NCBI GenBank assembly: GCA_011109175.1
Contig: RDEW01000032.1
Span: 238,749 to 302,748, forward strand
Origin: Dicyema japonicum
Taxonomy: Eukaryota; Animalia; Dicyemida
Length of the DNA stretch: 64,000 nucleotides
Reading direction: 5' to 3'
The first letter of the stretch is position 1. The number at the start of each line of letters is the position of its first letter. Below are positions 1 to 64,000 of this stretch, in pieces. The notes under the pieces were generated by a model that worked only from the letters and a program-made list of their open reading frames with translations, was not told where the DNA came from and did not search any database. The position numbers were made by a program, and so were the translations under genes.

Positions 1-519
1 AATAACTTGTATTAAATCGAATTAATGGAAAACAACGTTGTTTTCTCCTTAAGCAGATTTCAAAAAGTGGCTATTTTTGACATTCATATATGCTTCTAGT
101 TTTGTGTTAAAAATTTGGCTGCAAAATGAAAACGACTGTAAAGTCTCTCGTGGTTATGAAAGATTAGAATCTCAACAAACAGTTAGTTAGTTAAGAGCTC
201 TTTCGCGTAGCCCTAAGGGGGTTTCGCTTGAACCATGCTTTGCAGCCATCTTCCTCGACATCATATTTCTGGCCCTCATTCGATAGATTAATCAGGCGGT
301 TCACCTGTTGTTGTTGTGGCACCCGGTGCAAGTTTTTCATGAAAAAGAGCCGTTTGAACTTATCCACCCCTCTACGTCTTTTGGAAGGGTGGCCTACCAA
401 TTTGTTGTTCCCTCATTCGAACATCACCAAGATCAACAAAAAGAAAACTATTTTTACTATTTGATATTATTATTATTTAATTTTTAAAATTATTTAATAT
501 CTATTTTATATATAATTGA

Positions 520-700
520 TTCCGTGGTGCTATTTGGCTAATTGGATAAAGTTTTCTGTTGTTTTGTCTGTTTTTTTCTCTCTCTTTTTATAAGAGTGGC
601 GACATGTGATCCACCTGTCTAGGTGGTGCCCAGTCGCAGGCTGGCACGAAAAGGATCATTTTCTCTCCCCCACTCCACTGGAGGGATTTCCACAACTGCA
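520..700 (+). repeat. Pseudoknot-core SINE-like repeat, subfamily A, decayed partial copy
   Basis: Clearly homologous to 2203-2530 and 29458-29775; core GGCGACATGTGATCCACCTGTCTAGGTGGTGCCCAGTCGCAGGCTGGCACGAAAAGGATCA at 598-658. Confidence 0.85.
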
Positions 701-1779
701 TTAAATTAAACAAAACTATTTTTACGCATGTGGCTCGTGGGGCCTATTCATTTTTTGGCAAATGTCATGAAAAGGTAATTCAAAGTTGTGGACTTCTTTA
801 AAGGGCTCCCCTCCAACGCTTTAGAAATCACTAATAAATAGAAACCGACGTGCCTGCTCGTTTTAACAAGAGCACCCAGTTCTACGCTCTGCACTTTGCT
901 TTTTGGGTTCGAATTAGGAACATCGGGCCAAGATTTGACTTTTGCTGAGTATCACGTGAGTAGTTACTATGGTATTAAACCCAAGACCATCAAGAAAGAA
1001 ATGTTAAACTCATTAATTAGCCCAGCCTTCAATATCTCCCAACCTCTCCTTGATTGTTCCGACAGCAACTCAAATGCTCTCCGGAAGTGCATTGTCTGCA
1101 GAAATATCCTATCGGGAGCACTTTTTATGGTCGATCGGAACTCATCTGCATGGGCTACCCTTTTTCTAAATGGGTTTCCTAGTGCCTTGCATGTGTCAAC
1201 AGTAGTTTTACGGTTGAGAAAGTTTATAGGCTTGATCTTACAAGAGGAAAGGACAGATCTCCACGTAGAACAAGCTTATTCAATTGTCGGCACAGTAACT
1301 TGAACGTGGAGTTTACTGATACAAGCTGCAGGTAGGAGGTTCTTTACGATGGCCTTAAGAACGGTCCACTATCGAAGCCCCTTAGTTGACGCTTTCTCCG
1401 TGTGTCTGGAAAACGTCATTAGAGACTGGCGATTTGGTTAAATTTCATATTCATTCGGTCGTTGGATAGCAATTAATTTATTAACCATGATCGGGGGACA
1501 TTTAGTGTTCTCCGTAGAACGACTTGGGCGTCTTTTTTGACGATCTCAAATATATTCTGAGAGATCGGTTTGTAAACTTTCAGCTTGCTCTGTGCCGATA
1601 GTGAAAACGGGGCAATCCATGCAGCACAGGTGTTCTCGATACTCGGTAGAACGAATTTTTGCTCTAACGAAGGGCGGGAAAATATTGGGGAGTTCTTAGG
1701 ATCCATGCGGTTACCAGGTCCACTTGATAAATGAGAGGATCCAGGATAACTCCAAGGATTGAAAGGGTCTTATTAACTT

Positions 1780-2040
1780 TTCAGTTATTATTGACTTGTT
1801 CCGTGTCGCTCTCCAATGATTCACTGCACCATGAGATTATCCGCATACGATAAAAGAATTGAATTTTTTGTAGTTGGGGTTGGGTGGTCACTAGGGAACA
1901 TGTCGAATAGCATCCTTGTGGGACTCCATTTGGAAGGTATCGCGGTTTTGATTTTTGGTTGTTTGCCACCACTTGTCATCACTTGAATTTAGGGTGGATC
2001 GACGTCATGACAATTTTTACCGTAAGGATCTTCCGGGATA
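1780..2040 (-). mobile_element. Non-LTR retrotransposon reverse transcriptase fragment
   Basis: Minus-strand translation VVANNQKSKPRYLPNGVPQG matches the LINE RT GxPQG motif region; stops nearby. Confidence 0.6.
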
Positions 2041-2202
2041 CTGCAATAAAAATTGCTTAATTAATTCTTCTGATTATTATTATTACGGTTAATTAATTCT
2101 TTAACTTAAAATAAAAAAATAAAATTTGATTTATTTAAAAGTAACAATTAATAATAAATTAACATACCCATCCATACCCATCGAGATTCTTGGTAGCCGG
2201 TA

Positions 2203-2530
2203 GCCGCGTGGCGCCATGTGGTGTTGCGTGGTTAATTGGTTGAGGTTTTCTGCTTTCTTGTCTGTTCCTCCTGTCTCTTCCTATTAGAGTGGCGTCATGT
2301 GATCCACCTGTCTAGGTGACGCCCAGTGCCAGGCCGGCACGAAAAAGGATCATTTTCTCTTCCCCACTCCACTGGAGGGGTTTCCACAACTACATGTAAT
2401 GGACGTCTTACCTTTTATGCTGATTCTGGATGGATTTCGTTTCTGTACAAGTGGAAACTGGATACACTTAATTAGTTGTTTACTTTAACTTCTTTCTCGG
2501 TGTATCCGGGGTTAATAAATAAATAAATAA
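2203..2530 (+). repeat. Pseudoknot-core SINE-like repeat, subfamily A, apparently full-length
   Basis: Starts GCCGCGTGGCGCCATGTGG, core at 2291-2352, ends TGTATCCGGGGTTAATAAATAAATAAATAAAT; near-identical to 29458-29775. Confidence 0.9.
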
Positions 2531-2789
2531 ATCCAAAGTGATCCCCGCCGACATTATCGACGTTACTGATAAGGATTTCTTATGTCGACGGTCAGCATGC
2601 TATTAATAATATCTCATGAACTCTCCTTGAGTGTTCCGGAAGGTTTGTTTTGCATTCCTTCAATTATTATTACCTAGTTAAGTAATCCTGGCTTTGTTGA
2701 TTTGTAAGAGACCAGCGGTTATTAAGCAGGCCGTAGTAAATACCGGTCGCTCCCATAGATTGGTTACTTTGGCGTGGTAGAGGAAATGC

Positions 2790-3300
2790 GTACTAATTCA
2801 GGACATTCAAAAAGGTGATTCCTGTCAACTCGGAAAGGTTGCAAAAAGAACAGAGAACACTATCCATGAAGTTTAAGTGCATATTCGATGTCACCAGAGT
2901 TCGCCATTTATAAAAAAAGGGGGAACCAAATGTTTCCTAGGCAATAATGTCATTCCATAGGATACCACCTCAGTTATCCAATAAGTCAACTTTTCGGCAA
3001 ACTAGTCATTAATCACTCAGTCGATGGCCATGTAGTATACAGAACTTGAATGATTTTGAAAACTGCTGAGCGAATCTTATGATATGTAGAGAATGTTGCT
3101 AGTATGATTTAGATATGAACAAATACTCTAGAACACGTGGATAAGTGGTACAGGAGGAAAGCAATGTCCTTAGAAGACTAGATGATCTCAAACCGACAGG
3201 GAGGCCGAACATTCTACACTGAGGATTTCTCATAGTATCTGAGAAGGATTTTGTGGTAAATGAAACTTGGAATGAATTAGAAAACTGCTAATTTCCGCCG
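2790..3300 (+). mobile_element. Degenerate non-LTR RT remnant
   Basis: Broken frames give YKKGEP...LFGKLV, resembling the LINE RT KKGD...NWRPI...YKL region; many stops. Confidence 0.35.
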
Positions 3301-3384
3301 AGATTATTGATGCGTTGATTGAGTGGTTGGCACCTCTCTACCAATGTCTATATCTTTATCGTACTCTCATTCTGTGTATTCTAC

Positions 3385-3480
3385 CCAGATTAGAATTGCA
3401 ACTTTCAACGTCAGAGGACTCTCTTCGAACACTAAACAGGAGATCTTATGCATGGAGGAGGAGGAAGGATACATGGAGTC
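3385..3480 (+). mobile_element. APE endonuclease N-terminal fragment (LINE ORF2)
   Basis: AGAATTGCAACTTTCAACGTCAGAGGACTC = RIATFNVRGL, the typical first motif of APE-type LINE endonucleases. Confidence 0.6.
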
Positions 3481-4075
3481 TTCAGTTCTATGCTGCTAGC
3501 CTAGACATAATATCGACCCTTGAGATGTCCAGGACAAAGTCCATCGAGTCCTCCGCTGCTATCTGTAGCGACGGAAAGTATCTCCTTGTTACGTCAACCT
3601 CAGATACATGTAAACAATGCGTTTTTCCCGGGGAAGGAGGGATCCGTTGGTCGTTTGGGATGTTTGGATGTCGCTCGATGAGTGTCGTGCAAGTATCTTC
3701 TAATAGTTCCAGGATACGGTTCTGATCAGAGAGATTCCTCAACCGACAAGAGGGAGAACGATACCCACTTGACGGACATTTTATAAAGCTCCTCTCATTA
3801 GTAATTGAATCACATCATATTTTTGTGCGTGTAAAAAATATTTACAAGGATTTCTTTGAAAAAAACCGCTAAAATGTTTTTTCCTTAGGAATTTTCTTTG
3901 TTATTCGAATGGATGTGCTCCAAGATATTTTAAAGGAAAATCTTATCTTCTAGATTGAAAATTTGACATTAATAAGCCTTAATTTTAATTCTAATAAATT
4001 AATATTTATTTTAATAATATTTTTTAAATTTATTTACAATTTCAGAATAAAATTAAAAATATTCAGCGAATTGTT

Positions 4076-4660
4076 ATGATCATCTTAATCGGAATGATTG
4101 GGTCTGGTAAATATAAAGTATCACTTTAGCTCTTTGCGCATGTCCAGAAAATTTCTCTGGCTATCGACAGGAAAATGAGTTCAATGGAGTTTGTTTTAGA
4201 TATGAACTTGGAAATTTTTCTGATAATAAAGCAAATAGTGTATGCTCGCGTTTAGGTGGCCGAATGGTACGTTTAATGTAATTTTTAGGCAATAATTGAT
4301 TCAATGGAAAAATCAGACTTTATTAGAACATTTTTAGGCGGCCTAGACAATGCTCCTGCAATAATTCAACTTCATATAGCTAGAGGCTATAAAACTAAAG
4401 AATTCCAGCTTCGTGGTAAATTACAAAAATTTTTGTATTTTAAAGGAAATAGAGTTGAATTTTCAGATCCGGATAATCGGTGCGTTTGTATATCAAATCA
4501 ATTAAATTGGGGAGATCAGCATTGTCATTGTGAGATTGTCAGTTATGTGGGAGGGGTTTTGTGCCAATCAAGTAAAAATGATACGATATTCATAGATTCA
4601 TTGGTAAATCAACCGACAGTTGGTCTCATAGAAGTAATCGACCACAACGTCGAAAAGTAA
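4076..4660 (+). CDS. Secreted C-type lectin domain protein (4 exons)
   Basis: Removing GT-AG introns 4107-4129 (23 nt), 4267-4288 (22 nt) and 4416-4445 (30 nt) gives MIILIGMIGSALCACPENFSGYRQENEFNGVCFRYELGNFSDNKANSVCSRLGGRMAIIDSMEKSDFIRTFLGG...EFSDPDNRCVCISNQLNWGDQHCHCEIVSYVGGVLCQ... This has a signal-like N-terminus and CTLD-type Cys spacing with the A-x-x-x-C-x-x-x-GG-x-x-A-I-I-x-S motif. The 3' end is uncertain. Confidence 0.8.
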
Positions 4661-4969
4661 ATCTGTATCTAACTCAAAGCATCAACTGAGAGTATCCCAC
4701 CACTAGTTATCTTAGAATCATTTTTTTTGGTAATTAATGGGGTTATGGAATTTGTTAAATTTCTGTGAAACATGGCTCATGATTTCTAAGGCTACAAAAG
4801 AATAAAATTTTAATTTTAAAATTATTCTAGTCTCCACCATGTTAGAGCTATCAATGTTAACCAAAATGACCTGAATTATATAAAATGCTTAGACTAGGAA
4901 ATTAACTGATTTTTTATATAGGGAGATATGTCAGATCAACCGATAAGAATCTTCTCTTCCACTTGACAT

Positions 4970-7870
4970 GGAATACGAATTAATCCCTCCGGGAACTGCA
5001 ATGGTTAAATCCCTAACGGAGGAAGACAAGAAGCCGTGCAAGACTGAAAATTCTAAATTCGCGAAAAAATTCCTATAACAATTTCCAACCAAGAACCAGA
5101 CAGAACCCATACCAAGAGAGCTAAACCCGCTAGTAAAACCGCTACGAGAACGACCGCCGCCTTTAAGACATACTCAGACAACCTGACTATGAAGATCTCA
5201 GTCTACTCTGCTATGAGTGCGATTAAGATCGCTAAGTATTGTACCTTTTACAACAATCAGGATATATGAGGATGAGCCACAGAGAATCGGGCACCTTCAG
5301 GCTCGGATTCTACAGCAACTCTGACAAGACGACTTTTATAGAAGCCTTGAATGATGCTTGTTCCTTTGGACCGGACAGTCATCTGTTCAGAATGACATCC
5401 AAGAAGCTAATAGAGATTGTAATAAAGAACCTACTCTTCTGGGTTGAGGACAGCGACTTCATGGACTACCTCCAAGAGATGGCTCCATCTTCTACTAAGG
5501 TCTCTCGAATGTTCAGACGAGGACTGACGCTGCCAATGGCGAAGGCGTCGATCGGAAACAAATCATAGGCCACATCGCTAGTTCGCTGGGACTTCTTCAT
5601 TAAAAGAAAAGTAATCGCTTGCCATTGGATGTGAAGAGAACCTTTGTTATAGCTGCAGCAAGTAGGGCACTTTGCATACCAACGTAAGGAGATGAAGACG
5701 TGTTTCCGATGTGCAGGCTAACACAATATCTCGGAATGCAAGATGGATCCGGGAGCACAAGCAAACTGCGTGAACTGTGGATCTTCTAAACACGTGGCAA
5801 AGTCTGGAGGATTCCACGTGATATTAGAAGCTAAACATAAATTTGATGCTCCCAACAGCAAAACGGAATCCAGACAGAAGGAAAAGACTAAAGTTGAATG
5901 CAACAAGTAAACTCCGCTGAGAATAATCACCGAATCAATGAAAACAGGAGAGAGAATATGAATAATCGGCCCCTGCAATATTAGCAATGAATCGGTTCGA
6001 CTTGGCAAATCAAAATGATATGCCTGAAAAAATTTCAAAAGAGTTAGGAGATATAATCTCAAGGATAAAACAACTGAGCAAAGTCCATGATGTGGATATA
6101 AGAAAGATGCTGAACCTGACAACGGAGAGCCCAGGCCACCTAAAAAACAATTGAGAAGTCTGAAGATAGTGCTGGTGAATGCCCGATCCTTGAGGAAGAG
6201 GCATCATGATCTACCACTACTTTTAACAGCAAACCAGGATTGGCGTTCTGGTGGTCAATGAGACCAATATGGAAAAGACTAACACTACTAAACTGGAGGG
6301 ATTCGACTTTATAGAAATACAGTGCGCGGATTAAGCCGCGGTTGACACTGAAACCACCTTGTTCACCCAGATGACCTATAAACACGGAACCCGAATATTA
6401 TCTCCGCCACACAATGCGAATTCGTGTCCATTGCTGTGGCTGTAGATAAACATTGGGGGCATCTACTCGAAGGACATCAGAATTGTTCTACACAGAATAT
6501 ATCTTTTTTTGAAAAAAACGATATGTCAATTCTGGTGGGCGACCTAATCGGCAAGAACATTAACTACGAATGCTACAGTACTAATGGGGACAGACGAAGA
6601 CTAAAAATCCCTGGTGAGAGAGTCAGGTTGAGATCATGACGTCGGAGGACCCAAACCATTTCTCTCACCACGGAGGAGAGATGCTTGGTGTGTCCCTTAT
6701 ATCATCACTTTACACTTACGTGGAGAGGCCGAGGACTATGTGGGACTGTCTGGACTATGTGGACGGGGCCGATCAGCCTCATATGCTCTATCTCCAAGAT
6801 TATTGAGCGAATTGTCTTCAAGAGGCTGAGTCGGCATATTGAAGCGAGCGATTTCCTCCTCGCGGAACAATGGGGCTTCAGTCCCGGAAAATCTACGGAT
6901 TGCATACACCAAATGCATTCGGAAGTACAGAATGGATAGAGATTCAAGAGACAAGTAACCATGGTATGCCTGGACCTATCCAAGGCCTTCGATAGCGTGT
7001 TGCATGAAGCCTTCCTGTCAATGCTTGTGGCTGCAAATATTCAAAACAACTTCTCATATGACTAAGAGATTTTCCAACAGGACGGACTTCTCAAGTGCCG
7101 ATTGGAGGAAATGTATCCGAAGACGTTTTTCTTAAGAGGGGTGTTCCGCAGGGCTTTGTCCTGAGCCCCCTACTGTTCAACATCTTCTTATCAGCCCTCC
7201 CAACTCCGTCGGACTTTAACTCTAAACTATCAATATACACGGACGACATCTAAATCATGGATATGTCTCGGAGGTTGACGCTCTCCGAGAGAAGACTCAG
7301 GATATTTATTGACTGGGTGAAAGACTAGTGTATCCGGAGAGGGATGAAACTTTCAACAGAAAAGTCAAACTTTATGAGAATCAGCCGTTTACGAAGCCAT
7401 CACGTACAGCCTTATACACTAAAAATTCCAAGAGTTCGTTCGCTTCGCTACCTGGGTGTAGTAGTTGACCAGGAAGGCTCATTTCTTAAGTGCAACAAGC
7501 TGTGGAAGAAAAAGGCGCTGCAGACGGTCCTCTGCACATGCAAGATGGACGTCAGTACGGAGACCTTCCCCTTCATTTTTATGAGGATAATCCTACCAAA
7601 GCTATTGTATGGGTCCGAAGCATGGTTTCTATCCACGAAAAAGGAAAGGATATTATCAATACTGGAGAACTCTAGAAGATCTGCCTTTCAAGTTAGTCCT
7701 GAGGAAGAGGCTACGCGAAGTCTTTAGCTCTGAGAGAGACGGGATCTTTGCCCCAATGAAGCAAATAGTGGAAAACAGGATTTGTGGATTCCTACGTAAG
7801 AACCAATATTAAATATTGAGATGGGGACGTCAGAAGTGTCCAAGCTGCAAAGGGGGACTAGTTAATACCA
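4970..7870 (+). mobile_element. Degenerate near-full-length LINE (Jockey/I-group-like): ORF1 zinc knuckles + APE + RT
   Basis: ORF1 CFRCAG*HNISEC...CVNCGSSKH (about 5700-5800); APE LKIVLVNARSL...VVNET (about 6155-6265); RT PISLICSISKIIERIV, QWGFSPGKST, LDLSKAFDSV, GVPQGFVLSPLLFNI, YTDDI, YLGVVVD, LLYGSEAW; many stops and frameshifts. The 5' boundary is approximate. Confidence 0.9.
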
Positions 7871-8689
7871 CTATACCTAACTCCTAATCCGGTTTTGTAA
7901 TAAAGTTTTTCGGTTCGGTGACATCTGAGCAAACCACCCCTTTTTACCGACATACGTAGATAAAGTTGATGATGTAAAAAATGTCGTCTCTTTCTTCTGC
8001 ACCCTCTCCGAATTGACAGCAAGGCTTATTGGAACGCATTAGATAACGGTGTTGACATTTACATGAGCTTCTAGTTTTATGTCAAAATGTTGTTAGTTAG
8101 CCAGAAAAGTTCATTCAAAGTTTTGGATTTCTGCAAAGGAATCCTATCTAGAGCCTTTGAAATCCCTAATCAATAAGAACGAGATGTGTCTTTTAACCAA
8201 AAGGACCCCACTTCTTTGCTCAATACGTCACTTTATGAGCTTGAATGAGGAATTTCAGACAAAGATGTAGCCTTTGATAGAACAGCACGTGAGTTAGTAT
8301 GGCAACACTATGGTCTTTATATTTTTTAGCATGACCGTCATGTAATTTTAGCTTTTCTTAGTCGTATCTTCGATTTTTAGTGGTGCTTTAGATCAAGTTA
8401 AATATTCTATTTATTCAATCGTTTGATAGCAATTATGCTTATTTTTTCTGATGAGTATATTTATTTTAATAAAAAAATTAAGTTCAAACCTACTTTAAAT
8501 GAACTTGAAAGGTTTGACGAGTTACGACTAAAATAAACTTTTCAGAAATTTGTCGAATTTTCACGAATTTTGAATCCAAATGATCCAAAAACAGGATGGC
8601 TTTGTATTTTAACCAACATGATTCAATCGTTTAGATAGACAATTTATTTTGTTCGGTATGCAATGTTTATTTTGATGAGGCTTTATGGA

Positions 8690-9480
8690 AAACAGGGTAC
8701 ACTCTCAATGAGATTTGGTGGTCTTGGATTCGCTGCTCTCAGATGTTTCTCTTGCCTCGTATTTTTCTTATGAAGAGGCTTTGAATACGTCGGTCAGGAG
8801 AATTCTACACTCTTCTCCTGAATTCTCAATCGACCAGGATGTCAGTCAAGCTTGTAACCATTTTATTTGTTCTCATTCTATCCAAGATTCGTAGCGCAGA
8901 CTGCACGATGTTGTTCAAAAACCTCAAACCAGCAACGTTGTTTCTGCATGTTGTATGGAGATTCTACGAGAGTGGGGCCTGGCTCAACGCCATGTTCCAC
9001 GTCCGGTGACAGATCGACGGCTTCTATCTACACCCACTATCCTGTATAAAGGAGTGCTGTAAGGTCTCCCAGACACAAAGCCCTAAACGAAGTCGTCAGG
9101 CGGTCTATAGATGCAGCTGGTTATCTTCTCTGCTAGAACCTATCTGTTTATGCAGTAATTATAGAAAACGACAAAACGGGATGTTCGACTTTCTGTTTGA
9201 AGCCAAGAGCCTCTGTCTAGGACGTCACTAGTCGGACACATATGTTGCGAGCGATATTTGCTAGAGTGCATCCAAACCTTGCTCGGTCGAGGCAAAAACC
9301 TAAATCTAGGAAAATAGAATTATGCTGATGGATTATGTTTACTCTTCTCGTTGTGGAAACATTCGGTACTCTCGACGCTGGAATTTCTAAATCAACTAGG
9401 GAGTCTGCGCTTGTGAACCCTACTGACTATTCGAGCGTGTTTCGCTTGCAATTTGAGAGTAAATAGCAATGCGTTTTAAG
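8690..9480 (+). mobile_element. CRE-clade-like non-LTR retrotransposon 3' remnant (RLE endonuclease region)
   Basis: Broken frames give MRFGGLGF, GAWLNAM, RHKALNEVVRRSIDAAG, DVT and LVVETFG, in the order seen in CRE-type ORFs. Confidence 0.7.
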
Positions 9481-9619
9481 GTTCTTCATTTACTTAATTA
9501 TATGGAATAATGCTTTTTAATTAAAAAAACTTTAAAAAAAAATTTAAAAATAATTTCTACTATTAAGCAGTTTATTGTGATTTACTGGCTTCTGTCTGAA
9601 CGTACTTGATGTGTTACTT

Positions 9620-10800
9620 CAATTCAACATTTGTTGATGTGTTGCGATTTCAACGCGAAACATCCGAACTTGGAACAAAAGCCAAATGCAGGGCCAGAGG
9701 AAAATATCCTTCTCATAATTCTTAACGACTATCGAATGAACACAAGAACTCTTTATAGCTTATGACAACACGACTTCACCTGATTTGACCCTCGCCACCC
9801 TAACATTGCTTTTTCTTGCCAACTGCTCTGTTATTTATGACTTACGGAGCCACCACAATCCTATCTTAATCGGATGAAGGACACACTCATCTCTGATAGA
9901 AGATTACTTTCTTTAATTACAGAAACGTTAATTGGAGAGGTTCCGAGCAATACGTCGACAGGGTGGTGGATAAAGAAAATTTGTACAAAAAAGGAATGGA
10001 GAAAACTCACCTCCGTGTTTTACAATCATAGGTCCCTGTCGATTATGTGGAACACCCTCTCGAAGATCTAAAACCCGGAGAAGAGAAACAGTTCTGATCT
10101 CAGCAAATAGGAATTCGATAGAATAATGAAGTTCTTAGCTCAGAGCAGATACTTACCTCATCAAAAGTACGAGGGTTCTCCATGGCATTGATAAAACCAA
10201 GATGTCGTCATGATCATATATCATTCTCACAAATGGAGGTCGAAACAGATATACAACATATTCATAAATAGAAACACAATTCCAACAATTTGGGGAGTTG
10301 CCCCACATCCACCCAGTACAGAAACCTGGACAACCAAAAAAGTCCCCTTCTCATCGACCAATGTCCCTATTATGCGAATTGTCAAAAATTCTTGAAAAAT
10401 GGTCTTGTACCGATCTTCCCACATTTCCTAAAGAACCCTCCCACTGCGAATTCAAGAAAACCTTTTTACAAGTGCGCACCCCCAAAACTTACAAATTTTA
10501 TTTTTAGCTTATTCTTGCACGATATTCCAATCGGTTAGGACGAAAATTCGATAATCCTTGTGCATGCCGATGACATAATTTATGCTTGCAAAAGAAAAGT
10601 CCTCGACTTATCTTTTTACGTCGAAAAGAAGGCTATCAAGTTATACCACCAAACTATAAGTTATGTATGTGCAGTTTGGGGGACAAAAGTGCCAGAACAA
10701 ACATGGATAAGATCAACTCCACTCAATCCAGTATGACCAAAACAATTTCTCAAATCACAGGACTATTAATAAAGTCACCCTATTTGAGGTTTTTGTGAGG
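9620..10800 (+). mobile_element. LINE APE/RT remnant
   Basis: CDFNAKHP, SPDLTL, HNPIL, RPMSLLCELSKILEK and HADDII motifs in several frames. Confidence 0.75.
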
Positions 10801-11279
10801 TAATCCGGCGGCATATTCACCCAAAATGGAACGGTGTTATCGAAAATGTGTCGGTTTCCAAGAGCAATACTGGTAAAAGCTGAGAGAAGTCGGGATCACT
10901 TGATGGCGTTTTTCTTTTAATTAGTGTTTACTTGGTGATTTTTTGCTCATTAATAATAATGGTTGTAGTGAAACAAACAATATGTTCAATTCCCATAACT
11001 AGCTATTTGTCGAATATTTCTTTGCTTCTACTAGAGCAGCACCGGTGATTCATCTCCCTCAAGTCACAGGAAAAGGATAACTCTCTCTTTTCGACTGAAC
11101 TTTTTCTTCTCGTTCTGCTGGTTCTGGGTGGACTTTGTGATATCGAAAGATCTCGCTGCACTTGTGACCGTGGGAACTGAATACATTTAATTATTCTAAT
11201 GTTTAAGATGTGTCTCATTCTGATCAGAAAAAATTTCTTTGGCTATTCTCAGCCAAATTAGTTCAAAGGAGTTTGTTTA

Positions 11280-11760
11280 AGATATAAATTCAGAAATGTT
11301 TCTGACGATGAAGCAAGTATTACATGTTCGCTCTTTGGTGGTGAAATGGTAAATTCAAAGTAATTTTTATGCAATAATTGATTCTTAGGAGAAATCAGAC
11401 TTTGTTGGAAAATTTTGAGGCTACCTAGATGTTTCTGCGACAATCCTATTTCATATAGCTAGAGGCTATAATACTAAAGAATGGCAGTTCAGTGGTTGTA
11501 TTTCAAATCAATTAAATTGGAAAGATCTACCTTGTGACTGTCAGACATGTTGGAGGGGTTTCGTGCCAGACAGGTAAAATGATACAATATTCATAGATTC
11601 ACTGGCAAATAAGTCAGAAATTAGTCCCATAACAGGTCCATCGACCACAAGTTCGAATAGAGAATCTGTACCTAGGTCAACTGCATCAACTAGGAATTTC
11701 ATACCACTAGACTATCTTGGAAAACAGTAACATACTAATCATTTAGTCCTTGCGGTAATA
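11280..11760 (+). pseudogene. Decayed paralog of the C-type lectin at 4076-4660
   Basis: Colinear nucleotide similarity (e.g. GAAATCAGACTTT...CATATAGCTAGAGGCTATAA.ACTAAAGAAT); translation CSLFGGEM|AIIDS*EKSDF has in-frame stops, the intron acceptor is mutated (TTTTTAT) and there is an internal deletion. Confidence 0.8.
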
Positions 11761-13139
11761 ATTAATGGGGTTGTGGGATTCTTTATATTTTCTGTAACAG
11801 GCAAAGTACGCTGCCTACCAATGCAAGAAAAGAGAAGATCTCTAGTCTTTGTAGTTGTGAAAACCCCTCAAGTGGAGTGGAAAGAGCAAACACTCTTTTT
11901 CCGACTACCCTATCCCTGGGTGTTCCTCAGACAAATGGATCCAATAAAGCCACTTACTACTATAGCACTTTTGTCCCACTAAGCACTTATAGTATCCCTT
12001 AGGTAAGTATAGTATCCCATAAAAGAACGAGGAACAGAAGGAACGAAAAAACGTGAGAGGAATCTTTCTCATCCGGTATATTCACAATTTCATTGATTTT
12101 ATAAGATTTCGTAATTTTTAAAAAACTATAAAGTGCGGATTTATCACTGCGAATCTGGACAAGTCTAGAAGTTTAGACAAGTCCTGCCTTTTAAGCTTTA
12201 CAAGTCGCTGGGATAAGCAGTTTTTTAAGCATAGACATCACTTGTTGGACATGCATACTCAGACTGTTAGATGAGCGTTATTACAGGAAAAAACATTTAA
12301 GAGTATAATCTTTTGGAGAGAAAATAGTGTAATGTCCACCGCGAAATAGTTGTGAGAATCTTCAAGGAATAATACACTAAGAAAGAAAGGCTGAATAGTC
12401 CGTTCGATGCCATTTCGGCATTGGATGGGACAGATGAAACACGTGGCGCCTGACTAATCAGAATCAGGAATAAAAGAAAAAGGAATAGAAGCTTTTGACT
12501 AAGTGCTCTGCAGAAGTCGACCCATGGTATCGCCTTAGTAAAGTAACTCAGCCGTCACTAGTCTGTAAAAGACCAGCGGCTATTATGTATGATTCAGATT
12601 CCACGAATGTGAAGCGTTTAGGTCTAAAACATAAAAATATAATTTAATTTTTTTTATGTTTTTATTTTTTAAATAATTTTAAATATTTATTTTGCATGCT
12701 CTTGTTATCTCACACTTAGTAGTTATAACTTTAACATTTCTATTAATTCAATGATGTCTGGAATTGCCGTATGATTTGGTGATTACATTTATAATCTCTG
12801 AGAATCATGTATTAATGTAAATGAATCAAATTATTCCATAGCCTCATGATTTATAGTTTTCTTATAATCATAGTGATAATAGCCCTTTACGTAGAGGCGT
12901 ACTAATATTTCATTACTAAACCTTTATTTATTAACCCCTGCCTTACAATCCTTTTGGTAAGCCCAGCACAAGCAGTAATAACTAATTTATCCAAGGGAGA
13001 ACGTCTGCTCGTGTCGACCAAATCCATTCGCCAATAGTCCATTATACGTTTCTGAAAAGAGGTGTAGAAGTAGGTCTGCGGTCTTCCATTTTCATTGAAT
13101 GTCCTACCGTCGCGGACATCACTTAATTCTACGACGGAA

Positions 13140-13600
13140 AGGTTTTGATAATTGTTATCTTAGAAAGATCCTTTGTTCTGAAGTGCGAAAAGAGGATCAA
13201 TGTTTTAAAATGTTTATCTGGAATATGGAAGACAGGTAACCACCCAGTCTTGATGAACATTTACAAGCAATACATCGAACCATGCTTCTCGTACGCGTGT
13301 GTTTCGTGGGGACCTTCATTATCATGGAAGGCTTTCAGGACGTTCAAAAGAAGGCTTTCAGAATGACGGAGCGATGGTCTTGTGGGAGACACAGAACCGG
13401 ACCGACTACTCTGGAGGCCCTCATTAAACAAAACTCCGGCATGCGGGAAGGTGGCCCTGCAAATACAGTCAGCCGCCCTGTACGAGCTTGTGTGGGTACG
13501 AGGGAGGAGCACCGGGAAAGAATGAGGATTTTGGCGGAGCGCATCGAGATCACGTGATAGTTAGTTTTGGTTTTACCGTGGTCTTAGGGGACTCGTCGCC
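13140..13600 (+). mobile_element. LINE (I/Jockey-group) ORF2 3' end and tail
   Basis: KRINVLKCLSGIW...LMNIYKQYIEPCFSYACVSWG (post-RT thumb motif), followed by the GATCACGTGATAGTTAGTTTTGGTTTTACCGTGG tail also seen at about 38620 and (minus) about 53260-53290. Confidence 0.75.
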
Positions 13601-14953
13601 TTACAAATGGGATCTTTTTAACGAGTCTCCTTCGGATTAGAACCCACCGCTGCAATCCGATGTCATCAGACTTTACGTTCACCAAAACCTTTATTTTGGC
13701 AGGACACATGTCTTATTCTAAGAGCAAATGGACAGTCGTTAATCAACAGTAAGAAAGGGACCAAGGCATCAGGATATTTTAAACTTTTTTATTTTAGGTT
13801 GAATGCGAATTCCTAGCAGGTTACGAATGACTCGTCAATACATAAGACTGTCGATGCATGAAACCTTCAGCTCAGTACAGTTAAAGTCCTCATCTCTTTA
13901 TTGTGATATAACCTCTCGTCCCAAAGGAAACATCAGACGCACCAATGTCTGGTTCGAATCTCATTCGCCCCAAAACGGAGTTGCTTTGAAAAGTCTGCTT
14001 TGAGGAGAAATAAGGGAATTATTAGTCACAAATATGAAGAAACAAACTTTCTACCAAACAATTATAATACGGTTTGCTTGTTAGTGCAAAAAAGGATCAA
14101 CGACTTTAGGAAGACATGTTTGATTTCTTTATCGGTCAGCATCACAATACAACTTTAATCCGAAAGAGGTAGTTTGGCACTGTCATGTATCTACCACTAG
14201 GCAAACTATTTCGTAGTTGCTTGGTAGAGGAGAAAGGTTGTGTCTGCTCACTACGAATGCTGAGTTTACCTCGCAGAGACCAACATGAAAACCAACTTCC
14301 ATTGCTACAAAATTGAAGATAAAGGCTTGTATCATAGTGAAGCTAAGAAGACATTCTGACAATAGAGGTACGTCACCGCCTCAACCATCCGACAAATTAA
14401 CTGTCTACAAGATTCCGATAAGAAATGTCTATAAATTTATTTTTTAACAAAAAAAGTTGAGAAACTTATTTTCGATAAATTTAAATTTTTATTTTTCTAA
14501 AAAAATTTAAAAACCACACAAAAATCAATTTCTATTGTAGTGGTGCTGAAAGAATTTTAGCGTGGAACATTTAATAAGAATTCCTCAAATGGAAACTCAG
14601 CTACAATTCAAATTTGTACCACACGAGATTCGAATCCAGACATTTGCTGAAACCCGATATTATGAACAATAGAAGCGTCGGATGCACATTGGACCCATCA
14701 GCGAATCTCGTGCATTTAAAAATTGGAAAAAATGAGAATTATCTATGATTAGTTGCATACGGGATGATGGTGGAAACGGACATTCATCCCCGGAGCATAT
14801 CTCCCTTGCAGACATTAAAGGGAATTGTCATGAGTCAGGACCACAGGTTTTTTTATTACTGACAATTACCACACAGACTGGTTAAAATGTCATGGATACT
14901 GCCACATAAATTTTCGGATATAAATACAGCGAATTAACTCGAATGGAAAAATA

Positions 14954-15205
14954 ATGCGATTTGTAGTATTTTTTGGTATATTAAATATTTCATGCTTAGT
15001 CCTCTTTGCTCTTCTTTTGACCTTCACAGCCCAGGCTGATTCTTCTGTATTAATGAAACTATAATATATTAGACTAATGCTACCACCAATGCTACTACGG
15101 TAGCTCCAAATGGACTGACTAGTGGAATTCTTGCAAAATGTAGTTTACTGTAAACATGTAGATGTGATCCCAAGTACTCTACTTGGATACTTGCTCTTTA
15201 ACTAA
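14954..15205 (+). CDS. 59-aa secreted, probably GPI-anchored micro-glycoprotein (CD52/CD24-like architecture, not homology)
   Basis: Exons 14954-14975, 15000-15046, 15073-15139 and 15162-15205 with GT-AG introns of 24, 26 and 22 nt give MRFVVFFVLFALLLTFTAQADSSTNATTNATTVAPNGLTSGILAKYVIPSTLLGYLLFN*. The frame stays open across two frame-shifting introns; it has a signal peptide, two N-A-T sequons and a hydrophobic C-terminus. Confidence 0.8.
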
Positions 15206-15779
15206 CAAGCTTGTCACATTTGGGTTCGTTATAAACTAATATTTTGACTTGTTATTTTTTTTACAATTCGAATATTTAAGTGAATTTTGTTTTTGGTTAC
15301 TTTAAGTCTTTCGGTGTTTTCCCCTCCACCCCACTGAGCGGTTCCTACACGGTGGACAGTGCCGCGGTTCATCTGTCTTGAAGATGCGAGTATAAAATTA
15401 GTTTAGAGCCCAGACAGTCAAAGTAGGTGACTTTTATGTGATATTTTGCGATTTTTAAATTACTAGTGACACTAATGAGCGTCCAATTGGGGACCCGCCA
15501 TTTGCCGAAAACTACTAATTTCACTAATTTTCTGAAAAAACTACGTATTTTAATTCTAAGTCGACAGTAACTCGGTTTATTCAATTATTTTCAATATTTC
15601 TAACAATGTTGTAAATAATTGACAGTGAAACAAAAACAACAACAAAAACCTACTTCAAAAATCTGACACATTTTTAACTTCCATCATATTTTCAAACGGT
15701 GTTCTGTGAAACAATTTCGTGTGTGCAGACACCTCTAGAAAAATTACGATTACTGTGGCGCAAAAATAATTTTTTTGAA

Positions 15780-15950
15780 AACCTCTCCCCTAACCTTAAA
15801 AATAACCCGAAAGATTTATTCATGAACCCTTTCCTAAACCCTAATTTAAAATTCTACGACATTTTCAGGCCGACAGAAACCTTAACCAAAACCTTAAACG
15901 TAATCACTGCCCCAACCTAACGCATCAACCTAATCTTAACCGTAACTGTC
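15780..15950. repeat. Degenerate CCTAA/CCCTAA-rich tract inside an unclassified repeat
   Basis: Multiple imperfect (A)ACCCTAA/AACCTAA units; TTAATTTAAAATTCTACGACATTTTCA at about 15842 recurs at about 62905; a roughly 25-nt direct repeat (TTTTCTTAGTGATTCTTCGTT) follows at about 15974 and 16029. Confidence 0.45.
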
Positions 15951-16099
15951 TCCTCGGGAAACGACAATTAAACTTTTCTTAGTGATTCTTCGTTTCACAA
16001 CAAACATTTTTTTTAACGACAACTAAAATTTTCTTAGTGATTCTTCGTTCCGTTGCTATCTGAGAGACAACATGCTTCAATTATTTTTTATTTATAGTT

Positions 16100-16760
16100 C
16101 GCGGTTACTTAACAAAGGAAAAATTCCTTTTCTAGAAGCTATTGAATTTTCTTGTCTTTTCCTGTACCAGTTTGATCAATCTGTTGTTTGATTGACAATT
16201 TAAACTTGGGATGTCTCTTCAAAGACTGTTAATCATTTTACTTCAGTATTCATCACTTGAAACCAATAAATCTCGAAATCCACTGAGTTGCAGATTTAAA
16301 TGATGAACGTATATTGGTGGAGGAATTCGAGCAAAGATGGACAGTCCTTGTAGTTATAGGAACAGATTTTTTATGTATCTTAAACTGGGAGTACGTGAGA
16401 AAGGTGAATGATAAAACGGTACTCTGGTAGAACAATGTAAGGAATGGAGGAAACGACGGGAAACTTGCGACCAAGTAGTAAGTGGAGGGGATCACACCCA
16501 AGTTCACTGCTGTATGACCTCCTTGCCACTAAGCAGGCATGTTTCTTGGTATAGAATTAGCCAGTACATCAAATGGGGGACATTCAGTTATTGGAGCAAT
16601 TTGTTCAGTATATTTGGAATTTATTAGTTTTCTTAGAAAGCCATTTTCATTCCAATTTGTAGCTTTCTGATAGAGTAGGCTCAACAACTTTATTTAAACA
16701 ATCAATTCGAGGACCATACGGCTGCAACCCTAACGGTCTGGGTATACTCTCTTCAGGATT
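16100..16760 (-). mobile_element. Possible Penelope-like RT remnant
   Basis: Minus-strand fragments FDVLANSIP and NWYRK resemble PLE RT motifs (FDVxSLFTNIP, xWYRKPT); heavily degraded. Confidence 0.3.
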
Positions 16761-16989
16761 GGCAGTGAGATTCGCTCAAATAGTCACCATCGCTCGCAGA
16801 GATCGTCTCGAAATCTGATTCCTTAGTCGACCCAGGAAAGCGAGAGTCGAAGTCACAAAGGTACCGGACGTTTGTATTTCCAGTGGAAAGAACAAAACAT
16901 CGACGGTTTTGGTCTTTCGGTTTTCTCTCGACCGACAGGTTCTCGAGGCACTTCTAGCTGTTTTATTTATATCAGCTGATAAAGGATAA

Positions 16990-17960
16990 TATATCTGATT
17001 TCCTACAATTTATTTAAAATTTCAACGTGTAAGAAATCTGGGGTTTCTGAGAGGAGGATATTACGGGTTTTTCTTCCAACCGATTTCTGTAGAAACAACT
17101 AAAGTGCTTAACCCAGCATATAGAATTCGTCGAATCAATGGGCTGATTTACAGCTAAAATGCATTGGCTTAGGATCATGAGGAGTAATCCATTCACCATG
17201 GACGATGCATTACAAGACTGGGTGCGCCTACTCAGTTTTGCGCCTCATGCTTTTGAACTTGATCGAGATGATCACGGAAAGGTGTTTCTCGCTGACCAAC
17301 ATTCGTTTTTTTATGAGAGGTACCCAAATCTCCAGTTTCCCATATCTTTAAGCATACGCGGGAGACACATAGTAAAACATGAAGTAGAAGTTCTCCGTCA
17401 TAAAAATATGTTTACTCTAAGTTAATCGAAGGTAGTACCCGGGCAGCCATCTGGGCACTTTTCTCAAGTGGAACACGAAAACCACAAGTCCATCCTAGCC
17501 CTAACGAATTACTTCAAAGGTATTCAGATAGTTTTGTCTAAACAGTGGTGATTTCCACATCACTATTTACTTGGTCGAAGGATTCCTTTCTGCTCTTTGT
17601 CAGTCCATACTAACCTTAGGAAGCAAATGGACCCCACAATATCCGTACAGGTAACAGAGAAGATCCTGGTTATCTTATCATTTATTTCAGCTGATATAAA
17701 GGACCACATTCGAACTGGAAATTTTTACTACGATCCTACACACGTTCTTGGAAAGGGCTCTAATAGAACAGTGCGGCGGATGTGTTTTCCTGGGTTGTGT
17801 GTTCTACTATTCCCTGACAGGTGGAGAACATCTTTTCGGGGATTCCTTTAATAGACAGGCTCATATTATGGAGGAAGTTGATATTTTGACAAACTCAGTG
17901 CTGAACGTGATTTTTGTTAGGTATTTAGATGATAATGCTGCAATCTCTAATTCGTAAGAT
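16990..17960 (+). pseudogene. Scrambled fragments of an IRE1-like kinase/RNase gene
   Basis: FYYDPTHVLGKGSNRTV (kinase Gly-loop) and GCVFYYSLTGGEHLFGDSFNRQAHIM (IRE1-type subdomain IX-X, cf. GCVFYYVISxGxHPFGxxxxRQANI); SFFYERYPNL resembles the RNase-domain FTSRFPxL; pieces are short and out of order. Confidence 0.6.
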
Positions 17961-18010
17961 AGTTAACACAATCGTAGACTATACAACTAACCTTTGTGCC
18001 TGGACTAGAC

Positions 18011-20233
18011 CCGTGATTCTCAACCGTGGTGCATGTGCACCATTTTTGGTACATGAATAATACTCGAATGGTGCATGGAAAAAAATTGGTACATGGTATT
18101 ATTTTTTAAATATTTTTTATTATCAGTAATTAGTTCATTACGATGGTTAACCATTATCATTTGATACTTATAAATACTCGTGTCAATCACATGTCTGGTG
18201 GTAATTCTCGTACTCTTCGGATTTATCGTAAAGATTGTCTGAAATATGGATTTATCCCTTCCAGTGGATACAATTCTAAGCCTTTTTGTATAATCTGCAA
18301 AAATTCTTTTGCCAATAGTTTCATGAAATTGTCAAGATTAACACACCATTTGAGGACTAGACATCCAAATCTAATCGGATCTTCGCTTGAATATTTTCAA
18401 AATATAAAAAACAAGATTGATGAACCTACTACCCTTCAAAAGTTAATCGCTCATCATGCTCTTGCACGAAAAAGTATTCATTTTAACCTATTTCATAGAT
18501 GTGTTACTTGCATCCTACAAAATTGCCCACATTGTTGCTAAAAATAATGCTACCCATGTTTCGGGTGAATCGTTAATAATACCTTTTATCGCAGTTGTTT
18601 TACAAGATATGTTGGGACATAATCTATCTGAAATTTTACAAGTAGTGCGACCATTTTGATGTTCCTAGAATTTACATTTGAGTAATGATACGATTCGTCG
18701 CCGAATTGACGAAATGGCTGAAAGCGTCGAGGATTCCTAAAAAATATACTTAGAAAAACTGTTTTTCCTTGCAGATTGACGAATGTCTGTTATGTGATAA
18801 TAAATCTATATTAATGGCCTATGTTAGGTAGGTATTTTAAATAATATTTTGCTTAGATTTTTTGACAAACAAGTAGTTTTTTGTGAAGAGGTTTTGTTTA
18901 TCAGACCTTTGATAACAGACTCTACCGGAGAGTCAATTTTTAATGTATTGAAAACTTATTTTGAAGAAAAAAAATTCCATTTTCCAATTTAATCACATGT
19001 GCTACGGACGGTGCAATAGTCATGGTTGGCAAGTACAAAGGATTTGCGTCTTTTTTGAAACAAAAATGTCAGAATTTAATTCATATTCATTGCGTATTAC
19101 ACCGCCATCATCTGGTTTCAAAAAAAATCTTCGCTTTTTTAAATCAAGTGCTGAATCTCGTCATAAAAACGATCAATCGAATTAAAACAAGTCCAAAATC
19201 TGATAGGATCTTTAGGAAATTTTGTATAGATAGGAATGAAGATTATTTAAGACTCTTGTATCATACTAAGTTTATTTTAGAGTTTTTTATATTCTTTAGG
19301 TTCGCTGGTTGTCCAAAGGCACTGCTTTACAAAGATTTGTAAACTTTTTACCAGCTATTTTGGACTTTCTTGAATCGGAAAAAGAAGAGGAATTAGCAAG
19401 ATCGATTTCAGAAAATGAGAAATATATCTATTATTTAAATTGGATTTTTGATAAATTGAATGAAATTTCCTTGAAATTGCAGAGAAATTTTGTAACTATG
19501 TTTGACGTCAGAGTTACAATAATTACATTTTGTGAAAAGTTAAAGGATTATAGACATAACATTCAGGAGAATACGATTTTCTATATCCAGTATGTGAAGC
19601 ATTTAATCAATTTGATATAAAAATTTTTGTTGACCATCTAATTAATTTGGAAAAGGAAATGACAATCAGATTTGAAGACGTGATTAATATGGAAATACCA
19701 AGATGGATGATAAATCCTTTTTTGACTAGCACTGTAGAGGTGCAAATGGATTTGCAAGATGAATTTATTGGTATTTTTATCATTATTATTTTTATAGAAA
19801 TTAAATATAATTATTCTTACAAGATTTTGTTTGAAAACCAAGATTTGTCTACCTTTTGAAGAAAAAAGGAATTTAAAGACAAATATCCAAAGATTTGGGA
19901 ACAAATAATTAAAATTTTATTATGTTTTCCAACGACATATCTTGTGGAATCAGGATTCAGCGTAGTAAACAGGATATTGAGCGATGAACGTAACAAGCTT
20001 GATATCTGCTCGCAAAAAGATGTCAGATTATTTTCAACACGCTTAGACCCTGATATTCAGAAACTAGTTAAATGCATGAAAACCAAGGCTCTCATTAAAT
20101 AGTTAAAAAAAGATTTTAAGTCCTAAATTTAATTAAAAGAATAAATAAGTCTTTGTTTCTTTGGTACACGAAATAACTTGGTTTGGTACACTGATTTTTT
20201 TTGGTACACCAAAAAAAAGGTTGAGAATCACTG
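18011..20233 (+). mobile_element. hAT transposon, Buster family, complete termini, intron-containing transposase
   Basis: TIRs C(C/A)GTGATTCTCAACC at 18011 and 20233; perfect 8-bp TSD GACTAGAC (18003-18010 and 20234-20241) with central TA. Transposase motifs: KYGFI, FCIIC, LTHHLRTRHP, LSNDTIRRRIDEM, QIDE, CATDGA, HCVLHRHHL, HT-VRWLSKG, FPTTYLVESGFS. One in-frame TGA near 19858 plus several 1-nt deletions. Confidence 0.95.
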
Positions 20234-20339
20234 GACTAGACCATATACACATCCTTTTACTTCTTAATTTTGATGTTTTGAACCTTGTCGTATTAGAGCG
20301 ACGGATATTCCTGTATCTCCATTCTAGGACACTCTTCTA

Positions 20340-20535
20340 TTCTCGAACCAGTTGGTCCTCACAGGCTTGAAGGCTGGACAGGAAACGACTAGATGGGATG
20401 AGCATTTTACCCGTTGAAGCTTGGAAACTATGTCTGGGACGTCACCTGAACCGACAACTTGCCACTTGCAATCTACTCCAGAGTTTTGTTACCCATTATT
20501 TTTTTCACTTGAAGTGACCGGGGTAAATAAATAAT
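20340..20535 (+). mobile_element. CRE-like RLE fragment joined to a shared retroelement 3' tail
   Basis: EPVG...RLDGMSILP...VWDVT-like motifs, then TTCACTTGAAGTGACCGGGGTAAATAAATA. Confidence 0.55.
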
Positions 20536-20879
20536 AAATTCAAGAGAATATATTCAACAATAAAGACTTATCAAATGGATAAGACGATTCCTGAGACGCT
20601 TGATAATAATAGAGGTATATCTTCCCATGATCCCTCTCCGTAGATCACAGCATCAAAATGTCAAAAACAGATAAAAATTAGACGAAGAGCATATATCAAT
20701 AGGATATAAAATTAGCATGCAGCAGGAAAATGACGGTAATCAAAATACAAGGTTTTCATTGAATAATAAAATTTCTTCCAAAAATACAAAATATGAATTT
20801 AATTTTAAAAAATAGTTTAATTTGGCAACGAGTCCACGGTATGGACGGTGACAGTTAATATGAAAATAATACTGGATAT

Positions 20880-21130
20880 CATAAAATGTGCCAGAAATCG
20901 ATTAAAAAATTCATAATATTTGGAAAATCAATAATTCTACATGCGAATAATGGCAAAGAATTTGTGAATGATAAAACTTCCGAATTATGTTTGGACAAAC
21001 GGATTAAACATGTCAGGGATCTGGCAAAGATACCTTGGGTACAAGGCCAAGTAGAAAATTTAGTAAAACAACATTCGATGATGACAAGTTCGTCAATTCA
21101 GGGTACATTCAACTACGTCTCATGCACCCT
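20880..21130 (+). mobile_element. Integrase-core (rve) transposase fragment, KRBA2/SCAND3/Ginger2-like
   Basis: IFGKSIILHANNGKEFVND...PWVQGQVENLVK resembles FGxPxILQSDNGREFxN...PxSQGxVER; the catalytic D is replaced. Confidence 0.65.
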
Positions 21131-21639
21131 TTGAACTTATGTTTGGTGATAAAACAGAGGAAATTTTGGACATGCCTTACTCAGAGAAAGAAATCGACGA
21201 ATTATTCAAAAAAATGGATTCATGTTATGTGGAAGAACAAAATGACGCAAGTGTGTACATTTTTTGGTTTTGGACGGCAAATAGAGTTACAGGGACGTTT
21301 TATAAGTTGTCAAATTGAAGAAATACCACGTGGACAATCTCCCGTGAAAAAATGAGAGAATGTGCCAGGGGAGAAGAAATATGTCAGGAGAGTCGCTTGT
21401 AATATCCTGTTCCAACTACGACGAAAATCGTACGACGACTAAGGCTGTCGAGTTTTTCAATCTCGCGGAGTAAAGATGTTAAGAAAGAGGTTATGGAAAA
21501 TTGACATAACGATTTTTGAATTAACGTTCTGTCCTTGGAGAGAACCCTGTATGGGCAGGCATGCCAGGGGGAGTAACAGTTAGCAATCACTGGCTCCTCT
21601 TGTAGTCGTGAACGCATTGTCTACCAAGACATACGTATT

Positions 21640-21990
21640 TATTTAACTTTAGGGTCTCAGCCTTCTCCGAAGCAAAGCCCGAGTTAGTTGCTGTCGTTGG
21701 AAGGTTGGAGGGAGAGAAGCTATCGACACAAGTAACGTCTAGGAAAGGTATTTACCACTTTCCCATGGAAGAAAATGGTTCTGCCCAGATTTGGTTAGCT
21801 TGAGCAAGTCCAAGCCGCTCCAATTGGACAGGAAACGTATCTCTTAGTGGACAGTTCATTTTGAACCAGTTGCCGTGGAAACGGATCATAGGGAAAAAGT
21901 CACTGGTCCTGCTAAACAGAACCGGCTCATCGCCAGGAAAATAATGATAGGAGAGAAAGGAGCTGGCTCATTGAGTGCATTTCCTTGCAA
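21640..21990 (+). mobile_element. CRE-like RLE endonuclease fragment
   Basis: TTFPWKK...HFEPVAVET; nucleotide similarity to 62430-62520. Confidence 0.6.
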
Positions 21991-24900
21991 TTCGTCAGGG
22001 AAATTCCTCAATTATGAGAGCAGCCAGCATTTGTTAACTGTTAATTTTTGCGTTATATAAAATTGGTTAATTCTCAAAAAAATTAAATTTTCGTACACGT
22101 GCCAGTTCTGTAAGGAGACGGAAACCCGCTTAGCCTGTCCTTTTCCAAGGCAAAAGAAAGTCGATTGGCTATGAAGGTCCCCTCCCCAATGGGATTCATC
22201 TGCAGGGGTAAAAGAAGGCTCTCTCGTACGGAGTGTGAACAATAAGAGACCACAATGTTGGATAAATCGTTTGATTGCGGGAACTGTGATTACTTGACTG
22301 TTTGTTCAGATTTGTTTATTACAGTTGTAGTACCTATCGGGGTTGGTATGAGACAATCTTCGGCGGACGACCTGGACTACTAAGAAAACTAGCGCGAAAC
22401 AGAGGATCATGGTCGAGGCTGACGGAGAGGATGATTTGGAATACGGAAAGGAAACTTAACAAATTTTATGTTTTCTCGGAGTGCTTTTTGATAATAAAAT
22501 GTAGTAGTTTTGAAAAAGCATTAGATTCAGAAATGCTCTCTTTATTAAGTTTTCCTACTCCCTAGAGAAGTTCCATAATGACAGATATGGACGGAAGTGA
22601 TGCTCGAACAAAATGTGTCTTTTTATGACCGTGGGAACCGGGATCATTTACTTAGTTGCCAACTCTCTTTCTTTTTAATCTGGCGATCCCAAAACAATAA
22701 ATATTAAGTTGAAATATGTACTACAATAATATATATATTTTACAATTTTTTAGTACTGAAATTAATAGTTTCCTTGGGATTCAAAAAACGTGTTATTGAG
22801 TGGTTTTTGGTGCATAGAATAGTATTGGTATGCATAATCCCAATCTCTGCATCTCCTAAGTATCATCCCTCTGTATCCCCTGAGTAGCATCTTCATCTGT
22901 TTTTCGAATATCCTGTTCCAACTACGAGGAAAATCGTACCGATATGGCACTGCTCGTCATACCTCTGCATATGAAGGGAGGTACCCATAAGCACGTGAAT
23001 ACTTCGGGTTTCTCTTGCGCAGTGCTCCTTGCTATCCTTTAACTAAGGAGGAATTTGCAAGGTTTGCGGAACTATCGAAAATCTTATTCGAGGTTTCAAA
23101 GACCGCACTAAAGTATCTGGGACTTATCTTCAAAAATAACCCTGTGTTTGTTAATTTCTTGGGGAGACAGTCCGGTAGAAGTCAATTGATGAGCGCTACC
23201 GTTTCGTATTACTTTCCATCACTTAATTAGAACTGTTAATTTATAATAACTTACTTATCTTCTAACTAGTTTTTATATCCCATTTTTCTTTTTATAGGTT
23301 TCCGTATTTCATCAAAGTCATCCGTTTTTTTCAGTTGTTCCCAATTCAGGCATAATCGTGATGCAGACAAGAAAAAGTGCAACAAAAGGCCTTCGTAGCA
23401 CTTTTTTAAATCCAAAATTAATTCTTTTTTTAACTTTTTATTTATTTATTTAAAAATTACAATTTATTTGATGTTGAGATCACACTATGTTTAGAGATAA
23501 TTTAAACCAAAAGCATAGCTCTATTTTTACTCTGTGGCGTCAATCTGGTCATTTTCACGATTGCGTTAGAAGCCGCAGAAATCCGTAAATATCAATAGAA
23601 ACCCACGCCTATTTGATTTCTGCACATAAAGAGCGTCGTGGATACAGTAAAGAGTGGTAACTATTGAGAGCCTTGCTGAATCCTCGCGTGTCTGTTGTGG
23701 AATACCGGGATAACTTGATCAGCGTTTCTCTTTGGGTTAAAGCCAATAAACTAAAGTTTTTCATTTTAACCAATAAATGGCTATTCAGACAGAGAACAAG
23801 CATCTTTTGGAGTGCCTAGAAGGATGCGAATTTCCACTTTATCTTTTGCAAGCTTCAATGCAAGTCCTCAATTACGGTAGTTGATCCACGTGGCTATTTC
23901 TTCAAACTGAAAATTTATAAAGCCGTCTGAAGTAAACAGGTTAGGTAGGAAAGGTTTTTTCATGTTAAATTGACACTGAGCACCGCCACAGCAGGTGAAC
24001 CGCATGATGTAGAGGAACCTTCCAGAAAACGATAATCACTGGTGGATAGTTCGAGGAGAACTTTGAAATTGGTAAAGCTGAGTCACTCAATCAGTTGAAT
24101 TTAACACTTTATTTCTGGGTTGTCTTCAAGATGGCGACGAGTTCTTCTGGCTGAAGGGGATCCTCCTACCTTTTCCATGACCAACTCCCTGGTAAAGATT
24201 CCCAATATGTAGACTCTTCCGCCTAAGAATGAAGTGATGTCTGGCCGATAGGGCGATGCTGAAGATGGTAGAGGGGCGATCTACTTATCCACCTCTATTC
24301 GGAAACAGCTACACGTGGACACTTGGTTAGACGAAAATTTTTATTTTCTAGTTGTTGCCTGCTTACCTTCTATTATTGGAAACTTAAAAATTGAAATAAT
24401 GGCACTACAAACGTTTCCGTGATAGAAACCTGAAAAGTAACTAAAATATAAGCTGACTCCACCCCAATGAGAAGTGGAACTAGTATCCTCATCGGTATTG
24501 ACCTCTTTCGTCGTTTTGGGTCACTTAGCTGATGGCATTCTGTTTTACACTATAACTTTGGGTCAATGAATAAATACTAAAACGTAAGAACTTGTTTTGG
24601 GATACTTTCGTAGCGGGATAAGATAGTTCTGTAGGATGAGTTCAATTTATTATTGATGATCGAATTAAACTCAACTGGGTTACCATTAAGCTTTAAATTT
24701 TAGATTTTTGTTAATATTTCAATATCGTTAAACCATTTGTACAAGTATTCTATAAAATTCAAATTATTTTTTAATTAAATTTAAATTATATAAAAAATAA
24801 TTAAATTAATATTGGGAGGCTGAATCTCCAGGCTGTTTCCTCTGAAAATAGCCATCACTTAATGTCACAAAAGTGATGGAACGTCTAGTGGACAAACAGC

Positions 24901-27685
24901 ACAACTTCCTAAAAATGGCAAAGTCTTCAGGAAGCCCCCAAGAAGAGTTGATTCTTGCCTAAATGAGTGTACTCGTAAAATTGAACACAAACCTCCTCCC
25001 TTTTGAACTTCTTGAAAGATTCCAGACAAAGCTGGAACAGGGGAAGATCATTGACATCGGGATCATTTAATTAGACGATAAATCTTTCCTCTTCTTGTGT
25101 TCCCGAGGTTATAAAATAATCGCTAGTGAGATGCCATCCTGTCTCACATATATCCTTGTTGACTTTTTGGATCATATTCCTTTAAATTAAAAATTAATCC
25201 CATCATTGCTTCATAAAAGGTCAGCGATATCTTATAAATGGGGAGGGTCCCGATGATTTATCCTTTAATAAAGGAGTGTTGAAGAGGTTGGTTAATAAAA
25301 TAACTTGACGAGGTAAAAGTGAAATCCAGTCTGTTGAGCAGCACCGAGTTTGTTCCTATATTCTGTTCCTTCCTTCTTCGTTCAATTATCGTCTTCATGT
25401 GATCAATTTGTCTCAGTCCGCATCTATACCATGATGGCACAAAAAATGATCATTCGCTCTCATTTCACAGGTCATTGGAAGGAGTCCACAACTATAGTTT
25501 CGATGCACGTGTGTGCTAAGAAGACCCGTCATCTGCGTCCGTGACATAGAGAATTGAATATACTTAATTATTTGTTTATTGATAACTTCAGTCTCGGTTT
25601 ATTAAGGAGTCGATAAAATTTTAATTAGTAGACACATTATAAATATTAATAGTCTGTTATAAATAGAAAGTTATTTTATTTTTGGCAGGCTGGCTGATAG
25701 TTTCGACTACTGCGCTGGTGACTGTACTGTCGCTGGTGTGGTTATTGAGACAGTTGGCTGGCTAGCCCACCCGTAGGGCTTATGCCTGCTTCATAAAAGG
25801 AAAGCGAAGAGGGTGTCTTGCTTTATATTTTTCGTATCGTTCGTGTATATTTTATAAAATCGCTAGTTCAAATCCCATTTGGCGATTTAAATATAACGAC
25901 CAAAATTGTTTTAATGAAGTTTAAATCAGTGCTCAATCGATCACCTCTATGAAATATAACAGCTTTATCGAATAATTAATTGTTAGGTTACCCACATTGC
26001 ATGTTCAGTGCCGGCAGGCTATAATGGAACTTATGACAAATTAATCATATTTTAAGTGAATATAATTTAAAAAACAATCAATAATTAAATTAAATTAACA
26101 CAGCCAACCATCCAAAGTGGACCTCGCTGACATTATCGATGTTGCGTTACCTCGCACGGTTGCAACAGAGATCAACTGGAGAAGCCACCGGGTCTCACTT
26201 GCATCGTGGCTTTTTAGTGTAGCTAGGCGTCCAAGTTTTTTAGGGAAAGCGATTTTCCACTTATTCCTCCAGTTGTCTCGACCATGAAAAAAACTGACGT
26301 ATTCGTAATTTTTTTAATTTTTAAAAACTGCTGCAATTTCGCCTTCTACATTTATATAATTGGCCATATCTTAACCATACTAAGTCGTCAGCTCCAACTA
26401 CCAGCAAGATACAGATGCACATTCATCTTGATAATTTTTGACTTTTTGCTCGACAATCATCCTGTCAAGTGATATCCTAAGCGCAACAGATTGGATGTAA
26501 CCCCCTTATCAGGTTATCAATTGATAAAGCCTCCATATAATTCTCATATTACTTAGAGATCTCATGATGAAACAATCAGGATGACTCTACTGGATCCTCA
26601 TAAAGTGGAGTTTCCTCTTCATGTACACCGTTTTAGAAAACAGATCCATGAACAAATTTAGCTTAAATCACATAAAAATTAATTTTCTTAAATCACATAA
26701 ATATCAACACGTGGGATCACTGTATGCAATTGAAACAGAAAATTTACGAATATTGATTAAGACAACGCAAAAACATCCCGATTACCGCAAACTTATTGTT
26801 CTGAGATTTATCGAACTTAATCGAGTGATCAACGAATCTCCCATCTATTTACCAGGAAGATTGCTTCTGTTCTCCCATTAAGCAACACAAAGTTATCCAT
26901 CGTCTCTTTTTCTGTTTTTTCGTTCCAATCATCAGCAATAATATGAATTGAGACAAGAACTGGGCAGACATGTGAAAAGTCCTTATAAAACGTCTCTAAC
27001 TCCTCTATATAATTTCAGGAGAGGCACAAACTATTGTGTCCATGGCTTCTTTCAAAATGACTTCCAATTATTTTTGTCAAGTTTTAGACAAATTCATTAA
27101 AAAACATCACGAGATTTAACCAAAACGACTTTTTTAAGTAAAAAAGTCATTTATAAATATTATAAAAAACAGACATCACTTCATTCATAGGCGGAAGAGT
27201 TTTCATAATGGTAATTTTAATCAGTAAAGTTGGCCAAGAGATTTCAGGTAGATCCGTAATTTTTTGATAAATAAACGGATTTATCTCAATGAACGATAAT
27301 AAGGTGATAACAGTTACATTTATAAGAAGGATGTTTGGAGAGCAATTCACAAAAGAAAATATACACCGGCCTATTTTACCCCCAGTCTTTCAAGTGAAAG
27401 AAACTATAGCTGGCAAGAACGTAAAATACAAAAACAGACGCTCCCGTATAACCAATAAGGTGGTGTTGTGGGGAGGAAATTGAAACTGAACTAAGACATA
27501 ATGGGGACCTATCCGATCCTGGTAGAAGCGGGATTGATGGAGCAACGAATTCTACACAAAATTTAGAAATTTTTGACTAAAATTATAATTTAATAAATTA
27601 AGAATGCAGTTTTAGAAAGATAAAAAAATGCATAATCACTACATGATTTGTCGACGACATCATTTACTTCTCAATGCAATAGAAG

Positions 27686-27915
27686 TCGGCGATTTTTTTG
27701 CACTTCAAATTACCGGTACCCATGTAGAGATGCATGACCTTAGAGAACGGCCTGGCATAGTTCCACGCTTCGGTGATTTCTTTGCATTTCAGATTACCGC
27801 TACTCGATGTAGAGATGCATGACCTTAGAGAACGGCCTGGAATAGTGCCACGCTTCCAACGTGTGTATTTATGACCTTTGGGAGCGACCTGACATAGTGC
27901 CACACTTCCAACGTG
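27686..27915 (+). repeat. Short tandem duplication (84/85-nt units plus a third partial unit)
   Basis: TCGG(C/T)GATTT.TTTGCA.TTCA.ATTACCG...ATGTAGAGATGCATGACCTTAGAGAACGGCCTGG.ATAGT.CCACGCTT repeated at 27686 and 27770; a third ATGACCT...ATAGTGCCAC.CTT at about 27870. Confidence 0.85.
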
Positions 27916-28464
27916 AACATGGGGATCCCCAGTTTCTAAAACTCTTTTAACACGTTTTTACACGACTTACTCAGCCATGGAAGTAGGATTCATTGCTTCT
28001 AACACACGCTGACGATTTTATCATCCGAGTAGGAATGGATGCGTAAATATGGCAAAATCAGTTGATTATCTTCTAAAGTTATGTGTTTTGACTGCAAATA
28101 GGCCATGACCCATAATCCAGTAAAAGTGCGGCATTATTATCATCAAAAATCCGATATTTTGAAGGGCCAATATTGTCCTATGACCTTTTTCCTTCCTTCC
28201 ATATTCTATATTTCCTTAAATCGCAACATTTTATAACTTCCAGTCTTTTGCTTATTCTTGTAGAAATCAAATTCTTATATCAATGTGTCTCATAATAAGA
28301 TCCAGACAATGTTTCCATGGTGATAGGCCCACCTAATTTTTCGTTCAATGGAACATTCCAGAACATGTGCGTTACGGAATTAATTAGCCACTAAAGAAAA
28401 ACTTCAAATTAAAGGATTAATCATAAATAACAATAGTCAATCAAAAATAGAGGCAAATCAATAA

Positions 28465-28942
28465 TTACTCATAGATGAAGGGGTTAAGAATAGAATCCCA
28501 TTGAACAATCTCGTTTTCAGTGAACCAAATAGCAATTTCCGCATTAGCGCTAGCCACTGAGTCACTTCCGTGAATTATGTTCCTTCCCTTGTCGATTCCG
28601 TAGTCTCCTCTAATAGTTCCTGGTTTAGATTCCTGTGGGTCAGTCGCACCAATCATGATACGAGCAGCTTTAATCACGTTTTTCCCTTCAAAAACCTGAA
28701 TGTTTTATACATAAACCTACCATTGGCACAACAGGTCCCGAAGAAGACATGTACTCAATCATCCCAGGATAAAATGACAAATTTTTTAATTCTTTGTAAT
28801 GTTCGCTAAGAATTTCACTGGTTGGCCAAACAAATTTCATTGCCACTAGCCTGTAGCCCCTTGTCTCGAACCGAGAAATAATTTTTCCAACCAATCCTCT
28901 TTGAACACCATCAGGCTTGATCATAAGGAATGTCCGCTCCAT
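28465..28942 (-). CDS. NME: Nucleoside diphosphate kinase (150 aa, one 25-nt intron)
   Basis: Exon 1 28942-28721 [22 protein letters not shown]...GPVVPM; intron 28720-28696 GTAGG...TTCAG; exon 2 [18 protein letters not shown]...[22 protein letters not shown]...YE* with the catalytic HGSD motif. Confidence 0.97.
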
Positions 28943-29069
28943 TTTTTAATAACATCAATAAACGTGATAACTTTATTTAATCAGGTTAACCAACGTAGAA
29001 AAATTTAATTATTATTATTTCTATTAAATTCAAATATTAAATTAATTTATGTGTACTTTATTGTTTTTT

Positions 29070-29230
29070 GGGTGGCATATTGGTTGTGGTTAGGTGTCAG
29101 GCAAAGTGACTTAGGTTACGGGTTCGATTTTCGCTGCTGTTCACCTGATGGAAGGTTCCACGCATCTACGATGCTAAAAAGGCTTGACGAATGACTCCGT
29201 CATCAGTGGATTCTCACTGCGGAACTGGAT
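29070..29230 (+). mobile_element. tRNA-derived SINE-like element
   Basis: A-box-like TGGCATATTGG and B-box GGTTCGATT at tRNA-like spacing; the downstream body (TTTTCGCTGCTGT...AAGGTTC.ACGCAT...CCGTCATCAGTG) is shared with 36850-36985 (minus). Confidence 0.55.
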
Positions 29231-29457
29231 AGTCAAAAAAGACCACACACAAGAAAAAGAATATAGAACAGAAGATCATTCCTTGGTTCAACGATTAGTT
29301 AAAATTAACTGTTTTTTACTTAAATAAAGTGTGTGTCCTGCCTATGCGGAGCTATAAATACCACGGCTCCGTGAAATAGGCTGTTATTATTATTTTTTCG
29401 TATTTGATGATTTTTATTTCAAAAGTTCTGGTATTCGACGTTACTATTTTTTATTAA

Positions 29458-29775
29458 GCCGCGTGGCGCCATGTGGTGCTGCGTGGTTAATTGGTTGAAG
29501 TTTTCTGCTTGCTTGTCTGTTCCTCCTCTCTCTTCCTATTAGAGTGGCGTCATGTGATCCACCTGTCTAGGTGACGCCCAGTGCCAGGCCGACACGAAAA
29601 AGGATCATTTGCTCTTCCCCACTCCACTGGAGGGGTTTCCACAACGTCTTTCCTTTTGTGCTGATTCCGGATGGACTCTGTTTCTGTAGAAGTGGAAACT
29701 GGAACACTTAATTAGTTGTTTACTTTAACTTCTTTCTTGATGTATCCGGGGTTATTAAATTAAATAAAATAAAAT
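29458..29775 (+). repeat. Pseudoknot-core SINE-like repeat, subfamily A, apparently full-length
   Basis: Near-identical to 2203-2530; core at 29546-29607; CCGGGGTTATTAAATTAAATAAAATAAAA tail. Confidence 0.9.
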
Positions 29776-29999
29776 TAATTTAGCCTTATGTCATTTTTTC
29801 AAGAAAAATGCGTTTTCGATTCTTATTCCAAACTGTTAGTTTATGTCATCTTTTTGACAAGATAAACGTGCAACAGATCTTGGTCACCATTTTACTTATC
29901 AATAAGAGATCTGATACACATTAACTTAATCGTCTAGTCTTGAGGTTCTCATGGGCTGATTTTAGTAGGCTTGTGCTTCCATCTTCCTACAGTATCATC

Positions 30000-30600
30000 A
30001 TAGCTAACAACATTGATTACTGATGGAACGACTTTTAGAAAATCCTATTCAAAAAAAATTAAAATTAGACTAATCAACACTGACGAACCTGTCTGGCTGC
30101 TGAGAGAGCCAAGGAGACTGGTTTATGGATCTATGCTCCTCCTCAGATCGAATTTATTAAAAATCCCCATCAACGAAGATACTGTAGCTTCGGTATTTCT
30201 ATCTGGGATTGATTGAAAATTTGTAAGACATATGTTACGGAACCATCGATACCTATGAAACCCTGAATTTTTTCCGAATAAGGGTAGAGAGATTTCCGAG
30301 ACATAATTCATTAAATTATGCCTTTAAACTGTCAATCAACACTTTACACAACCTCTCCTAGTTGACAACAAACCAGTTTTCGAATGTCCATCACTTATAA
30401 AATGTCCATTTACCACGTCGAAAACGACTGATATATCGGAGAAACAAGCTTCATAACCGCTGTTCTCTTACAAGTAAGTCAGGCCAGAGTAACCTAGTTA
30501 ACTTTACTTTAAGTCAATATGACAATTAAGCCACTTGGAGATACCAAGAGACCCATCTAATTTTATGAACAGCACTGTTTTAACAAAATAAATTTAAGAT
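30000..30600 (+). mobile_element. Penelope-like element remnant (GIY-YIG region)
   Basis: GAAAACGACTGATATATCGGAGAAACAAGC = END*YIGETS, the GIY-YIG second motif; the surrounding frames are degraded. Confidence 0.5.
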
Positions 30601-31683
30601 TGTCGTTTTTATAAGTATTTGTAATTAAAAAATTCAAGCTATTTTTTGGGATTACAGTTACATTTTCCTAAACACGTCGGTTCATCATGTAAATCCATAG
30701 CAGTATGGTACATCAAGCGATGATATGGTAGCCGTATAGTCCCTCATGTAAATCCATATCTGCGCAAGTATCTCTATTTTAACTAATATTTGGGAAAAAA
30801 CATTAACTAATTGGTAAAATGCCATCATTTAAGTTGGTTACGGTTGAATAATGAGATATGGAATCGTACTTCAGCTCAGTGGCCTATAAGGAAAGCCACT
30901 AATAATGAACATGGATCTAAGACATGTTAAACTGGCATTAGAAGACGCAGGGATCTAGAAAGACTCAGAAAAATCTCAATCTCGAGAAGAGCGTGGAGGT
31001 GTCTAGCAGACCGGAGTGGTATTCCGTATCTTAAAGCTATAAATTAGTGACCTCACATTTCGAAGTGTTCAGCATTAGACCGAGGGACTCTATTTGGAGT
31101 ATTAAATTTCTCAGACAATCCAACTCATTCATTGGTTGGCTGTCCATAGTACAATCACCCAAATGGCACATGTTCAAAGATGTAACAACCTCGTGTGACA
31201 TATATCGAAGCTGAACAGAGCTTGTCTCAATGTGGTTTATAAAAGGAGCGATATCTTCACGCTGATTGAAATAAAATCACATTTTAACAGATATTAGGGT
31301 AAGTCTAAATAGAGGAGGTACATGAATACATTCTTTTGCCAGTGAAGTGGCAATAATTTACAATGCTAAGTAAAGATAATACCGATAGTAGTAACATGAG
31401 AAGTATAAAGTTTTATAAACACATAAATATTGGTTGCCACATTAAAAGTGGAAACTGATATCGATTTGGGATGATCAACCAAGGACATGCACTTGGACGG
31501 ATGCCGTTTGTTCAAAAGTCTGAACGAGGAAAGGAAATTTCACCCCGCAATGGTCCTATTTACTGCGAATTGTCTGAAAGTGGGTTGGCATGGGTCAAAG
31601 AGAAAACAAATTATTTGAAAAGATATTAATTCATTTTAGTAATAATTTGAAATTAAAATAAAAGACTCATAAAATGTGATATT

Positions 31684-32961
31684 TAAGGCGATTTTTATTT
31701 TGACTTTATAAATCGGAAATTTTGACCTAAGAAATTGACTTTATTGACTTTAAAATTCCAAAATTTTGACCTAAAAATTGACTTTATTGACTTTTAATTT
31801 TGACCTTTTTTGACTTTATGATAAATTTATATACAAAAAAATTTTTTAATATAAAAAACTAATCAAAATCTTTATTAAAATACAATGTAATTCGAAACGT
31901 TTTCGACAATAAAATTTCAATCTTTAGATAGTAATTTTTCCAAGAAAAACTTTTCTCAACTTATAATGTGGAAGACACTTTTTCAGATAGTTGTATACAT
32001 ATATTGAAATATGTTGTTCTTCCATGTTGTGATATAAAGCACTTGATTGACAATTAATCTTGATTCCATTACTACCTGATTCCACATAAATCGTCCCGAA
32101 ATGCAATATCTGAATGTGTTCAACAGTGTCTTCACGATCTATCGCAATATTCCTTAGAAAATCGTCAATTATCTTAACGATAACCGAAGAGTTAGCCGCA
32201 GAAGACAATGACGACAAGATATTAAAAATATTTTCTAGAGATCAGAAATTCTTCCAATAAGTGATTGACATATTTCTGTCCTCGAATATCAGTTTCGTAA
32301 ATCAAAACAAAAAATAACTCAATTCTTTCAAGCTGCTTCTGGCATAAATTTTCTACATTATTTCGGCAGGCGTAAGTAGAAAGAAGATTATGTCCAACAC
32401 TCTCAAACAAGTCTCGCAAGCTTTTACTGTTGACTTATGCAAGGGGATATCGGATTCGACAAAAGCCTAGTGACTTTATCGACCCATGTGTCGGCAGATG
32501 GGACGAGAAAATCAATGGGTTAATAGACACCTTTAAAATTGTAATAAACATAATAAACCTGCTAATTTGATATGAATCTTAAAAGATCTACATGATTCTA
32601 TAAAAATTGTTTTTTTGCAGTTACAAATGTCCCACATAAATTCAAAAAAGATTTCCATCAGGATATTTTTTAACAACAGACTTAATCTTTTAAATGTCAT
32701 TCTTGATTGAACGCGGCAACACGGTGACTGATGATAATTGACCCCACGCTAGTATTTTATTTAAAAACTCAAAAATTAAACAATAAAAAATAAAAATCAA
32801 TAAATTTTTGACCTTTTTTGACATTACACAAAATTTTGAGTTTTTTGATTTTATAACTTTTAATTAATATGATATTTTTTATTAAAAACTACATTTTTAT
32901 AAGTTTTAAACAATTATAAAGAACATATCAATTTTTGACTTTATTGACAAAAATCGCCCTA
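31684..32961 (-). mobile_element. Internally deleted hAT transposon (CGGBP1-like transposase group)
   Basis: Termini TA(A/G)GGCGATTTTT inverted at 31684 and 32961; 8-bp TSD GTGATATT/GTGATGTT (7/8); subterminal TTGACTTT arrays. Minus-strand fragments KYPDG...LCGTFVTAKKQFL, FVESDIPLHK and FVLIYETDIRGQKYVNHLL resemble CGGBP1-type motifs. Confidence 0.8.
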
Positions 32962-34524
32962 GTGATGTTCTTCAAGAGAACGATATTCTGTACCCATCTC
33001 TTCTATTAGACGTTTTAGAAGCAGTATTCTAAATTGATAAATTCCATTGAAAGAGTGACAGTTGAAAATTGAAGAGTGACAGTTAATAAGTGACAGTTGA
33101 AACAACATGGGTCCTGTCCCAAAATGCCTGGGCTCCACGTTGGGACAATTTTCAACCAGTCATTCCTAAGTAAGCTTTTCATACCTAGGCGGATCAGATA
33201 CCTTCATACGGAAGGTCACATTCTTTCCTTCACAATTTGTCTTTAGATTTTAGCCTGGTCCTCATTAAACTTCCTTGTCGGACCTCAACAAGATAGTTAT
33301 CTTTAGAGAATAACCTCGTATATAATAATAATGCACATTCGCAACAAGAGAGTTAGTCAATTGACGGCGCTTGCCGCACCCAGAAAATCTTTGCCGTCAG
33401 ACACATCTACGGTCCTATTGATAGTGTATATGTTCTGGTTGCTGATCACTTTCGGCTAGTGTGTGTCCAAGAGGGATTTAAGTTGTTTTATGTGAAAAGC
33501 ATTCAGGCTTTCAGTACAAGTTTAATTCAAACCAACGTTCCTGAATTGTACAACAAAATAAGCATAATAAATACATTTTATTTAAATTAAAAAATCGTTA
33601 AATTAATTAAATTATTTAAATTTAATATTTCTGCTTTATACGGCACTTTCCCATCAATAGACGATCGGATTCCTCTACAGAAATGAGAAAAGTCGTTTTA
33701 GTACAGTAGTGGGGAATGGAAGACCAAATACGTTTGATGGCGCAGTTGGCTCGGGAACTAAAATTACCTAACTGTTTGACGCTATTTCTGTCTTTCAATC
33801 CCTGTGATCTCGGGTTTTAAATAAATAATAGACGATTCTGGTATATGGAAGCAAGGCATCCCTACTATGGGAAGTTTGTATTCACCTAGCGCGCCACTGC
33901 TACGGTCACTATATCGTTGTACAAAACCATTCAATCAGAATCAGACGATCAGTTTCTTTGTTATCCTTTCTAGACGACTAGAAGACTGTCACCTCTTCTC
34001 TTTTCATGATCTTCCTTCTACTTATTAAGCATCACTTGACGAATCTCTTAAAAATCAACTTATGGTTACTTTCCTGTTAGCCACTGGTTTCCTTCACTTG
34101 AAGGGATCGGGGTTAAATAAATAAGGCGACTCGGAAGCAACCCTTGATAACAATTCCAGAATAATCCTATCACATACCTGGTCAGGATTTTTTAGCTTCT
34201 AGGATGGATCTGAATCCTGGCATCCTTACTGACCTTCTTCTGACTGTAAATATATGCTGTCGAGCCTATTAATTTCTCCTAGAGGTGGAGAAAGCTACCG
34301 TTCTTTAATAATTCTCTTAGACAATTTCTTAGTCCTTATTACAGATCTATCCTCTTGGCTCTTATGACGTCATTGACTAGAAAGCGCACAAAGAAAGCAT
34401 AAAACTTGTCAATTCCAGCCTTAACAAGGATGATTCGTCTCGATGCAGCCATCGAAGATCACAGTGGTTACTTAGGCTAATAGTCCCCCAATTAGTAGAA
34501 ATTGTTACCAAAAGACAAAATAGA

Positions 34525-35642
34525 TCATGTATTAATAGTATAGTTAATTCTCCTAGCGTTATGAATCCCCCTAAGGTCTTTCTTGACGATCTCCAATTGA
34601 TTGATGTATGGGTTGGCTGTGGTTGACTTAATCGTCTCCAAATGTGAGTTCAGCTTCTTAATGATCTCCTCAACGTTTTCATATATGGTATCAAGGTTCG
34701 AGGGATCAAGTGATGACTGATTGAGTTTTGTCCGTAAAATACAAGTCAGGGAGTTGAAGGCGGCGAATCTTTGAATCACTTTCTTATTGGAGTTTTTGAT
34801 CAATTTGCTCTTCAATTCGAAGATTTTGCAGATCTCGGAGGTCATGTCTTGGATCGTCTTCAATATGAGGATTTCGTCGAGATTCCTGGAAGTTTCTTTT
34901 TGCGGCTGTTTGACATTTTGAATATGTTTCTCAGATCGGTTCTCGAGTTTGATGACATTTTCCTTAAACTCTTTGATCATCTTCTGAGTCCTCGTGTTCA
35001 GTGCTATCAGAACCTTGGGATTTTCCTCTTCAAAGATTGCCAGCTGTTCCACCTGTCTAATTACATCGGGGACCAATTTGAGATCACTGACGATCTTTTT
35101 GATGCATTGGACTTTTTTAATGCTGATCGTGAACAACGTCGATTCCTCGGTACCCCAATTCCTCATTTCAATGATGCTGGATGTCTTTGTTATTATACTT
35201 TTTGATTCTCTGAACTGTTCTTGAATATCCTCGAATAACCTGTCTTTGTGAGGCAAGTCCTGGTTTATCTCGTTAATGATGTTATCTGTATTGCTTAGCA
35301 ATTCTATTAACTTGTCGTTCACATTGGAAAACTCTGACAGAAAATCATCCAATTCTATGTTTTTAGTGAGAAAGGTGGTCAGAGTTGAATTCAGAGTGTC
35401 AAATAAATCGAAAAATAAGCTAGTCTTGTATTTCAGCACTGTTTTGTGTTCATTTGAGATCAGACTAAGTGTATTCTCCTTCAAGTGTTGTACACATCAT
35501 ATTTAATTTTGTCGTACACATCTTCGGGCAAGCTGTCGTATAGGGTGTCGTATACGTCTTTATTAGTTATGTTTTTTAATTGATCTCCAATGTTGGCTGA
35601 AGGCTGGATATTCCTATTTCGGGAGATTTGCTTTTTCTTCAT
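34525..35642 (-). CDS. Unknown helical/coiled-coil protein, about 372 aa if one missing T is restored
   Basis: ATG at 35642 opens MKKKQISRN...DVYDTLYDSLPEDVYDKIKYDVYNT, then ACT TGA; adding one T (ACT TTG AAG) joins it to the 319-codon open frame ending at 34525. Confidence 0.7.
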
Positions 35643-36849
35643 TGTAGGTGGTAGTGTAATCCAAAACGATCGTTAATGTTCTTATATTACAGATACGTCA
35701 ATCTTAATCGCATCCGCAGATATCTACGGAATTAATCTTTAATTCCTTTACTTAATTGTACGTGTCTCCCTGACGACTGGAAAAAAGACTCGGGAGATCT
35801 AATAGATACTCTGACGAAGGGCTAAAGAAAATGGACGAAGCAGTCAACTTATTGTAAGCAGAAACGGCCATCAGTGAATGTAAAGCCAACGCATCGGGCC
35901 ATGACTTTTCGAACATGATCCTATTCAAAGAGAAACATGATTGTCTTAACCACGTGTCTGGAATACAATACTATCTCTATTATGAACTCTTATATTCAGT
36001 TCCTTAATAAATAGCTCTTAGTAAATGACTTTAAGATGACTTGATGACGAAAGGAAACCAATCGATGCATAGTGGAAGAAAGGATCGATATATTCAAAAT
36101 GATCAAAGGTCTCATGTCAGATTCTGAGACTCATTAAGGGATGCAGGGTTCCGTGAAGTTTCGTTGTATGTGTGGAGGATAGATACCCTTCACATACCCT
36201 CCTAATTTATTGTTTATATTACACTTGCTTTGTCAGCAGGATCTACCTTTGCGGAGCGTCCAAATGTTGACTGACTAAAGGAACTAAAAATACTCAGCTC
36301 ATAGATAATGATTTCGTTTCGTCCCAATCGCCTTCGTCGTTGCAGACATCTAAAGAACGATCACTGCACGGTTCTGAGACCCAAGGAGCGGTGATGTCTT
36401 CATACCTCATGAGATTAGTCAGGAAACTTTTCAACTGTTCGAAATCATGGTTACTTACTGCAAAGTATATTTAATTAACTAAAAGTAAAATAGACGACTT
36501 CCTACTGTCGGGAGAATATATCTTCACATTAAGTTAGTTTGGAGTGTCAGTCATGTCATGAAGATAATAAGTCTTATGAATGTCGGTTAACTAGAAATAA
36601 GCGACATTTTTTAAGAATGTTATGGTTTCGCTCAAAGTATTGTAATCGGAAATAGTTCTTGCATGCAGGCCTTTAACTAGCCTACCTATCTTAATTGCTG
36701 ATAATAATAGTAGGACCTTCGTGAGAGCCATAATTCGAGACCCGCACGTGCAGGACTTTTTTAAGAGTAAAGAACAATTATGCTAATTAATTATTGAAAA
36801 ATGACAAAGAAGTGTTTTAACTTGTTTTTATTGTTGCATATAAGTCCCC

Positions 36850-36985
36850 GTAGACAATTCGGCTTCCCATTGAGGCATCACTGATGACGGCGCCTATCGG
36901 AAATGCGTTGAACCTTTAGCCGGAATGTACAGCAGCGAAAAACGTCTGAATTTTGTCCAACACTTAAGACACTACGCCATCGTTT
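36850..36985 (-). mobile_element. Second, diverged copy of the SINE-like element at 29070
   Basis: The reverse complement contains TTTTTCGCTGCTGT, AAGGTTCAACGCATTTCCGAT and CCGTCATCAGTG in the same order. Confidence 0.6.
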
Positions 36986-37828
36986 ATTTGCTAAGTCGTC
37001 AATATATTTACTCTGCCACTTTTTTTACTTTTTAGTTTTTTATTTTATAAATATTATTAAAAAAGTTTCATAACTAACTTTAAATGCGAATAAAATAAGC
37101 GGCGTGGTGGTATTTTAATGTTCGTTCATCCGCAAAGTGGAAAATAAGTGACTTTGGATGCTACTTACGTTTCTCTCTTCAAAACTTATACAGAAAGTCA
37201 CTTGCCCTGTGTCAGTTACTACAAAGGCCGAAACGTTGGAACGAAAAAATTGTGAAATCTTAAGCTTTCAGTTCGTCCTTATGTCAGTCAGTGATCATTG
37301 GGACATAGTAGCCTTACCACACATCAGTGATTGTCAGAAAGAGGAGACACTGAGATGGTTGATAAAGTCACTTGTATGCAAATTTAATATCTGAGGTTTA
37401 GAGAAGTAGCATACGTTGTCTTCAGGAGACTAAACTGGTTAATGGTGTACTGTGAACATGAGAATTCCTCATTAATATTGATTGCTGGGGGTATTTGAAT
37501 GCCACAGTAAATACTCGGAGCTGGGTGGAGGAAACCTTCAAAGGGAAAGAAACACGTGAGAAATCTTTAGTCAAGTGAATAATTTATTCATCTGCAACAC
37601 TGCCTTCATCCAAAAAATGGACTACATAAGCTCTCTCGACAGGAAGAAGTCGATAGGTCATTAAGATTCACCTGAGTTGATCCCTGAGTTAAAAGAGGTC
37701 TAAATTAAAGTTAAAAAATGAGCCTAAAATAACATTTTGGGGATCAAATCTTGGTTTAGGACTGATCTCCGAGTAAGAAGAAATAGCGCATGGCAAAGTA
37801 AGATTATGTTTTATTAACAAGAAACATT

Positions 37829-38020
37829 TTAACGTCTCCTTTTTGGAAGGTCTTGAGTCCTCACGTGTGATTTGATAACATTTCTAAAATATGCCTGAGC
37901 CTCTTCATGTGTGGAAGGAGAAATATTACTCCAAGGATCTTCGACCATTGAGGGAAGATAAAACGTACAATGTGGTAAGTTGTTATTATATTCAGTAGTA
38001 TTCAATTCTCTATTTGACAT
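37829..38020 (-). CDS. 63-aa protein with an MPLKIP/TTDN1-like motif
   Basis: MSNRELNTTEYNNNLPHCTFYLPSMVEDPWSNISP...; FYLPSMVEDPW resembles the Y-x-x-P-S-M-L-E-D-P-W motif of the MPLKIP family. Confidence 0.5.
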   Translation of the reverse strand: MSNRELNTTEYNNNLPHCTFYLPSMVEDPWSNISPSTHEEAQAYFRNVIKSHVRTQDLPKRRR

Positions 38021-38289
38021 CAACAAAAATAAAAGTTCTGACTTGTTTAAAAACTTATATTTAAAATCTTATAAATTAATTGATTAAATTAAAATAATCA
38101 TTAATTAATTCAATATTAATTCCGTTTGTCGTTGTAGTTCACTCACATATGACGATATTTTACTTGGTTTCACACTACCAACTAAAAAATCACAAATAGT
38201 TTCTAATAAACTAGTTCTTCAACTTTAGGGAAGTCTGACCGGTAAATGGTGGCTACTGTTGGCACGCAAAACTTCCCCACATAAAGATT

Positions 38290-38660
38290 TGATTGACTAC
38301 TTTTAATCCTCGCTCGGGACAGCGAACAGAACCCCATGCCACACAAAAAGGTAAATTTATGAACATTCGAGTAATCCTCGTTTGTCTTCGCTGTGGAATT
38401 AATTCTTTTCTGCAAACATACAGATATAAACTGAATGATATGAAGATCGTAGCAACTTTTGGAAAGAATTGCCATCCACCAACTCCCCTGGAATCTCTGG
38501 TTTGCAAAAACTGTGGGATCTACGATCACTACGATATCAATTTTGCTTTACCTCAGTACGGACATGTGTTGACTCGGGAGATGAACACCGGGTAAGATGA
38601 GGGCATTACTCGAACAGTTGAGATCATCAAATTAGCTAGTTTGGTTTTACCGTGGTACAC
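38290..38660 (+). mobile_element. LINE 3' end with a Cys/His motif and shared tail
   Basis: CLRCG...CKNCGIYDH, then AAGATGAGGGC...GAGATCATCAAATTAGCTAGTTTGGTTTTACCGTGG, similar to the tails at 13550 and 53260-53320 (minus). Confidence 0.5.
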
Positions 38661-39199
38661 AGAGAAGAAAGTTAATGGTAACAACTAGTTAAATTTACTA
38701 CCTCCCGTGATCGCTAAAGCAGAGACCATCCGATGTTACATAAATCCATACGGAACCAGTGGAAAATGAAGAAAGTTGTAGGTGCAGCTCCAATTAGTGG
38801 AGGAGAGCAAATGATTTTTATAAGTGGATAACATGACCACTATCTTGTGGAATAAGGGCAGATAAGGAACAGAGACAATGAAGTAAGATATTCGTTGGAG
38901 TAACCAGTATAGACAATCAGAAGCATTTTTATTTGGCATTCAAACCACTAAGCTTCCTGGTCGAGCAGCAGTAGAACTTATGTATTTATCAGCCTTTCCC
39001 TTTATTGGGATTACTTTTAAACTCCATGGGAGGAAGTGAGACATGGCATCAGGATCGCTTAATTATACGATAAATATTATTCTCATGTTTTCTGAATAAT
39101 TTAAGTGGCAACGATGTGAGTCACTCACAAAGTGTTCCTGGGTAACTTCGTAGTACATCTGAATAAATATTTTTATCCTTTTGTTAGGCTAATTCCTAG

Positions 39200-39265
39200 G
39201 GGCTTCTTGGATCCATGAACTCAGAAGACGTCCCATGCCTGGCTGGCATCCAAAAAGATTATTCC
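39200..39265 (+). repeat. Isolated decayed pseudoknot core, subfamily B-like
   Basis: GGATCC...GACGTCCCATGCCTGGCTGGCATCCAAAAAGATT matches the subfamily B core. Confidence 0.65.
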
Positions 39266-39683
39266 TTCCATACGCCAATGGAGAAGTCCTCACAATGGCA
39301 GATTCTTGGAAAAGATACATTGAGTGTGAGTCCTTTTATAGACGATCCGGTTCTTTAGTGAGATGTTCACATGACGACGTCACTCGTAAAGCCAAGCATC
39401 GTAGATGGGTGTAACCTTCAGCTGTACAGCAGCGAGATTCTAACTATGGCCCATTACGTTACACTGATCGTAATAATACGTGAGAATTTGCTCGAATTAA
39501 ACCACTCGAAGTCACTCAAAGAATATTTTTGTAGAAGCCACGAGCGAGCTCTCAAAATTCGAAATTTAAATTTGTTAGTGGTTGATAACGCCAGAATGCA
39601 ATGGTAAAAATTAGTTGTGGTTAGCGCACGTGATATAATTGTCTTAATGTCAAAACTACGATATTGAGTGAATTACCCATTAC

Positions 39684-40818
39684 ATGATGAGGAAATATGT
39701 GGAAACTTTAATCACTTATTCTTAGCAATCAGGCACTGTCGTGGGAGTCGAAGATTTGAATCCAGAACTGGATGCCTCAATTTTGCGGAAGGCAATGAAA
39801 GGAATAGGTATTGGAAGATCATACATACAGGAACCAACGAGGAGGCGCTAATAAACATTTTATGCACAAGACGAATTTTCAAAGGCAGGTGATAGCTGAA
39901 GAGTACAAGTCAAACTACGGGCGGGTATTTCAATCAAATTGACCTTAAAGGACTTGAAAGACGACATTCACGGAGAAACCGGTGGAAATTTTAGAAATCT
40001 GCTACTCGGTCTTTTAGAAGAGGAAGTTGATTACGACACAAGAGAGCTTAATAAAGCCATCAAAGTCGATTCATTTCCTCACATGTAGGGTCTGGGAAGT
40101 GATGAAGAGGTTTTGATTGAAATTATTTGCACGAGGACTAGCCAACAGCTTGAAGCCATAAAAATGAATTACGAGAAAAGTATTCAGTCTGTTAACTTCC
40201 TCAGTGTTTGATCGAACACTGGAAGAAGACATCTGTGATGATATTAGCGGAGACTTAAAGAGAATAATTATATCACTTTTACAGAATAATCGAGAAACGG
40301 GGACACTTATGACCTGTAAATTTAATTTATTAGTATTTAGAGATGAAGTTATAGAGGATGTTGAATCCCTTCAAAATGCAGGGACTGAAACATGGGGGAC
40401 TGATGAGTCAGTGTTCAACAGAATAATGGCAAATCGATCATTTCCACATCTCCAAGGACTTTTCCAGGAATACCTCGAACGAACGGGGAATCAATTTGAG
40501 GATGTACTTAAAGAAGAAATGACTGGTGATCTTCTCAAAGCATATTTGGCCATAGTCCAATGTGTTGTCGATAGGCCTGGATTCTTTGCTAGAAAATTAT
40601 CAGATGCAATGAAAGGAATGGGAACAAACGAGGATACATTGTCGAGAATTATCATATCGAGAAGCGAGGTGGATTTGGTTCAAATCATGGAATGGTACGG
40701 CATATTAACCGATGAGAGTCTCGCTTTGAGAGTAGAGGTCTTTTTAGTGAAGATTTATCTATAGGCGGAAACAAGTGGGGACTATCAAAGAGCGCTACTC
40801 ACACTAATAGGAAACTGA
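39684..40818 (+). CDS. ANX: Annexin (at least 7 exons, 23-27 nt introns; one apparent 1-nt deletion near 39870)
   Basis: Introns 39699-39725, 39808-39830, 39925-39950, 40065-40088, 40180-40204 and 40738-40764 (possibly also about 40312-40336). They yield four annexin repeats: KAMKGIGTNEEALINIL, KAIKGLGSDEEVLIEII, AGTETWGTDESVFNRIM and DAMKGMGTNEDTLSRIIISRSE...ETSGDYQRALLTLIGN*. Confidence 0.92.
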
Positions 40819-41359
40819 TTCCTAACACATTTCGTTAAAATAATATTAATTGGTGAGACCCATTTGTACCCCTATTCCACTAAGGACTCTACTAGGGATA
40901 CACTATCTAATGGTGATCAAGAACCAAGACCTATAAACAGCTTGAAAATTAGAGAACCTGGATACAATTATTACCAAAACCCTATGGGGACTATTTGAGC
41001 ACATATTACGGATGAACACTCTTCTTGCTTACAATAATATGGAATCATACTTCTTCTGCTCAGGGGTCTTTAGAGGAAGCCACTAACATTTTTGACATCA
41101 ATAATGAATATTGATCTAAAAATGTTAAAGTGGCATTAGAAGACACAGGTTAACTAGATAGCTTTTAAAAAATCGAAATCTCGAGAAGAGCGTGGAGGTG
41201 TCTAACAGACCGGATCATATGGGTGGCCCAAGCGCTTGGGAGATTATAACTTTCTTATTGGAATGCGCATTATAATAATTCCACGAAATGACTATTTAGC
41301 TTCATAATGAAAAAAAGCTGTATTTTTTGTTAGCATAGATGACGTGATAACTCAGGAGT

Positions 41360-41512
41360 AAATATTGAAGATCATACATATAGGGTAAACGAAGAGGCGC
41401 TAATAAGCATTTTATGCACAAGGACGATTTTTCAAAGGCAGGTGATAGCTGAACAGTCCAAAGCAAGCTACGGACGGGTATTTCAATCACATTGATCTTA
41501 AAGACTTAAAAG
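41360..41512 (+). pseudogene. Partial genomic duplicate of annexin exon 3 with flanking introns
   Basis: EEALISILCTRTIFQRQVIAEQSKASYGR followed by the intron GTATTTCAATCACATTGATCTTAAAG; highly similar to 39815-39960. Confidence 0.9.
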
Positions 41513-42199
41513 TAGAGATTAAAATGTTATTTAAGAAAAATGACTGTAAAATGTTATTTAAGAAAAATTCTCAAAATTTGATAACGCCCCGACAGGACAA
41601 CAACCACTTCTTTTCATTGAAATAGAGACTTCCGAGGTCGTAGGAGAGAAGAGGCTCAAAATGGCAGTGATCAGAGGCCTTCGCAATCAAGGCTTCTTAA
41701 CTAAAAGACTTTAGTTGTTTTATTTTTTCTTTAAAAAACTATTTTAAACAATTTGATGAAGTAGATATAAGTTTATTTGAAAAAATTGAAGAATTCAAGA
41801 TAATATAAAATGCAATAAAAAAACGTCAGGAATCTAGCCCACAACAGGCAACCTAGTCTATAGGATCGGTTCAGTGATCTTAAGGGTTACTAAGGATATG
41901 CGTCAGGGATTGCTTTGAAAATTTCTTTCAATTTATTTATTTATCAGTCTATCTCTTAGCTATTGTCCGAGGAAAAATAAAAAAATAGTTGAAATAGTTG
42001 CCATTTTTTCGACCCAGATTAAAATTAACTTTCTCGTTAAATAATTTAATTTAATAAAAAATATATATTTTAAATAAATATTTTTTCGTTAATTCAATCC
42101 ATTCTTTATGCAGGTTCTGGATGGACTTTATAAGTTGTTTGTTGACATTGGGAGCTAGTACACTTAATTAGGATGCGATTGATGGGTTCCTCAGTTATC

Positions 42200-43700
42200 G
42201 GACTGGAGATGAACTTGAAAATCTGCTCCCAATCTGGTGGCATACTTACCATGTTTTAAGACTTCGGATAGAATGGTGGATACTGCTATTGGGAGTACTG
42301 TAGATGATAAATAGTGTTTTGCAAGCAAAGATTTGAAGGGGGATAAATTTGCAAGAAGGTTACACATACTTGAAAATGTTAAGAGAATAAAAAAAGCTAA
42401 ATTCAATAAATTTATTTTCTGCCATAAATAAATATCCTCTTCCAAATATAACTATTATATTGGACTAATTAACGTGGAACCGTTAGAATTATAGGATTTA
42501 TGAACAAATATGCCAAATGAGGTCGAAGTCGGCTAATAAGGAGAGATTGTATTGCTATTGAAAATTCTTCGGGGGAGGATTAACGTGGTTTATTTTACGA
42601 AATGATGCTTCCCCCATTTTATAAAAGTTTGGAAAGGATGTCTCCTGGCTGATTGAAGCTCTAGGGAGTGGATAAAATCACAAGAAAAAGAATTAATTCC
42701 ATAAGTGGAATACAATTCCAAGCAATTTACAGTTCTTTCTGCCATTGTCAACAATATTTCTGTTCTTCAAGCAGGATGGGTGTCTCAGAGAGTTCGTGTC
42801 ATAAATCAAAGACAAAGAAGGATTCACAGGGGTTAATGGAACCTCATTCTTGAACCGTTCAATGCTAATCTTAGACGAGCACAAGTTCCTTGCGAACAGA
42901 AATGGGAATCGGCAATATTAAAAATTTCCATTCATAGCAGATATCTGAGGAGTACTCCGAATAAGAAGGACGACACGGTCGAACACGAATTTAAGGGGGT
43001 TTCGGTCAATAATGAAAGAATTGAAAAATGATGTCGAATCACAAGTCTGTGCTTATTCAGTGATAATGAATGTTCGATTCCCAAGTTCACCGAGCAATTA
43101 GCAGATGTCAAAGGAAATTTAAGTTTGGTGGAAATAATATTGCATTCCAATATCAAATAACTAGTTCATCATAGTGTTGTGTATTTCAGACTCGTGCATT
43201 GAAAGGATCGCTCCTACAAGGTTCCGGCAGAAATAAATAATTCCGATTGAGTCTTGGAAGTAAGACAGTCTTCTCTGGGCTGGTTGAAGACACAGGAAAT
43301 ATAATGGAAAAGTCTGATTCATTCTGCCCTAACAAGTTCTCTCTCCGCCATTATGGAAGATTCAGTTTGTCTCTTAGAAGGAGAATGGCTGACTCAAGTT
43401 ATATATGCCACGAGGCAAAGATTTGAAGGGTGATTAATTCCAAATATTAAGGGAGATCCCGAGGTCTTCCAGGAAGTTCTGATCTGTATATTCTACTCCG
43501 ATTAGTGCTGCATAAAACAAATTTGAGAAATTAGCAAAATATTTGTATAGAACATTCTGATAACAGTCTTCCAGCACTAATGGGAGAATATAATAATACA
43601 GACAAGTATCCCTTTCAATATTGGAATATATCTCTGAATATAAATTAATTGATAACTGCTTTGAAGATAGAACACAATACTTCGTAAGAGAAAAAGAAGT
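42200..43700 (-). mobile_element. Degenerate L1/Tx1-like RT remnant
   Basis: Minus-strand fragments VFDRV and PLTPVNPSL fall in RT-like order; highly decayed. Confidence 0.35.
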
Positions 43701-43829
43701 GCAAACTAAATAAACGATCACAATAAAACTACTGTTTATTTATAGGAGGTTTACCATATTATTAAAAAAATAATATATTTATTAATTAATATATATTATT
43801 AAATAATTAAAATGAGATTACTGTGCATC

Positions 43830-44470
43830 CATTTTCCTGAGATAAACAGTAATCTGTAAGGACCGTCAGGGAATACCAGGTGTAGGACTACTCACAATTA
43901 TAAAGAATGGTATACTTTTCATTGACGTGAGTCGACGGACCTCAGAACTTTAGGACTCTGACGATACCATAGAGCTGATCATCATCAAAATGGAGCTGTA
44001 CTCGTCTTTTTGGATCAATTTGATTAACCTATATATTCCACCACAAGGATCCTGCACAAAATCTTACACCCCAAATATACCTTGGCTCTCAGTACTAAAG
44101 AACGCTCTAATATGCGGTGACCTAAATGCCCGACACCCCGTTTGGTAGCTTACAGTCCTCTGAGACCCGAGGCGAGTTCATCGCAAATCGTCTTATTATT
44201 ATGTTTATCCTGAATGATCCTAAATTACTCACAAGAGCTCCTTTAACTGATAGCTGCACCTCTCCTGATTTAACCCTATGTTCACCCTTTTTAGCAGGAG
44301 TCACTACAAGGAATGTGAACTATGCTTTCTCCAGCGACCATAATCCCATCCTTCTTACGTTAAGAGGATTTCGGAGACGCCGGACATTGCTGACCGAAAT
44401 GATACGTTTCAATAATTATTAGAAGGTTGACTGGTCTGGCTTCTCTGACTTTGTATACCTGGAATTGGTC
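43830..44470 (+). mobile_element. LINE APE endonuclease remnant
   Basis: KDRQGIPGVGLLTII, LINLYIPP, ICGDLNARHPVW, SPDLTLCS and SSDHNPILLTL. Confidence 0.85.
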
Positions 44471-44852
44471 AAGGGACTTTTATCATTGAGTTACATTAAT
44501 CTAACTAACTAGTAGTAAGCCTTTTTAGAAGCTCATTCACAATTCTCGGGGGTTTGCATAAATACCTTATTCTCCATGACCGCGATACTTGAGAGCCATC
44601 GCGATCGATGTGCCAACCAGAATATACATCCAATCCGTTATCTTTAAAAAGATGTTGGAGAGCATGTTGGTGGAGAATCACCTGGTTGAGTTGGCAGTCC
44701 TGTTCAATGACGTTCTAGGTAACCTGAGTGAGGAGGAAACGGATGGGATCCAGGTCAACGACTCCTCTCTAGAAACAGTAGTAATTTTGATTTAATTGTT
44801 TCCCGTAAAAATCAAACTCGTTTTTTTAATATTTAAATGTATTAATTAATAT

Positions 44853-45210
44853 TTAAATAATACTCTCCAGAAGTTCCCATATTTCTCTCAAATGACTAAG
44901 CATTGAAAGGATATGATTACGTTTCTATAAATATAAATAAAAAATACTTTTAATAATTCCCGAATTGCTGGATTTTCAACTAAAATTGCATCTAAAAATT
45001 ACATAGTTCGTAAACCCATATTTCTGAAAAAATCAAATCCTCTGACTGAATCAAATCTTGGTGGATCTCCGTCAAAATATGAAACAACCCACTCACGTAA
45101 TTCTCTTGCAATTTGTTGATCCCGTAATTGATAGAATTCTATTCTACTCCTAAGATATGAAAATATGTTGTAATCTCCAATCTCTATTTGGGACATTTTT
45201 GTGCTTCCAT
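44853..45210 (-). CDS. Orphan family member 1 (about 103 aa, 3 exons)
   Basis: MEAQKMSQIEIGDYNIFSYLRSRIEFYQLRDQQIARELREWVVSYFDGDPPRFDSVRGFDFFRNM|DAILVENPAIRELLK|KRNHILSMLSHLREIWELLESII*, using 24- and 23-nt GT-AG introns at positions conserved in the two paralogs. Confidence 0.85.
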
Positions 45211-46687
45211 TTTTATTTAAAAATTCATTTTATATTAAAATTCTAAAATTTCACTTATCTTAGTCATTTTTTGAATCAGTGTTATAAACTTGGAAAAATA
45301 AAATTGACTAATCTTGAATATTACAAATTAAAAATTCATGCAATTAATAATTAATGTTTTTTTTCATGTTTGATATCTACATGTCTGTTCTCTCTTTGCA
45401 CCGTAAATTCCAGAGGAGTCAATACTATGTATAAAAACTTGAGCTAGTACAAGACCTGGAACGATACAAACTATCTTTACGTTGCCTACAGAAGACGAAA
45501 ATAGCAGACAACGGAGCATTGTAAATTGAAAATTACTGCATGAGTGAGATTGGAAGAGGATTTGTGGTAGGATACTTAAAATGTACAAGAAAGAATAACT
45601 AATTTTTGATTTTCCGAAAAAGCTTATCCTGTGAGTCTGCTTATATGTGTTTCTTAGCTTTAAGATCTCACAGGATTCTATCCTTTCTGAGACAAATGTT
45701 GACTTTTTTTCCAATTCTTCCAAAAAAAATATTAAATTAAAAATTTAAATATTCAAAAATCGTGATTATTATTGGGCAGTTATTACACCACATTTACGAC
45801 ATAAATTAATAATGCTTGTTTATTAAGGAAAGAAGTCGCTATATAATCGTTACTCTCTTTTCTTTCCTTAATATGTCTATGATAATACAATATGTTCCAC
45901 CTCCTAGTTCTGCACAGAACCAAATGTACCTGTCGGATCTCTGTGAACGTCCGCTCTTGCCTTTATCGTTTTTGTTAGCCACCGCTTTCTTTCAATCGAA
46001 GGGACCGGGGGTAAATAAATACTATTAGCTCATCTGACCAACACATCAAACACAACTTTTAGTTTCTCGGTATTCAAGTTTCCTTTAAAATTATGGTGGA
46101 GCGTGGGAAATTACCAAATTAACTATTATTTAATTTGATTGTATAAAACTTTGTCTGTTTGATGATGAAGTAGAGTCATCTCGAAAAAGTCCCATGACCA
46201 CCGGGCTTCCAGCTCAATTTTCAATGAGTGTCCTAAGAGCCGAGTCAATCCTCTGTGATTTTTATCGAGATTGGCGCGCATCTCATCTTCTCCCAGTTTT
46301 GCAGGTGGTTCACCTTATGTGGTAGAGCTCAGTGTTGAAAGACAGCGAAAAGATTCATTTTATCTTCCCATCCATCCGATTTGTAAATCTGGATGGTATA
46401 CCTCATTTCGAACTGTGAGAAGTTGCTCGCTTGAAAGGTCTTGATGGAATGTGATAAAAAACTACTTAAACAAAATGACTCGATTAAATGGTGAGTAGTT
46501 TTTAAAGTTCTTTATCTTAAAAGCTTTGTCATGTCGCCTTGTAAGCATAGTCACTAGTTTTAAGTGTGTGTCTTTTGATTGCTCAACAGCTAATTTATTT
46601 TTTTAATAAATAAAATAAATTTTTTGATTAGTAATTAAACTATCAAGATTAACGCGCGACAGATAACAGATTTCTAGCGTAGTCATC

Positions 46688-46925
46688 GCGTGGCGCCATG
46701 TGGTGCTACTTGGATAGTTTGTCAAAATTATTTTCTCTCCTTCCGATGGCGTCATTGGATCCACCTTACTGAGGATCCGCCCAATACCTGGCCGGCATCA
46801 AGAGGATCCAACAGTTCTTCCCCGGGGACAACGTCGTCACCTGGTGACAAGTTCTGGAATGCTGGAACGAGTCAGGATCAAGGAGTTAGTTAGTTTGGTT
46901 ACTCTTAGTCTTTGGAAATAATTTT
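46688..46925 (+). repeat. Pseudoknot-core SINE-like repeat, subfamily B
   Basis: Head GCGTGGCGCCATGTGG, core 46748-46809, tail CAGGATCAAGGAGTTAGTTAGTTTGG; homologous to 63235-63455 (minus). Confidence 0.85.
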
Positions 46926-46944
46926 AATTTTTTAACACGCGACT

Positions 46945-47305
46945 GGCCGCGTGGTGCCATGTGGTGGTGCTTCGTGACTATTGATTAAAGTTTCTGTATT
47001 GTTCGTCTGTTCCTAACTCACTTAATTAGCGTGTGGTCATGTGGTTCGCATTGTCATGGTGGCCGTCAGATACAAGTTAAGTGTATCCAAAAAAAACCAC
47101 CTGTCAACGACCATCCGGAGGAGGTTCCCCTTGGACGGCTCTTCCTACACATCCGGGCACTTTTTCCGGTAGACTAGTGATGTCAGGAAGAATGTCTAGG
47201 AACGCAGTCAAAACACTGAGAAAAGATGCGGAGACTGCTGAAGGAAGATGGGATCACCTGAAATTTGGTTATTTTTGGATATGACGGTGGTTTTAGTTCA
47301 ATAAA
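46945..47305 (+). repeat. Pseudoknot-core SINE-like repeat, subfamily C
   Basis: Head GGCCGCGTGGTGCCATGTGG, core 47035-47100, 3' part shared with 49690-49980 (GACTGCTGA...ATCACCTGAA...ATGACGGTG...CAATAAATT). Confidence 0.8.
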
Positions 47306-47666
47306 TTAAACTAATGTGAAAGTAAAAGTGCTATCTAGAAGTTCGCGCACTTTTTTCAAATGATCGAGCATTAACAAATTATATCGTTGCTCCTATAATT
47401 ATAAATAAAATATACTATCCTTATTTGGCGGATTTCTGGATAATCAAGTACAATTGCATCTAAAGATTACATAAAGTATATAAACCAAAGTCTCTCTCAA
47501 AGGCACTTCCCCTGTCTGTTTCAGACCTCGGCGGATTTCCATCAAAATACTCAATCAGCCATTCTCTTAATCTCCTTCGATATTCCTGCTCTTTTGAGTC
47601 ATAAAATTCTTTTTTATCCCGCATATATGAGAATATGTTGTATTCATTGAATTCTGGTTGTGTCAT
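47306..47666 (-). CDS. Orphan family member 2 (3 exons)
   Basis: MTQPEFNEYNIFSYMRDKKEFYDSKEQEYRRRLREWLIEYFDGNPPRSETDRGSAFERDF|DAIVLDYPEIRQIRI|EQRYNLLMLDHLKKVRELLDSTFTFTLV*; 26- and 23-nt introns. Confidence 0.85.
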
Positions 47667-48999
47667 TTTTTTTGCTTCTAAAATATTCAAAAATTTCATA
47701 TTTATAGTAAATTTCGAAAATTTCACGTATCTTATTAAAAAGATTAGATAAGATAAAAAAATTTGCTTGTCCCCTCCTACGATTAAATTGTATCTTCAGG
47801 CTAAAGTGGAGGTTTTGTTATGGAAACGTTACGAAGGGATATATTTAGAAACTTTAAAAAGAAACAAAGTCGATGTGAGGGATCGAGGATAGTTATTCGC
47901 GATTGGACAGAAGACTTCAACGAGGTCAGTTCAAATGCAGCATTTATTTGTTCGGAAGCAATGTATGAGGAGGACGTTGACAATTATCAAATTGATCAAT
48001 TCCATAATTCCCTGATAGAAAAGGCTAGTAGAAATACCTTATACCCATTATGCATTTATTCTCATAAACTACCTCTTCCTCTAATGTCGATGGATCATCC
48101 ACATGTTCTTCAGACTCTTCGATTTCGTCATAATAAGAGACATGTAGGTTCCTCTAATATCACATTTATTCAAATTCAAAGAATTTTAATACTTTGATTA
48201 ATAAATGACTTGACAGTCATCAACGAAAGATTTCTGTCTATTTATTTACCCCCGGTTTCTTCGAATGAAACCAATCATTAACAAGAACGTTCTCAGTGAT
48301 CCGACTGATGTATTTGATGCTTTGAAGAACTCAAAGGCAGGGCCAGACATGAGAAGATATGCCCATATTCTGGTCTTTTTATGATCTTATAAAAACTCCT
48401 TATTATATCTGATTGAGCTTAATAGTGAAAATTGTCCGTCACAGCCTAATATGGCTTTTGTTATTGATTTTTGCTATCTCTTCCGATGTAATAACCACAA
48501 TTTTTAGATTTTATACAACCTGCATTGCGACGCATCAACTGATACAGTCAGCTTCAAAAAAGACAAAAATTTTATAAATTAAATACGAAATTGAAAATGT
48601 TAACTAAGCTAGCAAATAGTGAAAATAATTATTAAACACTTTTTCTATGATTTGTTAGTGGAAAACATGCTCATTCTCTTTCACTAATTACTGTTACCAG
48701 CAAGCTTTTGTAGTCCTCTCTCTCCAAATATCTCCCAATGTTTAGAGGTCTTTTTTCAGGCCCATTGGTTTTGTAGTCCTAATTTGTGCACATATCGTGA
48801 ATCGCCAAGGGTTAGGTCTTCACTGATCAAGTCAGCTTAATCTTCCAGGTCTTTTTTCAATAATCTCCAAGGAGTCCCGTCAAGTTTCTGTGATTTAGTA
48901 GAGATTGGTGACTATCTCACTAAAGTAAACGGTTCTGATAGAAGATTGCTGTAGTGAAAAATTAATAAATTTATTTTATTGAATCCAAAAATAATGTAG

Positions 49000-49362
49000 T
49001 TAATCATTTATGATACTGTCGAGAAATAGCGCTGTTATCCTTAAAACATCAATCGTCAAAGAAATATATTTATTTTCTACAATTATAACAAAGAAATACA
49101 ATTTTGATCTCACGAATTGCCGGATATTCATTTAATATGGTATCTAAAAATTACATAAAGTTTATGAACCAAGATCTCTAAGAAAGGCCTGTCCCCTGGC
49201 TGAATCAGCTATCGGTGGATCTCCGTCAAAATATAAAATAGTCCACTCACGTAATTCTCTTTGCATTTGTCGCTGTTCTAATAAATAGAATTCTATTCTA
49301 TTCCGAAGATAAGAAAATATGTTATATTCATCGATTTCTTTTTGCCATTTTTGAGCTTCCAT
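49000..49362 (-). CDS. Orphan family member 3 (3 exons; exon 3 needs one extra base)
   Basis: MEAQKWQKEIDEYNIFSYLRNRIEFYLLEQRQMQRELREWTILYFDGDPPIADSARGQAFLRDL|DTILNEYPAIREIKI|(E)NKYISLTIDVLRITALFLDSIIND*; 26- and 23-nt introns; the frame at the last acceptor is off by one. Confidence 0.75.
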
Positions 49363-49689
49363 TATTTTAGAAATTAGTATTTATAGTAAGATTCTAAAAT
49401 TTCACAATCTTAGTCATATTTTTGAATCAATGTTATAAACTTTCCTGAAAAAGATAAATTGAATATTTTTGAATATTAGCAAATAAGAATTTATTTAAAT
49501 AATATTTAAAATAATCATTTAAGTGGTGGTTGAGAAATTGGAAAGCAAGACTTAAGATATTCGGGTAGGTCCAAAGAGGAGGCGAATCTTTTGAGACAAT
49601 CCTTAATCTAGTCAATTTTATTTTATAATATCAATTAAATCGACGGATACTCAGGAGTTATTTTCTATTTGGTTGAGAGATTTAACTAT

Positions 49690-49980
49690 CCCACGTGGCG
49701 CAAATATTTGTGTGATGATATGTGGCTATAGGAATTGAAGATTATTTGTTTGATTGTCGGTTCTTCCTATTCCTCTTGGCTCCAGGAACCTTACATGTGC
49801 ATCATGTGGTTCACCATCTCTGGTGGCGTTAGATATAATCTTTATATCCACAGAGGACCATTAGTCAACAACCATCCAGAGGCACTTCCTTCTAGTCCTT
49901 GCATGAGAAGACTGCTGAGGGAGTTCAGAATCACCTGAATTTTTTCATTCTGGCTATGACGGTGTTTCAATAAATTTAAT
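49690..49980 (+). repeat. Pseudoknot-core SINE-like repeat, subfamily C, diverged copy
   Basis: Core 49799-49861 GCATCATGTGGTTCACCATCTCTGGTGGCGTTAGATATAATCTTTATATCCACAGAGGACCAT; the 3' end matches 47240-47305. Confidence 0.75.
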
Positions 49981-50039
49981 TTTATTTTGTTTGAGTTACT
50001 GACCGACACATTATCCTCATCAAAAAATTTATTTTTAAT

Positions 50040-50400
50040 AATTTATTTTAAATTTATTTGGATTGATAAACAACTAAAAATGATAAACCCAGTTTCCAAT
50101 AATCCATAAATTCTTCTTACAAAATATGCGAGTGTTCCAACTGTCAAGCGGTAAAGCCTCCATGATTGCCTACAATGGAGCTTGATCAGAATGTCTTTTT
50201 TTAGAACCGATAACAATTGATTTCCGGTTTTTCATAAATGCAGAAAACTGCAGAAATAGTTCTTCTGGATTTCTCGCTGTATTAATTGGAACCGAAAAAA
50301 TGCATACTTCTAAGTCTGACTGAGATTAATTACCAATCTTGGAGGGGGATACTTTTAATTTCCGTATTCGATAGTTGAAGTTTATTAGTTCTTTGTTGAT
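50040..50400 (-). CDS. Possible exons of an unknown gene
   Basis: A 24-nt GTAAT...CTTAG intron (50333-50310) removes an in-frame TAA and joins KVSPSKI to an open frame of about 90 codons (EVCIFSVPINTARNPEELF...). No recognisable family. Confidence 0.35.
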
Positions 50401-51939
50401 TAAAATATCATTACTAAATGTTATAAATTAGTTAGTTTCTGTGTGGTTTGTGTATCAGTTTGCTCGTATCTATTTTTACGTATAACAAAATTTTTAAGGT
50501 GGACCCAAAAAGGTAAGCCTTCTTGACATCAAAGCAAGGTCGGAACCTCAAAGAAACTTGAATGAGTCTACGTGATACATGAGGCATAAATTTTATTTTT
50601 TATATTAAGGGGATCAATTCGGCGACACGGACGACACGAAGCAAATTTTTAGGCATAAGGCGTATATTTATACAATTTATTCATTTTTTTATTAAACACG
50701 ATTATTTTACAAAGAAACAAATGTTTGTTGAAGAAGCATTTATTCAATTTGGCTTATATATTTTCTAGCCTAAATTGGCACATCAAGTTGTTTCTATAAC
50801 ATTCTCTTCTAAAAATTCTAAAAAACCATAATTACCTTAAGACTAATTTTTGGAATTGTCATTTCAATTTTAGTGATATTAATGGCCACTATTGGCAAGA
50901 TTTGATGGAGTGTCAATATTCAGCTTGTCACATAGAAGATCTATGGAAGTGACGTGCGTAAACTTCACATAATACACTATCTGTTCTCTCTGACCACCCA
51001 AATGCTGACTTTGATGAACGAGAGAAGCTAGAGAAATAATCAGCACTCGGATATCGTTACCGATTTATCTCGATATCTTTAGAAAAACAGGAGGCGGTTA
51101 GAAAATGAGTAAAAAAGTCATAATTGAAATCAGAATGCGGTTGTGAAGTGACACAAATATTCACGTAAACGGAGATACTTTACACAGCACCTAGGAATTA
51201 TCATTGTTCGTTGAAATTTTGTTATATATAGAAAATTTTGTTATTTATCAGATTCATATCATTAATAGTTAAAAGTCTTGTGCATAAAATGGTTATAAAT
51301 TTCGCTGGGGAACCATCGCAATCGACTAGAACATGTGTCAATCGGTTGTTCTCATAAAGAAGTTGGAGTGGATGTTGGTTGAGAATAGATACGGAATATG
51401 AAATAGCGAGAAGGATTTAGTCACAGCAATCAATCACCTGGTAGAGTTACCAGCTCAGTTCGATGGCGTACTATGCGTCCGGGATGAGGAGGAAATGGAT
51501 GAGTTTCCGGTCAACGACTCCTAGTCGAGAGAGAAAGTCTATCCTAGATGAGAGAACTCGATGAATAAGCGAGAAATCGATTCGTTTCCTCAAGAAGCTG
51601 CACAATGCACGTGAGACTAAGTAGCTTCTCAAGTTGATCTCATTCGCAATCGTGAGAGCCATAGCAACGTCGATTATGTCGGAGGTGATCATTTTTGATT
51701 AATTTTTGTGTTTTCAGTAGAAATAAAATTATTAAAAAAAGTCTTATGTGCATTTAATGTTGAACTTCTTCAAAATAACATAAATTGTCTCAAAGCTAAT
51801 TCAACAATTAGTTGATTTTTTTTCTCAAAAAGTGTAATATTAATTCATAAAGAGTGGATCAATGTATTCCTCTTCGACTTCATGTATTGTCGGCATCATC
51901 GTGAATGTGCTTAGCGCAATTTGAGTCAAATATTTGTTT

Positions 51940-52441
51940 CTACATAAAATTATTAATAAACTTTATTTTATTTTTTTCGAATTCTTCTCTCAAATTTTTT
52001 TCAGTTAATTCAAAGTCAACCAACTCATCGAATAAATTTTCTTCATTTTTGGTAGAAAAATTGTGATTATCTTCCAAAAGATAATTTATTTCTTCACTGA
52101 AGAGGTCTCCTTCGTAACTTAAAATTGATAAATTTTTGTATTTCCAATTTTGAGTCCACTTTTTGAACGTTTCTCTGTAAAAATCATTGTATTCTAAGTC
52201 ATCCTCGCATAATCCAGTCCGGATAAATCTTTGTGAAACAATTCCGTACCATCAAATGTTATATTTTTCTCTGAGCTCTCAATTCGAGCACTTTCTTCCT
52301 CAGATACAGATTCTTCAATTGATGTCTCCGAAACTTAGATTTTACATCCACCAAACCTTCATCTTCATAAACCGACTCATCAACCAATGTCGTAGCACTG
52401 CATACAAGTTCATTTGAATCCTCAAATTTATCGGAAGACAT
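51940..52441 (-). CDS. Acidic low-complexity protein, with two apparent 1-nt deletions
   Basis: MSSDKFEDSNELV...DVKSK(F)SETSIEESVSEEESARIES...DDLEYNDFYRETFKKW...EENLFDELVDFELTEKNLREEFEK; three successive frames share the same acidic composition. Confidence 0.5.
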
Positions 52442-52871
52442 GACTCTTGTTATGGGTTCATCTTAAAATTATGCATAAAAGTATTAAACTTGACACTTTT
52501 TTCTACTTTTAATAATAAACGATCTAAGCGTCACCAATGAGGGAATTCTGTCCACTATGTAATCAAAGCCCCGGCTATTTAATCTTAGGAGAAATTCAGT
52601 ATTATAATGTGTCAGGACATAACTGTAAAAGTTACCCATCGTAGTTTAACAGACGCGATTCGTTATAAATATTTTAATTCGTTTCCGATATTATAAACCA
52701 CAAATTTAGATAAAGTTATTATTAGGGCAACCGAAAAGTTGCCTAAAAAATCAATTACAGAAACAGTCATTCAACGTTACACAAGTCCACCTGGAACTAG
52801 CATAAGGTCAGAGAAGTTCATTCATTGCAGTTGTGGAAACTCTAAGTGGATGAGAACAAATTATCCCGATA

Positions 52872-52975
52872 TAGTTGGATCACATGACGCCAATCCTCTA
52901 TGAAAAAGAAGAGGAGAAGACAAAAAACAGAAATCTTCAACCAATTAGCCACATAGTTCCATGTCGTCACGCGGG
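52872..52975 (-). repeat. 5' half of a subfamily A pseudoknot repeat
   Basis: Reverse complement CCGCGTGACGACATGG...AATTGGTTGAAG...GGCGTCATGTGATCCA, truncated after P2. Confidence 0.8.
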
Positions 52976-53059
52976 GGAAAAATACCCAACATGAAGGGTC
53001 TATATTTTAAATTTTAATTGAAATTAAATAAAATAAATTAATTAAATTATTCCAAAGAC

Positions 53060-53400
53060 TAAGGGTAAATTAAAATAACTTATCCTGTGATCCTACTCGT
53101 CCCAGTAGAGACTCATCTAGGGAGGTCAAACAGGTCAAAACCAGAACTCGTCGCCAGGGTGCGAAATAGTCTGCCTGTGGAATGAAAAGATGGATCCTTT
53201 TGCCTGCCGGCGAGGCATTGGGACGTCTACTTAGATTATTAATAATAATAACACCAGAGACCACGGTTACAAAAACTAATTACGTGATCCCAGCACGCTC
53301 TAGTAGGACCTCATCTTGACCCGATGCTAATCCCTCGACCCCACACAAGCACGTATCGGTCGAGTGACTGGGTCTTCGCAGTCACTACGGCGCGTTCCAT
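53060..53400 (-). repeat. Composite repeat: hairpin-rich head, LINE-type tail and 3' half of a pseudoknot core
   Basis: Stems AGTGACTG/CAGTCACT and CTCGACC/GGTCGAG (53334-53386); CACGTGATCCCAGCACGCTCTAG shared with about 62128; the half core GACGTCCCAATGCCTCGCCGGCAGGCAAAAGGATCC at 53227-53192. Confidence 0.65.
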
Positions 53401-55619
53401 AGTTCATTCATTTATTTATTTATCAGAGGCAAGGAGAGACGTAGCCGATATTTCAGGGCTGATCGAAAGACTGTTTTCATTTAACCAGTAGATTAAGCAG
53501 TTTACAAGTAATTGTAATCTCTCCGAGGTGACCTAAACGTCTTGGTCCCTGGATGCAATAATAATATCTCTTGCATAAGCCATTAAAAGCTCATCCTATA
53601 CTTTTTTGTCTTAAACAATTCTGTTAGCTATTGAGAACTAGATTCTTAAAATTTAACCAACACTTTCCAAAGCTTTTTTGGGTACGCACTTGCACACATC
53701 TTGCACCATTAGAATTGGCATACTTGTCTTGACCACAGCACTTCCAGACACAGATAATCAGAGTTTGTCCTGTCTATAGTAGTTGGCTAGCACTGAGATA
53801 GGATAACACTGTCTACCTTGATTTGGACCCTGGTGTTCTCTACTGCATACTGCACCATATGAATCCGCAACTTTCTGGTGTAGCAAATGCTATACATATT
53901 GCATAGAAGATGAAGACTCGTTATTACATCGATATCATCTGTGAAGGAGACAAATCGACAACACTCTTTCCGGGAACTGGGAGTAAACGCTGTCCACAGA
54001 ATAAGCCCAATTCCACAGTTTTTTCCCAGTGCATATAGGTAGAAAAGAAAATCAGAAAACATCATTGAAAGCATCAAGTTAACGAAAAGATCTCCCTGCA
54101 GCTTGGTCCAAGGTTTTTTAAAGTGTCAGTATATCGAAATCATTACTTTTATTGGTAAAATTAATTTTTATATTGCACGACTTTTTCACATCAAGATACG
54201 AATCAAACCCATCCAGCATCTCGAGATCATTGGTGACCCTAATGATCCTCAGCTTCATATATGAATGGACTGATCCTAAGCTGATAGAGCCAATTTTTGG
54301 AAAATATACTTTAAAATGCATCCCAAATCATGTTTCGACAATAGCAAGTGGGAATATCGTCATCCCTTCGGTGCGTTTTCCAACACTAAGGATGAAACTA
54401 GTTGTGGCCAGCAGCGGAAAGTGCATTAGTAAGTCGAATTGAGACTACATATCAGGGGACATCCATAAATCAGCTTAAAAGATGTTAACCATCGATCCAA
54501 CGTCCACAAAGACATTTTCATTTAGCACAACTTTATGGTCAAGACAAAGCGAGGCTTTTCATCGTCAGAAAGTTGCCAAATTTAGCACATAGAAAAAATT
54601 CAACCAAGCATTTTCTTCTAGCCCTGTTGAATCAGGCCTTTTTCATCCAAATTGCTCTCAAGGAACTCTTTCTTTTTTAAAAACATATCTTAATCCGATT
54701 TCAGATTATTTAAGTCATTCGGATCATTAAGGATTATGTCCATAACTCCACAGATCCTGATGGTAACAGAGAATAATAGTAAGGAGAATATCCAACAATA
54801 GCATCCTAATTTGGCTCCGCATAAAACTTAGGAGACCAATCGCATCTTTGGCATCAAATGTATATTTAAATCACTTCAACGGTTGACCTAATTTTTCCTT
54901 CAAGGAGAAAAGAAGATCGGAGGTTGTGAACAGCTTTTTGCCCTTTCCAGTTGATTGTGAGAAGCTCAGTTTTTGTTCTTTCATTTTCAGAAGTCACTCT
55001 CCAAACACTCCAGGAGCACGAATAATAGCAGTTCTGATATCATTGATACCTCGAAAACAAAATCCAGGTCATCCACATATTTTAATTTTTATAAGTAGGA
55101 CAATTTTTAGTTTCCTGATCACAGAGAACAGATTCTAGATAAACGACAAGAGAATTAGTTATAGTGAGTCATTTTCTAAATGTCAATGTGCGTATTATTT
55201 CGAGAGCCCACCTAGACCACCACTTCAGTGTTTGAAAATAGAACCCGTTTTATCCTCTAACTGTCCTTGTCTAGCAAAGTTTTAGCTCTTTTTCATAATT
55301 CACTTAAAAATTGATTTTTGCGCAATTTGACCTATAATTAAACATTATTCAAAAGGTATTAAATTTTTTTGACAAACATCCTTGTAGAGGATCCTGATAC
55401 CTGGCGGATAAATTCCTCCACCTTTCCAAAGTAAGTCATTCACAAAATTGATGTTATTAAATAATATTTATTTTATTAAATTATTTTTTTATTTTATTTA
55501 TTTAATCCAATTGTTTAAATAAAATTATTATTAATTATGACGGCAGTAATTTATGTAATAATTTAATTTTTTGGTTAGTCTTATATTCATTATATTGGTA
55601 TTAATCTTATAGATGTTCA

Positions 55620-56418
55620 ATTTTATCATCCTAAACTTATCATTTTGCATTTTGACAACACAGATGAGATGTCAAGACATAGTAAGCTATATTCGTGGCG
55701 AAATGTATTAAATATTAATTATTAAGACATTGGAAAAATTGTGAAGTTTCGACAACTGACCTACCTGATTATCAAATACATTCGTTTTCAATTCAAAATA
55801 TTACATTGGAACGTGATGCCAATTTTTCAGTAATGGGGATGAATATAAAATATTTGTATTAAATATAAATTATTCCTAGTTACTGTGTTTTAGATAAAAG
55901 TTTAACATTTGTAGATGATCTAGCTTTTTCATATAACATTCTCGGATTGTTATATATATTATTAAATTTATAGAAATTTCTATTTTTGTGAATCCCTCAG
56001 ATTCATAGCTATTGACTTCGCAAAAAATTTATCATCTCTTACATATGTGTACCTTTTTTGTCATTTATGTGGTGACTTTCCTAGAAACATACATGTTATT
56101 CAAAATTTTTTAGTTGTTTCTAATGAAGTTGAATTAAATGAGTATTTTTGATAATAATAATAATAATATAGAGTTATCCTTTGCATTGATTCATTCGATA
56201 TTCCAAAGGCGTATGAAATTATATTTAGTATAGATTTGAAGAAGAAGAGGATAAATTTATGTCTATCCAAAAGGGTAAATTGTATATGTTCAAAAGTAAT
56301 ATATTTAGACTATACAGCAAGTCCACATCTAGAATGTGTATTTAATGATATTATTTCAGTCTGTAGTGCACTTAGAGACCGCTACAATGTACTTGGTCTT
56401 TGCAAACTTTGTTGCTAA
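55620..56418 (+). CDS. Unknown multi-exon gene with micro-introns (possibly LRR-like)
   Basis: GT-AG introns 55856-55879, 55949-55973 and 56142-56171 each remove an in-frame stop and keep one open frame (...FYCVLDKSLTFVDDLAFSYNILGLNFYFCESLRFIAIDFAKNLSSLTYVYLFCHLCG...). The 5' end is unresolved. Confidence 0.6.
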
Positions 56419-57124
56419 CATTTAAATTAACTTGATCGTTTTTTCAGGGATTTAAATTGGTCTTAATTAATTTAAATTTATAATGCTTTAAAAATTATAT
56501 ATTAGTTTGTCAACTGACTTGTTCTGCTGTACCCATGTATTAGAAATAATAATTTCATTTCAAAAAAAACGATAAGGGGATGAATCGAATATGATAGATT
56601 GTTAAAGAACAGACAGTTTTTTCAGATTTATGCTGAATTACATAAGCATTATCCCAACTCATCATATAACTTCACCTTAAGCTTTGCGCACACACGCGGA
56701 CGAGGAATATGTTCAAAAAGTTTAGATCGCATGATGTGACTATTTACTCTATAAGGAACATCTTTATTTCACCGCGAATACTACAATATAACAAAATTGG
56801 ACCCATATTATAAGATACATGATTAGATCAGCTACAATTAATCTCAGCATTAGATAATCTTCTGGCTGAACAGAGGGGGCTTGTAATTCTAAATAATTAA
56901 CGAAATAACACTAAAAGGCACGTTTTAGTTTAAATCGAAAAATTATGGTTAGTAGTTTGGTCACTGGGGAATGTTCCGATAGATTTTGTGAGATATTGAT
57001 CTTTGAGCACATGATTGATTTAACCTTTCTTTAATGTTGGTCTTGGGGGTTCATAAAATACTGTATGTGTGAAAAAAATGACACGTGACTCACCTACGTA
57101 GAGTCGTTTTTTACTTGAATTGTT

Positions 57125-57680
57125 AGAATAGAGTTTCTACCTCCTATCCAGCATCATGGAGACGGAGAATGTGTTTTATCCTGCTTCTTAAATGGGGAGA
57201 CGTCGAGGAAAATCCTGGACCAGATCACATCATAATGCAAGTTAACTTTAATAATTCAGGACGAATATTGCCGCACTATAACGTTTTTACTCAGACATTC
57301 TGTAGATATCGCTATTTTTCAAGAGCCAAACTCCTCATGCCTCCGGAGCTACCGTCCCGAACTCAAGCGATTCATTTGGATAGAAAATGCGACAATCGGT
57401 ATGCTAAAAAACAAGTGGAGAATATCATAATATGTGGAGTCATCTTCAATGATCTCAACGTCAAACATCTTCAATGGAAGACCACTCAATCAGCCGACAA
57501 AAGAGGTACTCTAATTGTTGACTTTTTAGAAAGCCGATGATTCTAAATTTCCCGAAATCATAATCAACTTAACCTGCTCGTCCGTTTCTTTCTCAAATAT
57601 TTTCCACTATTTTCCTGGAACGTCTCCCAAGACTTCCATAGTGATCATAATCTATTTATACTAGTGATCATAATCTAGTA
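57125..57680 (+). mobile_element. LINE 5' fragment: 2A-like peptide followed by APE endonuclease
   Basis: RRRMCFILLLKWGDVEENPGP (57181-57222 for LLLKWGDVEENPGP), then IIMQVNFN, IICG...DLNVKHLQW...DKRGTLIVDFLE and, downstream, a DFHSDHN-like motif. Confidence 0.85.
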
Positions 57681-58534
57681 GCTAAATTCCAAGCTATTCG
57701 CTCACCGTAGCGTAATTGAATTTTTATTTTTAATTCTATCGACATGAGAGTGAATCATCTAAATACTTTTTCCCCAGACCAGAAAAGCTATTATCTTTCG
57801 AGCAGTGTATAAATGTATAATACTATGGGGGACGTGAGATCAAAATCGCGTCTACTCTGAATTGTTATCCGTCAAGGATCGCTTTAAAGTTTATTCTTAA
57901 TCGAAGTATCCTGCTCAAAAGGGCCTGAATCAACGCTTCTAACATATGTTGACAATTTAACTATTGCAAGCCGAAACAGCTACGTGGATCTGCAAAATCA
58001 AAGCATCATTCACACCTAATCGCTATGGAGTATGCTGACTTCGATTCGTATTGTGATTATGACGAATACTATCAATAATTGCTCATATGAATGTTAGTTA
58101 GACTATATTTTTATATTTTTACTATTTTTGACTAAGTTATCAGAAGACGTAAGTTGGTCTATAATATTTAATTGGTTTTTTTAGTGTTGTTATTTCCTTT
58201 GACGAGTTAAGTAAGTACGAAAAATTCTTCTTTCTATTGAGTCTTCCAACTCTGGAAACTCCTACATATCCATTGCCGTTTCTGGGGAAGTTAAAGAATC
58301 ATTAAACACGATATTTTACTCATTGACACCTCACAGATTGCACTGATTTCCATCGCATTTAAAACTGGATGAATTTCATTCAATAAGTACTTTAAAGTCA
58401 TACCAACCTAATAAATAATTGGTTAAGATCATCAGCACCTTTACCAATAAAATTGAAATTTAACCAGATTTTCTTAGAATTAGTACTTGTGGCTACTTGA
58501 TCCAGCTTCTCTTGTAATTAGTACCTGTGGCTTC

Positions 58535-58605
58535 TTCCAGTGACGTCATTAGATCCACCTTACTCAAGGGTCGCCCAATACCTGACCGGCATTCAAAAAG
58601 ATCCT
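58535..58605 (+). repeat. Pseudoknot core, subfamily B, partial copy
   Basis: GACGTCATTAGATCCACCTTACTCAAGGGTCGCCCAATACCTGACCGGCATTCAAAAAGATCC at 58542-58604. Confidence 0.8.
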
Positions 58606-61600
58606 TTTTATTTTAAAAACCATCTATCGACTCTCAGGAGATATGACAAATGCAACCCATTTGAGAACCTTGTGAGGAAGTCGAGTGGCAAAATTCATTA
58701 AACGAATCTAAAGGGAATGCATCTGTTCCAGAGGAAAACATCGGGAAAAAGTTGAGATCGATACTGAGAGAGGCTAGGGACACCTCATGGCCTACCTGCA
58801 GAATTTGTTAATTTTGCTCAGCCAAAATGTTGGATTGTAAAAACTGCCTCAAAATCCGAAGGTGATCACCCTTGGAGTCTGTCTATTTTCAGACAATATT
58901 CTTCAAAGATGGGAGAAATACTCATGAGGTAAAGTAGATCACAGGTGAAATTAGCCATTGCTCCTGTTGTTGTAGTCAAGGCAGAGAGCCTTCTAATCAC
59001 AAATTAAAGCTTATTACATTTACATTATAAATTAAGAGTCAGTTCTCTATCTGTCCTAGATAATGTAAGTCGTAAGTATCATCTATCTAAGACTGGAAGC
59101 CCAAAGGGTTGGTAGATAAATAAAGGAATATCTAAAGAGAAGAAACTTTTATATTATAAAAGAAGATATCTTCAAACGCGAGTCCCACGAGGGTCATTCT
59201 TACCCTTTTGATATTATTATGATGATAGCTAGTTTTTCTCCGAAGTCACCAAGTACACGATCTGTGGTGTGTTCAGATGACATACTACTATCTGACATAT
59301 CGAGATGACCTTGAGTATCCAATGAGGATCAAATATCCCAATAGGCATACCGAGGACTCCTTCTAGCACAATTAAAGACTATATAAAATTGGTGGAGGTT
59401 TTTTAGTTTTCTATTTTGCTATGTCAATCATTCTACAACAACTCACCTTAAACGAAAGAGAAATTTTATATTCGGTTTTGAAAACGAGAGCACGAGTACT
59501 TGACCTTTGATCTCCGCTTGAAACCATTAACACAACCCTCTACTTCTCAACAAATTTAACTAAGAAAATTCCCTTACTCCTTGTCTACATCCTCGCTTAG
59601 TCTTTCGAACATAGCAAATTGCCATAGCGATTAAATGGTGTTTGTGTTTTCGGTGTTACACACAAACTGCTATATAATCGACTGAGGCAAAAATTACAGC
59701 TAGAGTTGTTGAGAACTTGAATTGGGTTAATCTAGCCAAAGTCCGAACCAAACAAGAATACATCAAACTCCTACAATATCCACAGACAACCCAGGCACTA
59801 TAAGTAATCTTTCACACTGAAAGAAGACACAGTAGATAGGTGGCCTTCCTGTTGTGGTTCCTCAACTTTCTCTCCAAATAGATAACCTCCAGGGACAGTC
59901 ATAACTTTATAAATAACCAATCAAACCAGCAAATAACAGGAAACTTTCTCGAGGATGTAAACCCAGTAAGCAACTCTATAGTGGGAATGTCCCCGAAAGT
60001 TAGGTTATTGAGGACTCACTTGTTTGAATACCAAAGCTACACATTTCATCGAAGAACTATAGGCCAACATCAGTTACTTGTTGGTCTCCATCATCTATCC
60101 CCCAAAAACACAAAATCCTTGTGACCTTAATATTAGGATGATGACTATCTTTAAGTGTCCTAAAGGGATGACAGTCTGGGAGAGTCAACAATTTAACGGT
60201 GATAGTGCATGATCATATGACCACATAATGGTATAACTGGATAAAGCTGTGAATCCCCCATTTGACTACAACTACTACAAATGCTATAACACGTGGTTTA
60301 TTACTCTTAGTGATATTTTCTAAGGCATCTCTGATTTGATCTCAGTTCCTTATGAACCCTCACTCTGGTGACGGCACTAACATAGTGACGGTAGAGAAAT
60401 ACCGTGGGATTGAGTAGTCAGCATCCAATAAAGAGCTTTGGTAAGTTCATCTGGTCCCTCGTGGTAACAGGTCACGAAGTTTCTATAACTCTCTCTGTTT
60501 AGAATCTCCAGGGATCTTGATGTCATCATTCTACAACCAGATTGCTACTGGAGGTAGAATTTAATATTTAAAATAAGAGAATCCATAAGAGGTGCATACT
60601 CATTTTTCGCAGTTTACGATTTATGTCATAGCTTCAGTATCAATGTAGTATCAGTTTCCTCAATTCTCTTAATAGAAAATCTTTAGTATTACGCGTAGTA
60701 TTACAAATATTACACAACAGATTATGCCAACGATTATTAACGTCCTATATAAAGCTGTCTCTACATTCGGACTTTACGATAAATTAAAATCATTCAAAGC
60801 GACATAAATACTATTTAATCCACAAGCAGTCATGATTAGAAGGTATGAGATCGGGATGAAGCAATGTCTGACAAAATCCTTATCTCATCATCGGTAACGG
60901 AGTTCTAATGAGAAACAAATACATGAAACATATATAAACACTGAAACAATAAAATGAAGAATATTACTGTAGTTTCAAATTCAATCATTGATATTTGTTA
61001 CCAAAGCATTCTTTCAAAATATTTTATCCTCGAATAAACGAAGATTTTACAAGCAACTCATCATCTTTTAATTAATCTGCATTTTGGTTAATATTGTTAT
61101 ATTTGGGTTAACGTCAAAGTTTTAAATTACTCTATTTAAATACCACGGTTATCTCGCCAGGTGTTAAAGTCAAAATAATATGTTATTGACTTCATTGGCG
61201 TAAAAAACTGTCTCGAATTATTATGATTTTAAACTATCTCATTTATTAGGAAAATTACGTAACCAATGGTTTGAATTCATATTCGCAGATTCGAAATTTT
61301 TCTTCATCTAATGCATACGAAAAGCAAATAAGTTCCAATTGCTTTGTTTCATCGATTCGTCTTCTTAGTGTAACATTTTCATCGATGACTTCAAATGATC
61401 ATTTTTCGTCCCATTTTGGCACTTGGTATCACCTGAGACAAGTAGATCACATAAAACTCATGTCTAATTATTTATGTCTCCACATTCTTGTCTTACTCCA
61501 TAATGATATAATCCAAAAACTAATATACTTTCTTTGGAATTAATACATGTGAATTCTGACATCATATTTTTCAATTTACTCGGAAGATACCATAACATCT

Positions 61601-62199
61601 GGTCTATGAGGTTAAATGCACATTCAATACTTGAGAACCCTGAAATACTGATCTGTATAAAATATTTGATTGATCTTTTATATAACCAATAGGCGATAAA
61701 TTAGTTTAAACGGATGGTGATAACTTAAAATTTTTGATTGTAAACCTGTTTTTTAATTTTCCTTCAAAGACTGATAAAAATTCAAAAATTTAAATTTTTT
61801 CGGGAATTTTACTTTCTGTCGATATTTAGAAATAATTTACCTGAATCCAAAATAAAAGCTCATTGGTTTGCCCCGTCATGGATGACTCAACTGACTAGTA
61901 CATCCCAAATATTATTACTTTTTTATGTGACTTTCAAAATGTAAACTTGTCTCAATTAATTTTTTGCAACTACTTAGGTTACATAAAGTAAGTTATATTA
62001 TTTATTACGCTCTACTACCTCCAAGTAGGGAAACCAGTTGGTAACAAAAAATTAACAACTAAAAGTGTACGGCCCAAGAAATCAGTTAGATTTGTCTAGT
62101 GTGGTGTAGAACTCTGAACTAACTAATCACGTGATCCCAGCACGCTCTAGCAGGAACCTCATTTTGCTTTGAGTTACGACGGCGCGTTACTTGCATCAT

Positions 62200-62520
62200 T
62201 CGTACCAAGGCTTCAAGAGGTATTGGTGGCTGGAACTCTGCAGAAAAATAGCATTCAGTGATTTTGGAGGCTCTTTCTCGGCTAGCCTAGATCTTTAAGA
62301 AATTTGTTCAAGAGATGAGAGGGCCCCATGTGCCTCTTTCTCACCAACTTTGTAATGACAGCAACTAACTTATGCTATGCTTAGGAAAGAGATGATACCC
62401 TAAAGATGAAAAAATACGTATATTTCACGGCCAGGTCATTTTTCGAACCAGTCGCCATGGAAACGTCAGCAATCATAGGAAGCAGATCACTGATCTTGCT
62501 AAACAGAATAGAATCGTTTA
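62200..62520 (+). mobile_element. CRE-like RLE fragment
   Basis: FEPVAMET; nucleotide similarity to 21850-21930. Confidence 0.5.
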
Positions 62521-63234
62521 GGTATTTTTGTTCAATTTTTAAAATACTAAGAATTTTACATTAAATTTAATGATTTTTCGATTTTATGATTTTTAGGTGA
62601 AACAGTTCTATCAAATGGCCTGAGAAGAAGCTTAATATGGTGGACTACATTAAAAAGTATGGGAATGAGATATTGGAAAAGAAGTGTAAAGGAAGTTTTT
62701 CGGTGCTACGAAATTGGTAAGATGAACGTGTAAGACTAGAACTGATAAGGTTCCCGCAAAGCAACTGACTTCCATGACTGCATATTCTTTTTCTTTGAGG
62801 TTAAACATTTTGCCGACCTGTCTATGGCTTGGCCGGTTTAAAGACGAAAACAAATTTAAAATAAAATAAAGAATTAATTTACATTAATAGAATTTTCTAA
62901 ACTTAATTTAAAATTCTACGACATTTTCAACGCGAAACATAATTATGATAAGCATAAAATGAATTCTTTTTTTCAAAATATTCCATATTTTGAAAAACTG
63001 TCGATTACTACCAGAACCTTTTAATTACTTTATTTAAATAATCATGAGTATTCGTAGTTTATTTAAAATACTTACGCAATTCAATAAGATCGGCTAGGTA
63101 TCAGTCACGAGGTTTTTTTTTAATTATTGGCGTGATTGGATGTTTAGTCAACATCATTTTTTGGTTTGACAAAAAATGCACTTATTTATTACTTCTTGAA
63201 TTTTTTCCCGTAGATTGTATATTTGTTTTTTTAA

Positions 63235-63455
63235 ATAAATTAAAATTATTCCAAAAACCAAAAATAGTCAAACTAACTATCTCCTTGATCCTGATTTCAG
63301 AACTTGTCTCTAATAACTACATTGTCCTCGGGGAAAGAATAGTGGATCCTCTTGATGCCGGCCAGGCATTGGGCGTCTGATCAGTAAGGTGGATCCAATA
63401 ACGCATCAAATGTAGGGAAAATAATTATTGACATACTAGCTACATAACACCACGT
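63235..63455 (-). repeat. Pseudoknot-core SINE-like repeat, subfamily B
   Basis: The reverse complement aligns with 46688-46925 over head, core (63404-63344) and tail. Confidence 0.85.
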
Positions 63456-63479
63456 GGCCATATTCATATAAGCACTAGA

Positions 63480-63990
63480 ATAATCTATATATCTTGTCTC
63501 TACTAATTTAAAAGACTATATAACCTGTATTTACCAAAATGACCATAATAGTGTTAGTCTATTTTTAAATCAGCAGCACTATTTACATTAATCGTTTGAA
63601 TCTTTGACGACCTGGGCATATTGAGAGATCCTTATAAACACAGAAAACCTGGAACAACCTAACTCTTTTTATTATATATTTTCCCCGCACATGCGGGCTA
63701 TAAATATTATGGCTCTCATGAAAGTGCTAATAATAATAACCTGTCTCAACCAAAATGGACATAATTGTGTTCATCCAATTTTTAGATCAGCAACACTATT
63801 AACCTTCCATCGTTAGAATCTACGTAAAAAAATCTCATCCTGAATCCATTTGTCAGGTAAAATAGTTTTTCATCTCATCTCAAAAGATTCAGCCAATTTA
63901 CTGAGTCTATATCTTCTGCCTTTTAGGAATTTGAGGAGAATCTTAATTCATTTTTAAATTTTTATTATTTCCATTTCGCACAGCGACAGG
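63480..63990 (-). other. Possible degenerate cadherin-like coding fragment
   Basis: Broken frames give YVDSNDGRLIVLL and KLDEHNYVHF, loosely like the cadherin F-x-ID-x-x-x-G-x-I-x-L...LD-x-E pattern; intron-like GT...AG segments are present. Confidence 0.25.
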
Positions 63991-64000
63991 TAACTCATTT

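Follow-up and report, generated by a model that had tools for sequence, protein, structure and literature searches.

The vertebrate protein CD52 is made as a precursor of about 60 residues that consists of a signal peptide, a very short N-glycosylated core and a C-terminal hydrophobic signal; the peptide is chiefly a glycan carrier, its omega and omega+2 residues form a canonical small pair, and its anchor has been shown experimentally. CD24, a gene of the vertebrate lineage, encodes about 80 aa, and its mucin-like core, rich in S, T and N, contains N-x-T sequons; its GPI signal is moderately hydrophobic, with many S, T and L residues. In Trypanosoma cruzi, the small GPI-anchored mucins TcSMUG and TcMUC form multicopy families with O-glycan acceptor repeats. 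The micro-exon genes (MEGs) of schistosomes have symmetric internal exons of 6–36 nt (multiples of 3) and introns of normal size.

Here we analyzed a candidate gene in a 64-kb stretch of DNA (the window) from Dicyema japonicum, a parasite of the octopus kidney. An earlier note, made from the sequence alone, had proposed a product with CD52/CD24-like architecture and a GPI anchor. The likeness stands for architecture and composition: the predicted product has the precursor size and three-part layout of CD52, and resembles CD24 in its small S/T/N-rich core with N-x-T sequons and its moderately hydrophobic end. It does not extend to detectable homology (no candidate in the collection searched had as many as three 5-residue words in common with the product). 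CD52 has no sequence similarity to the candidate, its tail is more hydrophobic and its omega site is canonical, whereas the omega site of the candidate is non-canonical and its anchor a guess. CD24 is longer (about 80 vs 59 aa), and the resemblance, being one of low complexity, cannot be taken as homology. Neither homology nor shared gene structure places the product in the CD52/CD24 family; the two proteins are analogies and not relatives of the candidate.

The closest parasite analogue is provided by the small GPI mucins of trypanosomes, lineage-specific and fast-evolving components of a parasite surface coat in which a signal peptide and a GPI signal flank a short Thr-rich core. These are multicopy, whereas read depth marks the candidate as single-copy, the window holds no paralogue of it, and its core consists of only two T-N-A-T units. 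Schistosome MEGs are similar in that a parasitic spiralian uses very short exons, missed by ORF-based views, to encode proteins that are secreted or lie at the surface. The candidate differs from them in having asymmetric internal exons of 47 and 67 nt, outside the symmetric 6–36-nt type, and in having minute introns instead.

We tentatively favour the reading that this locus is a real, lineage-specific dicyemid secretory micro-gene with a C-terminal anchor signal. As a micro-gene the candidate is plausible and well observed; its CD52-like role and its GPI anchor are speculative.

Reading frame and predicted product

Translation of 14954–15205 exactly reproduced the coordinates, the three introns (24, 26 and 22 nt) and the 59-aa open frame reported in the earlier note. 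The ATG lies at 14954 and the TAA at 15203–15205, and exons of 22, 47, 67 and 44 nt yield a spliced CDS of 180 nt; without splicing, the frame from this ATG encodes 36 aa only. All features of the gene and its flanks described below lie on the + strand, and every predicted intron has the form GTA...TAG. Introns 2 and 3 shift the frame and only intron 1 is in frame, in agreement with the two frame-shifting introns originally described.

Exon 1 (14954–14975, 22 nt coding) carries the start codon and the first 7 residues of the signal peptide. It is followed by putative intron 1 (14976–14999, 24 nt, GC 0.21) and by exon 2 (15000–15046, 47 nt), which supplies the remainder of the signal peptide, the A-Q-A cleavage motif and D-S-S. 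Putative intron 2 (15047–15072, 26 nt, GC 0.15) carries an in-frame TAA, and its removal is the only route past that stop. Exon 3 (15073–15139, 67 nt) encodes a T/N-rich core with two N-A-T sequons, followed by V-A-P-N-G-L-T-S-G-I-L-A-K. Beyond putative intron 3 (15140–15161, 22 nt, GC 0.32), the coding part of exon 4 (15162–15205, 44 nt) encodes the hydrophobic C-terminal tail and the TAA stop.

The predicted product opens with M-R and a 15-residue hydrophobic run (mean hydropathy 2.8), and A-Q-A precedes D21. Rule-based scoring thus finds a basic n-region, a hydrophobic h-region and small residues at −3 and −1, and the signal-peptide-like start described earlier, including its A-x-A site, is present in every splice variant. 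The two N-x-T sequons and the S/T-rich core of the note likewise hold, with N-A-T sequons at N25 and N29 and nine S/T among residues 21–41. The C-terminal 14–18 residues have a mean Kyte-Doolittle hydropathy of 1.2–1.3, are uncharged except for one Lys and end the protein without a cytosolic tail; K, P, S, T and G all occur in the tail.

The three predicted splices are not equally firm. Since the TAA sits inside intron 2, this intron is indispensable, and every one of the 68 paths found to exceed the unspliced frame in length uses it; it is the only one of the three whose removal is forced by a stop codon. Intron 1, being in frame and stop-free, is optional, and its retention would give a 67-aa product whose start is still signal-peptide-like. 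For intron 3, a rival at 15150–15174 (25 nt, GTA...AAG) would give a 58-aa product whose last eight residues are unchanged, whereas non-GTA choices lead to other tails, ending at 15239 or 15247. The hydrophobic C-terminus is therefore kept under both GTA options for intron 3, and under those only, and the N-terminal 45 residues are robust to splice choice. Allowing additional or longer introns beyond the TAA, so as to read a longer gene, produced only alternative tails, which were unconvincing.

Intron type and genomic context

Outside D. japonicum, introns of 22–26 nt would, to our knowledge, be implausible in nearly all animals. In this species, according to a 2026 comparative study (PMC13644364), only GTa remains of the 5' splice signal and only AG of the 3' signal, there is no polypyrimidine tract, and introns number in the thousands at every length between 20 and 27 bp. 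Our reference for native introns within the window comprised one hAT intron and the introns of an annexin gene (39684–40817), placed by homology to database annexins. The annexin has six introns of 27, 23, 26, 24, 25 and 27 nt, four of which begin GTAT or GTC. Collecting introns without supervision, by rescuing ORFs throughout the window, gave too much noise for a length peak to emerge. Because 20–27-nt GTa...AG introns are standard in this genome, and six annexin introns of 23–27 nt accompany them here, the tiny GT-AG introns of the earlier note are credible in type; judged by length and splice signals, the putative introns of the candidate are of the type native to D. japonicum.

Base composition is consistent with this division into exons and introns, with a GC content of 0.40 in the candidate exons, as in the annexin exons (0.40), 0.22 in the candidate introns and 0.37 in the flanks. 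The low intron value is partly a by-product, since stop-rich stretches are what splicing removes, and to that extent would also be forced in a frame assembled by chance.

For D. japonicum, the genome paper gives a GC content of 36.7%, a repeat content of 49%, many LINE elements and introns averaging 38 bp. The window has 36% GC and is crowded with LINE, hAT and integrase debris. A hAT/Buster-like transposase in it contains a 25-nt micro-intron (18474–18498, GTATT...ATAG) that joins two frames, and four further introns claimed for this transposase could not be placed by simple frame-joining. The four-repeat annexin gene has a 1-nt deletion near 39868–39875 (ACAAG-GACG vs ACAAGGACG in a nearby fragment), so that the frame is lost between I-L-C-T-R and T-N-F-Q-R-Q; either the gene is a pseudogene or a GG run was misassembled. 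Another, incomplete copy of the annexin at 41340–41500 is 86% identical over about 150 nt, with its first-intron donor changed from GTATT to ATATT, and is a decaying duplicate.

Expectation by chance

The locus could also be a chance frame, in which T-rich, repeat-rich non-coding DNA happens to offer an ATG and a hydrophobic reading that is extended through abundant short GT...AG pairs, with no transcription or splicing. We consider this explanation somewhat unlikely. It was weighed by enumerating, from every ATG on both strands, all paths with up to three GT...AG introns of 20–28 nt, and by requiring at least two introns, a rule-based signal peptide and a final 14 residues that are hydrophobic and uncharged. 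As a null model, the window was simulated 1600 times with an order-3 Markov chain.

Signal-peptide-like spliced frames are common under this model, at 1.6 per simulated window, so that, if the candidate is a chance frame, it stands as a warning that free-hand splicing in tiny-intron genomes yields about 1.6 such frames per 64 kb. Adding the tail, with at least two introns, reduces the number to 0.09 qualifying loci per window, a value that still leaves room for chance, as does the fact that past codon 31 only 28 further open codons are needed, reached via two freely chosen introns. The many alternative 3' solutions among the 68 paths point in the same direction. On the other side, the frequency falls to 0.025 per simulated window when an N-x-S/T sequon is also required and to 0.0025 when all donors are GTA, and none of the 1600 simulated windows combined all-GTA donors with a TATA box 20–65 nt upstream; the criteria were set after the locus had been seen, which makes these chance figures optimistic.

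In the real window, the candidate is the sole qualifying locus, and the reversed window contains none; its three-part architecture with two sequons is likewise absent from the rest of the window and from the reversed copy. All three donors are GTA and all three lengths fall in the native 20–27 range. Moreover, the 252 nt of the locus hold five GTA...AG candidates of 20–28 nt against 1.45 expected from the density in the window, a 3.4-fold excess that speaks against a chance frame. Extrapolated to the roughly 1000 windows of a whole genome, the all-GTA rate predicts between one and three such loci by chance. Subject to that genome-wide expectation and to the post hoc choice of criteria, the simulations and counts favour a real gene.

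The only other ATG in the window that has a signal-peptide-like start through two GTA...AG introns of 20–22 nt lies at 8839–9100 (+). That locus sits beside LINE fragments, has no hydrophobic tail and may be due to chance.

Flanking signals and neighbourhood

A TATA-like box (GATATAAATA, 14917–14927) stands upstream of the candidate, its TATA beginning 35 nt ahead of the ATG, and this placement counts, weakly, against a chance frame. The annexin gene has a similar box (GATATAAT) about 50 nt ahead of its ATG. Across the window the TATA-like motif is not significantly enriched (17 seen vs 11.7 expected). The candidate ATG has an A at −3 and is overlapped by the stop of a three-codon upstream ORF (ATG GAA AAA TAA, 14943–14954). 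Taken literally, the TATA box would imply a 5'UTR of a few nt; a more distal start would include the upstream ORF, which would lie within the mRNA only if transcription began before 14943. Possible 3' end signals, inferred from sequence, occupy 15230–15265, where TATAAA occurs 25 nt past the stop and is followed by a T-rich run.

The motif CACGTG is five-fold over-represented in the window as a whole (25 occurrences vs 5.0 expected; none of 100 shuffles reached 25), and one copy (39627–39632) directly precedes the annexin TATA-like box. None was found between 13556 and 21327, that is, from 1.4 kb upstream to 6 kb downstream of the candidate. We counted this absence against a gene, together with the frameshift in the nearby annexin and the position of the candidate among decayed LINE, hAT and integrase fragments; such TE-rich, gene-poor surroundings are what a chance frame would lead one to expect. 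Searches with Pfam on ten flanking frames and with Rfam on 13000–17500 returned nothing meaningful on either strand, and thus no rival annotation for the candidate DNA.

Homology searches

In a search of the 59-aa product against the protein collection, no candidate shared even three 5-residue words, and a paralogue search within the 64-kb window returned self-matches only. These two blanks would fit a chance frame. For the collection, however, the result is uninformative, because an annexin exon used as a control reached only 42% identity with its best match, showing a database without this organism. A literature search on dicyemid surface glycoproteins and GPI gave no result on dicyemids.

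Possible membrane-anchor signal

The GPI anchor proposed in the earlier note is a guess suggested by the tail. The extreme C-terminus is hydrophobic, moderately so at 1.2–1.3, and lacks a cytosolic tail, a feature that depends on the choice of intron 3. A canonical omega site could not be recognized: in a rule-based reading, Thr occupies omega+2 for each of the omega candidates N29, A30 and G37, whereas N36 and S40 fail because Leu or Ile occupies that position, and A34 precedes Pro, leaving no canonical omega triplet in the product. Weak hydrophobic ends without a cytosolic flank are typical of GPI signals, and a GPI signal is, speculatively, the most natural reading of this tail.

Alternatively, a real gene at this locus might encode either a small secreted peptide ending in a hydrophobic pro-region or a single-pass membrane micro-protein held by its C-terminal segment, with no GPI involved. 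The missing omega/omega+2 pair, the Lys inside an 18-residue hydrophobic stretch and the alternative third introns that alter the tail would all suit such a product. We nevertheless judge it quite improbable, since the hydrophobic segment closes the protein without a charged cytosolic flank, as is typical of GPI signals, and 14–18 residues at a mean hydropathy of 1.2–1.3 are short and weak for a stable transmembrane helix.

Proposed maturation and implications

Starting from the frame, the intron type and the rarity by chance shown above, we infer the following course for the micro-gene from transcription onward. An mRNA of roughly 230–300 nt would begin just past the TATA-like box, and two or three native-type micro-introns would be spliced out, and translation would give a precursor of 59 (or 67) aa. 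Its N-terminal signal peptide would direct entry into the ER and be cut off after A-Q-A, and the short core that begins D-S-S-T-N-A-T-T-N-A-T-T would then be N-glycosylated at N25 and N29 and probably O-glycosylated at S/T. The C-terminal 14–18 residues would act as a membrane-attachment signal, most likely one for GPI addition, and GPI cleavage at G37 or at N29/A30 would leave a glycopeptide of 9–17 residues on the cell surface. An immune-evasion role for this peptide would be pure conjecture.

If real, the candidate would rank with the smallest surface-glycopeptide precursors known from animals other than vertebrates and would open a way into how dicyemids meet their hosts, a subject still almost unexplored. 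It would further show by example how genes escape standard annotation, here in a genome for which only 5,012 are predicted; a transcriptome assembly (GHAB00000000) and stranded RNA-seq runs (PMC6736024) exist for D. japonicum. A broader and rather doubtful proposal is that dicyemids carry a hidden class of micro-genes encoding CD52-sized GPI-anchored glycopeptides in the ciliated surface coat that faces the cephalopod kidney, of which this locus, with its mature peptide of 9–17 residues, would be the smallest member. With every exon shorter than 70 nt, such genes would be invisible to ORF- and AUGUSTUS-type annotation.

Comparison with independent sequencing runs

Four sequencing runs of one sample were compared over 14600–15600. 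They showed flat depth, Nextera mate-pair junction adaptors as loose ends and no joints within the gene, which identifies them as genomic DNA libraries. All four reproduced the assembly, with zero differences inside the gene. Unitigs of 800 nt ran unbroken across the gene at the depth of the single-copy flanks.

These data bear on a further possibility: one of the larger genes for mucin-like surface proteins in this genome may have decayed or shrunk to the present relic, keeping its signal-peptide and tail exons and losing its repeat exons. A core of just two T-N-A-T units and the decaying genes in the neighbourhood would be expected of such a relic. We regard it as highly improbable: the frame is intact from ATG to stop, the depth and the continuous unitigs are those of single-copy sequence, and nothing else was found to resemble the product in the collection or, self-matches aside, in the window.

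Variation was seen on either side of the candidate. Upstream, one DNA-run contig has 274 extra letters between 14646 and 14647, and the depth doubles over 14770–14837; together these suggest that an insertion polymorphism and short repeats lie about 100–300 nt upstream of the candidate (14650–14840). Downstream, at 15468–15491, 260 nt past the stop, the runs of this same sample show clustered differences from one another (G>A, A>T, A>G and single-base insertions).
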